The notes under the pieces: model-generated
The model's database searches: none
Told to the model about the DNA's origin: nothing
What the model saw: the letters and a program-made list of their open reading frames with translations, nothing else
Shown here: positions 1 to 64,000 of the stretch, in pieces
Layout of the letters: every line of letters starts with the position of its first letter
Numbering within the stretch: position 1 is the stretch's first letter
Virus record (IMG/VR): IMGVR_UViG_3300049491_000419
Coordinates: 27,483-91,482 of that record
Direction: 5' to 3' (one strand)
Source: a virus
DNA: 64,000 nucleotides
Translations under genes and position numbers: made by a program

Positions 1-3000
1 ATCGTAACCGTAGACAACAAATGTACCATCGGCTAGTGCTCGAACAATAACACCGCTGTATGAATAGGTATCGACAACCGGGCTCTTATGTAGGAATACA
101 TCAAAGTTTGTTGACGGAATGATTAGGGTGTTGGTATTTGCACCAGGTGATACTGATGAAATATAAGTGTTGGTTGTGTCCTTGTTAATGAAACCCGCAA
201 CCTTGTTTGCAAGATTGACATCAAGTGTTCTGATTTTCTGTCCAAAGGTGTCGGCAATATTTTTTCCTAGGAAAAGAATTCTATCACTGATCCAGCACTG
301 ATATCCAAATCTAACTTCGGTTACACTATCAACAATTTCGGCGTGAACATACTGATCCTTATTCTTTGGGCGGAACCATGCAAAGAACGGATCATCAAAT
401 GCGAATATATCATTCTGTACATATTGCCAATTCTTGTTTGACATTACTGGGGTTGCAGATGCAGGTACAGTAATCATGCCAGGAGACAATTCGGTTCCTA
501 GTGTGTCCCACAGAAGTTCACCAAATGGGCCTGGACGCATTAAATATAGGAATTCCTGTGCGCTGTATGCGTATGCAGAAGTAGACATCCAAGCTTGCTC
601 AACTGGGGAACCATCGCCATACACCCACGCATCATCGAAATGATCAAATGGTGCGTAAGGATTTCCACTGTAGGCTAGACCAAACAGTGTAATGATAGGA
701 ATAATTTCGCCGGCGCCATCAACGGGAATCAATGAAGATAATCCCGGACGTACCCACATTTCCTGTGGTTGAACAATCTGGGTATCTGGGTTGTAAATTG
801 CACACGGACCCTGACGGATAATACCAGCCTCGAGATCGGTATACATGATGTGTAAGCCAGCAGAAGTTGAAGTCCACACTTCTTGGCCTGCAAGGTTTAG
901 GACTGGAGGACCATACTCTGTCTCCCACCATTCTGGCTTTGTACTGAATCCCAACATTTCCCATGGGCGTGTATCTGGGTAATAGGTATCATAGTAATAT
1001 TGGAAAATGCCTTTCCAGTTACCAGGCAAGTCAGTTTGACCACCTGTCGGAGTTACTGCGAGACGATAGTTATAAAGTTTCCACAACTGGTTAAGCGGAG
1101 TTGTCAGACTGGCAGTTGGCCAATCATTGACTCTGTAATTTGCTCTGTTCTTGGCAGACCACTTGTTTAGATATGACTCTGTAATCTCTAGATACTCATC
1201 ACGTGAGTAACGAGTTTGTCTAAAGTATCCAGTCTTTACAGATTCAATACGTAGAGGAATATAGTATTCGTTACGATACTTTGTCTGCAAGAAGTTATAG
1301 ATTCTTGTTTCAAGATCTAGAAGTAATTGATCTCTGTAATCACCGTAAGAAATTGTCTTTGAACCATCGTGCCCAATAACAACGTCAGTAGGAATTGCAT
1401 ATGTTGCGTCTAGTTCAATTCTAGGAATATATGCACCCCACGCACCAACCTTTGTTGGTGTTGATGGAATATAGGTTGGCAACGGGTTCTTGTATAGGTA
1501 GACAAGAATATCTTTAACACCCACACCTAGGTTCAGCTGAATATCGATTGCAAGGTTTGTATTAACAATTTCGTAATCAACGCCAACAGTTAGAATTCGT
1601 TCTGTTGTTGGATTTGTAACGTCGTAGAGGTATACAACATTTCGCGGATCTGTAAGGTCGACGTAGTTTGCAAGAGTAATTAATGTGTTACCCGGAACAT
1701 TAAATGTTTCTGATGCAAATGGTGTTCCTTGTGCTGCCATGAAGGAATACGCAAATGCATTTGAGAATTCCTTAGAGACATTGAGGATACGTAGGATTTC
1801 TCCAACCCATGCTGCAATGTCAACAGTGCCAGTGAATACCTGTACAGGATCAAATCCTTGGTTGATTAATTGTAGAGCAGTTGTTAGGAACTTGTTCTTA
1901 AACTTCGTGTACTCATCGGAACTAAAGCGGACACCTTTGATAAAATCTAGATCGTCGGAAGACGATACAAGCATTGATTTTAGTGCAGGAGCAAGGTTTT
2001 GTAGAATATATAAACCGACAGATCTATTCTTTAGGGAATCCCTGTAGTTGTTAATACCACCAAAGGATGATCCAGTAAAGCCTACTTGGTTTTCAATGAT
2101 GGAGGCAAAGTGTTGAATTAGATTACTTGCACTAATTTCAGAAACTTCAAGTTGTGTTGGGTTAGCCTCAAGCTGTTGAGGAATCTCAAAGTATCCCGGA
2201 TAAGCCGGATCTAGCAATCCTCTTGTATATGTTTGTGCCTCAACAACTGGTGGAATTGTTTGAGTTGTGGTTAACAAATTAGTTAGGTAAGCGGTAAGAT
2301 CAATATAGATTCTGTTGTTTAGTTCGAAGAACTCAAACCCGCCAATTTCGTTTTTAATTTCAGTACCGTTGACATTGACGCTAATATCAGCATCAGTTTG
2401 AATTGCACCTCCACCGAGAATATAACCGTATGGTGTGACGCTTAGTCTAAAATTGAATTCGGACCCATAGCCAACAACATACTTGTCAATAACTCTTTGC
2501 TTGCTATAATTTGGGCATGCACCGGCAGCAATAGCATCTTCGCCGAAGATAACCACATCACTGTTTAGGATTAGGCCGGTATTGAACGTGATTTGATTTG
2601 GGCCGGTTACTGTGAAGTTCTTTGTCGCACCCTCAAGTTGGTAGACGCCGTTAACAAATACTTGTAGGTATGAGTTTTCAGTTGTGCCTGCAAGTACAGG
2701 GAAGAGAGTAGTGAAGACTGTCTGGCTAGAAGTTGCAACAAGGCTTGCATAGCTAGGAGGAGTTGTAACCGTCGAATATCCGACAATAACTACATCGCTG
2801 TTTAGAGCCAGGCCAGTATTGAATGTAATCTGATTTGCACCAGTAACTGTGAAGTTCTTTGTAAGTCCTTCGACTTGGAATACACCGTTAACATACACCT
2901 GAATCTGTGTAGCTACTGTGGGAATCGCAGTGTTGAAAACTGTCTGGGCAGCTAAGGATACAAATTCTTCATAGTCAGGAATATCTGTAACAGCAGAATA

Positions 3001-4866
3001 ATCATAGATAACCACATCGCTGCTTAATGGAACACCGACGTTAAAGGTAATCTGGCTTGCACCAGTTACTTGATAATTCTTAGTTACACCCTCTTGTTGG
3101 TAGACACCATTTACAAATACCTGTAGGTATGTCTTACCAGCAGCATTTGCAACTGTAGGAATGTTAGTGTTAAAAACTGTCTGGGCAGCAGTAGCGGAAA
3201 ACTTTTCAAAGTTTGGATTAATACCGTCATCGCAGCCGCAAACATCATATAGATTCCAGTTGTTGAATGTAACTTCACTGGTTGTGATATTGTAGTAATA
3301 ATATCCGTCGATTGGTGTTAATACATTTCCGTTATAGGTGTATCGATTTGTTATTAGATCGTTTTGGAATACAATATCGGTTGCCTGACCAAGTGAGGTA
3401 TAGACGATAGGAAACTTCAACACTGGGTCAACAGTTGCACCTGCGGTTGTGTTTACCTTGTAAGAGAAAATCTCACTACCACGGAAAGTGCTGTCTGGGT
3501 AGGTAACTGGATCATCTAATTCAACGCCGTTGTGATCAAGCAAAACAAACAATGGAGGCTGATTTGTAGAAATTTTTTCGTTGTATGCCTCTTGCCATAC
3601 ACCTGCTTCATAGTACCAGGTTTGTCCGCGCTGGGCTGAATTGTATGGACCATCTTCTGCAACAAATACAATATCACCGTTAAGGGCAGGAGTAACTACA
3701 GAAGTCCATTCTGTGAATGTAACGATACCAAATCCGTCTACGTTTGCTTCATAGATATAGCCATTTGACAAAGGATCATCAAACCAGCAAACCAAGTCCA
3801 GGTCTGCCATTTCAATGTTGTAAGTTAGATTGATTGTTGCAAGTGGCTGACCCTGGAACTGTGCAAGTGTAAGAGGTTGTGCAGCCAAGTCTGTGCCGAA
3901 GCCGAAACTAATTGTTTCTCTAAACTGTGTTCCCGATTTGTACAGAGGAATGTTAGCAACAAATTGGATGATTGGGCGCAATGCGCGTGTAGCATTTGTT
4001 GGGAATGAACTTCCGGTTGCAGCAATCGATGCATTAATGGTTTCAATATGAAACCATTTGTTAGTTCTCGACCATGCGTTTCTGTCAATTGCGCCGCGCT
4101 CAATTGTAATGTAATCTCCATTACCTGGTTGTGCTTGAACTTCCCATGTGTTCATGTCCCAGAATTCGTTTTCGATAATTCTACCAGTGGACAACTCGAT
4201 TGTACCGTCCCATGGCAAGAATTCAAAGATTGTACCGGCAGTTAGGTCTGTGAACTTTTCAATTAAGTCAAAGCCAATACAACCGCCAAAGTTTTCAAGT
4301 ACATGCGGATCCGAAAATGTAGGATCATCAAGCAATGCGATTGTCATGCCCGATGTTAATGTTAGATTAGGTGGGGTTGCGGTAATAGGTGTTGTGTAAG
4401 ACGACTGGCCGATAATATCGGAAGCCAAAACACCAGTAATAGAAATTACAGGTAGGCCTTGCTCAACCCAATAGTAATTCTGATAGTTAATAAACATATC
4501 ATAATCAATTGGAGGGCCAAAGCTGTAGTATTCAGATTCAAACAGTCTATCCTGATTAAGAGTGTTGCCACCGTAATATTCGATGTTCTCTAGAAGATCT
4601 TCATAGAAGAATACATTACTCTTTGTTGTGTCTGCATCACGTGCGTATGCAGTAGCTTCAAGTTGCCACCATGTTCTATTCTTAGAAGGCTCTGGTAGGT
4701 AGAAATCAGTAATAGGATTGTAACTACCAGGATCTCTGCGTCCCAAATAACCAGCAAGCAAGTCGCTGTCTTTCTTTGAAAAGACTTGATCGAATGTTGC
4801 ATCAAAGAATTTCTTTTCAGTTACGGTTTGAAAAACCGCCGGTAGTTTCTTGATATACTGGGTCAT
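1..4866 (-). CDS. Giant baseplate/tail structural protein, 5' part (>1622 aa; runs off the left edge)
   Basis: ATG at 4866 reads MTQYIKKLPAVFQTVTEKKFFDATFDQVFSKKDSDLLAGYLGRR. Sampled segments stay in frame towards base 1; no stop inside the window explains its absence from the ORF track. Late box at 4904-4912; directly downstream of the gp6-like gene. Confidence 0.85.
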   Translation of the reverse strand, partial: MTQYIKKLPAVFQTVTEKKFFDATFDQVFSKKDSDLLAGYLGRRDPGSYNPITDFYLPEPSKNRTWWQLEATAYARDADTTKSNVFFYEDLLENIEYYGGNTLNQDRLFESEYYSFGPPIDYDMFINYQNYYWVEQGLPVISITGVLASDIIGQSSYTTPITATPPNLTLTSGMTIALLDDPTFSDPHVLENFGGCIGFDLIEKFTDLTAGTIFEFLPWDGTIELSTGRIIENEFWDMNTWEVQAQPGNGDYITIERGAIDRNAWSRTNKWFHIETINASIAATGSSFPTNATRALRPIIQFVANIPLYKSGTQFRETISFGFGTDLAAQPLTLAQFQGQPLATINLTYNIEMADLDLVCWFDDPLSNGYIYEANVDGFGIVTFTEWTSVVTPALNGDIVFVAEDGPYNSAQRGQTWYYEAGVWQEAYNEKISTNQPPLFVLLDHNGVELDDPVTYPDSTFRGSEIFSYKVNTTAGATVDPVLKFPIVYTSLGQATDIVFQNDLITNRYTYNGNVLTPIDGYYYYNITTSEVTFNNWNLYDVCGCDDGINPNFEKFSATAAQTVFNTNIPTVANAAGKTYLQVFVNGVYQQEGVTKNYQVTGASQITFNVGVPLSSDVVIYDYSAVTDIPDYEEFVSLAAQTVFNTAIPTVATQIQVYVNGVFQVEGLTKNFTVTGANQITFNTGLALNSDVVIVGYSTVTTPPSYASLVATSSQTVFTTLFPVLAGTTENSYLQVFVNGVYQLEGATKNFTVTGPNQITFNTGLILNSDVVIFGEDAIAAGACPNYSKQRVIDKYVVGYGSEFNFRLSVTPYGYILGGGAIQTDADISVNVNGTEIKNEIGGFEFFELNNRIYIDLTAYLTNLLTTTQTIPPVVEAQTYTRGLLDPAYPGYFEIPQQLEANPTQLEVSEISASNLIQHFASIIENQVGFTGSSFGGINNYRDSLKNRSVGLYILQNLAPALKSMLVSSSDDLDFIKGVRFSSDEYTKFKNKFLTTALQLINQGFDPVQVFTGTVDIAAWVGEILRILNVSKEFSNAFAYSFMAAQGTPFASETFNVPGNTLITLANYVDLTDPRNVVYLYDVTNPTTERILTVGVDYEIVNTNLAIDIQLNLGVGVKDILVYLYKNPLPTYIPSTPTKVGAWGAYIPRIELDATYAIPTDVVIGHDGSKTISYGDYRDQLLLDLETRIYNFLQTKYRNEYYIPLRIESVKTGYFRQTRYSRDEYLEITESYLNKWSAKNRANYRVNDWPTASLTTPLNQLWKLYNYRLAVTPTGGQTDLPGNWKGIFQYYYDTYYPDTRPWEMLGFSTKPEWWETEYGPPVLNLAGQEVWTSTSAGLHIMYTDLEAGIIRQGPCAIYNPDTQIVQPQEMWVRPGLSSLIPVDGAGEIIPIITLFGLAYSGNPYAPFDHFDDAWVYGDGSPVEQAWMSTSAYAYSAQEFLYLMRPGPFGELLWDTLGTELSPGMITVPASATPVMSNKNWQYVQNDIFAFDDPFFAWFRPKNKDQYVHAEIVDSVTEVRFGYQCWISDRILFLGKNIADTFGQKIRTLDVNLANKVAGFINKDTTNTYISSVSPGANTNTLIIPSTNFDVFLHKSPVVDTYSYSGVIVRALADGTFVVYGYD
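2545..3216 (-). repeat. Three tandem ~70-aa modules (QTVFNT...LQVFVNGV.Q.EG.TKN..VTG..QITFN...DVVI) inside the giant protein
   Basis: Manual translation gives copies at about 3216-2998, 2979-2778 and 2760-2545. Confidence 0.85.
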
Positions 4867-4903
4867 GTAGGGTTCCGAATAGTAGGTAGTGTTATCTACC
4901 TAC

Positions 4904-4912
4904 TATTTATCA
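4904..4912 (-). promoter_or_regulatory. Late promoter box TGATAAATA
   Basis: Intergenic, upstream of ATG 4866; recurrent motif resembling T4 TATAAATA. Confidence 0.75.
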
Positions 4913-4930
4913 GCGAAATTATCTACCCAG

Positions 4931-7900
4931 TTAAACTCGGAGATTTTGGTCTGTCAAGTTCGCCACAATCTGAACATTGTTCACTGTAGCTGTAGACATG
5001 AAAAGTTCTGTAGGACTTGCGATGATTTCAAACAAATTACCGAACTGTGAGTTGGCATTTGTTGGGACAATAACAACTGAGCTAATAATTCTAGATAGTT
5101 GTTGGTGAATGAATGCTGACAGTTCTGACCAGAAGAATTTTTCACCAAAGTCCCAGTTTCTAATATCAAAGTAAACATCGATTGCTTGAATAACCTTTGT
5201 CTTAACTTCGTTATCGCTAATACTGGTTGATGGTGCCTTAACGACTTTAATTGTTGCCTGCAATTCAGATGATGCTTGTGTACCAAACAGAATCTTAAAT
5301 GACCCCGAATTCCAAATCATAGAATCACTGACCATTTTATATTGATCCAGACTTTGGAACTGAATACGAAGTTCTTCGGTGGTTGGTGCTTCCGGCATTG
5401 CAGAAATGCTGCCATTACTATTTTTCCAGATTAACATATCTCTGTAGAAACTATCAGTAATAACAACCATATCGATAATGTTTGTAGGCGACGGATCAAC
5501 ACGTTGATCCAATGGTGAATAGTGTGCCCACTTGAAATACAAAGGTAATCTATCGTCATCGGGCACAGATGTATTTTGCGTGAATACCTTACCATTCTTA
5601 TCAAAGTGGTATTTGTCTAGCAATGAAACAAATGTTTGTCCGGACGGATATGTTGACAGGTCTGCAGACGTTGAGCTTTCGATTCCATAATATACACCAA
5701 AGCCCGGAGGACTAATGCCGTATACTAGGAACGATTTACTTAAGAAGTATGCGGTAAGAATATCTGTCTTGTCCACAACTGTTTGAGTTCCAGCTAACCA
5801 AGGGAACAGCAATAGTTGAGATGCAATCGGTCCGTTAAAGAATGCAGTAATCTGATTAGTGATAGAACGTGTTGACGGGATCATCGAGTTGAACAATAGT
5901 TGTTCGACATTATTTACAAACACAAGATCCGGGCTATCTAGATAGACTGTTGTTGCAGGTGGTGGGTCATATTGACTTCCCGGACCAATACCGCCAGGTA
6001 GTAATACACTAGAAAGAAATGGCGGGCTGAATAACTTTGTATTATCGATTAGGTCGACGGGGAAATAAACATACAAATCGGATTCGACGCCCTGCATAGT
6101 TGTATCCCAGTTTGCGATCCACGGACGTGTGCTCTGATATCCTGTAACTTCATTGTCATAGAATTCAAATACAACTCTGTCCTGTGGGGAAACAATCTGA
6201 TCAAATCCTGTGGGATTATCTGGAATACCGTCCTCATTCTCATCGAGCAAAGATACTTCTACCTTTGATGTATCGACATAACCGTCGGGTTGTGTAAACA
6301 CTCCGGTAATATTAAACGGAACCTGTCTACGCAAAAATACATCCTGCGGATTAAGAATGGGTGTCGGTGGTTCATTATTATCAACAAGACTGTTTGTATT
6401 TACAAACGGCATAATCTCAATGGTATCTTGCAATGCCTGCCCAGACGAATTGTCAATAACAATTTGGTTTGGCTCCCAGAAGAATCTAACATCTCTATAA
6501 GATTCAAAAACGTATACACGACCGCGTGCAGTTAGGTCGAATGTTGTGATACCCAATTCATTGTTGCTCGCAATGTTTACATATAACAGACCGCCTGGTG
6601 GATAAGGTGCCCAATTAGAATAAATTTGAGCCACGCCAGCAATAAGAACTGTGGTCGGTCCAAATGGAATAATAGGTTCTTCAGAAACAGTAAATGTGGT
6701 TGGTGTAATACCGCCAGTAACGTAAACATTACCACCAAACAGACCCGGCGTTCCGTACTGAACTTGAATTGAATCTCCAACTGAAAGACCTGCGGTCGAC
6801 GAGACAGTAACTATCAGATTATTGTTTGTTGCGCCAGCTGCTGATGTATATGTCGGTGTCACTGTAGGTGGTGCATATCTAAATGGTTGATCGGATTGAT
6901 CGGACAGCCCCGGGGTTGCAGTAGTTGATGTATGCCATTCGTCAATTAGCAAATCATAATACATCCAGAAAGAAATACCATCATTAATACGCTGAACAAT
7001 TTCCGCAATTTCAGTTGAGTTTAGATCATTTCTAAACTTAGGATACACTTTAAGTGCTTGGAAATTAATCTGCTCTTCAACGCCCAATTCAATCGGGCCC
7101 ACGTTTGCATAAGGATTTAACGGGTTAATAATTAAAGGAATACCGTTCTGAATTACACTTCGAACTGCAGAGGTATTGATTGTGATCGGACTTAATGGAT
7201 TACCAATTTCAATAACAGATCCACCTGTGATAAATTCCCAAGGCTGATATAGGCTTGTGTTGAGAGAATTTGGGTTATTTGAAGTTAAGGTATTAACAAG
7301 TGCCACTGCGGTAGTTGACACTGTTGAATTAGTAAAGAAGCCTGTATCGTTTTTAAACTTTTGTGGACTTGTTTTCCAAATCAATGGAAGTTGATAAGGA
7401 TTACCGATATTCAACAGTGAGTACCCTGAAGCACCAAGAACCTGCTTGTTGACACGAATTGTACTTTCAAACTGTGGCAAATATTCATCGTAAAAGAATT
7501 GAGATACTTGCTGATCTCTTAACATTTCTTGAATAGTGTTAATCAAGATGTTTTCAATGGTCCCGGAGTTTGATGAATCTTCGATAACCTCAACAAGCAC
7601 GTTTTGATTATCGCGATACAACGCACCGTCTTCGCCAAAGATGATTAGGTCACGGTGGAAACCAGTTGGGTCGTTAAGATCGATGTAACGGCTTTGACCA
7701 CTGTATGTTCTGTCGAGTGCTTGAATCTTAGCAATTTGATTTCCGAATACAAGTGGTAGGACGTTATAGTCGCTTCCGTTGACCATGCGCGACTGTGTTG
7801 AAAAGACTTCTGGGGCACGTAATCTAATCTGTTCGTCTGTTTCTGCGGCCGCAGCATTACCGATTGTTTGCTCGAGGTTGAACACAATACGCAATACATA

Positions 7901-9076
7901 TTCTTGTTGGTCTACACCAATGTAAGGGATGTTGATTTGTAATCCTTGTGCATCATCGGGACGAATTACAAGTGCTTGATTTGCGCTAACACGAACCCAG
8001 AATCTAAACAAGCCAGTCGGCACATTACCGAAGTTACCATCAGCAAAGCGAACTGATACTGTATTATTTGCACCGGAGATAACATCAAAAATGTTTCTTT
8101 CAGCAAACTGAATACTGTTGTAAATGATATTCTCACCCGACAATGCAGGTACCTTCAACCACTTGTTGACAACAGTACCGTCATCAGTTGTTTCCTGCAC
8201 ATAGACGTCTTCCTGGTTGATGTTTTGGATATCAATTGGGAATACACGGTTAGGTACAGGGAATTCAAAGTTGGTATCAATGTTAATCAGATTACCTTGT
8301 TTGAAGTATAGGAAGAAGCCAGTATTTGCAGATGCAACACCTAAGCTATCATTTCGATAGATGAAATTAAATGCATCAGCAGGGTCTGGATCGCGTTCGA
8401 AGATTGTTTCATTTGTAACAAAATCCGGGTTGCAAACGTCAATTGGATATTCTTGTCCGCTAATGATAACTGATGTAGGATATGTAACGTTCAGACGCGG
8501 GATGCTGTTTAGCTGATATAGGTCGGTCGGAATTGAGCCAATTGTGCCACTCTTTGTTGGGCGCCCAAACGGGTTAAGCGTACTAAATGCGGCATTGCAA
8601 ACTTGCACAAATTGATCGAACCAATCAGGATTGTTTGGATCATTCCAGAAGATAGCAGTGTCGTTAATGTTTACGCCATTGGCATCTGTTAGTGGCTGGT
8701 TAGTTTGAACTGCGGCGATCTTAAATAAACCGCTTGATGGAATATTTCTACGTGGAACATAGTTAACCATCTGTGCAAGACGTATAATACTTTCACGACG
8801 TTCGGCTGTGTCAATAAAGTTTTCACGGCTATTAAGGTCTGTTCTAAATGCCAAGCTTGTACCAAAATACGCAAGCAATTCAATGATTGCAATAAATTCA
8901 GAACTTTCAATATAGTCGTTGAAGTCTTCTGGGTAGTAAGTCTGAATGTAATTGATTAGGGCTTGCTTTAGAGTATCGAAGTCATAAGCAGTATAATCAA
9001 TAAATTGGAAAGCTTTAAAGACCTTCTTGTAGTCTTCGGCGGCAAATAGATTCGATTGGCGAATTGATTCTGACAT
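4931..9076 (-). CDS. gp6: Baseplate wedge protein, T4 gp6-like (1381 aa)
   Basis: N-terminal DFDTLKQALINY...LAY...ENFIDTAERRESIIRLAQMVNY and FADGNFG motifs typical of gp6/baseplate-J; next to gp25. Confidence 0.85.
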   Translation of the reverse strand: MSESIRQSNLFAAEDYKKVFKAFQFIDYTAYDFDTLKQALINYIQTYYPEDFNDYIESSEFIAIIELLAYFGTSLAFRTDLNSRENFIDTAERRESIIRLAQMVNYVPRRNIPSSGLFKIAAVQTNQPLTDANGVNINDTAIFWNDPNNPDWFDQFVQVCNAAFSTLNPFGRPTKSGTIGSIPTDLYQLNSIPRLNVTYPTSVIISGQEYPIDVCNPDFVTNETIFERDPDPADAFNFIYRNDSLGVASANTGFFLYFKQGNLINIDTNFEFPVPNRVFPIDIQNINQEDVYVQETTDDGTVVNKWLKVPALSGENIIYNSIQFAERNIFDVISGANNTVSVRFADGNFGNVPTGLFRFWVRVSANQALVIRPDDAQGLQINIPYIGVDQQEYVLRIVFNLEQTIGNAAAAETDEQIRLRAPEVFSTQSRMVNGSDYNVLPLVFGNQIAKIQALDRTYSGQSRYIDLNDPTGFHRDLIIFGEDGALYRDNQNVLVEVIEDSSNSGTIENILINTIQEMLRDQQVSQFFYDEYLPQFESTIRVNKQVLGASGYSLLNIGNPYQLPLIWKTSPQKFKNDTGFFTNSTVSTTAVALVNTLTSNNPNSLNTSLYQPWEFITGGSVIEIGNPLSPITINTSAVRSVIQNGIPLIINPLNPYANVGPIELGVEEQINFQALKVYPKFRNDLNSTEIAEIVQRINDGISFWMYYDLLIDEWHTSTTATPGLSDQSDQPFRYAPPTVTPTYTSAAGATNNNLIVTVSSTAGLSVGDSIQVQYGTPGLFGGNVYVTGGITPTTFTVSEEPIIPFGPTTVLIAGVAQIYSNWAPYPPGGLLYVNIASNNELGITTFDLTARGRVYVFESYRDVRFFWEPNQIVIDNSSGQALQDTIEIMPFVNTNSLVDNNEPPTPILNPQDVFLRRQVPFNITGVFTQPDGYVDTSKVEVSLLDENEDGIPDNPTGFDQIVSPQDRVVFEFYDNEVTGYQSTRPWIANWDTTMQGVESDLYVYFPVDLIDNTKLFSPPFLSSVLLPGGIGPGSQYDPPPATTVYLDSPDLVFVNNVEQLLFNSMIPSTRSITNQITAFFNGPIASQLLLFPWLAGTQTVVDKTDILTAYFLSKSFLVYGISPPGFGVYYGIESSTSADLSTYPSGQTFVSLLDKYHFDKNGKVFTQNTSVPDDDRLPLYFKWAHYSPLDQRVDPSPTNIIDMVVITDSFYRDMLIWKNSNGSISAMPEAPTTEELRIQFQSLDQYKMVSDSMIWNSGSFKILFGTQASSELQATIKVVKAPSTSISDNEVKTKVIQAIDVYFDIRNWDFGEKFFWSELSAFIHQQLSRIISSVVIVPTNANSQFGNLFEIIASPTELFMSTATVNNVQIVANLTDQNLRV

Positions 9077-9498
9077 TAGAATGTATCCCTGTCTTTGAGA
9101 GAGAACGAAACAAATAGATTATCTGTTATAGATTCGGGTTTGAATAGCAATACCATAATAATGTTCAGTGCTTGGTCTTCTTGGTTTACGTCAATTGACA
9201 CAAGATCAACTCTTGGTTCGGATTGTATAACATTAACGGCATCGGCAATGATTGCATTCTTTGTGTATTCATCAAATGGATCAAAAAGATAATCATAAAT
9301 GCGTGTGCCGAAGTTTGGCAACATGACTCTTGTGCCCATTGGAGTTGCAAACGTATTTTCGATGTCTCTCTTAACCAATTCAATATTATTGAGGTTATAG
9401 GGAGGCGCAGGCTGATTTACAGTGTTGAATCCAACAAAGTAAGGCTTCCTTGTTATGCGTTTAGGTTGAACTAACCCTCGTTGATTTGCTGCGGCCAT
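9076..9498 (-). CDS. gp25: Baseplate wedge subunit, gp25-like
   Basis: TPMGTRVMLPNFGTRIYDYLFDP...EPRV motif of the GPW/gp25 family. Confidence 0.9.
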   Translation of the reverse strand: MAAANQRGLVQPKRITRKPYFVGFNTVNQPAPPYNLNNIELVKRDIENTFATPMGTRVMLPNFGTRIYDYLFDPFDEYTKNAIIADAVNVIQSEPRVDLVSIDVNQEDQALNIIMVLLFKPESITDNLFVSFSLKDRDTF

Positions 9499-9514
9499 AA
9501 AATTCTCTTTTTGT

Positions 9515-9523
9515 TATTTATCA
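9515..9523 (-). promoter_or_regulatory. Late promoter box TGATAAATA
   Basis: Upstream of the gp25 ATG; flanked by a 9-bp inverted repeat. Confidence 0.75.
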
Positions 9524-9544
9524 AGAGAATTAAGCAGGGTTATA

Positions 9545-11911
9545 TTAAGCGGGGAATTTTTTATCACATCCATTAGGATCAACATTATTCACAATCATTG
9601 TGATAATGTTTGGACCACGACGTGCAACTTGTGTAAACCATTTTGAATCTCTCAACGACTGGCCTGCAAGATTATAGTCACCAGTTTTCATGCCGGCAAT
9701 AAATCTTTTGAATTTAGAAAGTCTTCCTTCGCCAAGGTTGTAACAAAGATCAGCGCATGCACGTTTACGGATATCGGTTAGGTCACCCCAGACATCTGTA
9801 CCGATAAGTCGCATTGCACCCGAGATAGAAATAGCCGCATCTTGTTCAAACCATTGTGACACTTGATCAGCTGTGATCGCAGTCGGTATTGGATATTTTG
9901 TTATTTCGTTTGAACGCAATAGGTGGCCAATACCACCTGTCGGTAAACCAACGCTATCAAGATATGAAACATATTTAACACCCTCGTGTATCTTAAGCTG
10001 GCATTGATATGCTGACATGTTGAAGTCTTTTGTAACTGCACTCTCAATTGCCGGTGTTGGTGGAATGTCGGTATTGTTTGCACCCGGCGTTGTATTTGTA
10101 GGTGGAGATGCTGCTGGTTCATTACCTGCACCACCCGAACCTTCATAGGTTTTCGAACCTTCATTTTGTGTTGGTGTGTACCCTGTGATAGATTTGAATG
10201 AGAATGTTTCGTGTTCCGGACATGGCTCATACGTAGGTAAGGTGCTAACAGTAGTATTCAATGATTGAGAATTTCTTTTGAATTTAGATTCAGCATCGGC
10301 CCAGGTTGCTAGAATATTAATCTTTTCGGTTACTTGTTTAATTTCAGCGGCTGTTGCAGCGGTTGCATCAGTCGCAGGTGAAGCTGAATTAGCAGTCTTT
10401 GGAGGCCCAACTGGGCCTGGTGCACCAAGGCTAACAGAAGTACCAATAATCGCGCCACCTGCAACACCCAACAATCCGTTAATACCGGCATCACCCTGGA
10501 TGTTTGCTGCACCAGAGATATCAACATCTCCCTGCACAACTAAGTCCGAAGTAGTGATGTTTACGGTACCGGAGATTGTCTCCTTAACAGTATCAGCGGT
10601 AAGGTTGTATTCAGCAGCTTGCAATACAATATTGCCTGTTGCGTGATAGTTTTGATTTCCTGTAGTGGTTACGTCATAATCGCCGGTAACAAGGACATCG
10701 CCATTTCCGGATACAGTGATAAACATATTACGACCGACAGTCAGATTATAATCTCGCTTCACAGAGTTAAATGAATCTTGAGTTACTGTGGTGTGCATAT
10801 TATTCAACGCTTGCATAACAATATTGCCGCCTTGACCTGCACCTTCGCCTACATACTTGTAATATGGCAGGTTAGTTACTGGCTTAGGAACATTATTCAC
10901 ATCATATGTAAACGATGTTGTTGATGCTGTTGTATCCTTGGCTGCCTTCATATAGATATTTTGGCCGGCCTCAATATTGATGTTTCTGTCTGCACGCAAG
11001 TTAATGTCTTGTTGTGCTCTCATAGAAATATTTGTTGCGCCAAAAATATCAATATTTCCCTTTTGGTCCATCTGTACCCATGCAGAACCATCGCGGTTGA
11101 TTAGATATACAAAGCCATTGGTTTCATCCAATCTAATCTGCGCACCAGTCTTGGTAGTCAATTGAACATATTCAGAACCTGTCTCATCATCCATAATAAA
11201 TGATGATCCGCCTTTTCTTCTAATATTCGCCGGTGATACATTTTCATCAATGACTGGCCCAGGAGTGATAATACCGAACACACGGCTCGGCGATTCTCTT
11301 CTTGCACTTGCAGAAGTTGTACCACGACCCTGATCATTAATGAGGCCTTGATTTCCTAAACCTTTAAATTTAGTTGCCTCATATGGTTTGATAGTTCGGT
11401 CCGGGTTGGTAACCTTTAGATCCCACTTATTGTATTCGGCAACAGGAATAATTTTTCCGGCATACTGGTAGTTACTAGGGCTTGCAGCCATACCGGGAAC
11501 CATATTATTCATGAATTGGTTATATAGGCAACCGATCCAAAAACCTCTTGCTGGGTCACCGTTGACAAATACAACAAGAACTTGATTATTAATGTCTGGA
11601 GGAACCATCCACATTCCGTAGGAGGTTTGTGTGCCTTCGAAGGTTTGTTGATTCGCTTTACTAATTGTTTCAACATTAGTTGCGCCCGCAAATGGAGAAC
11701 AATAGCTAACAATCATCCAGCCCTGTTCTTCTTCTGGGGCAGAACCTAGTTCCGGGATCCATACACGTAATCTACCGTTACGCTGAACGTCCGAAACATC
11801 CTTAACGAAGCCGACCATAACCCCATTGAGCAGAGACATTCTGCCAATAGGTTTTTGTAGTTCATTTGATGTAGGAGAAACTGTTCTCGTATTTGTGTCA
11901 ATATATGGCAT
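9545..11911 (-). CDS. gp5: Baseplate hub/spike protein, gp5-like, with C-terminal T4-type (GH24) lysozyme
   Basis: N-terminal OB-fold motif (GRLRVWIPELG...PPDINNQVLVVFVNGD), beta-helix repeats, C-terminal HEGVKYVSYLDSVGLPTGGIGH with E-x8-D-x5-T triad. Confidence 0.85.
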   Translation of the reverse strand: MPYIDTNTRTVSPTSNELQKPIGRMSLLNGVMVGFVKDVSDVQRNGRLRVWIPELGSAPEEEQGWMIVSYCSPFAGATNVETISKANQQTFEGTQTSYGMWMVPPDINNQVLVVFVNGDPARGFWIGCLYNQFMNNMVPGMAASPSNYQYAGKIIPVAEYNKWDLKVTNPDRTIKPYEATKFKGLGNQGLINDQGRGTTSASARRESPSRVFGIITPGPVIDENVSPANIRRKGGSSFIMDDETGSEYVQLTTKTGAQIRLDETNGFVYLINRDGSAWVQMDQKGNIDIFGATNISMRAQQDINLRADRNINIEAGQNIYMKAAKDTTASTTSFTYDVNNVPKPVTNLPYYKYVGEGAGQGGNIVMQALNNMHTTVTQDSFNSVKRDYNLTVGRNMFITVSGNGDVLVTGDYDVTTTGNQNYHATGNIVLQAAEYNLTADTVKETISGTVNITTSDLVVQGDVDISGAANIQGDAGINGLLGVAGGAIIGTSVSLGAPGPVGPPKTANSASPATDATAATAAEIKQVTEKINILATWADAESKFKRNSQSLNTTVSTLPTYEPCPEHETFSFKSITGYTPTQNEGSKTYEGSGGAGNEPAASPPTNTTPGANNTDIPPTPAIESAVTKDFNMSAYQCQLKIHEGVKYVSYLDSVGLPTGGIGHLLRSNEITKYPIPTAITADQVSQWFEQDAAISISGAMRLIGTDVWGDLTDIRKRACADLCYNLGEGRLSKFKRFIAGMKTGDYNLAGQSLRDSKWFTQVARRGPNIITMIVNNVDPNGCDKKFPA

Positions 11912-11914
11912 TCA

Positions 11915-14584
11915 TTATCCGCCGGTAAATTTTGATGGTAGGCCTGCCAAAATACTAGGTACAGATGTTGGAATGTTAGAACCTAAGTTCGGTCCCTTAA
12001 ATTGTACACCCTGTCTAATTGCAATTTCGGCAGCGTTTAATTGTGGATTCAAATAGCTCTGCACACCCGGAATATCAACCTTACCCATAATTCTCGGCTT
12101 GATGCTGAAATCCTTAACTAATGATGTATCAGCAACCAGGGATTCCGGAGATGCAGGTATGTCTCGTGTCTTATTATTTGTTTCAATTTCTTCCATGAAG
12201 TTTAGGATATTGATATTATAATCCATTAAGCATTGCAATTCTTGGTGGAACTTACCTGCCTCAAACTTACTGGTAATACTTACCACCTTGAAGACTCCGC
12301 TAAATGTTTCAACATCAGTTAGTGCATTTGTATCATCAGGCAATGTGCTGCCAATATCAAATACTCTAGGAGTTCTAAATCTAACAATAATGAAGTTATC
12401 TGTGCCGGTAATGTTAACAGCATCTTTCAATTGGAAATGGGCGCGCTTGATCCACTCAAAAGCTTCTGCATCGGGTTTTAGAGAATTGTAAAGTCTTGCG
12501 GTACCGTCAATTGTGGGCTGTGGGAATAACCAAAACGGATCACCCTTGATATTCAAACTAATCTTGGCAAATGATACATCTTGCGTGCTGTGCATCGCTA
12601 CAGAGAAAATGCTAGAGAGTTTCTGAATACCGGAGTTACTGCTCGATTCAATGCCTGCTCCAATCTGGCGTTGTTGCATACTATCAATCCTTGCAACCGG
12701 TCTTAGTTTACCCTTAATACCCTTAACATAATCATTATATGCTTGTTTGGCATCTGCACCGCCGGGATTTACATCAGAAATAAATCTAAGATTTTGATCT
12801 GTAGTTTTATCCTTAATTGGTGTTGCAATACTCTGGGCCCTTAGACGTTGTCTTGCCAGAACACCATCCTGGTCAATGCCACCCACTGCTTGGGCGGATT
12901 TTGCAAAATTTGTCCAACTTTCTGGCTTAGCATTTTCTAATAGCTTTGTATATCTTTCTTTTGCACCAGGTGGCAAGGTGGCAGTATTAATAGCCTCCTG
13001 AGCTTCTTTATATGCTGCCTTACTTGCAACCGACCCAGAATCATTGCTGTGTTGAAACTTAATAGCACTAGAAAGTTTTTCTGTTACAGAACCCTCATCA
13101 TAGGAATGGTTGTGAGTTACAACACCCTTATCTGCCATTGCAGCATTATAATAAATTCCACCCATGCGTGCTGTAGCAGATGCAAATGCATTATTAATTC
13201 TAATATCGAAATTAATAATCTGATCATTAAGTCCGGTAAAGATATAATTGTACTTCTTCTTCAGAATTGCCTTCTTAACATAAGTTTCAAGTCTGCGTCT
13301 CTCAGCCTCAATTGTCTTGTCTCCCGCACTATCCTGGAATGTATTTGTATCGAGAACACCAATATCGTACTGCACAACAAAGATAGTAAATTCGCGTGCG
13401 TAATTGTTTTGTCTTGGGTCAAATTTTATTGGGCGCGATTCAGTAATAATTCTCCAGAATTTTTTCATCTGGCTTACTTGATCATTCATTGTCTTGCCAT
13501 TGGCCCCGGGGGTATTGGAGTTTTTAATCAACTCTTGATACTCTGGTGTTTGAGCTAATAATGTATCGATAATCTTGTCTACTGATGTTCCTGAGACAAA
13601 CGATGCATTCTTACCATCAAATTTAACAGTGTCATCATTACGCACTGAGTCTGTATTGTGATCCGACGGAGTAACTCTGTATTTTGCAATAATTGGATCT
13701 ACCTTAATCTGGTACGTATCCGGAATACTTGCATTATCGATTAATCTATAGATTTGGTCTTCGTTAATACGTTGCTGCAATTTTGCCATTGCATCGTCAA
13801 CTGTTGATAAGCCTTCAAGAACTGTTGTATGTTGCAATGTGAAGTATGCATTACTTTGTGCCAATTCATTATAGACAATTGCAGAAACTTCATACTTTGT
13901 ACCGACCATTGTTACATTAGCCTTCATGTCGTTAAGCTTCAATGCCCACAGCCAACGGAGGTTTCCAATTGCACCAGGGGTGCCGGTATCTGCAGATGAA
14001 TTTACTGGATCTCTGCCCTTAAACTGCAATTGCAGGTAGAATGGCATAACATTCCAGTTACCAATGCCTAGTGCCAAAGACTCGTAGAAAATCTTGTCAA
14101 TAAGGCCTGCGCCAGCAGGTTCTGTAATATTGAATTTTACGTTTGTTGATGTTCCTGTTCCGCTGTCGACAGATGGAGTTGTAAGACTTTCAATAACCAC
14201 ACCATCGATAGTTAAGTCAGACACACCGGATTCAGCAATGATAATTTGCTTGTCTAAATTAAACACATCACCTGTGGCAGATGCATCAGGAGTAACAATG
14301 AATAGTTTCCAATGATAGGTTACAACATCATAGTTGTCTAGCAGATTTGGTATAAACGCTTCGTTGAGTTTGATTGGTCCAACATCAGTGTCTTGCGGTT
14401 TCTGTCCCGAAACAACATAGTTGTTACCTTCGTGCGAATAGTTATTATCAGATCGTGCAAACGCAGAAGCAGCTAGTGCAGGTGCCGATGGCACTGTAGG
14501 CAGGTTTGCAATGTGGGGTTTTGGTCCTAGGACCTTACCACCACTTTCAAACACCTGTTTTGTAAATTGTCCTCCACCCGGCAT
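11915..14584 (-). CDS. Baseplate hub/tail protein (gp27-like position, 889 aa)
   Basis: IKGDPFWL and FSGVFKVVSITSKF..GKFHQEL motifs of contractile-tail hub proteins; lies between gp53-like and gp5-like genes. Confidence 0.6.
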   Translation of the reverse strand: MPGGGQFTKQVFESGGKVLGPKPHIANLPTVPSAPALAASAFARSDNNYSHEGNNYVVSGQKPQDTDVGPIKLNEAFIPNLLDNYDVVTYHWKLFIVTPDASATGDVFNLDKQIIIAESGVSDLTIDGVVIESLTTPSVDSGTGTSTNVKFNITEPAGAGLIDKIFYESLALGIGNWNVMPFYLQLQFKGRDPVNSSADTGTPGAIGNLRWLWALKLNDMKANVTMVGTKYEVSAIVYNELAQSNAYFTLQHTTVLEGLSTVDDAMAKLQQRINEDQIYRLIDNASIPDTYQIKVDPIIAKYRVTPSDHNTDSVRNDDTVKFDGKNASFVSGTSVDKIIDTLLAQTPEYQELIKNSNTPGANGKTMNDQVSQMKKFWRIITESRPIKFDPRQNNYAREFTIFVVQYDIGVLDTNTFQDSAGDKTIEAERRRLETYVKKAILKKKYNYIFTGLNDQIINFDIRINNAFASATARMGGIYYNAAMADKGVVTHNHSYDEGSVTEKLSSAIKFQHSNDSGSVASKAAYKEAQEAINTATLPPGAKERYTKLLENAKPESWTNFAKSAQAVGGIDQDGVLARQRLRAQSIATPIKDKTTDQNLRFISDVNPGGADAKQAYNDYVKGIKGKLRPVARIDSMQQRQIGAGIESSSNSGIQKLSSIFSVAMHSTQDVSFAKISLNIKGDPFWLFPQPTIDGTARLYNSLKPDAEAFEWIKRAHFQLKDAVNITGTDNFIIVRFRTPRVFDIGSTLPDDTNALTDVETFSGVFKVVSITSKFEAGKFHQELQCLMDYNINILNFMEEIETNNKTRDIPASPESLVADTSLVKDFSIKPRIMGKVDIPGVQSYLNPQLNAAEIAIRQGVQFKGPNLGSNIPTSVPSILAGLPSKFTGG

Positions 14585-14585
14585 A

Positions 14586-14873
14586 TTATTGTTTCAAAAT
14601 GTTAGCTGGAACAAAGATTTCTAGTCCAGAGACAAAATCATTAATGGGGTCAATAATTAAGTCAGGGTTTCTAATGCAAAACACCCACCATAAGCGTGGT
14701 GTACCGTATTCTTGATTGCTCAGTAGATCTGGGCGTTGGTCAAATTCTGGAGGAATGATGATAATTTTATCAAAATCACTCTTTGGGACTTCTCTTGGAA
14801 TCCATAGGTCTAAGTACCAATTCTTAACTGGCGTTAATAGGTATTGACTTGAGTCTTTTGAATTTGCAGCCAT
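14586..14873 (-). CDS. gp53: Baseplate wedge LysM-like protein, gp53-like
   Basis: RPDLLSNQEYGTPRLWWVF motif. Confidence 0.75.
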   Translation of the reverse strand: MAANSKDSSQYLLTPVKNWYLDLWIPREVPKSDFDKIIIIPPEFDQRPDLLSNQEYGTPRLWWVFCIRNPDLIIDPINDFVSGLEIFVPANILKQ

Positions 14874-15553
14874 TAAATGTATCCATTATTGACAAGCTTG
14901 CCTGACCGAAAGTCATCAAGATTAAATTGATTTCTAAGTTGAATAGGAATATACTGAGTTTCTAATTCTAGGCTTACAGTCATATGTGTTGGAACCCACG
15001 TGAAGCCGCCGGAGTTTGCTGCAGGTAAACTCACACCCATATTTGCAGAATAGTTTAGGTTGTCTTTTGTATTAACTGGAACATAATCGATATTTGCTTC
15101 GTAACTATAGTCAAAATACTTTACGACAACCGGAACGTTATTGAATTGATATTCTCCCAAGTAGTTAAACACCAGTGTTGGTGGCGGTGTACCTGCTTTG
15201 TTATACGGAGAAACACCAAAATAAGATTTCGTAACGGATCGGAAGAAGTGGATGACCGCTAATAAATATAGAGCTTCATCGTTCGACTGTGCTGTGAATT
15301 CCGCAGTAATGCTTATTGGTTTTGGATAAGACCTAACATAGGCATTGTAATTATAGTTTGAATGGATGAAGGGCGTATTGTCGTATTCAGTCACAGAACC
15401 AGTTGAAATTGCTGGAGTATAAGGAAACAAAACACCACCCGTTTGATAAAGCGGAAATAAAATGTTTGAACTATTTCTGGGTCCAAGAATAGACAAGGAC
15501 TCGGCTCTGCCGGATTTCGGTTGTAGACGGGCACGTTGATCTTGTTGTTCCAT
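14873..15553 (-). CDS. Baseplate-tail tube junction/initiator protein (gp48/gp54-like)
   Basis: FPYTP...GTPPP.L.F...G...F.NVPVVV..F...Y motif. Start moved to MEQQ (15553) because the GGAGA SD and late box lie inside the longer ORF. Confidence 0.65.
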   Translation of the reverse strand: MEQQDQRARLQPKSGRAESLSILGPRNSSNILFPLYQTGGVLFPYTPAISTGSVTEYDNTPFIHSNYNYNAYVRSYPKPISITAEFTAQSNDEALYLLAVIHFFRSVTKSYFGVSPYNKAGTPPPTLVFNYLGEYQFNNVPVVVKYFDYSYEANIDYVPVNTKDNLNYSANMGVSLPAANSGGFTWVPTHMTVSLELETQYIPIQLRNQFNLDDFRSGKLVNNGYI

Positions 15554-15573
15554 TAGAAGTTCTCCTATCTTCT

Positions 15574-15582
15574 TATTTATCA
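15574..15582 (-). promoter_or_regulatory. Late promoter box TGATAAATA for the baseplate operon
   Basis: Upstream of the SD and ATG 15553. Confidence 0.75.
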
Positions 15583-15615
15583 AGGTCATAAAGTGGGTTG
15601 TTTATCCTGATACCC

Positions 15616-15644
15616 TTGACGAAATGCTCTGCGTGTGCTACAAT
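15616..15644 (+). promoter_or_regulatory. Sigma70-type promoter for gp55-gp47-gp46
   Basis: TTGACG-17 bp-TACAAT with extended -10 TG; GGAGA SD before ATG 15674. Confidence 0.75.
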
Positions 15645-15673
15645 CTATGAAACCCTAACAGGAGAAGACATTA

Positions 15674-16609
15674 ATGTCCCCAAACCTAGACGAAGAAATC
15701 CTTATTGAAGACGAAGATGGAGAAGAAGCACCGGAAGTTATTGAGGTGATTGCTCCTGTTAAGAAGATCAACTATCTTAACAATAAGGACATGCTTAAAG
15801 AGATTCACCGCAGTAAAAATTCCTTCTGCGAATACATTGATCCAAAGTACAGTGACTACGATGTTATTGTAGAAACACTTCCGGAAATTTTTCTGCCAGA
15901 GACGCAAGAGAGGGGAAAGATTGCTCGTGCAGCAAGAATCGCTGCAATGGGTTACGAAGCTGCAATGGCTGCTAATCCAAACGTTTCAAAAGCAGACAAG
16001 CCAAAGCTTTCAGAATTCAAGATCAAGCCAGACACATTATCTGTTGATGATTTAGTGTTTCGTGTATTGACATTCGACCATATTCCACTTATGCCGGGAC
16101 GTAAGAAGAATCCAAAGAGCGAAGCTGACAAGTATGTTAAGTTGAATTTCTATCCCTTCAAGCATTACATTATCGATCCTGTAGACGGCAAAGAAAAAGA
16201 AGTAGGCCGTTCACATTCAAAGGCAGGTAAGTTCAACCTAGAACGCGGCTCTATTACAAACAAGCTTGCAAAGATGTTCATCCTTATGGTGAACAAATAT
16301 GCACAGCGTGGTAACTGGCGCGGTTACACATACCTAGACGAAATGAAGGGCCAGGCACTATTGCAATTAGCGCAAATGGGATTGCAATTTGACGAATACA
16401 AATCAGACAATCCATTCTCATATTACACAGCAAGCGTCTCAAACAGCTTTACCCGTGTTCTTAACTTAGAAAAGAAGAATCAAGATCTTCGTGACGACCT
16501 ATTAATTGACAGTGGTGCAAGCCCAAGCTTCTCCCGTCAGCTAGCGGTAGAAGAAGAAATTCGTAGACTAAGAGAAGATGCAACGGATTCAGCGAAAGAT
16601 GAACACTAA
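15674..16609 (+). CDS. gp55: Late-transcription sigma factor, T4 gp55-like
   Basis: NYLNNKDMLKEI...NWRGYTYLDEM...FDEYKSDNPFSYYT motifs; canonical 55-47-46 synteny. Confidence 0.85.
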   Translation: MSPNLDEEILIEDEDGEEAPEVIEVIAPVKKINYLNNKDMLKEIHRSKNSFCEYIDPKYSDYDVIVETLPEIFLPETQERGKIARAARIAAMGYEAAMAANPNVSKADKPKLSEFKIKPDTLSVDDLVFRVLTFDHIPLMPGRKKNPKSEADKYVKLNFYPFKHYIIDPVDGKEKEVGRSHSKAGKFNLERGSITNKLAKMFILMVNKYAQRGNWRGYTYLDEMKGQALLQLAQMGLQFDEYKSDNPFSYYTASVSNSFTRVLNLEKKNQDLRDDLLIDSGASPSFSRQLAVEEEIRRLREDATDSAKDEH

Positions 16610-17615
16610 TCTATTTGATAAAACTGTAGTCTTTACAGATATTCATTTCGGCTTACGTCACAACTCTGCAGAGCACAATAAAGACTGTTTAGACTTTCTT
16701 GATTGGCTCATTGCAGAGGCGCGTAAATATGGCGCCGAAACCTGTATCTTTATGGGTGATTGGCACCACCATCGTTCGAATATTAATATTCTAACGCTTG
16801 ACTACACTATGCAAGCGTTGAGGAAACTCAACGCTGCATTTAAAAAATGCTATGTCATGGTAGGCAACCACGATCTCTTCTATAGAGAAAAGCGTGATAT
16901 CCACTCCATGGTTGTAGGTAGCGAATTCCCAAACATTGTGTTGGTCGATGCTCCTATGGTCGAGGGTGATGTCGGGCTAATTCCTTGGCTTGTTGAGGAC
17001 GAATGGAAAGATGTAACCGACATTAAAACAAAGTACATCTTCGGCCATTTGGAGCTACCAGGCTTTAAGATGAATGCAATGGTGGAGATGCCCGACCATG
17101 GCACACTTAATGCTGATCATTTCAGACATCAAGATATAGTGTTTTCCGGTCACTTCCACAAGCGTCAAACAAAGGGTAAGATCAATTACATTGGTAATCC
17201 CTTTGGTCACAACTATTCAGACGTATGGGATTTTGAACGTGGTGGCATGTTTTTAGAATGGGGCAAGGAACCTGTGTTTCTAGATTACACAGATGGTCCT
17301 CGTTTCATTACTATCAACCTGACTGCATTGCTTGAGAATCCAGATCTCTATCTAAAACCAAAAACATATCTTCAAGTTACCCTTGATGCTAACATTACAT
17401 ACGAAGAAGCAAGCTTCTTGCGTGAGACATTTCTATCTCAATACAATGTTAGAGAATTCAAACTCGTTAAGAACCAAGACGACGAGCTATCAAAGGATTA
17501 CGCCGGAGACATAACATTCAAAACAGTTGACCAAATTGTTGTCGAACAATTAACTAATATCGAAAGTGACTCATTCGATACTAAGTTGCTGATTGAAATT
17601 TATAATGGACTCTAA
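16599..17615 (+). CDS. gp47: Recombination nuclease gp47 (Mre11/SbcD-like)
   Basis: Phosphoesterase motifs DIHFG, GDWHH, GNHD, GH, SGHFH. Start probably MNTN at 16599. Confidence 0.92.
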   Translation: MNTNLFDKTVVFTDIHFGLRHNSAEHNKDCLDFLDWLIAEARKYGAETCIFMGDWHHHRSNINILTLDYTMQALRKLNAAFKKCYVMVGNHDLFYREKRDIHSMVVGSEFPNIVLVDAPMVEGDVGLIPWLVEDEWKDVTDIKTKYIFGHLELPGFKMNAMVEMPDHGTLNADHFRHQDIVFSGHFHKRQTKGKINYIGNPFGHNYSDVWDFERGGMFLEWGKEPVFLDYTDGPRFITINLTALLENPDLYLKPKTYLQVTLDANITYEEASFLRETFLSQYNVREFKLVKNQDDELSKDYAGDITFKTVDQIVVEQLTNIESDSFDTKLLIEIYNGL

Positions 17616-17618
17616 TAC

Positions 17619-19406
17619 ATGCTGAATCTGAAAGGTCTAACAATTAAAAACTTCATGAGTATCGGCAACGTTACTCAGTCGGTGAATTTCACTGAGAATG
17701 ATCTAGTCCTTGTGCTTGGCGAAAACCTAGACTTGGGCGGAAATGATAATAGAAACGGTGTTGGTAAATCTACAATTGTGAACGCACTAAGCTATGCTTT
17801 GTATGGTGGTGCTCTAACTAACATCAAGAAAGATAATCTAATCAATAAGACTAATATGAAACACATGTTAGTCACGTTATCCTTTGAGGTTAACAATGTT
17901 GAATACAGAGTTGAGCGTGGACGCAAGCCCGGTATCTTCAAGTTTATCAAAGATGGTGTTGAGAAAGATACCGGTGAAGATGAATCGCAGGGTGAAGGTA
18001 GACACACCCAAGAAGAAATTGAAAGAATTATAGGAATTTCGCATGATATGTTTAAGCATATCTTGGCGTTGAATACCTATGTTGAACCATTTCTTGCTTT
18101 AAGGACAAATGATGCACGGGCCATCATTGAACAATTACTGGGCATAACAAAGCTATCAGAAAAAGCTGACAAACTTAAAGAGGAATCAAAGACTACACGT
18201 GACGAAATTAAAGAGGAAGAGTTTCGTATTTCGGCAGCCACCGAGGCAAACAAACGTATAGAACAGAATATCTTGGGCCTTGAGTCAAAGTCGTCCTTCT
18301 GGGACCGTGCTAAGGCGCAAAAAATAGAGAAGCTACAGAAGTCTATCCTAGAGATGCTTGCGGTAGATATTGATTCTGAAATTTCTCTACACAAGTCTAA
18401 GAAAGAGATTGAGGATTTAGCTGCCGAATATCGTTCCCTGACAAAAGAGCTTTCGGGGTTAGACAAAGAGGTTAGCGAAATCAATCGCATTAAGGTTCGT
18501 CTAGAAAAGAATCTTAACAGTTATTCTGCTGACATTTGCCCTAAGTGTAATCAGCCTATGGATGCTGAGACTCATAAAAAGTTACATGACGAAGATTTAG
18601 CCGACCACGTTGACGCCATAACAAGGCTGACTGATAAGGAAACAAAACGCAATGAAGTTAAGACTCTTGCCGAGTCGGTAGCTTCTATTATCCCAGCAGT
18701 ACCAGCAACTTTCTACAGCACACTTGATGAGGCATATAACCACAAGTCGACTCTTGATACCTTAGGAAATAACCTAAGCCTTGAACTTGATTCTGTTAAT
18801 CCCTTTGTTGACCAAATAGAGGCTCTAAAGAGGGACGGATTGCAGGTTATTGACTTCGCGAAGTTAAATACACTGGTGAAGTTGCGTGACCATCAGGAGT
18901 TCTTAAATAAACTTTTGACGAGCAAGGACAGCTTCATCCGCAAGAAGATCATTGACCAGAATTTAGCATTTCTGAATCACCGACTAGCACACTATCTTGC
19001 GGATATCGGATTACCCCATTCTGTAAAGTTCAAGTCTGACCTAGACGTTGAAATTACAATGTATGGTAAGGAGTTTGACTTTGATAATTTAAGTCGAGGT
19101 GAAAGGACAAGATTGATCTTGTCCTTGTCTTGGTCTTTTAGAGATGTTTTTGAATCCATGAATGATAAAATCAATTTGCTCTTTATCGACGAGCTTATTG
19201 ATTCTGGGCTAGACTCGAGTGGTGTTGAGGCTGCCCTTGCAATCTTGAAGAAGATGGGAAGGGAGAACAAGAGAAACATTTTCTTAATTAGCCATAGAGA
19301 CGAATTGATTGGGCGTGTATCTAATGTACTAAAGGTTATCAAGGAAGGTGGATTTACAAGCCTAGAGACTAACGATACTCTTGACACGCAAAGAGTGTCA
19401 AGCTAA
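17619..19406 (+). CDS. gp46: Recombination ATPase gp46 (Rad50/SbcC-like)
   Basis: Walker A NGVGKST, CPKC zinc hook in coiled coil, LSRGE signature, LLFIDE Walker B, ISH. Confidence 0.93.
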   Translation: MLNLKGLTIKNFMSIGNVTQSVNFTENDLVLVLGENLDLGGNDNRNGVGKSTIVNALSYALYGGALTNIKKDNLINKTNMKHMLVTLSFEVNNVEYRVERGRKPGIFKFIKDGVEKDTGEDESQGEGRHTQEEIERIIGISHDMFKHILALNTYVEPFLALRTNDARAIIEQLLGITKLSEKADKLKEESKTTRDEIKEEEFRISAATEANKRIEQNILGLESKSSFWDRAKAQKIEKLQKSILEMLAVDIDSEISLHKSKKEIEDLAAEYRSLTKELSGLDKEVSEINRIKVRLEKNLNSYSADICPKCNQPMDAETHKKLHDEDLADHVDAITRLTDKETKRNEVKTLAESVASIIPAVPATFYSTLDEAYNHKSTLDTLGNNLSLELDSVNPFVDQIEALKRDGLQVIDFAKLNTLVKLRDHQEFLNKLLTSKDSFIRKKIIDQNLAFLNHRLAHYLADIGLPHSVKFKSDLDVEITMYGKEFDFDNLSRGERTRLILSLSWSFRDVFESMNDKINLLFIDELIDSGLDSSGVEAALAILKKMGRENKRNIFLISHRDELIGRVSNVLKVIKEGGFTSLETNDTLDTQRVSS

Positions 19407-19409
19407 ACT
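19380..19409 (+). promoter_or_regulatory. Sigma70-type promoter overlapped by an 8-bp inverted repeat
   Basis: TTGACA(19381)-17 bp-TAAACT(19404); CTTGACAC-N7-GTGTCAAG palindrome at 19380-19402. Confidence 0.65.
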
Positions 19410-19436
19410 AGAACTTCAATAATAAGAAAGGATTTT

Positions 19437-20147
19437 ATGGCTACACAAGATGGAAATATTGCATATGATATGTTATTTGTTGATGAATTTTATCATCACG
19501 CATATCCCGATGGCACTGATGAACATAAAAGTTTCTATGTAGATACAGTTCTTCGCGGTGAAATACAAATATCTACATTCATTGAAAATGCCATTGCAAA
19601 GGCTGGTGGCCTTGAAAGAAACAGTAAGTTTGCAATGGATTTAGATGATGGTTCGGAGGTTAAGAGCGCTGTAAGCTCATACAGAAACAATCACGTTATT
19701 AAGGGTCAATGGATGCATACTTATGAAATAAGTAATGTTCATACAAAGACCGGACCATTAAGAATTGTTGGGTATAACAAGATTATCAAAAAGTTTGAGT
19801 TTTATTTTATACCTAATTCTGCATTTTCACATCTAAAGGGAGTTCTAACACTGCCGATAGAAACATATAGTGGATATTATGCATCATTGGGTATGTCTCC
19901 AACTTTTACAGGGGTTCGAACTAGCGATAGCAAATGGCATCAATATCAAGTGGCTGATTTTATCACAATGTGCAAGATGCGAGCACCGACTCCACCGAAT
20001 ATTTCTTTACCAGTTGTTGATTCTGACATTTTGACCAAAAATGATCCCATTCCACAAAACGCCATCCCTTATAGTCAATACATCGAGTGGTTAAAAACTC
20101 GAGATTCTCAGGAAACACCACCCACTGACCCTTGCGTGATATCTTAA
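19437..20147 (+). CDS. Hypothetical protein, possible PD-(D/E)xK nuclease
   Basis: MDLDDGSEVKS (D...E-x-K) motif, AAGGA SD, own promoter; 3' end overlaps the resolvase on the opposite strand. Confidence 0.55.
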   Translation: MATQDGNIAYDMLFVDEFYHHAYPDGTDEHKSFYVDTVLRGEIQISTFIENAIAKAGGLERNSKFAMDLDDGSEVKSAVSSYRNNHVIKGQWMHTYEISNVHTKTGPLRIVGYNKIIKKFEFYFIPNSAFSHLKGVLTLPIETYSGYYASLGMSPTFTGVRTSDSKWHQYQVADFITMCKMRAPTPPNISLPVVDSDILTKNDPIPQNAIPYSQYIEWLKTRDSQETPPTDPCVIS

Positions 20148-20487
20148 TGAGAATAAGATTTAGATCACCCTCATCCTCGACTTCCTTTTGCTGTGCAATC
20201 CAGGAGTCGAGGATTTTCACATCCGCATACCAGAGTTGATGAAACGGAAAATCAGCATAGGATTTACATTCTATGTTCCAATGCTTCCATGCCTCTGGTG
20301 GATGAATATCACCCTTCTTACCTTGTAGCTGTGCTGAGTCGATTTGAGATTTGCGGAATGTATTCTTCCCGCCAACAAAGGCGCCCGATGATGGAATACG
20401 AAGAAACGATTCTGAATAGGTCTCACTAAGAAACTTAGCTACTTCTAGTTCCCACGCATTACCTTTAGCTTTACTTTTTGATGGCAT
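19963..20487 (-). CDS. Holliday junction resolvase (Hjc-like PD-(D/E)xK)
   Basis: SKAKGNAWELEVAKFL...GDI...IECK. Start probably MPSKS at 20487. Confidence 0.75.
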   Translation of the reverse strand: MPSKSKAKGNAWELEVAKFLSETYSESFLRIPSSGAFVGGKNTFRKSQIDSAQLQGKKGDIHPPEAWKHWNIECKSYADFPFHQLWYADVKILDSWIAQQKEVEDEGDLNLILIKISRKGQWVVFPENLEFLTTRCIDYKGWRFVEWDHFWSKCQNQQLVKKYSVESVLASCTL

Positions 20488-20519
20488 TATAACCCCTGTT
20501 TTCATTATTTACCACCACT

Positions 20520-20528
20520 TGATAAATA
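20520..20528 (+). promoter_or_regulatory. Late promoter box TGATAAATA
   Basis: Upstream of AGGAG SD and ATG 20551. Confidence 0.75.
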
Positions 20529-20550
20529 TAGAAAATTAATAGGAGGACAC

Positions 20551-21135
20551 ATGTTCCCAGTATCATTTGAAAAAGCTATTGATCATGCCATGCTTTACGA
20601 AGTAGGCGGATTTTGGAAGCTTACACCAGACGTAAGAGCAGGACTTATCGACACACCAGCACAAAGAAAAGCGGTAGGTTATGTCGATGATCCACTTGAC
20701 CGTGGTGGTGAGACAAAATTCGGTGTCGCTAAGAATGCTAATCCAGACCTCGATATTACAAATCTTGATTGGGAAACCGCTGAGGCTGTATATTATGACC
20801 GTTATTGGGTTGCAGGTGCTTGCGGCAGTTTGCCACCGCGAGTTGCCGTTCTACACTTTGACGGCTGTGTTAATCACGGCATTAGTAGAGCTAAGAAATT
20901 CTTGCAGGGTGCAGTTGGTGCTGAACAAGACGGAATTGTCGGGAGACAAACTCTAGCAGCAGTTTCCGCTATGGACCCAATTGCTGTATGTGAAAGTATC
21001 TGCTTACAACGTGCAAAATTCTACCGTGACATTGTCGCAGCTAAACCAGCTCAAGAAAGATTCTTAAAGGGTTGGTTGCGTAGAATTGACGAAATGCATA
21101 TCTTTACAACAGATCCATCAGTCACTTTTGAGTAA
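20551..21135 (+). CDS. Glycoside hydrolase family 108 lysozyme with C-terminal peptidoglycan-binding domain (putative endolysin)
   Basis: E.GG...YVDDPLDRGGETKFGV, FDGCVNHG, DGIVG.QT, FLKGWLRR motifs. Confidence 0.88.
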   Translation: MFPVSFEKAIDHAMLYEVGGFWKLTPDVRAGLIDTPAQRKAVGYVDDPLDRGGETKFGVAKNANPDLDITNLDWETAEAVYYDRYWVAGACGSLPPRVAVLHFDGCVNHGISRAKKFLQGAVGAEQDGIVGRQTLAAVSAMDPIAVCESICLQRAKFYRDIVAAKPAQERFLKGWLRRIDEMHIFTTDPSVTFE

Positions 21136-21139
21136 GGAA

Positions 21140-21800
21140 ACAGGGCTTTTTAGCCCTGTGTCAATATTGTCTGCCCACATGCGGCAGCGATGCTAAAATA
21201 GCTTAACAGTTCATACTGTTCAAGCAAATTTACATAGATAGCGGGACTGACGCGCCCCGTGAACGTACAAGGCCACAGCGTATAGGTTTTACACATCAAA
21301 ACTACAAAGCACACAAAACCCAAATCTTTTCTAACTCCCAAAGCAAAATTTCTTTTACACATTATAAGGTTAGCGAGCCTAGTTAATAATTTCGCCGGCG
21401 TGTCTTTCGGAAAGGAGAGCAACAGCCAGTGTCCGCTGAATGTGCAGTGGCAAGATTGTAAGAACGCCACCACTGTGGTAAGTAAGACGATCGATAAAGT
21501 TTGCAGCAAATATGTGAAAACAGGGTATGGTTTGCTGGTCGCGTAAACATTGGCTGAACGATGTTTGCATTGCGATGAGGACAGAAAGATGTTACAACAT
21601 CCGGTCCCCCTTTCGGAACGCTTAATAGCGTGTAGTTGACATAATCAATCCAACACTACAGAAATATTCCGATTCAGAGTCTGGTGACGCTGTCAAGTGT
21701 TCCCTATCTAAGGTTTTAGATACCCTTGGTCTGACTCCTCCGTCAAACTTATCTCTTCTACTGTAGTTTGAGCGAAGCGGCTAAGCCAGAACGAAAAACG
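21140..21800 (+). ncRNA. Putative large structured non-coding RNA (family unknown)
   Basis: About 670-bp intergenic gap with no credible ORF, dense in hairpins and a multi-stem junction; G-U pairs favour the + strand. Confidence 0.55.
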
Positions 21801-21808
21801 AGCGTAGT

Positions 21809-22384
21809 TTACGAAGCGAGTGTTTCGTGAGTGGCGCGGTCTGTAAGACCGACAGCAGTGACATCGCTCTTCTTGTAAATGCGTTTTGCGAGTTTAACCA
21901 CTTCTTGATTCGCTTCTAAGCTAATGTCTACATGTGGTCTCAACTGTATACGAAATATTTCGTTTGAATACGTTTCGACACCCACGACTCCTGTGAACTT
22001 CTGGAAATACAATGTCACAAATGCGCTAAGACGCAACTCCACCTCTCCGATCAGTGATGGTAGTTCTTCCTTCGTTACAGGATCAATGTGACGCATGAGT
22101 TTAATCTCGCCTTTTGTGATGTACATCTCAGTGAACATGTGACGACCTTCTGACTTTTTCATGTAGATGTAACCAGGTTGTCGAACCAATGTCTTTCTGG
22201 AAAATAATTCAATATTGAGTTCTCTATTAGGTAACGTGTCCACTTCATACGGACTCCACTTAATGCTTTGCGCATCAAGTAATCTTGACAGTTCATAAAC
22301 CCAACGGTGCTTAGGATAACGCTCCCAGCATTCGATATCATCCTTAGGGATGTCGAACTCTTGCGTGTCTGTTTTTCTGTGCAT
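21809..22384 (-). CDS. Hypothetical protein (191 aa)
   Basis: GAGG SD before ATG; follows the gp51-like frame; protein-like composition. Confidence 0.8.
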   Translation of the reverse strand: MHRKTDTQEFDIPKDDIECWERYPKHRWVYELSRLLDAQSIKWSPYEVDTLPNRELNIELFSRKTLVRQPGYIYMKKSEGRHMFTEMYITKGEIKLMRHIDPVTKEELPSLIGEVELRLSAFVTLYFQKFTGVVGVETYSNEIFRIQLRPHVDISLEANQEVVKLAKRIYKKSDVTAVGLTDRATHETLAS

Positions 22385-22393
22385 ATGTACCTC

Positions 22394-22627
22394 TTACATG
22401 TATTCCTTGGCGTTTGGATTTTGCGCCTTTAGTTTCCTGTTGATTACCTTAATAAAAATCTCTCTGTCTTCAAAGCTTGCACCCCATAAGCTATTCCATT
22501 CAATACCGCCACCCATGTGGAGAGCGATCTCGGCCATTTGTTCTCTAAGAGCAAACGAATCCCTGACATATGATTGAATGAGGTCACCTAATTGTTCAGG
22601 TGGTAAAAAGATTAGTGACCTTATGAA
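22394..22627 (-). CDS. gp51-like baseplate/tail assembly segment, probably reached by -1 frameshift from the gp26-like gene (not in ORF track)
   Basis: Open frame FIRSLIFLPPEQLGDLIQSYVRDSFALREQMAEIALHMGGGIEWNSLWGASFEDREIFIKVINRKLKAQNPNAKEYM*. First ATG is at 22537; the frame overlaps the end of gp26 at AAATTTT. Confidence 0.7.
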   Translation of the reverse strand, partial: FIRSLIFLPPEQLGDLIQSYVRDSFALREQMAEIALHMGGGIEWNSLWGASFEDREIFIKVINRKLKAQNPNAKEYM

Positions 22628-22633
22628 AAATTT
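22581..22633 (-). promoter_or_regulatory. -1 programmed ribosomal frameshift signal (A AAT TTT plus downstream hairpin)
   Basis: X XXY YYZ heptamer at 22633-22627 in the gp26 frame; 5-nt spacer; stem AGGTCAC-TAAT / ATTA-G-GTGACCT (22621-22581). Confidence 0.65.
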
Positions 22634-23469
22634 ACAGGATTAAAGTCAATTTCGCTTTCCCATTCGTGAGTGCATTTTTCGCACTTAGCTGTGAAGGAAC
22701 GCTTAATACCAATTTGGTTAATCTCATCGATTAGGTCGCCGATCTTGTCTACACTTTTCTTATCAATATTTTGTAGAAAGTCTTTAATGAACTTTGGGTC
22801 TGAAACATTAATGCCTTGCGAATCATCAACAACCTTAACGACACCAGCAGTCATTAGTTCAAACTTAATGATTGCTACTTGCTTAAATGATGTGGTGAAA
22901 ATTGCAGACCTTTGCTCATCTGAGAGCGTCTGGCTTTCGATTGCTCTTGAAAGCTTTGTTTGTTCAAACTGTGCATGTAACGCTTTTAGCAATTCAGGGA
23001 ATGAATAAGGCTTAACAAATACTGACAATCCGTTATCCAAATTGATAACATATTCTGGCTCAAGTTCTGCCATATTGTCAAGTGCATATTGTAAGTCGAG
23101 TTTGAAGGTATTCTCGTGAGTACATTTTGGGCACTTTAATGTAGTTTCAAGCGCATCGTTGTATGTTGCATAACGAATTGCTGTAATCAGTGCGTCAATG
23201 TCGTTTGTTAATAGAGCGCGTGGCTGCTTCACAGCAGGCACGCAACTTGTAAGGACTTCGATTAAAGCCTCACCATTTAATAATGCGTCTGGATTCTTAA
23301 GGGCAAGTTCGTCCTTGCCAGTCATAGGCAGAATGCCAATTTCACCCTTATCTGTGAATTCAATGATACCCGGCTTGTAATAACTTGTGCCGCTAGGAAC
23401 TTTCAAGTACATCTTGAACTGCCTAAAATATTGCTTTAGCGGGTTGTTTTGCTGTACGGATGGTTCCAT
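22621..23469 (-). CDS. gp26: Baseplate hub assembly protein, gp26-like
   Basis: NPLKQYFRQ...LPMTGKDEL.LKNPDALLNG...D.DAL..AIR.ATY, two CxxC motifs, ends DFNPVNFS. Confidence 0.75.
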   Translation of the reverse strand: MEPSVQQNNPLKQYFRQFKMYLKVPSGTSYYKPGIIEFTDKGEIGILPMTGKDELALKNPDALLNGEALIEVLTSCVPAVKQPRALLTNDIDALITAIRYATYNDALETTLKCPKCTHENTFKLDLQYALDNMAELEPEYVINLDNGLSVFVKPYSFPELLKALHAQFEQTKLSRAIESQTLSDEQRSAIFTTSFKQVAIIKFELMTAGVVKVVDDSQGINVSDPKFIKDFLQNIDKKSVDKIGDLIDEINQIGIKRSFTAKCEKCTHEWESEIDFNPVNFS

Positions 23470-23491
23470 ATTAATACCTCTGAAAATGTTT

Positions 23492-23500
23492 TGATAAATA
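23492..23500 (+). promoter_or_regulatory. Late promoter box TGATAAATA (tape measure/head operon)
   Basis: Intergenic, upstream of ATG 23551. Confidence 0.7.
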
Positions 23501-23520
23501 GTATTGATTGATCTTTCACT

Positions 23521-23529
23521 TATTTATCA
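23521..23529 (-). promoter_or_regulatory. Late promoter box TGATAAATA (gp26 operon)
   Basis: Intergenic, upstream of GAGG SD and ATG 23469. Confidence 0.7.
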
Positions 23530-23550
23530 CGGGACTTAACCTGACTTTTT

Positions 23551-25671
23551 ATGGCTGATAATTCTGTCTTTATTACTGGCGCCGCAGAAGGCGCGTTTGC
23601 AGAAGCGTTAAACGGTATCCCTCCTTGGGCTACACAGAAAACCGCTGAAGACATCGAGAAGGTTCTTAACAAATTATTAGGTGTTCAGTCTAAAGCCTTA
23701 GCACAAGCTATCAAATGCTGCAAGGGTGCAGGTGGTGATAATTCGGGTACTTCAAAGCAAGTTAATGATGAATTAGATAAGCTTGCTAAGAATCTAAAGC
23801 GTACAAACGAAGAAGATGCTAAGAAAAAGAAGCGCGATAAAGAATTAGAAAAATCCGAAAAAGATGAACTAACTCGTGGCAAGAAGAAAAAGCTACAAGA
23901 CGAACTTCTAACACGAGGCCTTAACGCAGTTATTGGTGCTGGTCTAAAGATTAATGCAATTCAGAAACAGTATTTCACTACTTCTGAGGACTTGTTTAAG
24001 TCTGGTGTAAATTTACTAAATGGAAATGATACTACTACAAGTAGTATGATGTCCTTAAATCAAATTGTAACACTTACCGGCCTAAGATTAGAAACATTTC
24101 AGAAAGTTGTTGAAAAGTATAATTCGTCAATTAATGCAGTTGGTGTAAGTAAGTTTGCAAAGACGCTTTCTCTAACATCAACAAAACTAATTGCACTAGG
24201 ATACAATTCTGAGCAGCAGGCCGAATTGCTTGGTACACTTGTTGAATCAGAAAGCGAATACATGGATATTCGCAACAAATCACAGGAGCAACTTGCAGAT
24301 GATGCTCAGCGTCTAGGCAAACAGATGACACGATTGTCTCTTTTAACTGGACAAACCAATGAAAAGTTACAAGAAAACTTAAAATCCCTTGCAAAAAACA
24401 CCGATAGTACAGTCGTTGCGGCTGTGTACGGGGATGAGGCAGCAAAGCGTTTGAACGTTTTTGCATCGTCTTTTAAAGATGCAGACATTGGTGCAATGTT
24501 CCAGAAACTTGCGGCAGCAACACAACCTGCTATTACAAAAACATTCCAAGCATTGGCGCAAGCCGGTCAAGCACCTCTCGCTGAAGAATTTACACGAATT
24601 GCAACAGCAGCAAGAGACGGTGCAATTTCAGCAGAACAAGCACAGAAGCAGACAACAGATTTAGCACAACGAGTAAACAGCACAACACTCCAGAGTTTAG
24701 CATTGCTTGCAGATAAGGGTGTAGAAGGTGCTGCAGAAACTCTAAGCGTAATTACAAAGCTTCGTGCTCAGGGTAATACAACATCAAAGGCAACAGAAGG
24801 ACAGGTTGACGCAGCAATTGCAGCACAATCCTCATTGTCACGATTCTCAACCGCACTTGAGAAGACACAATCTCTTGCACAAAGAGCATTTCCGTTGTTA
24901 GAAAAACAAGTCGACCTAGCGTCAGGAGCATTAGAGAAATTCAATAAGGTAGTCATGGCAGCTACCGATCTTTTCAGTGCCGAGACACGCAGTTGGATTG
25001 CTATTGGTGTTGAAGTGTTTGCAGGTCTTGCTTTCTTAGCTCGAGGTACAAAAGGATTAACGGGTGGTTTTGACCTTTTAAAGACTGGCGCAACAATGCT
25101 ATGGGATGGTATTAAGTTTCTTGGAAGTGGCATTATGAGTGCAGGCCGTGCATTATTTGGATTACTAAACCCAGTTGGAAAGGTAATTGCAGCATTTGCA
25201 GCAGGCTATGCAATTGGCACAATCATTTACGAAATGATTTCTAAATTTGATTGGTTTAATAACATGATGGATAAGATCTTTGCAGGCCTTGATCACGTCA
25301 TGAAATACATTCCTGGATTATCGGGAGATGCCAAGGAACGTATTGCAACAAGAGAAAAGATTGCAGCTCAAGCCCAGGCTCAAGCATCGGCAAAGAAATC
25401 AACAATTTCTGTACCTAAGGAACCTGCACAGACTACTATTAAGAGTCCATCAGCAGTTCCACCAAGTCCAGAAAAAACTACGGTATCTCCTAGTGGCGAA
25501 CCTGTTGCAGCAACACCATCTCTTGCCGCAACCGTACCTCCACCAAGTTCAAACGACATAAATAGCGTAATGACTTACCAAACCTCGATTTTAGTGCAGC
25601 TTCTAGAAACTTCACAAAACTTAGTATCGGTAAACAAAGACATTCTAAGATACACTAAGGCACATTCATGA
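23551..25671 (+). CDS. Tape-measure-like protein (706 aa)
   Basis: Ala/Gln/Lys-rich helical sequence with hydrophobic Gly/Ala segments near the C-terminus; divergent from gp26/gp51-like genes. Confidence 0.6.
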   Translation: MADNSVFITGAAEGAFAEALNGIPPWATQKTAEDIEKVLNKLLGVQSKALAQAIKCCKGAGGDNSGTSKQVNDELDKLAKNLKRTNEEDAKKKKRDKELEKSEKDELTRGKKKKLQDELLTRGLNAVIGAGLKINAIQKQYFTTSEDLFKSGVNLLNGNDTTTSSMMSLNQIVTLTGLRLETFQKVVEKYNSSINAVGVSKFAKTLSLTSTKLIALGYNSEQQAELLGTLVESESEYMDIRNKSQEQLADDAQRLGKQMTRLSLLTGQTNEKLQENLKSLAKNTDSTVVAAVYGDEAAKRLNVFASSFKDADIGAMFQKLAAATQPAITKTFQALAQAGQAPLAEEFTRIATAARDGAISAEQAQKQTTDLAQRVNSTTLQSLALLADKGVEGAAETLSVITKLRAQGNTTSKATEGQVDAAIAAQSSLSRFSTALEKTQSLAQRAFPLLEKQVDLASGALEKFNKVVMAATDLFSAETRSWIAIGVEVFAGLAFLARGTKGLTGGFDLLKTGATMLWDGIKFLGSGIMSAGRALFGLLNPVGKVIAAFAAGYAIGTIIYEMISKFDWFNNMMDKIFAGLDHVMKYIPGLSGDAKERIATREKIAAQAQAQASAKKSTISVPKEPAQTTIKSPSAVPPSPEKTTVSPSGEPVAATPSLAATVPPPSSNDINSVMTYQTSILVQLLETSQNLVSVNKDILRYTKAHS

Positions 25672-27410
25672 CCTGGAAGAAATTTTTTAAGCCCGTTAAC
25701 TCTGTCCTACCGGTCACACAGCGAGCAGTCGATTCTACATCGGCCTATGCCTCTACGTCTAAGTATAGTAACTGGCTTCCAGAAGTATATGCAGGTCCAC
25801 CTGATAGATTGCAGCGTTATGCAGTTTATGATCAGATGAACTTTGACCACGAAATTCATGCAGCCCTTGATACCATTGCAGACTTTGGTACAGAACCAGA
25901 TGAAGTGACAGAATTGCCTCTAGTTCTAAAATACAACGATGATCCAACACCCTCTGAAATTCAGATTCTAGAAAAATCGTTGGGACAATGGTGCAGATTG
26001 AATAAGCTTAATAAGCGCATCTGGTCTATGTTCCGTTCTACATTGGTTTATGGTGATCAATTTTTCTTGCGTGATCCGGAAACATTTAAACTCTATTGGA
26101 TTGATCCGGCTAAGGTAGAGAAAGTCATTGTCAACGAATCCGATGGCAAGAAAATTGAATCCTATTTTATTAAGGACATCGATCTAAACATTAAGGGTCT
26201 TGTTGCAACTAATCAGTTGAACAAACTTTCTAATGAAGCATTTGGTGCCAACAGTGTTGTATTTTCACCACCTATGCAAGGTAACATGAATTATGTTTCT
26301 GGTGGCTTTGGCGGAGCAGGTACAGCAAACTATCAAGACGGCGGAGCTACGGCAGTAGATGCTGAACATATTGTGCAACTGTCCCTGACAGATGGCATGA
26401 ATGCTGCTTGGCCCTTTGGTCTAAGTATCCTTGAGCAAATTTACAAGGTTTACAAACAAAAAGAACTGCTTGAAGACTCTATTCTTATCTATCGTGTACA
26501 CCGCGCACCTGAGCGCCGTGTCTTCTTTATTGACGTCGGTACTATGCCACCTAACAAGGCGCAGCAGTACCTTGAGCGTGTTCGTTACGAAGTACAGCAA
26601 AAGCGTATTCCAAGTAGAACTGGCGGCGGCGCTAATGTGGTTGATTCGACATATAATCCAATGTCTATCTTGGAAGACTATTTCTTTGCTGTAACGAGTG
26701 AAGGTCGTGGATCTAAAGTTGAAGTATTGCCCGGCGGTGAGAACTTAGGTGATATTGACGACTTGCGTTATTTCAATAACAAGATGCTACGTGCTTTGGG
26801 TGTTCCAAGTTCGTACTTGCCGACAGGTCCGGAAGATGGTACATCAACCGTTAGTGATGGGCGTGTTGGTTCGGCATTTATTCAAGAGTTTAGATTTGCA
26901 AAGGTTGTAACTCGTTATCAACAACAGGTTATTGAACCGATTGATTTAGAATTTAAGCTTTTCCTTAAGCGTCGTGGGGTAACAATTGATAATAGCTTGT
27001 TTGAGCTTGCGTTTACACCAGCACAATCATTCTCTGAGTATCGTCAGCTTGAACTTGATGCAGCACGTATCAATACATTTACAGCATTGACAGATATTTC
27101 GTTTGTCTCTAAGAGATTCATCTTAAAGACCTATTTGGGTTGGACAGAAGCACAGCTTGAAGAAAACGAGCGTATGTGGAAAGAAGAGCGTAGTCGCCTA
27201 ACTAAGACATTTGCACCTAATGCAGGGGCAGGTGGAGCAGCAGGTGGTGGATTAGGTGGTATGGGCGGTGGCTCAGCACCAGCTGGACTTTCTGATGTTG
27301 GTATTACAAGCTCGGGCATTGATGATATGGCACCCGATGCCGAAGGTGTCGAGGGAGAAGAAGGAGCCCCTGTATCTGATACAGAGGTAGATAGCTTCGG
27401 GGAACAATAA
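25668..27410 (+). CDS. gp20: Portal protein gp20
   Basis: LEDSILIYRVHRAPERRVFFIDVG.MPP.KA.QY, EDYFF, LPGGENLGDIDDLRYF, ALGVPSSYL. Confidence 0.95.
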   Translation: MTWKKFFKPVNSVLPVTQRAVDSTSAYASTSKYSNWLPEVYAGPPDRLQRYAVYDQMNFDHEIHAALDTIADFGTEPDEVTELPLVLKYNDDPTPSEIQILEKSLGQWCRLNKLNKRIWSMFRSTLVYGDQFFLRDPETFKLYWIDPAKVEKVIVNESDGKKIESYFIKDIDLNIKGLVATNQLNKLSNEAFGANSVVFSPPMQGNMNYVSGGFGGAGTANYQDGGATAVDAEHIVQLSLTDGMNAAWPFGLSILEQIYKVYKQKELLEDSILIYRVHRAPERRVFFIDVGTMPPNKAQQYLERVRYEVQQKRIPSRTGGGANVVDSTYNPMSILEDYFFAVTSEGRGSKVEVLPGGENLGDIDDLRYFNNKMLRALGVPSSYLPTGPEDGTSTVSDGRVGSAFIQEFRFAKVVTRYQQQVIEPIDLEFKLFLKRRGVTIDNSLFELAFTPAQSFSEYRQLELDAARINTFTALTDISFVSKRFILKTYLGWTEAQLEENERMWKEERSRLTKTFAPNAGAGGAAGGGLGGMGGGSAPAGLSDVGITSSGIDDMAPDAEGVEGEEGAPVSDTEVDSFGEQ

Positions 27411-27418
27411 GATAAATA
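27411..27418 (+). promoter_or_regulatory. Late promoter box GATAAATA
   Basis: 6 nt upstream of ATG 27425. Confidence 0.65.
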
Positions 27419-27424
27419 GGTATT

Positions 27425-27649
27425 ATGAAAGCTAAAGATTTACTTGTTGAATTCTATGACCCTGCCGATGATGAACTGGGGCAAGCAAAGATGGATGACA
27501 CTCGTCGTCCACGCTTAACTATGCTTCATTTGCAAAAACTTAGGAAATCACGCGATGCTGAAAAGTACGAAACTGCTCAGCACCTTAACTTCCTACCCGA
27601 TATGTATAGTCCTCCACCCGAGGAAGCTGGCGCGCCCGCCGGCCTATAA
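27425..27649 (+). CDS. Small head-module protein (74 aa)
   Basis: Between portal and core genes; DTRRPRLTMLHLQKLRK motif. Confidence 0.75.
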   Translation: MKAKDLLVEFYDPADDELGQAKMDDTRRPRLTMLHLQKLRKSRDAEKYETAQHLNFLPDMYSPPPEEAGAPAGL

Positions 27650-27822
27650 AGTAGTTTTTTATCTCGGCCCGACCGAGACTAAATAACTCTGCGAATCCGC
27701 ACTTCTCTAAAAGTGGCTCTTTTATGGCCATTTCCTCCTATATTCCCCTTCTCCGGGTTAAATACCTAGAATACCACTCTATGTGGAATTTTGGAACTTT
27801 AACTAATCAGGGAGAGATTGGA

Positions 27823-28824
27823 ATGTCACAACAACAAAAGCTTGAAAAGGTACTGGACCTTCTGTTATCAGAAGACTCAGACCAGGCTGCTGAACTTCTC
27901 CACCAGATCATCGTCGAAAAGGCCCGTGTAATTTATGAAAGTATCGTCGAAGAAGAAGATACAGTCGTAACCGAAGGGGAAGACGAAGTTGGTGGCGAGC
28001 CAAATAAGGACTTCACAGACGAAATTGCATCCGACAAGGATGAAGTTGATTCTGACGAACAGAACGACGGCGAAGCCGGCGGTGGTGAAGATGATGGCGA
28101 AGGCAGCGATGATGAAGATGAAGAAGGCGCAGCCGATGAATTCGGTGGAGATGCTGGCGGTGAAGGTACTACAGAAGAGCGCGTTGAAGACCTAGAGTCT
28201 CAACTTGCTGAACTACGTGCCGAATTCGACGCACTCATGGGCGAAGAAATGCAAGAACCACAACATGCTGATATGGGTGCTGATATGGGTGCTGAAGTTG
28301 CACCTGCAGACGATGGCATGGGCGGAGCTCCTGATTTCGGTGGCGGCATGGGCGGCGAAGATAAGGTCGTTGGTGAAGTTGTAGCTACTATGTTCGAGAA
28401 AAAGAAGGACAAGAAGCTAGAAGTTGCCCCACAGAAGAAAGATGAAAAGAAGGACAAGAAGGTTGACGAAGAGACACAATTCTTGAGCAAGGTTGGCGAT
28501 ACCGGTCAAAAGGGTACTGCAAAGCTTGTCGGAACTGGTAAGAACACACCGCTAGGTGCTGAACAAACCAAGTCGTCGTTCACTAACATTCCTCCACGCA
28601 AGGATTACGGCGGAAAGCCAACAAATATCCTAGGTAGCAAGTCTACCGGCGGCGAATATGGAAAGTACAATGGTGATTCTGCAAAGGATGACACACCATC
28701 TGACAACGTAAAGGTTGATCCTAAGAAGTCTGGCGTAAAGGCTGATACTACTGCAAAGTGGACAGGCGGCAAGGCATCCGGTGAAGGCTTTACAAAGTCT
28801 CCTCTAACCAAGAAGCCAGCTTAA
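27823..28824 (+). CDS. Acidic prohead core/scaffold protein
   Basis: Very D/E-rich with a coiled coil; GGAG SD before MSQQQ (27823); upstream of the prohead protease. Confidence 0.7.
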   Translation: MSQQQKLEKVLDLLLSEDSDQAAELLHQIIVEKARVIYESIVEEEDTVVTEGEDEVGGEPNKDFTDEIASDKDEVDSDEQNDGEAGGGEDDGEGSDDEDEEGAADEFGGDAGGEGTTEERVEDLESQLAELRAEFDALMGEEMQEPQHADMGADMGAEVAPADDGMGGAPDFGGGMGGEDKVVGEVVATMFEKKKDKKLEVAPQKKDEKKDKKVDEETQFLSKVGDTGQKGTAKLVGTGKNTPLGAEQTKSSFTNIPPRKDYGGKPTNILGSKSTGGEYGKYNGDSAKDDTPSDNVKVDPKKSGVKADTTAKWTGGKASGEGFTKSPLTKKPA

Positions 28825-28833
28825 GGAACGAAA

Positions 28834-29475
28834 ATGGCCATGGCAAATAAACTGTACGAGTACCTGACATTTAATCAGGCGCACGTTCAACTTCTAGAAG
28901 AAGATAACAAAATGACTGGTGGTAAGGATCTCTGTATGAAAGGGATCTTTATCCAGGGTGACGTAAGAAACCAAAACCAGCGTGTTTATCCTGTTCGTGA
29001 AATTGCTAGAGCTGTGAATTCGATCACTGAGAAATTGAGCGGTGGCCAATCAGTAATGGGAGAACTCGACCATCCGGAAGAGTTGTCTATTAACTTGGAC
29101 CGCGTAAGCCACCTTATCACAGAAATGTGGATGGAAGGTGCAGATGGATACGGTAAGTTGAAAATTGTTCCAACCCCAATGGGCAACATAGTTAAGACAT
29201 TGTTGCAATCGGGAGCAAAGTTGGGCGTTTCATCCCGTGGTTCTGGAAATGTTGGTGATGATGGTAATGTATCGGACTTCGAAATTATTACTGTTGACAT
29301 CGTTGCACAACCAAGTGCTCCAAACGCATTCCCAAGAACGATATATGAAAGTCTTTTTAACATGAAGGGTGGTGCCAGTGTAATGAATACCGCAAGGTCT
29401 GCATTAACTGAAGCCGCTGCACAGAAACAGCTTGTTAAAGACCTTCACAGATTGATCAACGAGTTGAAAATTTAA
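28834..29475 (+). CDS. gp21: Prohead protease gp21
   Basis: NQNQRVYP, GELDHP, GVSSRGSG, DIVAQPS motifs. Confidence 0.93.
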   Translation: MAMANKLYEYLTFNQAHVQLLEEDNKMTGGKDLCMKGIFIQGDVRNQNQRVYPVREIARAVNSITEKLSGGQSVMGELDHPEELSINLDRVSHLITEMWMEGADGYGKLKIVPTPMGNIVKTLLQSGAKLGVSSRGSGNVGDDGNVSDFEIITVDIVAQPSAPNAFPRTIYESLFNMKGGASVMNTARSALTEAAAQKQLVKDLHRLINELKI

Positions 29476-29487
29476 GGGGAACTCAAG

Positions 29488-30606
29488 ATGGCAAAAAAAC
29501 TAGATGAGATCTTGAGCGAAAGCGTTGGACTATCAGAGGATGTCAGAAGCCAGATCGTTGGCTTGTGGGATTCAAAGCTACTCGAAGCACGTGAAGAAGT
29601 TGCTGCAACACTCCGTGAGGAATTTGCACGTAAGTTTGAACATGACAAGGGTGTCTTAACAGAAGCAATTGATCGCTTCCTATCTGACAAGGTTCGCGTC
29701 GAACTCGAAGAATTCGCCGATGACAAGAGAAAACTTGTCGCTGAACGTGTTGCTTACAAGAGCAAGCTGACAGAGCACACAGGAATGCTAAACAAATTCA
29801 TCACAGAAGCAGTAGCTAAGGAAATGAAAGAGTTCCATGCTGAAAAGAAGGCCATGAAGGAAAACTTTGGTAAGCTAGAGAACTTCCTGTTGAAGCAACT
29901 TGCAGAAGAAATTCGCGAGTTCCGTGCAGACAAGAAGAGCCTAGTTGAACAAAAGGTCAAAATGGTTACCGAAGGTAAGCAGAAGCTACAAGAAACAAAG
30001 GCACAATTCATTAAGCGTGCAGCTCAAATTGTTGAGTCTAACATTGAGAAGACACTACGTACAGAAATTGGACAGTTCAAGGAAGACATTCGTGTTGCCC
30101 GTGAAAACGATTTCGGACGCAAGATTTTCGAGAGCGTTGCCGCAGAGTTCATGACTTCGTATTTGAACGAAGGAACTGAGCTTAAGAAGCTACAAAAGGT
30201 AGTCGAATCCAAGAACAAGGAACTTGCAACACTTAACGAATCAGTTAAGAAGAGCAAGGGATTGATGGAAGGTTTGGATACCAAGTTGAAAGCTACTCAA
30301 GACCTAGTTGAAAGACAGAAAGTCATGAGTGAGTTACTAGCACCATTGTCGAAGGACAAGAAAGCTGTAATGAAAGAATTGCTTGAATCGGTTCAGACAA
30401 AGAACTTGCAAGGTCAGTACAACAAGTATTTGCCAAGCGTTCTAAATGAGGCCGCTGCACGTAAACCTGAATCTGCAAAGACTCAGTTAACAGAGGCGAC
30501 ATTGTCAGCCAAGACAGGCAACAGAGCGGAGGTCGCTCAAGAGGAAGTTACTGAAGAGAGTTCAGAACTACAACACATTTTGTCCTTAGCCGGAATTAGA
30601 AAGTAA
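29488..30606 (+). CDS. gp22: Prohead scaffold gp22-like
   Basis: Long coiled coil with FGRKIFE motif; between protease and major capsid gene. Confidence 0.8.
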   Translation: MAKKLDEILSESVGLSEDVRSQIVGLWDSKLLEAREEVAATLREEFARKFEHDKGVLTEAIDRFLSDKVRVELEEFADDKRKLVAERVAYKSKLTEHTGMLNKFITEAVAKEMKEFHAEKKAMKENFGKLENFLLKQLAEEIREFRADKKSLVEQKVKMVTEGKQKLQETKAQFIKRAAQIVESNIEKTLRTEIGQFKEDIRVARENDFGRKIFESVAAEFMTSYLNEGTELKKLQKVVESKNKELATLNESVKKSKGLMEGLDTKLKATQDLVERQKVMSELLAPLSKDKKAVMKELLESVQTKNLQGQYNKYLPSVLNEAAARKPESAKTQLTEATLSAKTGNRAEVAQEEVTEESSELQHILSLAGIRK

Positions 30607-30623
30607 TCTAGGAGAATACTACA

Positions 30624-31796
30624 ATGGCAACAAAGCTATTTGAATCAAACTGGGGCGCTACAAAAGAAGCCCTATTAGAAGGCCTAAAGGGAACCCGTCG
30701 TCAGTCCATGGACGTAGTGTTTGAAAACACTCGTAGATACTTGGCTGAATCGGCAACCGCAGGCGCAACCCAAGCAGGTAACATCGCTGTACTAAACAAG
30801 GTCATGCTACCGCTTATCCGTCGTGTTATGCCAACAGTTATTGCGAACGAAATCATGGGCGTCCAGCCAATGACCGGTCCAGTTGGACAGATCCACACTT
30901 TGCGTGTTCGTTACGCTAACACAGCCGCTGGCGTTACAGCTGGTACTGAAGCACTTGGTCCATTCGAAATTGCTAAGGCATATTCGGGTAACGAAGTTGC
31001 AGCAGATCCAGGCGCAGCATCAACAGCGCGTCTAGAAGGCGTACCTGGTAACAAGCTCAGCATCCAGATCTTGAAGGAAACCGTCGAAGCTAAGACACGT
31101 AAGTTGTCAGCTCGTTGGACCTTTGAAGCCGCTCAAGATGCAAACGCTATCCACGGTATCGACATCGAAGCAGAAATCATGCAAGCACTTGCACAAGAAA
31201 TCACTGTTGAAATCGACCAAGAAATGCTATTCAAGTTGGGTAGCCTAGTTCCAGTCGCACCAACAACCTTCAACCAAGCCGCTGTCTCTGGTACAGCAAC
31301 ATACGTTGGTGATGAAATGGCTGCTCTTGCAGTTATGATTAACCAGCAAGCTAACCTTATTGCTGCACGTACACGTCGTGGTGCTGCTAACTGGGCAGTT
31401 GTTTCGCCAACAGCGTTGACAATTCTTCAGTCTGCAACTACATCTTCGTTCGCACGTACAACAGAAGGTACATTCGAAGCTCCTACAAACACAAAGTTTG
31501 TTGGTACTTTGAACAGCACAATGCGTGTGTATGTTAACCAATACGCATCTGATGGTGATCCAGTTCTTATCGGCTACAAGGGCCCTACAGAAACTGATGC
31601 CGCAGCTTACTACTGCCCATACATTCCATTGATGAGCGTTGGTCCAGTTATGGATCCACAGACATTCGAGCCAGTCGTATCGTTCATGACACGTTACGGT
31701 TACTTGGAACTAACCAACACAGCTAACAGCTTCGGTAACGCAGCTGACTACCTGTCGAAGGTTGGAATCGATTCGTCGACATTGAAGTTCTATTAA
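30624..31796 (+). CDS. gp23: Major capsid protein gp23
   Basis: LIRRVMP..IA.EIMGVQPMTGPVGQI, KTRKLSARWTFEAAQD, AYYCPYIPL, FMTRYG; likely gp21 cleavage after LAE(42); AGGAG SD. Confidence 0.97.
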   Translation: MATKLFESNWGATKEALLEGLKGTRRQSMDVVFENTRRYLAESATAGATQAGNIAVLNKVMLPLIRRVMPTVIANEIMGVQPMTGPVGQIHTLRVRYANTAAGVTAGTEALGPFEIAKAYSGNEVAADPGAASTARLEGVPGNKLSIQILKETVEAKTRKLSARWTFEAAQDANAIHGIDIEAEIMQALAQEITVEIDQEMLFKLGSLVPVAPTTFNQAAVSGTATYVGDEMAALAVMINQQANLIAARTRRGAANWAVVSPTALTILQSATTSSFARTTEGTFEAPTNTKFVGTLNSTMRVYVNQYASDGDPVLIGYKGPTETDAAAYYCPYIPLMSVGPVMDPQTFEPVVSFMTRYGYLELTNTANSFGNAADYLSKVGIDSSTLKFY

Positions 31797-31823
31797 TCCG
31801 ACTCCAGGATTAGAAAGAAATTT

Positions 31824-31853
31824 AGGGACCCTCCGGGGTCCCTTTTTGTTTTT
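31824..31853 (+). terminator. Intrinsic terminator after the major capsid gene
   Basis: AGGGACCC-TCCG-GGGTCCCT followed by a T run. Confidence 0.9.
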
Positions 31854-31854
31854 C

Positions 31855-31863
31855 TGATAAATA
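31855..31863 (+). promoter_or_regulatory. Late promoter box TGATAAATA
   Basis: Right after the terminator, upstream of ATG 31888. Confidence 0.75.
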
Positions 31864-31887
31864 TATCAATATTGTAAGGATATCAAA

Positions 31888-32223
31888 ATGGCAGTATCAG
31901 TGAACTCTGTAAAACTAAATTCTGTAAAAATGGGCGCACCCCTTGTAGCACCTACAGGAACATTTACAATTATCCCCGGATCTATTGTAGCTAATGGACT
32001 TAGCACAACAACATTTACCTGGACTTCGTCCAACGCAACATCTGCTGTCGGAACTCAGTTCTCTGGACCAGATTCTGATAATGATTGGCCGGGAACAAAA
32101 TCCCTGTCAGGAAACCAAATTATAGGAGAAGTTATTCTCCTAACAGGTTTATATGTATATGCGATTACATTTACCGGTCCCGGCGGATCTGTTACATATT
32201 ATGCTAACCTAACAAGAACATAA
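31888..32223 (+). CDS. Small virion protein, Ig/PKD-like beta-sandwich (possible head decoration)
   Basis: TTTFTWTSSNATS...Y.ITFTGPGGS pattern; AAGGA SD. Confidence 0.6.
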   Translation: MAVSVNSVKLNSVKMGAPLVAPTGTFTIIPGSIVANGLSTTTFTWTSSNATSAVGTQFSGPDSDNDWPGTKSLSGNQIIGEVILLTGLYVYAITFTGPGGSVTYYANLTRT

Positions 32224-32236
32224 TAAGGAATTCAAC

Positions 32237-34927
32237 ATGGCAGTCAGCATTAGAGGTGCATTTCTAAAAGGTCTAAAAATTAGTAGCAGTAGTGGTGGTA
32301 CTTATTTTATTCTTGATCATTTTAATGGAACAGGAAATATTGGAGATCACACCGGTGACAGTGGTGGTACATGGTCTGATGTTGACGTCGGATATACTCA
32401 ATACATTGTTTCTAATCCTGAGAACTTTGTTACTGTAGGATTGCCTATTCCTGCAACTCCTGCATTTCAAATTGGCTTAGAGGTTACTCTTGCAATAAAA
32501 AATGGTTCTAGATTGATTGCTGCCGCACGAGCATATGACACATCGGGTGGCGGTTTCTTCACAAGTGATGATAACGGAGTCACGTGGATTAAAAGATACA
32601 ATCAGAAAACTAATTCGGCCGGATATCCGCCAAAGTATATTGATATTAACATCGATGGGAATAACCTTTTTGTTACCACAGATGTAACAGGAGAAGGCTT
32701 TAGAAGCACAAATAATGGTACAACTTGGTCAGTAATCGACATATTTTCTTCCTATGCGGTCTCTAATGGATACAATCTTGGGCGCATGGGCACAGATGGT
32801 ACGACAATATTCTTAACTGCTGGTTATGTCCAAGATCCAAACATTCCATTCTTCACAAGCATTGATAATGGTCTAAATTGGGCACCGACTGATAATGATG
32901 CAATATATCCGCGATATGATGTTGCTCCATCATATGTAGGAACAGAATACTCATTTGGACAATACTATACATTTGATAATCAAAATTTTGTCATGTATAC
33001 CAGTCCTGATGCAGCATCAAATAACTGGACTGCATACGAAATTGACCTAACAATTAATCCGGAGTTAGCTGGCCACTATGGTGGATCTGCATTAGGGGGA
33101 TTACTCACCGTCTCAGTCACAACACCCGGTAGTGGATACGTAGACGGGACCTATACGAATGTTCCTCTAACAGGTGCAGTATATGGCGTCGGGGCAGAGG
33201 CAACAATTGTGGTATCCGGCGGTGCAGTTACATCGGTAACAGTTACCACCCCGGGAACTAATTATCAATCAAACCCATTCAATCCGGGTAATCCACCATC
33301 AGACATACTATCAGCAAATAATGCAGACCTCGGTGGTTCGGGATCTGGATTTACGGCAACTGTTCTGACATCGGAATTTGCTGGAGTTACAGTTAACAAC
33401 GTGTGGCAACTTTCTGCAGATACATGGATTATTTCTGTTCCAGTGGATTATTCGGGCGGTACAAATTATGGACTATGGAGATTATCAGTAACAACTTCTG
33501 GATCACCTGGATCACCTGGAAAAATTTCAGGGGTTCAAATTTCAGATATACAAGATGATGCACAATTTTCTGGATATGCCCCGGAAATTGATACACAAGG
33601 TTCGGGAATTCTTATTAGTGGCAATTTATTTCTTTCAAAAGGGCAGGGATACACGAATACATATTTGACAACAGCCGCAGATCCGTCAACAGCAGCATCA
33701 AACAATCAGATGGCATACACATTTACACCATATGAATGGTATACTGGATTGTGGCTTGCAACAGTATTTCCGGGATATATGTTTTATGATGGTACAACAT
33801 TGGCTCTCTCCCCGTCCAGTAATACCACTGTCGGTGATCAAACAATTACTATCGGTACTGGCACACCGCACGGTGCACCACCGGCTGCAATACCAGTTAT
33901 TCAGACCGTAGAACTTTCCGGTGGCCAGGCACAGATGCAATCTAGCTATCAGTATGGTATGTATATGCTTTCGTCACTTGTACCGCCTGCCGGGAACTTC
34001 TACGTTGAGCTCGATATTGATATGACAATCACAGCATATAATTACAATATCATATTGATGCCAGTTCAGGGTAGCACACAATACGGACCTCAACTTATCG
34101 CATTTTTTGACTCAACAGGGTATACACCGTATGATAAATATACCACTTCGATGTCATTAATAGCTGAAGATGGTGAGGCAGTATCCTTAATCCCGCTCAA
34201 TGGCAGTCTGCAAAAGACAACCGGAGTTGGTACAAATGGAATTCACACACTAAGGCTTGAAGTAACAAATAGTAATCAAACATTTACATCATTTTTTGAT
34301 GGAGTTCAACAGGATCAACAAATATTCTTAGTTAATGGCGTTGAATATTTTAATATAACTTCTGTAGGTACAGGCTATACATCTGGTACATATCTCGATG
34401 TTCCGTTAACTGGTGGAACAGGCACAGGGGCAAGAGCAGATTTTGTTATGAGTTTTGGATCTATAGGTGTTATTAATTCTGTAGATACAGGAACAGGTTA
34501 TGGTGATGGTTTTTATTATGATGTTGTTTTAACAGGCGGAACAGGTTCCGGTGCCACAGCTAATTTTCAGGTCTCAACCGGGAATGTTGTTTCTGTAGCG
34601 ATGCAAACAGCCGGGGATGGATACACAGCCGGGGATCATTTATCTGTAAATAATATTGATTTTGGTGGTACTGGTTCCGGTTTTGATCTTCTAGTTGTAA
34701 ATATTAACGAAGACATTACTTTAAACATCACCGACCATGGATCTGGATATAATGTAGCAGATGTAATGAGTGTACTTTCCTCAAATGTCGGGGGTACCGG
34801 ATCTGGATTTACTGCAAGCCCGCAACCAGGACAGATGCCAGTGATTGATTCATTTATGATTTTCTATCAACCAGGTACAGATTTCTCAAAGACAGCATTG
34901 CTTGATTTACGTGGTGGATCATTGTAA
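32237..34927 (+). CDS. Multidomain virion protein with BNR/Asp-box repeats and three GxGY..G.Y..V.LTG modules
   Basis: Asp-boxes TSDDNGVTW, RSTNNGTTW, TSIDNGLNW; repeated Gly-rich beta modules. Confidence 0.7.
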   Translation: MAVSIRGAFLKGLKISSSSGGTYFILDHFNGTGNIGDHTGDSGGTWSDVDVGYTQYIVSNPENFVTVGLPIPATPAFQIGLEVTLAIKNGSRLIAAARAYDTSGGGFFTSDDNGVTWIKRYNQKTNSAGYPPKYIDINIDGNNLFVTTDVTGEGFRSTNNGTTWSVIDIFSSYAVSNGYNLGRMGTDGTTIFLTAGYVQDPNIPFFTSIDNGLNWAPTDNDAIYPRYDVAPSYVGTEYSFGQYYTFDNQNFVMYTSPDAASNNWTAYEIDLTINPELAGHYGGSALGGLLTVSVTTPGSGYVDGTYTNVPLTGAVYGVGAEATIVVSGGAVTSVTVTTPGTNYQSNPFNPGNPPSDILSANNADLGGSGSGFTATVLTSEFAGVTVNNVWQLSADTWIISVPVDYSGGTNYGLWRLSVTTSGSPGSPGKISGVQISDIQDDAQFSGYAPEIDTQGSGILISGNLFLSKGQGYTNTYLTTAADPSTAASNNQMAYTFTPYEWYTGLWLATVFPGYMFYDGTTLALSPSSNTTVGDQTITIGTGTPHGAPPAAIPVIQTVELSGGQAQMQSSYQYGMYMLSSLVPPAGNFYVELDIDMTITAYNYNIILMPVQGSTQYGPQLIAFFDSTGYTPYDKYTTSMSLIAEDGEAVSLIPLNGSLQKTTGVGTNGIHTLRLEVTNSNQTFTSFFDGVQQDQQIFLVNGVEYFNITSVGTGYTSGTYLDVPLTGGTGTGARADFVMSFGSIGVINSVDTGTGYGDGFYYDVVLTGGTGSGATANFQVSTGNVVSVAMQTAGDGYTAGDHLSVNNIDFGGTGSGFDLLVVNINEDITLNITDHGSGYNVADVMSVLSSNVGGTGSGFTASPQPGQMPVIDSFMIFYQPGTDFSKTALLDLRGGSL

Positions 34928-34942
34928 ACATAGAAGAAAAAG

Positions 34943-34968
34943 AAAAGCAGCCTTCGGGCTGCTTTTTT
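34943..34968 (+). terminator. Intrinsic terminator (possibly bidirectional)
   Basis: AAAAGCAGCC-TTCG-GGCTGCTTTT then TT; C(UUCG)G loop. Confidence 0.92.
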
Positions 34969-34992
34969 GTGGCCAAGGATATTTGAATCATC

Positions 34993-35001
34993 TGATAAAT
35001 A
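34993..35001 (+). promoter_or_regulatory. Late promoter box TGATAAATA
   Basis: After the terminator, upstream of ATG 35026. Confidence 0.75.
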
Positions 35002-35025
35002 TAAGAAACGGTAGGTATACATCTC

Positions 35026-35619
35026 ATGGCACAAAGAGTAATAGTTCAAGACGGAATAGTCTTATATACAGCAAGCGATCCATTGTCTGTCGACATGGAT
35101 TTCAGTGTGGCCGGCCAAGTAAACGTCAGCAAACAAGTTAATATCGGTGATGATCTTCTTGCTCCGGGACTTATTGAAACCCCATTAACAAGTGGTGTAG
35201 ATTTAATCCTAAGAACTCACAATGATGGTGGCACCTACGGAAATATTAGACTTGACAGTGCAACCGATGGTAATAGAATTATTCTTAACAATGTTGCATG
35301 GCCCGACGGCACTGTTTCTCCTGTACCCGGTATGTATTTGGGAGTCTCGGCCCTAAATACATTGCAATTCTATACGCTACCTGCTGGATCTACACCTGCA
35401 TACGAAATTCAATCGGCGGTTGCAGCACAAACAGTTTTTAATACATTAATTTCGACAATTGCAAATAGTCCGGGTGTTGCCCACCTTCAGGTTTTTGTCA
35501 ACGGTGTTAAGCAGATTGAGGGGCTTTCTAAAAATTATCAAGTAACAGGCCCAAACCAAATAACTTTCAACGCAGGTTTACTATTAAGTGACGATGTTGA
35601 ATTCTATGCATTCCCATAA
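35026..35619 (+). CDS. Virion structural protein with C-terminal LQVFVNGV module
   Basis: C-terminal ~70 aa match the modules at 2545-3216. Confidence 0.7.
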   Translation: MAQRVIVQDGIVLYTASDPLSVDMDFSVAGQVNVSKQVNIGDDLLAPGLIETPLTSGVDLILRTHNDGGTYGNIRLDSATDGNRIILNNVAWPDGTVSPVPGMYLGVSALNTLQFYTLPAGSTPAYEIQSAVAAQTVFNTLISTIANSPGVAHLQVFVNGVKQIEGLSKNYQVTGPNQITFNAGLLLSDDVEFYAFP

Positions 35620-35633
35620 AGTAGGATAAATTC

Positions 35634-37451
35634 ATGACACAACAAAAAATTCTAAGCAGTCAGTTGGCAGATTCGGGCGTTGTACCCGGCGCTTACACAT
35701 CATCTAACGTAACTGTTGATGCCGCCGGTAGAATTACAGCAATTGCAAACGGATCAAGTAGTCCAATAATACCATTGAACGAGATACCATATGGTACAGG
35801 TTCGGGTATTACATCGGAGCCGGCATTAACATATAATCCTACCACCAATACAGTTAACGGAACAAATATTATTCTTACAGGTGATGCATTCACACCTGGC
35901 ACACTTATAGCCAGTAACGGTATAAGTACGGTTTCTTATGGTATTCCAAACCGTGGCTATATTTACATGGCACCTAACCTCTATGTAGAGGATATTACCG
36001 GTGTTTTATATTTTAATGGATCGGACAATAATCCAAGAGCGTCAATTGGTTGGGCAGATACCGCTGGCGAATTAAGATATACCGGCACCGGAAACTCATT
36101 TGATGGTTATCTTGCAGTGGGATCAAGCGCCGGGCCCGGCGCTGGCCGAGGAGTATTTACACCTACACTTAAGATATTGAGTACAGGCGGTATTGACGCA
36201 AGTGGAGAAGGCACTGCAGGGCAGGTTCTTACATCGGGCGGTCCGGGTAACCCTCTAACCTGGACAACCGCATCCGGATCTATTTCTGCTCCTGTAAATG
36301 AGATTGTATATGGAACCGGTGCAGGAACAACTTCCGATCCGGCATTTACATATGATTCCGGAACCGATACTCTTACTATTGCGAGTGCAGGACCTGGATT
36401 GATCACAACCGATGCCGGCCAAGCCTTAACAATTCAACCCGGCGGAGCATTAAATCTTTATTCGGGAACCAATCCTACAGGAAGTAATCTAACTATCACT
36501 GCCGGTCTTGGATCTGCAGGCAACGGTGGCCAACTAGATATATCTGCAGGCCAGGCCCTTGGTGGCCAGGGTGGTAATTTAACCATTGCTGGTGGTAGTG
36601 CTGTAACAGGAAGCTTTGCCGGCGGCGCGGTCTCTATCTCTGCAGGCACCTCCACTGGAACTGTTCAGGGCGGAATAGCAATTCTTCAGGGTGGCGCATC
36701 TGTGGCGGGTAAGGGAGGTGATGTTCTTGTCGCCGCCGGGTTATCATCAACACCTGTCCAGCAAGATGGTGGACTTACACTTCAGGCTGGTCAGTCGGGA
36801 CACAACGGTGGTCACGTTAAGGTAATGACAAATGGAACAGAACGTTTGCGTATAGGCAGTCAAGGAACATGGAAAATCAATGGCACTAGCGGTGGCGCCG
36901 GACAGGTATTAACATCCAACGGTCCAGCTGCAACCCCGACATGGGAAGATGCAGGCGGCGGAGGTGGATATCTATTCGTTGCAAGTCTTAGCGCATCGGG
37001 CGTCACATTTAATGGAAGCCCCGTTACAACATGGACAGCTGGCGTATCATCGACCGCATCATATTGCCACTGGGATGCTTATTCAAGTTCTATCATCTTT
37101 GATACTGCCGGGGAATACAGAATCTCAATTATTGCATCAGCAAGTGGTAATGGATCTTGGCCAGACGGATTAACCAGTTATGGTACCACAGTAACAAATT
37201 CTAACTCGAACTATGAAACAAGACATTCATCATATGCCGCTGCTTATCCAAATAATTTCCAAGGAATTGCTGATTTTACCAGTGCCCCATATCAGTATAA
37301 CGAACAATGGACAGATGTCTTTGTTTTTGATCGTGGAGTCGGCCAATCTCAGCAAGTAGGTGTCTACGCTGCTAACTATCCGTCAAGCGGAAGTGTTCTA
37401 TATGTCCAGGCAATTGTTATTGTTGAATTGATTGGCCCACCGGGATTCTAA
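35634..37451 (+). CDS. Gly-rich fibre protein (605 aa)
   Basis: VTVDAAGRITA, GTAGQVLTSGG, G-x-x-G beta repeats, TNGTERLRI. Confidence 0.7.
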   Translation: MTQQKILSSQLADSGVVPGAYTSSNVTVDAAGRITAIANGSSSPIIPLNEIPYGTGSGITSEPALTYNPTTNTVNGTNIILTGDAFTPGTLIASNGISTVSYGIPNRGYIYMAPNLYVEDITGVLYFNGSDNNPRASIGWADTAGELRYTGTGNSFDGYLAVGSSAGPGAGRGVFTPTLKILSTGGIDASGEGTAGQVLTSGGPGNPLTWTTASGSISAPVNEIVYGTGAGTTSDPAFTYDSGTDTLTIASAGPGLITTDAGQALTIQPGGALNLYSGTNPTGSNLTITAGLGSAGNGGQLDISAGQALGGQGGNLTIAGGSAVTGSFAGGAVSISAGTSTGTVQGGIAILQGGASVAGKGGDVLVAAGLSSTPVQQDGGLTLQAGQSGHNGGHVKVMTNGTERLRIGSQGTWKINGTSGGAGQVLTSNGPAATPTWEDAGGGGGYLFVASLSASGVTFNGSPVTTWTAGVSSTASYCHWDAYSSSIIFDTAGEYRISIIASASGNGSWPDGLTSYGTTVTNSNSNYETRHSSYAAAYPNNFQGIADFTSAPYQYNEQWTDVFVFDRGVGQSQQVGVYAANYPSSGSVLYVQAIVIVELIGPPGF

Positions 37452-37452
37452 T

Positions 37453-38070
37453 ATGAGGAGATTGGTTATTACTCCCTGGGACGGAAAAAATGCCAATCTT
37501 TTAGACAGATGTGTTGAAAGCGTAAAAGAAAGCGGAATAGAACATCGCGTAGTACAGTGTGGTCCCGAGTGGGAACTAACAATGTATTCCATGAGAAATG
37601 ATGCTGACGCAATAGCCTGGGTAGATGCTGACGATATTGTGTATCCTGGCGCCATTGTTCTTGCATTTGATATGCTTGAGCAACATGATGTCGGCCTCGC
37701 CTATACAAATGAATGTAGAATAGATCTTAATGATAAACAGACCTATTCATTTACAACAATTCCGAGAACTACATGGGACCTTGCAAGTCATCCAGGATCT
37801 GTACATCACTTAACAGTTACAAGAAAAGACACAATTACTGATCGCGTATTAGAGGTCCATAAAAGAACTAGAACACCGCTCGATTGGGCTATGCGTGTAG
37901 ACGCAGCAGCGCACAGGGGAATGGTTCATGTTCCAATTCTTGGATACGGATGGAGAGAGCATCCGACGCAAATCACGGCAAATCCAAAATGTCAGCTTGA
38001 GATGAGAGAAAGTATTCCACAAGCACGTAATAGTTTTCGAGAATGGATAACCGGAATTAAGCAGACCTAA
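37453..38070 (+). CDS. GT-A fold (GT2-like) glycosyltransferase
   Basis: LVITPW...RCVESV, AWVDADD (DxD), DW...R, LGYGWREH. Start probably MRRL at 37453. Confidence 0.7.
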   Translation: MRRLVITPWDGKNANLLDRCVESVKESGIEHRVVQCGPEWELTMYSMRNDADAIAWVDADDIVYPGAIVLAFDMLEQHDVGLAYTNECRIDLNDKQTYSFTTIPRTTWDLASHPGSVHHLTVTRKDTITDRVLEVHKRTRTPLDWAMRVDAAAHRGMVHVPILGYGWREHPTQITANPKCQLEMRESIPQARNSFREWITGIKQT

Positions 38071-38085
38071 CTATTATCACAAAAG

Positions 38086-38094
38086 TGATAAATA
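38086..38094 (+). promoter_or_regulatory. Late promoter box TGATAAATA
   Basis: Intergenic, upstream of ATG 38129. Confidence 0.7.
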
Positions 38095-38128
38095 ATGAAA
38101 ACACCGATAAGGTAACGGGAAATTCATT

Positions 38129-39310
38129 ATGGCAATCAAGGTTAGCACGCTATTAGGACACAATACCGTCGTACAAGACGATGCTACGCCGATACTCGGT
38201 GGAGATCTTGACACTGATGGTTTTGAAATTGCTAATGGTGCGTCTCCAGTAACAATTTCGGGAAATGATTACCCAACAAATACAGGTACGAACGGTCAGG
38301 TCTTAACAACTGACGGTTTTGGTAACCTATCTTGGCAAAGTGCTGCATCTGGATCAATCACCCTAGTAGGTGATGTAACTGGTACAGGATTTTCTCCTGT
38401 AACTACCACTCTAAATAATACAACCGTTACCCCCGGTACATATGGATCAGCCTCATCGGTTGGTGTATTCACAGTAAATTCCCAGGGAAGACTTACAGCA
38501 GCGTCAAATGCTCCAATTTCTATCACACCTGCACAAGCAGGATTGGGTAATGTAACCAATTCATTGCAGGTTATCAATGCGGGTGGAGCACCGAGCATCA
38601 GGGAAGGTACCGGTGCTCCAGTAGGATCCGACACACTCGGTGCAATTTATATTGACAGGGCCACCACTGGCGGCAACGGTATTCTTTATTATGATGGATC
38701 TGCATGGCAAGTTATTGGGCAGAAACTTAACCTATATGATGAAAATTCTGCAACTTTTGTTGCCCCTGTAGCTACTGGAACAGCTTCTATTGCATTAGGG
38801 TCTGGTGCAGAAACATCAGCAACTGCGCCAGGCTCGTTGGCTATTGGTCTTCAATCACTAACAAGAAATCAGGGTGCAGTTGTTCAAGCAAGTGGAAGAT
38901 TTGCAAGCAACGGTGATGCACAAGCTGGTAGGTACATGCTTAGAAATGTTACCACAAGTAATACATCACAAGAACTTTTCATTGACGGTAGCGGCGGTTC
39001 AGTAAGATTGACTCTTCCGGACGATTCAACTTGGACTTTTAGGGTTACCGTAACAGCACACAGAACAGATTTGGGAAATGGACATGCGGGCTATACAGCC
39101 CAAGGGGTGATCTATAGAGGGGTAGGTGCTGCCTCTGTAGCAATCCAAGGATCGGTGAATAAGACGGTGTTAGCCGAGTCAAACCTATCCTGGGATATAA
39201 ATATAACAGCAGATACCACGAACGGTTCATTAAGAATTCTTGTGACTGGTGAAAATGCAAAAACAATTCGCTGGGTCGCTTTAGTCGAAACTGTAGAAAT
39301 TACCAACTAA
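38129..39310 (+). CDS. Fibre protein A of the RWVA..TN paralogue family (393 aa)
   Basis: DATPILGGDLD, GQVLTTDG.G.LSW and VNSQGRLTAA motifs; C-terminal domain shared with the next two genes. Confidence 0.72.
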   Translation: MAIKVSTLLGHNTVVQDDATPILGGDLDTDGFEIANGASPVTISGNDYPTNTGTNGQVLTTDGFGNLSWQSAASGSITLVGDVTGTGFSPVTTTLNNTTVTPGTYGSASSVGVFTVNSQGRLTAASNAPISITPAQAGLGNVTNSLQVINAGGAPSIREGTGAPVGSDTLGAIYIDRATTGGNGILYYDGSAWQVIGQKLNLYDENSATFVAPVATGTASIALGSGAETSATAPGSLAIGLQSLTRNQGAVVQASGRFASNGDAQAGRYMLRNVTTSNTSQELFIDGSGGSVRLTLPDDSTWTFRVTVTAHRTDLGNGHAGYTAQGVIYRGVGAASVAIQGSVNKTVLAESNLSWDINITADTTNGSLRILVTGENAKTIRWVALVETVEITN

Positions 39311-39323
39311 GGAAAACAATAAA

Positions 39324-42074
39324 ATGGATTTTGATTTTGACACGGGCACGATTTACGGCGGACTTTCAGCCCTAGACGTAACAACTCTACCACCACTAGG
39401 CGGACAGCTTGGCGTCCTAACTGTTTATGGAACAGGCGCTATTACAATTCCAAAAGGATCGACAGCACAAGAACCGTCTATTCCAGTATCGGGCATGTTC
39501 CGTTACAATACAGACATTAATCAGCTTGAATATTACGACAGTACAACCTGGCAGCAGCTAACCTCTACTGCAGGAACTGTTTCATCATTTCAGACTACAT
39601 TATCAGGATTAACTCCGAATACAGCGACAACAGGTGCTGTAACTCTGTCTGGCACATTGGGCGCAACGTCCGGAGGTACTGGCACATCCACTGCTCCCGC
39701 GGCTGGCCAGTTTCTATATTCCACTGGTGGCAGTACATATTCTGCGACCGCCTTGTCGGGATTTGCTGTAACAACATTCAGCGCAGGTACAACTGGATTC
39801 ACACCAAGTTCGCCAACAAGTGGCGCAATCACACTTGCAGGTCTTCTGGGACTCGCAAATGGTGGTACAAATGCCTCCTTAACTGCAATCGCCGGCGCCC
39901 CAATTTATAGCACTGCGTCAGCATTTGCACTTGGAACTGCAGGCACAACAGGGCAGGCATATATTTCAGGCGGATCAGGAACCCCAACCTGGAGAAATGT
40001 CTCATCTGACATTGACACGGATCCGAGTGCAATTCTTGCAGGAAATGGCTCCGGCGCATTTACTGCAACAGGTGGAACATTTCAAGGTTCGGGATCATTC
40101 TCAGGTGTCACTCTAAATGGTACTGTTACAAATGGAACAGACGCAACGACAAAGAATTATGTCGACAATGTCGCAAATGGTCTTTCATGGAAACAAGCAG
40201 TTCGTGCAGCAACAACAATTAACGGTACATTGGCAACAGCATATGAAAATGGCGATACTATCGATGGTGTAACACTTGTTACTGGCGATCGTATCCTTAT
40301 TAAAGATCAGAGTACCCAGACAGAAAATGGAATCTATGTTGTAAATGCAACAGGGGCGCCAACTCGTTCATCTGACGCCGATACCGGAACTGAACTTGTG
40401 GGTGCAGCAGTATTTATTGAAGAAGGAACAGTTAATGATAACACTGCATGGACTCAGATTACAAATGCACCTATTACAATCGGTACATCGAATATTGTTT
40501 GGACACAATTTGCTGGTCCGGGATCATACACAGCCGGCAACGGATTAACACTCATAGGTAATCAGTTCTCATTAATTTCCCCAGTAACTGTTGCAAATGG
40601 TGGTACAGGTGTTACAACCGCTCCAACAAATGGTCAGTTATTGATTGGTAATGGTACTGGATACACACTATCGACATTGACAGCTGGTTCGGGAGTTTCT
40701 GTAACAAACGGCGCGGGCACAATCACTGTTGCAAACACAGGTGTTCTATCGGTAACAGGTACAGCTTTCCAAATTGATGCAAGTCCGACAACAGGTGCGG
40801 TAACTCTAAGCATTCCGTCAACATTTATTGCTCCGGGATCAATTCGTGCAACAACTACACTTCAGGTTATTGGTAACATTGCAAAATCGTTCCTATACTC
40901 CGATAACTCGTTGCTTGTAACAACAACCGCAGCACCACTTGATGGAGAATTGCTAATTGGTTCAACTGGTAATAGTCCTTCTAAATCAACTATTACTGCC
41001 GGCACAGGAGTCGTTGTTACCAACGGACCGGGATCAATCACACTTTCTGTAGATTCGGCAGCAGTTGTAACATCATTCAGCGCAGGTACAACTGGTTTCA
41101 CACCAAGCACACCGACAAGCGGTGCAATTACTCTCGCAGGTACATTGAATTTTGCAAATGGTGGTACAGGACTTTCAGCACTTGGTTCAGCTAACCAATT
41201 CTTATCTGTGAATCCGGGTGCAACAGCACTTGAATATAAAACAATCACTGCTGGTACAGGTATTTCTGTAACTCCGGGTGCAGGTGTTCTAACAATTGCT
41301 AACACTGGTGTTACATCGGTCGCACTAGCACTACCAGCATCGGTGTTCAGTATTGCAGGATCACCAGTCACAACAACTGGTACTTTGACAGGTGCATTCA
41401 TTTCGCAATCTGCAAATACAGTATTTGCAGCACCTGACGGATCTTCGGGTACACCTACCTTCCGCGGATTGATATTCAATGATATCTCCAATGCAATTCA
41501 ATTATATAGAGAAAATCCATCAACACCGACAACACCTGTGGCAACTGGTACAAATGCGATTGCTGAAGGTAGTGGATCAACCGCCTCTGGTACAAGCAGC
41601 TATGCAAACGGCGACGGTACAAATGCAAGTATTTTTGGATCAAAGGCCTGGGCTAACGGTTCGTTTGCAACAGCAGGTGATGCTCAATCGGGAATGTATG
41701 TTCTTCGTAATGAAACAACAAACAACACCGCAACAGCATTGTTCCTTGATGGTACAGCAGGAACTCTACGTCTAGTAGTTGGTAATAACTCTGTATGGAC
41801 ATTTGATATTCTTGTTACTGCACGCAGAACAGATGCAACAGGTGGTGGGGCAGGTTATAGATTTGTTGGTGTTATCCGTAAGGATGCAACTGCAGGATCA
41901 ACAACATTTGTTGGTACACCTTCTAAGACAGTTATTGGTGAAACAGATGCAGCGTGGGATGCGGCAGTTACAGCAAACACAACAAATGGTGATTTGAGAG
42001 TTACTGTTACAGGGCAAAATGGAAAAACGGTTCGCTGGGTTGCGGTAGTGCAGACAGCCGAAGTTACAAACTAA
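39324..42074 (+). CDS. Fibre protein B (916 aa)
   Basis: MDFD start, PKGSTAQEP..GMFRYNT, DATTKNYVD, GDRILIKDQ...ENGIY, shared C-terminal domain. Confidence 0.75.
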   Translation: MDFDFDTGTIYGGLSALDVTTLPPLGGQLGVLTVYGTGAITIPKGSTAQEPSIPVSGMFRYNTDINQLEYYDSTTWQQLTSTAGTVSSFQTTLSGLTPNTATTGAVTLSGTLGATSGGTGTSTAPAAGQFLYSTGGSTYSATALSGFAVTTFSAGTTGFTPSSPTSGAITLAGLLGLANGGTNASLTAIAGAPIYSTASAFALGTAGTTGQAYISGGSGTPTWRNVSSDIDTDPSAILAGNGSGAFTATGGTFQGSGSFSGVTLNGTVTNGTDATTKNYVDNVANGLSWKQAVRAATTINGTLATAYENGDTIDGVTLVTGDRILIKDQSTQTENGIYVVNATGAPTRSSDADTGTELVGAAVFIEEGTVNDNTAWTQITNAPITIGTSNIVWTQFAGPGSYTAGNGLTLIGNQFSLISPVTVANGGTGVTTAPTNGQLLIGNGTGYTLSTLTAGSGVSVTNGAGTITVANTGVLSVTGTAFQIDASPTTGAVTLSIPSTFIAPGSIRATTTLQVIGNIAKSFLYSDNSLLVTTTAAPLDGELLIGSTGNSPSKSTITAGTGVVVTNGPGSITLSVDSAAVVTSFSAGTTGFTPSTPTSGAITLAGTLNFANGGTGLSALGSANQFLSVNPGATALEYKTITAGTGISVTPGAGVLTIANTGVTSVALALPASVFSIAGSPVTTTGTLTGAFISQSANTVFAAPDGSSGTPTFRGLIFNDISNAIQLYRENPSTPTTPVATGTNAIAEGSGSTASGTSSYANGDGTNASIFGSKAWANGSFATAGDAQSGMYVLRNETTNNTATALFLDGTAGTLRLVVGNNSVWTFDILVTARRTDATGGGAGYRFVGVIRKDATAGSTTFVGTPSKTVIGETDAAWDAAVTANTTNGDLRVTVTGQNGKTVRWVAVVQTAEVTN

Positions 42075-42088
42075 TAGGATAAAATAAA

Positions 42089-44716
42089 ATGGATTTTGAT
42101 TATTCAACGGAAACGATTACCCCCGAGTTAACAAATTTGTTGACAATCGGGGGAACAGGTGCTCTTGAAGTACCAATTGGTATTACAAGCGAAAGACCTG
42201 TTACAGGATTGGCCAATGGTGCCCTACGGTACAATACTACATTAAGCGTGCTAGAAGGATACATAAACAGCAGTTGGTATACTGTTACCACTGCTGGTAC
42301 ATCGACTCCATTGGTTCTATCTGGTGATGTCTCGGGTACCGGAACAACTTCAGCAGTCACAACAACTCTTGCAACAGTTAATGGAAACGTTGGCACATTC
42401 GCATCTGTAACTGTTAATGGCAAGGGGTTGGTTACTGCGGCAGCAGCACTTTCGGGTGATGCAACCACATCTGGTTCAGTTCTTACATTTGCAACAGTCA
42501 ACGGAAACGTTGGTCAGTTTACTGCTCTTACTGTAAACGGTAAGGGTTTAGTCACCGCAGCAACTAACCTTGCAGCAACAGGTGATGCAACTGGTACAGC
42601 ATCGGGAGCAGGCATTGCATTAACATTGGCAACTGTTAACGGTTCGCCACAAACTGACACATTCCGCAAGATTACTGTTAACGGTAAGGGTCTAGTGACA
42701 GCTACATCGGCAGTCACATCATCTGACATCACCACAGCATTGGGATTCACACCCGTAAATAGGGCCGGCGATACAATGACTGGTATTCTTAATGCCGGTG
42801 GATTTGTTATTTCTAACGTTGGAACTCCGGTAGCAGGTACAGATGCGACAAATAAGAATTATGTTGACGCAGCAGTTTCGGGTCTTTCATGGAAACAAGC
42901 AGTTCGTGCAGCAACAACAGTTAATGGAACTTTGGCAACAGCATTTGCAAATGGACAAACTATTGATGGTGTAACCCTTGCAACAGGCGATCGTATCCTT
43001 ATCAAGAACCAAACAACGCAGACAGAAAATGGAATCTATATTGTTGCGGCATCCGGTACCCCGACACGTTCCACAGATGCCGATACAGGTGCCGAACTTG
43101 TAGGGGCAACAGTTTATGTTGATCAAGGAACAGCAAATGCAGATACTGGTTGGACACAAACAACAAATGCACCTATTACAATCGGTACATCGAATATTGT
43201 TTGGGCACAGTTTTCCGGTTCTGGAGCATATACAGCTGGTACAGGTTTAACACTCACAGGTAATCAGTTCTCCCTTACTTCTCCGGTAGTTGCAACTCTT
43301 GGTGGTACAGGTACAACAACTGCTCCAACAAGCGGACAATTCTTGTATTCTTCGGGTGGTACAACTTATGCACCAACCACACTTACTACGGTAGCAGTCA
43401 CAACTTTTGCAGGTGGTACAACTGGTCTAACTCCAGCCGCCGCAACAAGTGGTGCGATTACGTTGGCAGGAACTCTTGTAGCTGTCAACGGTGGTACAGG
43501 TCAATCAGTTTACGCGGTTGGTGATATTCTATACGCAAGCACAACAACAGCACTTTCCAGACTCGCTGATGTTGCAGCAGGTAGCTATCTACGTTCCGGA
43601 GGTGTCAACACAGCACCTGTTTGGTCAACAACAACATTGCCAAACAGTGCAACAACTGGTGATATTTTGTTTGCTTCAGCAGCTAATACATATACCAATT
43701 TGGCCGATGTTGCAACAGGTAACGTGGTTATCTCTGGCGGTGTTGGTACTGCTCCATCATATGGTAAGGTTGGTCTAACAACTCACGTTTCGGGTACATT
43801 GCCAATCGCAAACGGTGGTACAAATAGTGCTACAGCCCTTTCGGGTAGCTCAATTATGGTTTCTAACGGTACCTCGATTATTCAGGGTGCTGCTGGTACA
43901 ACCACAACAGTTCTACACGGTAATGCAGCTGGTACTCCAACATATGGTGCAGTTTCTCTAACAGCTGATGTCTCCGGTATTCTTCCACTTGCAAACGGTG
44001 GCTCAAATGCTAACTTGACAGCGGTAAACGGCGGCATCGTTTACAGCACGGCTACAGCAATGGCTATCACAGCAGCAGGTACATCTGGACAGGTGTTGAC
44101 ATCCAGCGGTGCAGGTGCTCCAACTTGGACAAGTACATCGGGTCTATTGCAACTCTACAAAGAAAATCCATCATCACCTACAGCACCATCTGCTACAGGT
44201 ACAAATGCTGTGGCAATTCTTTCGGGATCAGCAGCATCCGGTACAAACGCAATCGCAATCGGTGCAGGTACATCAGCAAACGTCGCTAATATCTTTGCTT
44301 ATGCAAATGGAAACTTTGCAACAGCAGGCGATTCCCAGAATATTAGAACCATGTGCAGGAATAGTACAACCGACGCTACAGCAACTCAACTATTTGTAGA
44401 TGGCTCATCACAAAGACTTGTTCTTCCTAATAATTCTGCCTGGACATGTATTATTCGTGTTGTTGGTCGCAGAACTGATGCGACCGGCGGCAACGCTATG
44501 TATAGTTTTCTCGCCGGCGTCACTCGTGATGCTACCGCAGCAACAACCACATTGCAGAACTCTTCAAGAACAATTATTAATGAATCATCTGGTTCATTAA
44601 ATTGTACAATTGCCGCCGATACAACAAACGGATCCCTAAATATCACCGTAACAGGTATTGCTGCACAGACGTGGCGCTGGGTTGCAACTGTTGAAATCAC
44701 ACAGGTAACTAACTAA
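42089..44716 (+). CDS. Fibre protein C (875 aa)
   Basis: Same architecture as fibre B; TVNGKGLVTAA repeats; LP.ANGGT repeats. Confidence 0.75.
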   Translation: MDFDYSTETITPELTNLLTIGGTGALEVPIGITSERPVTGLANGALRYNTTLSVLEGYINSSWYTVTTAGTSTPLVLSGDVSGTGTTSAVTTTLATVNGNVGTFASVTVNGKGLVTAAAALSGDATTSGSVLTFATVNGNVGQFTALTVNGKGLVTAATNLAATGDATGTASGAGIALTLATVNGSPQTDTFRKITVNGKGLVTATSAVTSSDITTALGFTPVNRAGDTMTGILNAGGFVISNVGTPVAGTDATNKNYVDAAVSGLSWKQAVRAATTVNGTLATAFANGQTIDGVTLATGDRILIKNQTTQTENGIYIVAASGTPTRSTDADTGAELVGATVYVDQGTANADTGWTQTTNAPITIGTSNIVWAQFSGSGAYTAGTGLTLTGNQFSLTSPVVATLGGTGTTTAPTSGQFLYSSGGTTYAPTTLTTVAVTTFAGGTTGLTPAAATSGAITLAGTLVAVNGGTGQSVYAVGDILYASTTTALSRLADVAAGSYLRSGGVNTAPVWSTTTLPNSATTGDILFASAANTYTNLADVATGNVVISGGVGTAPSYGKVGLTTHVSGTLPIANGGTNSATALSGSSIMVSNGTSIIQGAAGTTTTVLHGNAAGTPTYGAVSLTADVSGILPLANGGSNANLTAVNGGIVYSTATAMAITAAGTSGQVLTSSGAGAPTWTSTSGLLQLYKENPSSPTAPSATGTNAVAILSGSAASGTNAIAIGAGTSANVANIFAYANGNFATAGDSQNIRTMCRNSTTDATATQLFVDGSSQRLVLPNNSAWTCIIRVVGRRTDATGGNAMYSFLAGVTRDATAATTTLQNSSRTIINESSGSLNCTIAADTTNGSLNITVTGIAAQTWRWVATVEITQVTN

Positions 44717-44724
44717 GATAAATA
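44717..44724 (+). promoter_or_regulatory. Late promoter box GATAAATA
   Basis: Immediately after the stop at 44716, upstream of ATG 44746. Confidence 0.65.
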
Positions 44725-44745
44725 GTTGATTATCAGGGGATTTAA

Positions 44746-45339
44746 ATGGATTTTGATAGCAATCTAGAGACAATTACACCTAATACCCTTACTACCTTAA
44801 CAATAGGTAGTACGGGTGGTGTCGTCGCACCTTCTGGAACCACGGCCCAACGCCCTGGTTCACCAGTTAGTGGAACCTTAAGATACAACACAACAACTTC
44901 TCTAATCGAAATATATCAGAATGGTATTTGGATTAATATTGGATCAACGGTCCCTGCAGGTGTATCTACTAACATTCAATTTAACAATGGTGGAATATTT
45001 GGTGGAACATCTAATTTTAATTACGTCGCCGGAACAAATCCACAGGTAAATTGTATTGGAACAGCGGCTACCACGCAACTTGCAATAGGCTCACCCACAC
45101 CTACAAATACAAATGTCACCCTTGGATCGAATAACTCGACAGTCTTTATTGAAGTTCCTGCTGATACAATATCTGAGGGACTTCGAGTATATTTCCATAG
45201 ATCTACGGCAGGCATCAGCGGATGGATTACATATGATTATGATGGTGCAGCACCAAATATTCGTCTGACAGATGAGGACGACGATCCACCGTATATTCAA
45301 TTTAACACTATTGGTACCGGAACATATTTATTGCCATAA
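44746..45339 (+). CDS. Fibre protein D, N-terminal part (ends at an in-frame TAA)
   Basis: MDFD start, PSGTTAQRP..GTLRYNT; the same frame stays open after TAA 45337-45339. Confidence 0.65.
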   Translation: MDFDSNLETITPNTLTTLTIGSTGGVVAPSGTTAQRPGSPVSGTLRYNTTTSLIEIYQNGIWINIGSTVPAGVSTNIQFNNGGIFGGTSNFNYVAGTNPQVNCIGTAATTQLAIGSPTPTNTNVTLGSNNSTVFIEVPADTISEGLRVYFHRSTAGISGWITYDYDGAAPNIRLTDEDDDPPYIQFNTIGTGTYLLP

Positions 45340-45444
45340 TATACTAGCCTATTTGGAGGTAGGGGTCCGGCCGCCGGCCGCACAACCGGATTCGAATGGA
45401 AACTTGGTACAAATACAGCCGATTGGTCTGCCGCATCAACAATA

Positions 45445-46119
45445 ATGTTAATGGATACGCAATTCTTAACACTACCCGGTGGTTCATTTAATGGTGCCGC
45501 CGCAACCGGTACAACTGCAAATCGTCCGACACCTGCTTCGGGAATGATAAGATATAACGGAACTCTGAACCGATTTGAATCATATGAACAATCTGCCTGG
45601 TTGACCTCCTCTGGAGTGTTAGATAAATCAACAACCTCGGTAACGGCGACCACCGCCGCCGCGACAACGTTGTTTACCTTTTCTGTTCCCGGAAATACAT
45701 TAAACACCGACGGTATATTAAGATTAACTATGAATGGCTCATTTACCGTCGGTGGAACAGGACGAACATGCACTATAACTATTTCCTATGGTGGTACTAC
45801 AATGTGGACCGACACCACTGCAACCGTCACTAACGGATTGGTAATGGGTTGGTCGATGGATCTAATGTTAGCAGCAAATAACTCCGCCAATGCTCAGACA
45901 CTTAGTGGGAATATTACACTGGGAACACCTGGTGCACCAACAACTGGTACTGCTGGTAATTTTGCAGCCGCATTAAATACGGCGCCAACCGCAACCACAA
46001 ATATTTTGGGTTCGGCTGCATTTGCCTCAGCAGGTGCAGGCACATTCTTAGTTCAGGTAAGTTTTAGTGGAACAGTTACCGGATTCATTAAAAATATTCA
46101 TATCTTAGAGAAATTATAA
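45445..46119 (+). CDS. Fibre protein D, C-terminal part (same frame as 44746..45339)
   Basis: Second GTTANRP..GMIRYN motif; no SD at 45445; probably one 457-codon gene broken by a nonsense codon. Confidence 0.55.
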   Translation: MLMDTQFLTLPGGSFNGAAATGTTANRPTPASGMIRYNGTLNRFESYEQSAWLTSSGVLDKSTTSVTATTAAATTLFTFSVPGNTLNTDGILRLTMNGSFTVGGTGRTCTITISYGGTTMWTDTTATVTNGLVMGWSMDLMLAANNSANAQTLSGNITLGTPGAPTTGTAGNFAAALNTAPTATTNILGSAAFASAGAGTFLVQVSFSGTVTGFIKNIHILEKL

Positions 46120-47678
46120 TGGCAACAATATATAATAAAGTTACGAGAGAATGGGGATCAATAGATGATACGTCTTCCCTTTCAACCGATTGGTTAATTA
46201 ATCCTATATTCACAGACCAAAACTTAGCAATGGCGTTGGGACAAGATTATTGGCAATTTACTGGAAATACGATTAGTACAATTACTCAGAACGAATATGA
46301 TATTATTAAAGTTACGCAATCTAAAGATAGAGCGTGGACTTTAATACAGGCCGAAAGAGAACGTAGAATATATACATTAGGTGTACAAGTTTCCTCAGAC
46401 CGATTTCATAGTGATCCTACCTCGCGGGTTCAATTTGTTGCTTTAGCATCTTATGGAAATACAATGCCAAACACCATCTATTGGAAAACAATGTCGGGTT
46501 CTTTCGTCTTAATGACTCCGACATTGGCCTCTCAAATTGTTTCGGCAGTTGCTAGTATGGATTCGGGTATTTTTGCTTATGCTGAGCAATTAAAGTCGGC
46601 TCTTTATGCAAGTACAGATCCATCAAATTTTGATATCTATACAGGTTGGCCAACCACATTCACATCTTTAACAATTGGTAATTTATCGGGAACATTTTCT
46701 AAGGTAACTACTGATTCGGTAGGAAGGGTAGTTTCAGGATCAAATCCAACAACACTTCTCGGATACGGAATAACTGATGCAATTAGTTCATCTGAAAAGG
46801 CAGCTATCAATGGTGTAGCTACATTAGGGGCTGATGTTAAAATCACACCAGCACAGTTACCCTCTGTTGTTTCGGCAATATCTACACAGAATATTGCCCA
46901 AAGATCTTTTCTATCGCAGACTGTAGATATCTCGGGAATACTTCAACCTATGTTGGCACGTAATAAAGTAGGTTATTGGGCGCCACCCGGTAACGGAACA
47001 ACTGTGCCTGGTGTTTTCGGAATTACAGCACCGACCGCCCTCGGGACCGCAACAGCAAGAACCGTTGCTACCACTAATTTAGCCAACAGAATGAGACGAA
47101 TTGGGTATCCCAGCGCGTCCACAGCAGCATCATTTGCTGGTGTGAGAACTGCTGTAGCACAATTCACATGTGGATCGGGAATAGTTCGTGATGGATCGGG
47201 ATTTACTCTTGTCGAACGATGGGTAGAAAGCACACCCGCACCTGTCGCAGGACAACGAGCCTTTGCTGGCATGTCTAGTACCACGGCAGCACCATCAAAT
47301 GTAGAGTCAAACACATTAACTAATTCGATAGGTATTGGTCAACTATCAACAGATGCTACACAATGGTATTGGATACAAGGCGGATCATCGGCACAATCGG
47401 CAATGGCTATTGGGGCATCTATAGGTGCTCCGGCCGGAAACTCGACAACTGTTTGGGAATTAGCTATCTATTGCCCCAATAATATTGCCAATACATATTA
47501 TCTATTACTCACAAATGTAACCACAGGTGTTACAGCGAGTACCACAATGTCGGGTACGTCGGCACAGATACCTTTATCAACGACATTATTGGCTCACAGA
47601 CACTGGATTTGCAATAATGCAACCGCCCTCGCAGTGAGTATGGACCTTTGCTCATTGTATATTGAAACGGACAACTAA
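46119..47678 (+). CDS. DUF4376-like domain fused to a fibre segment and a C-terminal beta domain (519 aa)
   Basis: W.LIQAERERR...FHSDPTSRVQ...WKTMSGSFV.MTP; VTTDSVGRV.SG.NPTTL.GYGITDA. Confidence 0.65.
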   Translation: MATIYNKVTREWGSIDDTSSLSTDWLINPIFTDQNLAMALGQDYWQFTGNTISTITQNEYDIIKVTQSKDRAWTLIQAERERRIYTLGVQVSSDRFHSDPTSRVQFVALASYGNTMPNTIYWKTMSGSFVLMTPTLASQIVSAVASMDSGIFAYAEQLKSALYASTDPSNFDIYTGWPTTFTSLTIGNLSGTFSKVTTDSVGRVVSGSNPTTLLGYGITDAISSSEKAAINGVATLGADVKITPAQLPSVVSAISTQNIAQRSFLSQTVDISGILQPMLARNKVGYWAPPGNGTTVPGVFGITAPTALGTATARTVATTNLANRMRRIGYPSASTAASFAGVRTAVAQFTCGSGIVRDGSGFTLVERWVESTPAPVAGQRAFAGMSSTTAAPSNVESNTLTNSIGIGQLSTDATQWYWIQGGSSAQSAMAIGASIGAPAGNSTTVWELAIYCPNNIANTYYLLLTNVTTGVTASTTMSGTSAQIPLSTTLLAHRHWICNNATALAVSMDLCSLYIETDN

Positions 47679-47683
47679 CCATT

Positions 47684-48208
47684 ATGTATACTATTTTTTT
47701 AGACTCGGGCGAGGTAATGCGTATCTCGGATTCTAAGATTGTCGCGCCAGCTCAAGATGAAAATGATTTAGATTTTATAGAGTATAAGACATGGATCGCC
47801 CAGGGCAATTCACCTACTGTAGGATCAACCTCTGCAGCGGGATTATCCGAGCAAAAAATTGATAAATGGCGTCTAATACAAATTGAACGAGATAGAAGAA
47901 AGGCCGGTGGTGTTCAAGTTGGAGCTAATTGGTTCCATTCTGATGATACATCAAGAATACAGTTTATTGGATTATTGCTGTATGGTGCTAATATGCCAGC
48001 TAATATTATGTGGAAAACAATGTCTGGATCTTTTGTTCAAATGACACCTACATTAGCTCAGCAGATTTTTGGATCCATAGCAGCTAAGGATACATTAATT
48101 TTTACAATAGCAGAAACACACAAGGCCCAGGTATATGCATCGTCGACACCAGGTGTATACAATATCTTTAATGGCTCGCCAGCCTGGCCACTAATATATG
48201 GAGAATAA
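47684..48208 (+). CDS. DUF4376-like fibre assembly protein (174 aa)
   Basis: EYKTWIAQGN.P N-terminal motif; WRLIQIERDRRK.GGV...FHSDDTSRIQ...WKTMSGSFVQMTP. Confidence 0.7.
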   Translation: MYTIFLDSGEVMRISDSKIVAPAQDENDLDFIEYKTWIAQGNSPTVGSTSAAGLSEQKIDKWRLIQIERDRRKAGGVQVGANWFHSDDTSRIQFIGLLLYGANMPANIMWKTMSGSFVQMTPTLAQQIFGSIAAKDTLIFTIAETHKAQVYASSTPGVYNIFNGSPAWPLIYGE

Positions 48209-48209
48209 A

Positions 48210-48833
48210 ATGAAAAATCTTTGGAAATCTTTTGCTAATTGGGCAGTTATTACCATTGGAAAGATACATTGGGGATATAAGAAAGGCCTAACAGCATCAG
48301 AACTTGATGATATTAGAAAACTTCTAACGCCTCACTATTATGTAATCCTTACCCATAGGAAGAATCACCTGTCGACATTCTTTGTTGGTCTTGCAAGTTG
48401 GTTACTAACTCTGAAATGGAGTTATTGGGCTCACGCACTAATGAATCTGGAAGACGAAGTTAAATCTGATGATGACTTTAGGCTTGTAGAAGCAACAGGT
48501 GCTGGAGTTAACTATTCACCATTTGATCTTGTATTTGAAGTTCACGGAGTAACTTTACTCAAGCCTAAGAACATGTCTGCAGATCAGTGGACAGTTGTTA
48601 TGGATAAGGCAATGACCGAAGTTGGCAAGCCTTACGATTCGTTGTTTGATTTGAAGAATGACAGCGCCCTAAGTTGTGTCGAACTTGTTCGTACAGCACT
48701 AATGGCCGAACCAGACTACGAGAAGAACTTTGCTAACTTTGAAGAAATGATCAAGAAGCGTAAGAATCTAACACCACAGATGTTTTACGATTGCCCAGAT
48801 TTTGAAATCGTTTACGAAGTTAGACACCGCTAG
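48210..48833 (+). CDS. Permuted papain-like amidase (YiiX/YebB, NlpC/P60 superfamily)
   Basis: His before Cys order: WAHAL...VEA...GKPYD..FD......CVELV. GGAG SD favours the start at 48210. Confidence 0.75.
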   Translation: MKNLWKSFANWAVITIGKIHWGYKKGLTASELDDIRKLLTPHYYVILTHRKNHLSTFFVGLASWLLTLKWSYWAHALMNLEDEVKSDDDFRLVEATGAGVNYSPFDLVFEVHGVTLLKPKNMSADQWTVVMDKAMTEVGKPYDSLFDLKNDSALSCVELVRTALMAEPDYEKNFANFEEMIKKRKNLTPQMFYDCPDFEIVYEVRHR

Positions 48834-49275
48834 GATGTTGATTGATTATTAGTTTAATCTTTTCAATAGACTTTAGACTACAGAAACTTATTTTAGCACC
48901 TTGGTGCATTGGCTTCGGCCATTCTCCAAGATCTATCCAACAGTACCCGCAGCTCTCAGCATTCAATTCGGGTACAAACTCATCTTCGACTACACTCACG
49001 AAAGAATAATACTTGAAATGTTTATCTTTACTCTGATATACATCAAAGGGATAGATTTTTTCAATATCGGGAACAGATCCCATTTCTTCTGTTAGTTCAC
49101 GAAGAAGCGCATCCTTAGGTTGTTCCCCGTTTTCTACCATTCCACCCCAAAGTGACCAACACATTGAATGCGTCTTATGTGGCGCGCGAAGATTTAGTAA
49201 AACTCTTTTAGTTTTTGTAGAAACAAATATTGTTCCTACACCGGTCTTATTCGTAATTTGATTGACATTGTCCAT
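48820..49275 (-). CDS. NUDIX hydrolase
   Basis: GGMVENGEQPKDALLRELTEEMG matches the Nudix box. Confidence 0.92.
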   Translation of the reverse strand: MDNVNQITNKTGVGTIFVSTKTKRVLLNLRAPHKTHSMCWSLWGGMVENGEQPKDALLRELTEEMGSVPDIEKIYPFDVYQSKDKHFKYYSFVSVVEDEFVPELNAESCGYCWIDLGEWPKPMHQGAKISFCSLKSIEKIKLIINQHPSGV

Positions 49276-49290
49276 AAAACTATTTATAAT
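49262..49290 (+). promoter_or_regulatory. Consensus sigma70 promoter for the HNH gene
   Basis: TTGACA-17 bp-TATAAT; ATG follows 10 nt after the -10. Confidence 0.75.
49281..49288 (-). promoter_or_regulatory. Late promoter box TATAAATA for NUDIX
   Basis: Exact T4 late consensus, 5 nt upstream of ATG 49275. Confidence 0.55.
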
Positions 49291-49300
49291 AAATAAATCT

Positions 49301-49909
49301 ATGAACTACACATTACACTATGAGAGATTGATTGAACGGGCGCAGGAACGATCAATTTTACCAGATGAATATTTTGAAGAGCATCACATTGTTCCTAAAT
49401 GCCTGGGTGGTGATAACTCGGACGAAAATCTTGTTAAGTTATTTCCCGAAGAGCATTATGTTGCACATCAGTTATTGGTTAAAATTTATCCAAAGGAGAA
49501 AAGTCTTGTATATGCTGCCCACATGATGGGTAACACAAGAAAAGGCAACAAGTCATATGCCTGGCTTCGATTAAAGTTTGCTAAAATTCGATCAAAAACA
49601 AAACATTCAGAAGAAACTAAAAGAAAGATATCCGAAACTCAAAGAGGAAGAATTGGACCGCCTATGCCCGAATCTACTAGATCGGCAATTATTTTAGCAA
49701 ATACTGGGAGATCGCCATCTAATAAAGGTGTTCCTATGTCTAAAGAAACTAAAAGAAAGATTACAGCAACGATGGAACCAATTTATGAATCAAAGCGCGG
49801 GATACCTATGCAAATTATTGAATGTCCACATTGTAATAAATCTGGAAATAAAATTGTAATGCATAGATGGCATTTCGATAAGTGTAAATCAATTATTCAT
49901 AATTATTGA
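49301..49909 (+). mobile_element. Free-standing HNH homing endonuclease with NUMOD3-like motifs
   Basis: EEHHIVPKCLGG.N...NLV.L..EEH..AH.LL, HSEETKRKIS, C-terminal CPHC..RWHFDKCK; antisense between gp15-like and NUDIX genes. Start MNY at 49301. Confidence 0.85.
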
Positions 49910-51341
49910 TCACGGTACCATCGGGTGCTTGAATAATATTATCGATTCTCCAGAAGCCGGGTCCAAATTGCCCATAATAAGTATATGTCCAGTCACTTGT
50001 GGAAGAATCAAATCTATATTGACTCGAATTTGCGTTGTTGACCACATAATTCATTCCAGATGCAGTTCGTGAATCAAAGGAGACCATCCAATTCACGCCG
50101 TTGTATTCAATGATGTCATTAGGGTAAGCAACAATGAATTGCCCCCACGGACTTGTTGGAACGTTTAACGGAATAGCTGGTTCTTCGCCTGTACTGTTTG
50201 CTGAAGTTAGAAGATACCGCTGGCCCGCAGCAGCCAGCGGTAATCCGTGCCCGGGCCACACTTCTGTAGGATCGATAATGTTTGCAATCGGTAACATTGT
50301 GGTTGCAGGCAATGTATCAATGTCCGGAGTAAAAATCAAGACGTTTTGATTCATTGGGTCTTGCACAATGCCGCCGATGATGTCTGTATCAGTAACATCG
50401 AGATCGGGGTCAAGCTTTAGCCTAATTTTGGTGATATTAGGCGTGATCTGCCCGTATTTTTGTATTAGACTTCCCCAGCTTAGTGCAGGATCAACTTGTC
50501 CAAACTCGTTAAGCAATGTAATGGTATCTGTTGGGCCTGCATTGGCTACTGAAATTTTATAGTTGCCTTCTGATGTAACAATCTGAATAGGAATGCCACC
50601 GTAACATTTGAACGGATCATATTCCTTATCAATTCTATTACGTAGGTCATCAACATCGGCCACGTTGTAAACCTGTGTAACAATTTCAGCAATAAGTCCG
50701 CTTCTCTTAAGTTTAGCAGGCGGATTAATCCAAGCTTCGACCTTGAACTTGAAACTCATTACATCACGTTCTTCTGTGCCACCTTGTGGAATAGAACGAT
50801 TGGTCCAGCTAAAATCTTCCAGCCAGACTTCAAAAATACTTGTCCAGTCTAGTAGATTACTGTTCTGTTGAAGTTGAATAGATGGATTGAAGATGGTCAT
50901 AATCTGTTCCATCAACTGAAGTTTTGTGGTTGTATTGGTTGTCCAAACATCAAGCTTGAACATGATATCAATAGGCACAGGCATGTAACGTTCTACATCT
51001 TGTCTTACGCCCGGCTCTGAACCATAAGTCTGTGTAAGTGGATCAAACTGACGTTCTACCGTAGAAACTTTACCTACGTATTGCGTATCTTGTCTACGCT
51101 TTGGTTGATGCTTAATACTTTCAATCCATGCACTGAACATAGGTGCGGGTAGCATTGTATTCTCACTACCACCCTTGATAAGTTGTGCAACAAGCCATGA
51201 TGGATCACCGTATAAAATAGGTACTTGTTGAATAGTGTAAAGCCCGTTGGCGTCTGGACCGTTTCTAACTTTGATATCAGAAAAGATTCGCATAAACTGT
51301 AGTAGGTAACGTCTTACCTGGCCATCATAGAAAAAATCCAT
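49893..51341 (-). CDS. gp15: Tail terminator/sheath stabiliser, gp15-like, with C-terminal extension
   Basis: FFYDGQVRRYLLQF.RIFS, VPI.YG, MPVP.D..F.L..WT, QL.EQI...FNP. Confidence 0.72.
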   Translation of the reverse strand: MDFFYDGQVRRYLLQFMRIFSDIKVRNGPDANGLYTIQQVPILYGDPSWLVAQLIKGGSENTMLPAPMFSAWIESIKHQPKRRQDTQYVGKVSTVERQFDPLTQTYGSEPGVRQDVERYMPVPIDIMFKLDVWTTNTTTKLQLMEQIMTIFNPSIQLQQNSNLLDWTSIFEVWLEDFSWTNRSIPQGGTEERDVMSFKFKVEAWINPPAKLKRSGLIAEIVTQVYNVADVDDLRNRIDKEYDPFKCYGGIPIQIVTSEGNYKISVANAGPTDTITLLNEFGQVDPALSWGSLIQKYGQITPNITKIRLKLDPDLDVTDTDIIGGIVQDPMNQNVLIFTPDIDTLPATTMLPIANIIDPTEVWPGHGLPLAAAGQRYLLTSANSTGEEPAIPLNVPTSPWGQFIVAYPNDIIEYNGVNWMVSFDSRTASGMNYVVNNANSSQYRFDSSTSDWTYTYYGQFGPGFWRIDNIIQAPDGTVINNYE

Positions 51342-52639
51342 TATACTCCAGATCCGGGATCAATAACGCCCGGACTTCCTGTGTTAGAACTGTTACCACG
51401 CAGAGCAGCACGGTCATCCGCAATTGCAGATCTTGCAGCTTCGGCAGCGGTAGTTTGGGTTTTACGCTCTGCGTAAAGATCGACTTTCTGTTTAACAACT
51501 TGTGACAATGCTTGTTTCTCTGGTAGAATTGTTCCATCAGAAAGAACGGTATCTCTATTGTTATCAATGAATGTATCGAGAACTCTATTGTATGCAGTCC
51601 ATGCCTTCAAAACGTTCACCTCTATAAGTTTGAAACAGTTTCCCTGCTTCTGAAATAGTCTTTCTGGATAATAGTCAATACGTAGATAGTATTGCCCATC
51701 TTGCATTCCGGGCGGGAAAGTAATACCCGCACCAACAAGTGGTCCCGATGGAACTAAATTGTCCGTATTATCTGTAGAAAGGTTTGGAGGAGCGCCATCG
51801 CCGCTGAAATAGTTGCTGCCAACAATAGGATATCCTGTTTCATCTAGGTAGATGTATAGGTTAGCACTTTCAAAGAACTTAGGATCAAAGAAAGCATTCT
51901 TTTCAGCTTCTGCGACAACAGCATCATTGATGCCAATAATCTTGCAGAATAGGTCTAGTGAGTTCTTAATATCTGGGTTACATCCTAATCCTGGATTGCC
52001 ATTTTTATCTGAAACTTCTGCAAAACCGTCTGGCATAACTCCAATGCCTTGTCCAACACCACCAGCAGTTTGTCCTGTAGCAGCCTGATCGATAATCTCT
52101 GTGAACTCTACAGAAGCAGTCATCAACTTAGCCCTTACAAGCCAAATATGCGGAAACCATTTCTGTCCATATCCGGCAGCAGCATAAAGCGCATCCTGCA
52201 CAACATAGTAACGATTGATACCAACTGCATTATCAAAAATGGGAACATCACGCATGCTTGGAAACTCTAATACATCACCTGCAATAAGTTTTCTACCTAA
52301 CGAATCAAGCATATCATTATAGTGAAAAGTAATACGGATGACATCTGAACTCAAAAACACACCAAACTGTGATAGGTCGTAGTTTACGTCCTGTGGTTGG
52401 TGATGTCCGCGTAGCTCAATAACATTAGGATTGTATTTACGATTGTTGTTTGTTAGAAACAAAACGTCTTGAATAGTTGTTAACGAGGTGTCTGTATTTC
52501 CTGCGGAATCAGTTGTTGGACCCTCGTACATATGCACAAGAATACCGTCACCGGCAATTCTAAAATTTTCGCCAATGGCACGATCTATGAAATTAAAATC
52601 TGTACCCTTAACTGGATTCCAAAGTGAAATTCTTGCCAT
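51341..52639 (-). CDS. gp14: Neck protein, gp14-like
   Basis: IQDVLFL.N.NRKY, DLSQFG.FL, GRKLIAGDVLE.P; upstream of the gp15-like gene. Confidence 0.65.
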   Translation of the reverse strand: MARISLWNPVKGTDFNFIDRAIGENFRIAGDGILVHMYEGPTTDSAGNTDTSLTTIQDVLFLTNNNRKYNPNVIELRGHHQPQDVNYDLSQFGVFLSSDVIRITFHYNDMLDSLGRKLIAGDVLEFPSMRDVPIFDNAVGINRYYVVQDALYAAAGYGQKWFPHIWLVRAKLMTASVEFTEIIDQAATGQTAGGVGQGIGVMPDGFAEVSDKNGNPGLGCNPDIKNSLDLFCKIIGINDAVVAEAEKNAFFDPKFFESANLYIYLDETGYPIVGSNYFSGDGAPPNLSTDNTDNLVPSGPLVGAGITFPPGMQDGQYYLRIDYYPERLFQKQGNCFKLIEVNVLKAWTAYNRVLDTFIDNNRDTVLSDGTILPEKQALSQVVKQKVDLYAERKTQTTAAEAARSAIADDRAALRGNSSNTGSPGVIDPGSGV

Positions 52640-52657
52640 ACCTGCCCTCGTTTTATG

Positions 52658-52666
52658 TATTTATCA
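52658..52666 (-). promoter_or_regulatory. Late promoter box TGATAAATA (neck operon)
   Basis: Upstream of GAGG SD and ATG 52639. Confidence 0.75.
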
Positions 52667-52702
52667 ATGAAGGAGATATAAAATCGCAGTAATTCTGTTT
52701 AT

Positions 52703-52711
52703 TGATAAATA
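52703..52711 (+). promoter_or_regulatory. Late promoter box TGATAAATA (fibre operon)
   Basis: Divergent partner, upstream of AGGAG SD and ATG 52772. Confidence 0.75.
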
Positions 52712-52771
52712 AGTGATAAGACATGACTAGCACCGTGTGCTAGACAGGATAATACCTGAACAGGAGAGCTT

Positions 52772-54490
52772 ATGTCAGTAACAATCAACGCCAAAGGCAC
52801 GAGCGTATCAACCTTCATGGTTGGTAAAGGTGGACTTCAATTATCACAAGCTGGTGAAATTACCCCACCACCAACTAATGATTTGGTATTTAATCTTGGC
52901 ACAGACAAAAATGTTATTTTTGATGCTGGTGTAGCAGGTCCGGCCCTAATCACCACCTCTGATGATCAAGATTTACACATCAACCCCGCTGTAGGCGGCG
53001 GCCAGTATCTTATTCTAAATGCACTTCGCTGGCCAACAACCGATGGTACAGTTGGTCAAGTTGTAGGTACAAACGGTGCTGGAATTCTAACATTTGTTGA
53101 CCAGGGTAACCTTGCAATACCGGATAAAGAGATTGTATTTGGCACCGGTCCGGGCACAGATAGCAGTTCGGATCTAACATTTAATTCAACCTCATTATTA
53201 ATGACACTCGGTGTTACCGGATCCGGTAAAATTGTTAGCGGTGTAGGGAATGACCTAGAAGTAAGAACTGGAATCAATAGTACATATCTTGGATTATACG
53301 GCGGCGATGGGGCAAGTTTCGGTGCCGACGTTGAAGTGGGTGCAGGTGCAGGTACATCAGATTTTGGCGGAAACATTACGGTATATGGTGGTGCCGGAGC
53401 AACCAGTGGTGGTTCGATTAGTCTAACTGGTGGTGCAGGAACTACATTAATTGGTGGTTCGATAACTCTTACTTCGGGCACTGGAGTTACAGGTGCCGGC
53501 CCGATAAATGTTACTGCGGGCGATGCTACAGGAACAGGTGCAGCCGGCGCAAATATTACATTAACTGGCGGAACCTCAGTTGATAGTGAGGCCGGCGGTG
53601 TAACCTTGCAGGGTGGCGTATCAACCAGCAATTATGGCGGACTTCTTTATCTTGCCGGCGGCACCGGTGACTCAGGTGGTTCTGTCACTATTAATGGTGG
53701 CTCAACTGTTGGATCGGGACCTGCAGGATCTGTAACTATTGCCGGCGGATTTGCCCAATCTGGTGGATCAATCTTCGCAGGATCAGCATTTTTGTCCGGT
53801 GGTGTGGCTATCGATGGCACTGTCGGAAGTCCGCTAGGTGGTGTAGTCACTATTACAGGTGGGGTACACGATAATGCAGCACAGGATGCTTCTAATGGTG
53901 ATGGATCAGCAGTATATATCAACGGTGGTTACGGAAATTATGGAGCCGCAGCCTATGACGGTGGCTCTGTAAATATTAAAGGCGGCAACGGTGACCTCGG
54001 TGGAAATCTAAATCTCAGTGCTGGTGACTCCGACGGAGCAACCGGTGCCACTGTGGCAATTAATGGTGGTGTAGCAGCAACAACTGGCGGAAATATTATC
54101 CTCAGCACCGCAACCTCAACCACATTATCTGAACGTTTTCGGATTCTCGGAAATGGTTCCTGGTCCATTGGATCGACAGGAACAGAGACGGGAACCGCAG
54201 GATTTGTCTTAACTACCAATGGATCGAGTGCCGCACCGACGTGGCAGGCACCGGTACCGGCAGCACCAAATTATCAAGAATTTTCAGCTACAGCATCACA
54301 AACTGTGTTCAACACATCAATTCCAACTGTGGCTAAAGCAGGTACAAAAGCGTATCTTCAGGTATTTGTTAATGGTATCTTCCAACAAGAGGGAGCCACA
54401 AAGGCATTTACTGTTACAGGTGCAACTCAGATTACCTTCAACGCTGGATTAGCTGCGACAGACGATGTTGTTATATACGGGTACGTATAA
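52772..54490 (+). CDS. Gly-rich fibre protein with C-terminal LQVFVNG module (572 aa)
   Basis: GG.I.L.GG.G repeats; last ~73 aa match the modules at 2545-3216. Confidence 0.7.
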   Translation: MSVTINAKGTSVSTFMVGKGGLQLSQAGEITPPPTNDLVFNLGTDKNVIFDAGVAGPALITTSDDQDLHINPAVGGGQYLILNALRWPTTDGTVGQVVGTNGAGILTFVDQGNLAIPDKEIVFGTGPGTDSSSDLTFNSTSLLMTLGVTGSGKIVSGVGNDLEVRTGINSTYLGLYGGDGASFGADVEVGAGAGTSDFGGNITVYGGAGATSGGSISLTGGAGTTLIGGSITLTSGTGVTGAGPINVTAGDATGTGAAGANITLTGGTSVDSEAGGVTLQGGVSTSNYGGLLYLAGGTGDSGGSVTINGGSTVGSGPAGSVTIAGGFAQSGGSIFAGSAFLSGGVAIDGTVGSPLGGVVTITGGVHDNAAQDASNGDGSAVYINGGYGNYGAAAYDGGSVNIKGGNGDLGGNLNLSAGDSDGATGATVAINGGVAATTGGNIILSTATSTTLSERFRILGNGSWSIGSTGTETGTAGFVLTTNGSSAAPTWQAPVPAAPNYQEFSATASQTVFNTSIPTVAKAGTKAYLQVFVNGIFQQEGATKAFTVTGATQITFNAGLAATDDVVIYGYV

Positions 54491-54499
54491 GGATAGAAT

Positions 54500-57400
54500 A
54501 TGGCACAAAAGAAAATCACTGGAGTTCAACTTGATACAACCACTATCACCTTGTCGGGTGGTGCATTAACTCCATCGAGTATAGCTGCAACTGGTACGGT
54601 TACCGGTTCTAACCTTTCCGGCACTAATACAGGCGATCAAACAATATCACTTACTGGTGATGTTACGGGATCTGGTACAGGTTCTTTTGCTGCAACTCTT
54701 GCAACAGTGAATAGTAATGTTGGATCATTTGGTACAGCAAGCTCAACCGGAACTTTTACTGTAAATGCAAAAGGATTAATTACCGCAGCAAGCAATACGT
54801 CAATTCAGATTGCAGAAACTCAAATTACCGATGGCGCTCTTCTTGCCCGCGTAAATGCAAATGAAACCATTACAGGAAACTGGACGTTCAATAACGTTGT
54901 TGTTGGCGTTGATCCTGTCTCTGCAAGCAATTTCACAACGAAACAATATGTCGATAATGCGCTCCTTGGTCTGACATGGAAAGCACCTGTATTAGCGGCC
55001 ACTACTGCAAACATTACACTTTCCGGTGCTCAGACAATTGACGGAGTGTCATTGGTTGCCGGAAATCGTTGTCTTGTAAAGAATCAGACATCATCACAGA
55101 ATAACGGAATTTATGTTGTTGCATCTGGTGCATGGACACGAGCAACTGACTTCGATTCTATTACTCCTATTGATGAAATTAACGGCGCAGCCGTCTTTGT
55201 AACACTTGGTACAACACAGGGTGATACTGGTTGGGTTGAAACTGCAACCGTTGTCACCGTCGGGACCGATCCAATTATCTTTGTTCAGTTCTCGGCTGCT
55301 GGTGCTTATACAGCAGGTGCCGGCCTGTCACTGTCAGGTAATACATTTAACGTAGGCACAGCATCAAGTTCACGTATCGTTGTAAACGTTGATGATATTG
55401 ACCTTGCAACTGTTGGAACAGCAGGAACATACAAATCAGTAACCACAGATGCATACGGCAGAGTGACTGCTGGAACAAATCCTACAACACTTGCCGGATA
55501 TGGCATTGTTGATGCTCAACCGTTAGACGCAACACTAACATCACTTGCAGCATATAACACCAACGGTCTTCTCACCCAAACCGCAGCAGATACATTTGTC
55601 GGCAGAACCATTACAGGCACAGCAGGCAACATTACTGTTTCAAACGGTAACGGAGTTTCTGGAAACCCAACGCTTGACCTTGCAACAGTTACTGATGCTG
55701 GTACAGGAACATTTCTAAAGCTTACTAGGGATTCATATGGTCGTGTTAGCGGGACAACTGCGGTTGTAGCAGCCGACATCACTGCTCTAGTAAATGCGAC
55801 CTATGTAAATGTTACAGGCGATGTAATGTCGGGTCCACTGCAATTAGATGCAAGCACACAGGTAACATCAAGCGGTTCAGCCGGATCATTGCAGCTCGGA
55901 TTTCTAAATAGTGCCATCACATCAACTACAGATGCATTTGTAACTTGGGCCGGATCGTCGCAGCCATTAATTAGCTCATTTGGTGGAGCTAACGGGTCAT
56001 TATTACTTGCAGCTAGAAATATTTCTGGTTCTGCAATTGTGATGTCCACCGGTGGTGTAAATGCTGCTATGATTGATAGCAACGGTAATTTTGGTATTGG
56101 AACTACAAATCCGCAGTTCCAGTTTGATCTACAAGGTACAGGTGGATCACCAATGTCATTGACACGTTTTTCTAATACTGCATCTAGTACATCTATTAGC
56201 TTGAGACACTCTCGTGGCGCCGCAGTTGGGACAAATACTATCGTTCAAAACGGTGACACTTTGGGAAGTCTTATTTTTAGTGGTGCGAATGGCACCGGTT
56301 ACGACAGTAGCTCAGCAGTTCGAGGTGAAGTTGATGGAACCCCCGGTGCTTCTGCAGACATGCCCGGTCGCCTCATTTTCCTAACATGTGCAGATGGTTC
56401 GGCAACTCTTTCTGAACGTCTGAGAATTGACAATGCTGGGCAGATTGGTGTCGGTGGTGTGGTTCCGGGCTCCTGGTCGGCCTCCGCAAAGGCACTCGAA
56501 TTTTCATATCCGACATTTGGCATGGACGGTGCCGGCCAGGCATTTATGGGCTTCAATCTACGTGAACAAACCTCCGGTAACTGGTTTTACAAATCAACTG
56601 ATTATGGATTATTGTTCCGTAGTGGAGGTTCTTCGGGTTGGTTGTGGTCCACGGCACCAAGTGGAACTGTTAATACGGCAGCCACATTAACTGAGCGTAT
56701 GCGTCTTGATCAAAACGGCATGCTCGGATTAGGTACTACACCATCGGCCTGGTCAACCAGCATGCGTGCCATTGATATCAGCACGGGTGCAGCAATTCGT
56801 GGCACCAGTACCGGTATTTCAATGGAATGCAATACGTATTATAACGGTTCGAATTTTATTGCTAAAAATACGGGTGCAGGTGGTGAACTTGCAGTTGATG
56901 CAGGCACAATGTATTTCTTCAATGCCGCATCTGTATCTGGTGGTGCAACACAAACAATGGTTGAACGTTTGCGCGTTGATACCAGCGGGGTGTTGACGTT
57001 AGGTAATGCCGGAACATCAAATCTCTTTTTAGGATCTGCCTCATCACTCGGAGGTGGTGCAACCAATAGAGCATATATTAATATGAATGGCACAACAGAT
57101 AGTACCATTTATATGGGCGCAAGCAATTCCGCAGGATTTTATATCTATAACAATGGTGCATCGGGGCTTACACAATTTGTCAATCCGGGTACCGCCACAA
57201 TGGACTTCTACACAAACGGAAGTCTTCGACAGCGTATCACCTCCTCCGGTGACGTGTTGGTGGGCCGTGCGTCTGGTGGACTTGATAACACCTCGGGAAC
57301 AACTATCGTCAGCGGTACTATTCAATCTGAGAGATCCTCCGCAACTTCGCTGTTCTTAAATCGTTCAACATCAGATGGAGCGGTTGCTGAATTCCGTAGA

Positions 57401-57742
57401 CAGAACACTCCTGTCGGTACGATCTCAGTTACTGGTTCAGCAACCGCGTACAACACCTCGTCTGATATTCGCCTCAAGGAGAATATTGTTGATGCGGGAC
57501 CTGCAGGTTTGGTGATCGATGCTATACAGGTGCGAGAATTTGACTTTAAGAACGGTGATCATCAACGTTTCGGATTTATTGCACAGGAGCTTGTTGTGGT
57601 TGCACCCGAGGCAGTAAAGGTAGGTGATAATGCTTTGGAGATTGTTGAGGCCTGGGGAGTCGATTATTCCAAGCTTGTACCACTTCTAGTTAAGGAAATC
57701 CAAGAGTTGAGAGCTCGTGTTGCTCTCCTGGAAACAAAATAA
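54500..57742 (+). CDS. Tail fibre with C-terminal intramolecular chaperone (peptidase S74), 1080 aa
   Basis: ERLRID..G..GIG repeats; SDIRLKENI...GFIAQEL...PEAV...VDYSKLVPLLVKEIQEL. Confidence 0.85.
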   Translation: MAQKKITGVQLDTTTITLSGGALTPSSIAATGTVTGSNLSGTNTGDQTISLTGDVTGSGTGSFAATLATVNSNVGSFGTASSTGTFTVNAKGLITAASNTSIQIAETQITDGALLARVNANETITGNWTFNNVVVGVDPVSASNFTTKQYVDNALLGLTWKAPVLAATTANITLSGAQTIDGVSLVAGNRCLVKNQTSSQNNGIYVVASGAWTRATDFDSITPIDEINGAAVFVTLGTTQGDTGWVETATVVTVGTDPIIFVQFSAAGAYTAGAGLSLSGNTFNVGTASSSRIVVNVDDIDLATVGTAGTYKSVTTDAYGRVTAGTNPTTLAGYGIVDAQPLDATLTSLAAYNTNGLLTQTAADTFVGRTITGTAGNITVSNGNGVSGNPTLDLATVTDAGTGTFLKLTRDSYGRVSGTTAVVAADITALVNATYVNVTGDVMSGPLQLDASTQVTSSGSAGSLQLGFLNSAITSTTDAFVTWAGSSQPLISSFGGANGSLLLAARNISGSAIVMSTGGVNAAMIDSNGNFGIGTTNPQFQFDLQGTGGSPMSLTRFSNTASSTSISLRHSRGAAVGTNTIVQNGDTLGSLIFSGANGTGYDSSSAVRGEVDGTPGASADMPGRLIFLTCADGSATLSERLRIDNAGQIGVGGVVPGSWSASAKALEFSYPTFGMDGAGQAFMGFNLREQTSGNWFYKSTDYGLLFRSGGSSGWLWSTAPSGTVNTAATLTERMRLDQNGMLGLGTTPSAWSTSMRAIDISTGAAIRGTSTGISMECNTYYNGSNFIAKNTGAGGELAVDAGTMYFFNAASVSGGATQTMVERLRVDTSGVLTLGNAGTSNLFLGSASSLGGGATNRAYINMNGTTDSTIYMGASNSAGFYIYNNGASGLTQFVNPGTATMDFYTNGSLRQRITSSGDVLVGRASGGLDNTSGTTIVSGTIQSERSSATSLFLNRSTSDGAVAEFRRQNTPVGTISVTGSATAYNTSSDIRLKENIVDAGPAGLVIDAIQVREFDFKNGDHQRFGFIAQELVVVAPEAVKVGDNALEIVEAWGVDYSKLVPLLVKEIQELRARVALLETK

Positions 57743-57743
57743 A

Positions 57744-57751
57744 GATAAATA
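57744..57751 (+). promoter_or_regulatory. Late promoter box GATAAATA
   Basis: Between the stop at 57742 and GGAG SD/ATG 57771. Confidence 0.7.
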
Positions 57752-57770
57752 TAAAAACGGAGTTTTAACT

Positions 57771-60700
57771 ATGCCAATTCAAATTTCAGGAGTACAAATG
57801 GGGGTCATCACAGGTGGCCCGTCGTCATTGGCGCTCGAAGACCTTAGCGATGTTAGCATCGTTGCACCAGCAACGGGTCAATATCTAAGATACAATTCTG
57901 GCATCAGCGAATGGCAGAATGCATACTTAGGCTCTGACATTTATGATTTTCTAGATACCAATATGTTCGGCTCAAACGGTGTCGCAATAACTTACACACC
58001 GGGACCTAACACGATTGATGTTGCATTAAGCCTTACTGCGTCTGGCGATGCAACCGGCTCAGTATCAAGTGGAAATCTTCCACTAACACTTGCAACAGTC
58101 AACGGAAACGTTGGAACATTTGGATCTGGATCAGCAATCCCGGTTGTGACAGTTAATGCAAAGGGTTTGATTACCGCAGTCTCAACAGTAGCCTTTTCTG
58201 GTACATCACCACTAGCAACAAGCTTGGCAGGTGGTACAACAGGTGCGCTGCCATATCAATCAGCAGCAAGCACAACAGCATTTCTAACAGCCGGTACAGC
58301 AAGTCAAGTTCTTATTGGTGGTGCATCAGCACCGTCATGGTCTAGTTCCCCATCTGGTCTAACTTCTGTTTCGGCAACAACTTTTATTGGTGCTCTTAGT
58401 GGTAATGCAACCACAGCAACCACAGCCGGATCTTTGGCAACTCCTCGCAGCATTACAGCAACCGGGGATGCTTCTTGGACGGTAAACTTCGACGGTTCAT
58501 CAAACGTTTCAGCAGCACTAACACTTGCAACTGTCAACAGTAATGTAGGTACCTTTGCAAGCGTAACAGTTAATGGAAAGGGTCTCGTTACCGCTGCTAC
58601 AGCATTGTCTGGTGATGCAACAACATCTGGATCAACAATCACGCTTGCTACTGTGAATGGTTCGCCACAATCAGATCAATTCCGTAAGGTTACTGTGACC
58701 GGTAAGGGTCTAGTGACAGCGACAACAGCAGTCTCTGCATCTGACATCACAACAGCATTAGGATTCACACCTGTCAATAAAGCAGGCGACACGATGTCAG
58801 GCTACTTGATTCTAAATGCCGACCCAGTTTCGGCACTTGGTGCAGTTACAAAACAATATGCTGATAACATTGCAGCCGGTGTAAATGTCCATCCTGCTTG
58901 TGTAACTGCAACCACAGCAGCACTACCTGCATCTACCTACAATAATGGTGCATCCGGTGTCGGAGCAACATTAACAGCCAATGTCAATGGTGCAATTGGA
59001 ACTGTAGGTGGTTATGGATCTCTTGCTGTAAATGATCGTGTACTTGTCAAGGATCAAGCATCTCAATTGCAAAATGGTATCTATGTGGTGACTCAGCTCG
59101 GATCTGGTGGTACACCATGGATTTTGACACGTGCCTCAGACTTTGATGGAGCCCCTTCTTCCGAAATTGAGGCAGGCGACCTAACCTATGTTCAGTCTGG
59201 TACACTAAATGGAACACAATGGGTACAAACTACAACAGGATCAATTACCGTAGGTACAACCGCAATTGTATTCTCTCAATTCTCTGGTGCAGGAACTTAT
59301 ATAGCTGGTTCAGGAATTGATATTTCTTCTAATGTTATTTCTAATACAGGTGTTCTAAGCAACATTGCTGGAACAGGTATTGGCGTATCTGGTGCAACTG
59401 GTAACGTAACAATTTCTAACACTGGTGTAACTGCTCTTGCAGGTACAGCCAGCCAAGTATCTGTATCAGCTTCAACAGGTTCAATCACAGTAAGTTTGCC
59501 AAGTTCGGTCACAATTGGTGGCACAATGACTGCTGGAACATTCAGCGGAGCAGGTACAAGCTTGACAGGCACAGCAGCATCATTGAGTATCGGTGGTTCA
59601 GCCCCGGCAGGTTCTTTAACTGGTGCAACACTGGCAGCAGGTGTAACAGCTTCAAGCTTGACAAGCGTTGGTACATTGGTATCGTTGAATGCAACCGGAT
59701 CAATCCAGACTAACGGCGGTGTGTATGCGAGATCGGCTACAGCCAACGATGGATATATTAATATTGTTCCTGGTACCGCATCTAACTCGGGATACGTTCA
59801 GTTTCTTGCAGCAGCATCTGGCAATACAAGACAGGGTTACATTGGATTCTCAACAACTAACAATTCAATCGACACTGGCACAATTCCATATGTAGCAGGA
59901 ACTCACGCATTTACTGGCGCAATAACAGCAACAGGAAATATTACTACTTCTGGTGGTGCATTCTCTGGAGCAGGTACAAGCTTGACAGGCACAGCAGCAT
60001 CATTGAGTATCGGTGGTAATGCAGGTACAGCAACTGTTCTACAGACAGCAAGAACAATTAACGGAACTTCGTTTAACGGTTCTGCCAACATCACAGTTAC
60101 AGCCTCAACAACAGCAGCATTGACAATGAATAACGGTGGTGCAGGTGTTGCATCTGGCACAACCTTTGATGGTGGTACTGCAAGAACACTTTCATACAAC
60201 ACTCTTGGAGCACCTTCTACAACAGGTACAGGTGCATCGGGCACTTGGGCAATCAGTATTACTGGTAACTCAGTAACTGTTGGTGGTTTCACACCAACAG
60301 CAACAGCCGGAACAGCTAGTCGTGTTGTGGTCGCTGATGGATCTGGTTATATCAACAATACATATTTCAACGGAACTGATGAAGGTACAGCAGGTACAGC
60401 AGGTACAGTTACCTCTATTCTAACAAAGCGTGGTGATAACTATTACCGCGCTACTTCAGCACAGAGCGTAATGAACTATTTGTTAGGAACCAGCAATACC
60501 TGGACTGGCACAAATAACTACCTATCGAGCAGTGCAGTTGGTGTAGCAACACAATCGGGCACGTTAGTTGCTTATGGTAATTCTGCAGGTACAAATGCAG
60601 CAACAATGTCATTTCACAGGCCTGGTGTATATGCTATCAACATGGGTCTTGATACGGATAACGTATTTCGCGTTGGTGGTTGGTCTGATGGTGCATCCGT

Positions 60701-61628
60701 GTATAGAATGCAGGTTGATGCATCTGGTAACCTATATTCTCGCGCAACAATGTTTCCAACAAACGGTGCCAACGGACTTCGTTCTAACAGTGGAACCTAT
60801 GGGTCACTTGAAGTTACTGGAATACAAAATAGTTATTCCGGTATCTATTTCAGTGGTGGTGGAGCCTCAACAACAGGTATGTTTGATGGTTCGGGCAACG
60901 GTGGTGATTACGATACAACAACTGGCTGGCACTATTACTGGAATCGTTCAAACGCATGTCTTGGCATCGGTGGTTCAACAACATTAGGTGGATATAGATC
61001 ATATGTAAATGGTAATGAATATGTTGCGGGAAGTGTCGAAGTTACTGGCGGTATTAACGTAGCTACAAACATTACCAATTCTAACTTTACTGTTACAACT
61101 GCCGGTACCATTACAAAAATCACTGGCAATTCTCCGCCAAATGGAGCAATTCGTTGCACACCAAACCTACATTTAAATGGCGGTGCCGGAAATGCAGTTA
61201 TCTGTTCATGGGATAACGGTAATGGTGGTTCGACAGCTAACCTCGCATTCCGCGTCGGTTCTGGGGCATCAGTCGATGTCTTTACTGTGACATATGCAGG
61301 TACAACAATTGCAACAGGCGATATCACGGCTTTCTCTGATATTCGTGTCAAGAAAAATATCAATGTTATCCCAGATGCTCTAAATAAGGTATCAAAGATC
61401 CGCGGTGTTACATTCCAGCGTACAGACAATGTCGATGATGTAAAATATCACACTGGTGTTATTGCACAGGAAGTTGAAGAAGTCCTACCGGAAGTTGTCC
61501 ACGAAAATGCAGAAGGTATGAAGACGGTTGCTTACGGTAATATGGTTGGTCTTTTGATTGAGGCAGTTAAGGAACTAAATGCTAAGGTCGAAATGCTTAA
61601 GGCAGAAATCAGAACTCTAAGGGAATAA
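57771..61628 (+). CDS. Tail fibre with C-terminal intramolecular chaperone (peptidase S74)
   Basis: LEDLSDVSI..P..GQ.L.Y, TARTING.SFNGSANI, SDIRVKKNI...GVIAQEVE...V.YGNMVGLLIEAVKEL. Start moved to MPIQ (57771). Confidence 0.85.
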   Translation: MPIQISGVQMGVITGGPSSLALEDLSDVSIVAPATGQYLRYNSGISEWQNAYLGSDIYDFLDTNMFGSNGVAITYTPGPNTIDVALSLTASGDATGSVSSGNLPLTLATVNGNVGTFGSGSAIPVVTVNAKGLITAVSTVAFSGTSPLATSLAGGTTGALPYQSAASTTAFLTAGTASQVLIGGASAPSWSSSPSGLTSVSATTFIGALSGNATTATTAGSLATPRSITATGDASWTVNFDGSSNVSAALTLATVNSNVGTFASVTVNGKGLVTAATALSGDATTSGSTITLATVNGSPQSDQFRKVTVTGKGLVTATTAVSASDITTALGFTPVNKAGDTMSGYLILNADPVSALGAVTKQYADNIAAGVNVHPACVTATTAALPASTYNNGASGVGATLTANVNGAIGTVGGYGSLAVNDRVLVKDQASQLQNGIYVVTQLGSGGTPWILTRASDFDGAPSSEIEAGDLTYVQSGTLNGTQWVQTTTGSITVGTTAIVFSQFSGAGTYIAGSGIDISSNVISNTGVLSNIAGTGIGVSGATGNVTISNTGVTALAGTASQVSVSASTGSITVSLPSSVTIGGTMTAGTFSGAGTSLTGTAASLSIGGSAPAGSLTGATLAAGVTASSLTSVGTLVSLNATGSIQTNGGVYARSATANDGYINIVPGTASNSGYVQFLAAASGNTRQGYIGFSTTNNSIDTGTIPYVAGTHAFTGAITATGNITTSGGAFSGAGTSLTGTAASLSIGGNAGTATVLQTARTINGTSFNGSANITVTASTTAALTMNNGGAGVASGTTFDGGTARTLSYNTLGAPSTTGTGASGTWAISITGNSVTVGGFTPTATAGTASRVVVADGSGYINNTYFNGTDEGTAGTAGTVTSILTKRGDNYYRATSAQSVMNYLLGTSNTWTGTNNYLSSSAVGVATQSGTLVAYGNSAGTNAATMSFHRPGVYAINMGLDTDNVFRVGGWSDGASVYRMQVDASGNLYSRATMFPTNGANGLRSNSGTYGSLEVTGIQNSYSGIYFSGGGASTTGMFDGSGNGGDYDTTTGWHYYWNRSNACLGIGGSTTLGGYRSYVNGNEYVAGSVEVTGGINVATNITNSNFTVTTAGTITKITGNSPPNGAIRCTPNLHLNGGAGNAVICSWDNGNGGSTANLAFRVGSGASVDVFTVTYAGTTIATGDITAFSDIRVKKNINVIPDALNKVSKIRGVTFQRTDNVDDVKYHTGVIAQEVEEVLPEVVHENAEGMKTVAYGNMVGLLIEAVKELNAKVEMLKAEIRTLRE
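59547..60017 (+). repeat. Identical 51-bp direct repeats 420 bp apart
   Basis: ggagcaggtacaagcttgacaggcacagcagcatcattgagtatcggtggt at 59547-59597 and 59967-60017. Confidence 0.9.
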
Positions 61629-61631
61629 TAG

Positions 61632-61832
61632 ATGACAGTTCTACCAGCAACAGGTACAGCAATTTCTATGGGGCGTATGGGTCGTGCCTATTATAACGGC
61701 ACGGCAACAGTAAACGTCAGTGTTGGAAATGCCGGAACAAGAAAACTTAATTCCCAAATTGGTCGTGGCGTAACAACCACAACTGCCATTAGCTCTGTCT
61801 ACGGCGGAAGAACAGCGCCGTTCACTTATTAA
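61632..61832 (+). CDS. Small fibre-associated protein (66 aa)
   Basis: LPATGTAISM start, typical of small genes following S74 fibres; tightly packed. Confidence 0.65.
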   Translation: MTVLPATGTAISMGRMGRAYYNGTATVNVSVGNAGTRKLNSQIGRGVTTTTAISSVYGGRTAPFTY

Positions 61833-61865
61833 GAGTTAGTGTGCTTTTCGCCCATAAATATGGGA

Positions 61866-62342
61866 ATGAGCACACCTAACCCCTTAATCGATATTCCGGC
61901 TACGAAATATTATTTTGATAACTTTGTAGTAGCCTCACATCATTCAGTTCCACATCTCATTGCCGATCTTAAGAAACGTAGAGACATGGCCATGCATCGT
62001 ATGACATGGAGTCTCGATGAAAGTACAAAGGCCGGCTATTGTAAGCTTATTGAACTCATTGATGAAAAGTTAAGCACTCTTAACCTCGATGAACTTAACG
62101 ACCTCGAACTTGCCGAGCCTGTATATTGGGTTAACGAACTAGCAAGACGTTCTGCAATTGAGATCAACACTTATGGTAGAATTCGCCCGGATACTCTGTC
62201 TTTGCTTCTTTGTGTTAGCGAAGAAGATTTCGGCACGATTATGCATATTGCGTCAGGCATCACGAATAGATTGAAACTTATCTCCGATCTAGCCGAAGCG
62301 TCAGTCGCGCCAGTCCCAACACAAATGCCGAGACAAGAATGA
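61866..62342 (+). CDS. Hypothetical protein
   Basis: ATGA overlap with the next gene; CATAAATA box at 61853-61860 suggests a start at 61866. Confidence 0.7.
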   Translation: MSTPNPLIDIPATKYYFDNFVVASHHSVPHLIADLKKRRDMAMHRMTWSLDESTKAGYCKLIELIDEKLSTLNLDELNDLELAEPVYWVNELARRSAIEINTYGRIRPDTLSLLLCVSEEDFGTIMHIASGITNRLKLISDLAEASVAPVPTQMPRQE

Positions 62343-62995
62343 GCATCCAAAGTAACTTTATTCCATCACTTGCAGTAACTAAGAAGAAGATTCTTATAGC
62401 AGTCCCATGCAAGGACATGATGTATTCTCACTTCGCATACTGTTTGCAAGAGCTGGTTGAGTATCATACAAGGCGTGGTATTGAAACTCAGGTTGAGTTC
62501 AATATGGGAACACTTATTGGTAGCCAAAGAGAAAAGTTGGCTGACAAGGCGCTTGAAGTTGAAGCAACACACATCCTGTGGTTAGATAGCGACATGATGT
62601 TTCCAAAGACAATCTGTGAAAAACTTTTGTCTCATGATTTGGATTTTGTCGCATGTAACTATTCAACACGGGCCCTGCCAACACGTTCAGTGGCTTTCGC
62701 AGAGATTGGAGAGTGGGATTCGTTTATTGGTAAAGATGAAACTGGCTTGATTTCGATTGCCGGTGTTGGATTAGGTTGCGCACTGATAAAAACTGCTATG
62801 CTAGATGATATACCTAAACCCTGGTTCCCTATTACATACAATGTAGATGCTAATGATTACCTAGGTGAAGATATGAACTTTTGCCAAAAGATTATTGAAT
62901 CCGGATATGTTGTGGCAATCGATTGTGATGCTTCAAGAGAAGTCTACCATATTGGATCCATTGCATTTGGCTGGAAGCAGGTTGACAAAGCGTAA
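62339..62995 (+). CDS. GT-A fold glycosyltransferase-like protein
   Basis: ILIAVP, THILWLDSDM (DxD), G.G..LI, PWF, GEDM.FC, HIG motifs. Confidence 0.75.
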   Translation: MSIQSNFIPSLAVTKKKILIAVPCKDMMYSHFAYCLQELVEYHTRRGIETQVEFNMGTLIGSQREKLADKALEVEATHILWLDSDMMFPKTICEKLLSHDLDFVACNYSTRALPTRSVAFAEIGEWDSFIGKDETGLISIAGVGLGCALIKTAMLDDIPKPWFPITYNVDANDYLGEDMNFCQKIIESGYVVAIDCDASREVYHIGSIAFGWKQVDKA

Positions 62996-63302
62996 CGCTA
63001 ATATACAATAGCGACAGAACACAGTTGTTTATGGATTCTTTACCGGCGAATAGTCGTTCGGAATAGGTCCCTGTCTAAACGACTCCCTGGATTACTTGTC
63101 TTATGGTGATGACAGAAGAAAACTTAACATTCAAGCAAAATAGAATGTGGCTTGACACCTTAACTAAGACACGTTACATTTAGTGACGATATGAGTTAGC
63201 AAGATGCACCATATGGTTCATGTCCGCTATCCTGTTGTGATGCCCAACGCAAACTTGGCATCAAGGATGAATGATTTGACACCGGTTCTAAAAGGTGTCA
63301 AA
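62996..63302 (+). ncRNA. Hairpin-dense non-coding segment (possible ncRNA)
   Basis: Stems at 62996-63013, 63052-63084, 63172-63188, 63229-63268 and 63275-63302; no ORF. Confidence 0.35.
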
Positions 63303-63304
63303 AT

Positions 63305-63462
63305 CGCAGATGATAAATAACTTTGTCGCAACCAATATATCTGTCTGAAGAAGATAACTTGAATGACTTGACAGAGTCTCTATTACTTGTTAAACTTGCG
63401 GCTTGGTTGTAACAAATGCCTATTTGGTAGGTGTTTGATACGCAGATGATAAATAACTTTGT
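63305..63462 (+). repeat. 22-bp direct repeat, each copy carrying a late promoter box
   Basis: cgcagatgataaataactttgt at 63305-63326 and 63441-63462. Confidence 0.85.
63368..63396 (+). promoter_or_regulatory. Sigma70-type promoter upstream of the leader ORF
   Basis: TTGACA-17 bp-TAAACT with extended -10 TG. Confidence 0.7.
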
Positions 63463-63510
63463 AAGCAAAGTCTTACACCCTTTAACTTAACTTGAATTTT
63501 TGGAAACAAA

Positions 63511-63675
63511 ATGTTGAACTTTAACCTAAAATCAGCGAATGAGCATATGGTGGCGTTAGCCTCCAAGCGCCTCTGCGCCGGTCGCGGTTATTGGGCACTG
63601 GTCGGGTTTACACCAAGTAATATTGAACAAAACCCTGATATGATGGCTTCCTTCTATAAGGAGTCTGGAAACTAA
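63511..63675 (+). CDS. Putative attenuator leader peptide (54 aa; below the ORF-track cutoff)
   Basis: MLNFNLKSANEHMVALASKRLCAGRGYWALVGFTPSNIEQNPDMMASFYKESGN*; weak GGA SD; 3' end overlaps the antiterminator arm. Confidence 0.6.
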   Translation: MLNFNLKSANEHMVALASKRLCAGRGYWALVGFTPSNIEQNPDMMASFYKESGN

Positions 63676-63709
63676 AGAAAAGTATCCAGAACACTTACAA
63701 AAGGAAGCC
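63645..63709 (+). promoter_or_regulatory. Antiterminator hairpin
   Basis: GGCTTCCTT(63645-53)/AAGGAAGCC(63701-09), TAAG/CTTA, TCTGGA/TCCAGA; leader stop codon lies in the loop. Confidence 0.65.
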
Positions 63710-63736
63710 GCTAGGAAACTAGGCGGCTTTTTTGTT
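63705..63736 (+). terminator. Intrinsic terminator (conditional)
   Basis: AAGCCG-CTAG-GAAA-CTAG-G-CGGCTT followed by TTTTGTT. Confidence 0.85.
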
Positions 63737-63958
63737 GGCTCCAGCATAGCTGAAAACCAACTGTCGGGATAGTGTGATAGGGAAACGAGTTCCCTGGCAG
63801 GCACTGTAAAAAACATCTGTCGAAAGGGCGTGTCGGGGGCATAAAAGCGTGGCGATAACACGTGAGTCAGAACCCGATTGTAAAGTGTACCGATTTGAGA
63901 TGGTCTGAAACGACGCAAACGGTATCTTTTACAATAGGCATTTCACATGAAGTGCTTA
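63734..63958 (+). ncRNA. Structured RNA downstream of the attenuator (family unknown)
   Basis: GTTGG/CCAAC, TCGGG/CCCGA enclosing AGGGAA/TTCCCT and CGTG/CACG, long TTGTAAAG..TACCG/CGGTA..TTTTACAA stem, AGGCATTTC/GAAGTGCTT. Confidence 0.5.
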
Positions 63959-63969
63959 CAATGAATAAT

Positions 63970-64000
63970 GGGTGCGCGACCGAGTTGGAGAGCGCGTGGC
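63970..64000 (+). tRNA. Possible 5' end of a tRNA gene (truncated by the window)
   Basis: GGGTGCG acceptor-like start, then a D-loop-like CCGAGTTGGAGAG; anticodon and T arm not visible. Confidence 0.3.

Follow-up and report, generated by a model that had tools for sequence, protein, structure and literature searches.

Few large RNAs of bacteria and phages with strong covariation are known beyond rRNA, RNase P, tmRNA, group I and group II introns, OLE, GOLLD, ROOL and raiA, and each of these large RNAs led to new biochemistry or to a new RNA architecture. The prohead RNA (pRNA) of phage phi29 is a phage-encoded structured RNA that forms a multimeric part of the virion-assembly machinery, and group I introns are common in T4-like phages. 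GOLLD (RF01998), a large RNA of unknown function, occurs in phages and prophages and has also turned up in lake metagenomes. It is longer than 800 nt, often adjoins tRNA genes or has a tRNA in its linker, and assembles into a homo-oligomeric nanocage (14-mer). ROOL (RF03087) is found across many bacterial phyla and prophages.

The RNA described here, ca. 590 nt long and encoded by a fragment of an uncultured jumbo phage, resembles several of these in part. Its layout is comparable to that of GOLLD, with a core conserved at the 3' side, a 5' extension that varies and a linker lacking structure. ROOL is like it in length (ca. 580–660 nt), in being phage- or prophage-borne and pseudoknotted, and in having neither a known protein partner nor a known function. 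With group I introns and the GIR1 lariat-capping ribozyme (RF00028, RF01807) it has in common a compact multi-helix core of 300–400 nt, long-range pairing of the pseudoknot type and highly conserved unpaired nucleotides. An earlier note on this DNA had proposed that the + strand encodes a large non-coding phage RNA of the ROOL and GOLLD size class, and both folding and covariation support that proposal. It is almost certain that the locus holds a real structured RNA gene on the + strand, belonging to a new family. Taken as a whole, such a gene (window ca. 21160–21750, + strand), with the production and role proposed below, is very probably the best explanation.

The gap and its flanking genes

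The window, meaning the whole 64-kb stretch that was analysed, is part of a 91-kb IMG/VR record that CheckV estimates to be 24% complete, which implies a phage of ca. 380 kb. Positions 21136–21808 of the window (673 nt) are an ORF-free gap in which neither the sequence nor the ORF calls give a credible gene. The gap lies, as the earlier note had it, between lysozyme and tail genes: the lysozyme (endolysin) gene ends at 21135 and a convergent 191-aa ORF ends at 21809 (Table 1). The endolysin gene is directly upstream of the RNA and co-directional with it. The motif GATAAATA occurs 17 times in the window, where 3.3 occurrences are expected. Since it stands before both the lysozyme gene (+ strand) and the gp51-like gene (− strand), both flanks look like late units converging on the RNA.

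A search of IMG/VR with both flanking proteins gave 77 loci. The lysozyme and 191-aa genes are convergent at every one of these that carries both, separated by 544–794 nt, or by 1.5–1.8 kb in two loci that have an extra co-directional ORF 3' of the lysozyme gene. Every relative with the 191-aa gene keeps both the gap and the gene order. A reading of the gap as coding sequence was rejected on two grounds: the longest open frame varies among the homologs in strand, frame and length (59–162 codons), and the lengths of 365 out of 410 indels, counted against the window, are not divisible by three.

Relatives and two types of copy

The gap DNA of relatives is 70–84% identical to that of the window over ca. 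550 nt, while the flanking proteins are 50–85% identical. In total, the homologous element is found in ca. 60 stretches from IMG/VR and the JGI metagenomes; the 5' and 3' ends given for it are set by conservation only. Searched as a 26-nt degenerate pattern, the most conserved loop matched 36 stretches in IMG/VR; shortened to 21 nt, the pattern matched 68 in the metagenomes, 60 of them true homologs. The other eight were rejected as chance matches to the 21-mer alone. The window itself scores 177.5 bits (E 2.4e-50) against covariance model R1 of the central domain, and it has both the P17 loop motif and the type A gene order.

Two types of copy were found. Type A, the type in the window, has the 5' extension, the linker and the core, and the order lysozyme gene, RNA, convergent 191-aa gene, gp51-like gene is nearly universal among its homologs. 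Type B is the core alone, beside phoH in related genomes. Its copies align from P4 through R2, differ in the P5–P9 region, have no 5' extension or linker, and score 93.5–108.6 bits against covariance model R1. Each lies in an ORF-free gap of ca. 585–630 nt facing a convergent PhoH gene. The gene upstream of type B encodes either a P-loop kinase (APS_kinase-like) or an NT5C/HAD protein that also matches, weakly, phrog_415 (annotation polynucleotide kinase, E 1.5e-4). Across both types, then, the upstream genes are those for lysozyme, a PKD-domain protein, the P-loop kinase and the NT5C/HAD protein. The RNA starts 0–50 nt past the stop codon of the co-directional gene, whichever gene that is, and its 3' end faces the convergent gene.

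In two complete genomes (369–385 kb) both types are present, separated by 182 and 195.5 kb; on the 91-kb fragment that contains the window there is a type A copy only. The type B copies are among the metagenome matches, several of which are limited to the 3' two-thirds of the profile and lack all three flanking genes of type A. One relative (L012) keeps the 5' extension with the core replaced by an unrelated ORF-free stretch of ca. 630 nt.

Among 50,697 isolate-phage records there was no match to the gap (blastn) or to the 191-aa protein (tblastn). Covariance model R1 has no match in Ralstonia phage RsoM2USA, which holds the best relative of the lysozyme, and the RNA was not found in seven jumbo-phage records of 239–350 kb that have a lysozyme homolog in a different gene order. 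Three complete genomes with terminal repeats (363, 369 and 385 kb) carry it. As isolates and the 239–350 kb relatives lack a match, the family is specific to one clade: it is confined to uncultured jumbo phages whose genomes measure ca. 360–385 kb and include baseplate genes of the T4 type. Covariance model R1 and the loop motif of P17 can serve as markers for this clade in freshwater, sediment and soil metagenomes.

Folding, covariation and strand

As the earlier note had expected of an RNA, the + strand of the gap folds better than its dinucleotide shuffles (z −2.68, 0 of 20 as low); the z value of the − strand is −1.28. RNAalifold predicted 80 pairs from 20 sequences, 42 of them with compensatory change. 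The column pairs ranked highest by APC-corrected mutual information were mostly Watson-Crick in every sequence.

The full model has 111 pairs in 22 helices with two pseudoknots, and was counted on a plain MAFFT alignment (A3) of 26 sequences. In this alignment 93.5% of cells pair. The covarying structure that the note had anticipated in relatives is evident: 72 of the 111 pairs changed on both sides, against 17–32 when the 3' partners were slid by 1–3 columns. The covariation score was 0.377 against 0.064–0.080 for the slid models, and the observed values were reached by none of 500 shuffles, although the slid controls are the fairer comparison because the aligned sequences are related and shuffling therefore overstates significance. 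For the central domain (covariance model R1, window 21500–21676, 178 positions and 49 pairs), an Infernal alignment of 28 sequences gave 96.8% of cells paired, compensatory change in 38 of 49 pairs and a score of 0.542 against 0.061–0.082 slid; the MAFFT figure is the more conservative of the two because the Infernal alignment was fitted to the structure.

The strand was read from the non-Watson-Crick cells. There are 155 G-U cells and 14 A-C cells, which places the RNA on the + strand, the strand that the earlier note had favoured from the wobbles in the window. The same columns are 96.8% paired when read as the + strand and 86.3% when read as the − strand. This asymmetry bears directly on the note's alternative of an origin or packaging element, and more generally on the idea that the inverted repeats act in DNA, as a replication origin or terminus, a packaging site or a cluster of protein-binding sites. 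The locus is non-coding, hairpin-rich and at a point of convergence, it has short repeats (CAAAUC-like, R1/R2 and CGAAG), and the two copies in the two complete genomes are about half a genome apart, all of which would suit such an element. Cruciforms, however, would not tolerate so strong a one-strand asymmetry, the pseudoknots and long-range pairs covary, the GC content of 0.44 is not AT-rich, and the cumulative GC skew has no turn at 21 kb. We regard a DNA element as scarcely credible.

Secondary structure of the RNA

The features of the RNA and its surroundings are listed in Table 1. Several stems read from the single sequence are supported by covariation: AACAG/CUGUU in P2, CAGCAAA/UUUGCUG in P10, AAACAUUG/CGAUGUUU in P12, GAUGUU/AACAUC in P14 and the junction-closing UCGGAA/UUCCGA of P15. 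The stem UAUCUAA/UUAGAUA (P18) was borne out in part, with a competing register in the same region. Two others are real hairpins that do not belong to the conserved structure: the one formed by ACAGGGCU and AGCCCUGU is missing from part of the relatives, falls outside the conserved RNA and was not called as a terminator, and P1 is not part of the conserved core. The proposed stem GUGGC/GCCAC did not survive the comparison, as its two arms belong to separate conserved hairpins, P7 and P9. Nor did the long-range pairing of CAGCCAGUGU with ACAUUGGCUG, whose bases are occupied by P5, P12 and a different pseudoknot. A further possible long-range pair, AGGGUAU/AUACCCU, is complementary; its letters are nearly all invariant, and it is broken by an A-C in a sub-clade of six sequences.

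Table 1. Positions of the RNA, its parts and the neighbouring features in the window
Feature	Position	Strand	Basis or remark
GATAAATA late-promoter-like motif	20521..20528	+	23 nt before lysozyme ATG
Endolysin gene, Glyco_hydro_108 + PG_binding_3	20551..21135	+	Pfam E 8.6e-17 and 1.6e-14; PHROG 315, endolysin
Hairpin ACAGGGCU/AGCCCUGU after lysozyme stop	21141..21159	+	8-bp stem, no U-tract; sequence, alignment A1 columns 25-66
Structured non-coding RNA, type A	21160..21750	+	conservation limits: nhmmer and blastn matches span the range in all relatives
5' extension, type A only	21160..21326	+	absent in type B copies; sole homologous part in L012
Conserved box TRTCAAKATT	21160	+	in 5' extension
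P1, variable hairpin, CUGCC/GGCAG	21166-21191	+	part of family only
Conserved box CUAAAAUAG	21193-21201	+	
P2	21205-09/21216-20	+	
P3	21241-45/21256-60	+	
Pseudoknot of P3 loop	21250-53/21278-81	+	
P3b, tentative	21285-89/21316-20	+	
Linker, G-poor, C/A-rich, variable length, CAAAUC-like repeats	21290..21365	+	alignments A1-A3
Core, ca. 390 nt, P4-P19	21366..21750	+	common to type A and stand-alone type B
P4	21373-77/21391-95	+	
P5	21397-99/21425-27	+	
P6	21404-08/21415-19	+	
P7	21433-38/21445-50	+	
P8	21454-59/21487-92	+	
P9	21466-70/21475-79	+	
P10, strongly covarying	21504-10/21531-37	+	CAGCAAA/UUUGCUG in window; CGGUGGG/CCCGCCG in many relatives
P11, stacked with P12	21538-42/21572-76	+	
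P12	21543-51/21560-68	+	
Long-range pseudoknot, P12 loop CUGAA 21554-58 / UUCAG 21673-77	21554..21677	+	
P13	21579-82/21604-07	+	
P14	21588-92/21597-601	+	
P15, closes three-way junction with P16 and P17	21613-18/21667-72	+	
P16	21619-21/21628-30	+	
P17	21632-36/21655-59	+	
P17 loop, near-invariant 18 nt, UGACAUAAUCAAUCCAAC, family signature motif	21637..21654	+	invariant columns in A3
P19	about 21683-21705	+	
Motif R1, CUGUCAAG	21690..21697	+	GUCA core is the P19 hairpin loop
P18	21705-22	+	
Motif R2, CCGUCAAA	21740..21747	+	same-sense copy of motif R1, 3' edge of conservation
Variable spacer up to 191-aa gene stop	21751..21808		conserved CGAAG/ACGAAGCG repeats; alignment A1 columns 1001-1044
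191-aa gene, convergent	21809..22384	-	no family match; constant neighbour of type A
gp51-like baseplate hub gene	22621..23469	-	Pfam T4_baseplate E 8.5e-22; PHROG 150
GATAAATA motif upstream of gp51-like gene	23521-23528	-	

P3b would close the first 31 bases of the linker, and the remainder has no supported helix. In the core, the long-range pseudoknot of the P12 loop (helix 15 of the model) is 96.9% paired, with changes on both sides in three of its five pairs. It switches as a whole to UUAUA/UAUAA in one lineage, and the mutual-information pair 21554–21677 is CG (18) or UA (7). In the P6 loop a non-canonical pair covaries, from G-G to A-A. The core also holds an invariant stretch, GAUACCCUU–GGUCUGACUCC.

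Parallel variation of motifs R1 and R2

Two short motifs at the 3' end of the RNA vary together, in the same sense. The core of motif R1 is in the P19 loop in 39 of 42 homologs, whose stems there have more than 30 different sequences. Its first five letters equal those of R2 in 33 of the 42 non-redundant sequences (shuffle mean 9, maximum 16), a count that is inflated by sequence relatedness; the pattern is nevertheless shown by several independent variants. The variants include GUCAAG, GUCAUG, GUCAGG, GUUAAG, GGCAAG, GUCGAG, CCCAAA and forms like GGUGAU. The best mutual-information partner of each motif R1 column is the matching R2 column.

Regular expressions allowing G-U, and mutual information over all columns, gave no consistent Watson-Crick partner of R1 or R2 in the RNA. 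The sequence UGAC at 21732–35 can pair with either motif, and large changes in some lineages are not compensated; its pairing with GUCA of R2 is 96.2% kept, with no compensatory change. Ordinary base-pairing does not explain the parallel covariation of R1 and R2.

One genome has GUCAU at both R1 and R2 of its type A copy and GUCAAA at both motifs of its type B copy. As the motifs of the two types differ within one genome, the constraint that keeps R1 equal to R2 acts within the molecule, and a trans-acting protein common to that genome is an unlikely cause, the two types there bearing different motifs. The interval from R1 to R2 was also considered as a protein-encoding, reverse-transcribed repeat. 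This was rejected by eye: the 50-nt unit has stops on both strands, and its length varies from ca. 50 to 105 nt.

Proposed production and possible role

The RNA would be transcribed late in infection, at the distal end of the lysozyme unit. The transcript probably starts at the GATAAATA motif (20521), and the co-transcript with the upstream late gene would then be trimmed to a stable species. A scan for sigma-70 promoters and terminators gave nothing convincing on the + strand within the gap, and no enriched phage motif there could act as the RNA's own promoter; the CUAAAAUAG box is not enriched in the window and so is not evidently a promoter motif. In several relatives, a hairpin resembling a terminator, U-tract included, separates the RNA from the upstream gene; this speaks against plain read-through and in favour of a promoter of the RNA's own that escaped recognition. 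An intrinsic terminator or simple 3' UTR was rejected as a description of the gap, in which no + strand terminator was called and 22 conserved helices are present.

The RNA could also be a cis-acting end-of-operon element: a long structured 3' UTR that shields the late lysozyme mRNA from 3' exonucleases, insulates the convergent late units, or both, and has no function as a free RNA. Both types lie exactly where transcription units converge, 0–50 nt past the co-directional gene; the late motif is on both flanks, and no promoter of the RNA's own was recognised. However, one or two hairpins suffice to block an exonuclease or end transcription; 22 conserved helices, two pseudoknots and near-invariant loops of 18 nt go well beyond that. 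The same core lies behind unrelated genes (those for the lysozyme, PKD-domain protein, P-loop kinase and NT5C/HAD protein), and in some relatives a canonical terminator hairpin is already present upstream of the RNA. A cis-acting element is therefore improbable.

Because its helices, pseudoknots and invariant loops and its free-standing paralog exceed what termination or mRNA protection needs, we favour an RNA that acts in trans, as a folded machine or scaffold and not as a regulator of its neighbours. It may assemble from RNA alone or serve as the RNA component of a ribonucleoprotein, along the lines proposed for GOLLD and ROOL. Loops that scarcely vary, among them the 18-nt loop of P17, would be surfaces for tertiary or partner contacts, and the identical loop and tail motifs R1 and R2 may be two interchangeable copies of one docking sequence. 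By analogy with these RNAs, a trans-acting scaffold or assembly mechanism is put forward tentatively, as plausible rather than probable.

A more far-reaching reading is unlikely: that the RNA represents a new class of self-organising or catalytic large RNA, with the 390-nt core as an autonomous machine and a functional identity of R1 and R2. The autonomy of the core would then account for its retention in each genome as two paralogs with different additions. In that case one docking or template-end site would accept either R1, in a hairpin loop, or R2, in the 3' tail, allowing conformational exchange, handover of the 3' end or a repeat-guided polymerase jump. Such a mechanism would be unlike anything described for GOLLD, ROOL or OLE.

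Comparison with known RNA families

The comparison with Rfam that the earlier note had proposed matched no family. Rfam 15 gave no match at the gathering score in the whole 64-kb window, and with permissive filters at E ≤ 10 it gave only noise on 20900–22100 and on 11 homologous loci. ARAGORN found no tRNA and no tmRNA in the window, and no tRNAs in 12 related loci of both types. These results agree with the note's view that hallmarks of tmRNA, RNase P and group I introns are missing.

One alternative is that the RNA is a highly divergent member of a described class – GOLLD, ROOL, a group I intron or its derivative, RNase P RNA or tmRNA – missed by the covariance models. Its size, phage origin, pseudoknots and conserved 3', variable 5' layout do recall GOLLD. 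Divergent membership is nonetheless very improbable: no Rfam 15 model matches at E = 10 in the window or the 11 homologous loci, there is no tmRNA by ARAGORN and no tRNA nearby, and the RNA lies between two stop codons with no exons to join.

The differences from the individual families are as follows. Group I introns have no model match here at E ≤ 10, and the locus has no homing-endonuclease ORF; the RNA is located between the stop codons of two convergent genes. The likeness to phi29 pRNA is a functional analogy only, prompted by the location of type A in a late morphogenesis region. The pRNA is shorter (ca. 120–174 nt) and structurally unrelated, it gives no Rfam match here, and the type B copy is among genes that look like those of nucleotide and RNA metabolism. 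The GOLLD covariance model likewise has no match. The new RNA, at ca. 590 nt, is shorter than GOLLD, has no tRNA gene beside or within it, and is fixed between late structural and lysis genes. As for ROOL, there is again no model match and no tRNA island near the RNA, and the new family is in one clade of 360–385 kb phages instead of many bacterial phyla.

Literature searches touching on large structured jumbo-phage RNAs, and a term search of one 2026 preprint, gave no description of the RNA. Since membership in the known families fails on model match and tRNA adjacency, and these searches gave no such description, the RNA is rated as a new class. Its secondary structure is unusually well determined and its design is modular, the core occurring alone or with a 5' extension. 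It keeps one position among the late genes of a defined phage clade, and the equality of R1 and R2 is a further distinctive signal. At this length the RNA suits in-vitro transcription and cryo-EM, by which its architecture and oligomeric state are directly testable. GOLLD and ROOL are its nearest analogues in kind, and are not its relatives.

Type A loci

In some relatives, the lysozyme gene and the RNA are separated by an additional co-directional gene (L025 and L014; see table), and there too the RNA starts directly 3' of that gene's stop. Further upstream in the window, a 236-aa ORF without any family match shares ca. 185 nt with a PDDEXK/RusA-like resolvase gene encoded on the other strand – probably an error in the prediction of one of the two, or of its start.

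Coordinates of features in the window and at homologous loci
Sequence	Position	Strand or direction	Feature
Window	19437–20147	+	236-aa ORF
Window	19963–20505	−	PDDEXK/RusA-like resolvase gene
Window	21751–21830		CGAAG/ACGAAGCG-type repeats
Window	4904–63455		range of GATAAATA copies
L025	3046–3867	co-directional	273-aa ORF, no match
L014	5235–6401	co-directional	388-aa PKD-domain, glycine-rich protein
L012	4574–5367		794-nt gap without ORF

The CGAAG/ACGAAGCG-type repeats run across the stop codon of the convergent 191-aa gene and are conserved among relatives; they may belong to the RNA 3' end or act as a bidirectional terminator. In L184, the type A copy of genome G002, the RNA 3' end has a tandem duplication of a 16-nt unit, ACTCCTCCGTCATCAT, bearing the 3'-edge motif R2.

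Locus L012, which lies on the same contig as L032, has the gene order of type A relatives. Its homology to the RNA is confined to the 5' extension (profile positions 2–136), and no match to the core was found by nhmmer or by the covariance model of the central domain, R1. L012 may be a third variant of the RNA, with the 3' domain replaced.

Type B loci

The core RNA stands alone at five loci (L135, L146, L148, L158 and L186). The gene upstream of it encodes either an APS_kinase-like P-loop kinase or an NT5C/HAD protein, and the gene on the other side, which is convergent, encodes PhoH. For the NT5C/HAD protein of L148, there is a weak second match (E = 1.5e-4) to a PHROG with the annotation polynucleotide kinase. 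These surroundings hint at nucleotide or RNA-end metabolism.

Two complete genomes with terminal repeats encode both types, separated by 182 kb of 385 kb (G001) and 195.5 kb of 369 kb (G002) – about half of the genome in each, a spacing that may be coincidence.

Predicted late promoters

GATAAATA occurs 17 times in the window (3.3 expected), mostly directly 5' of genes; the copies at 23493/23521 and those at 52658/52704 form divergent pairs. This T4-like sequence is a predicted late-promoter motif of the phage.
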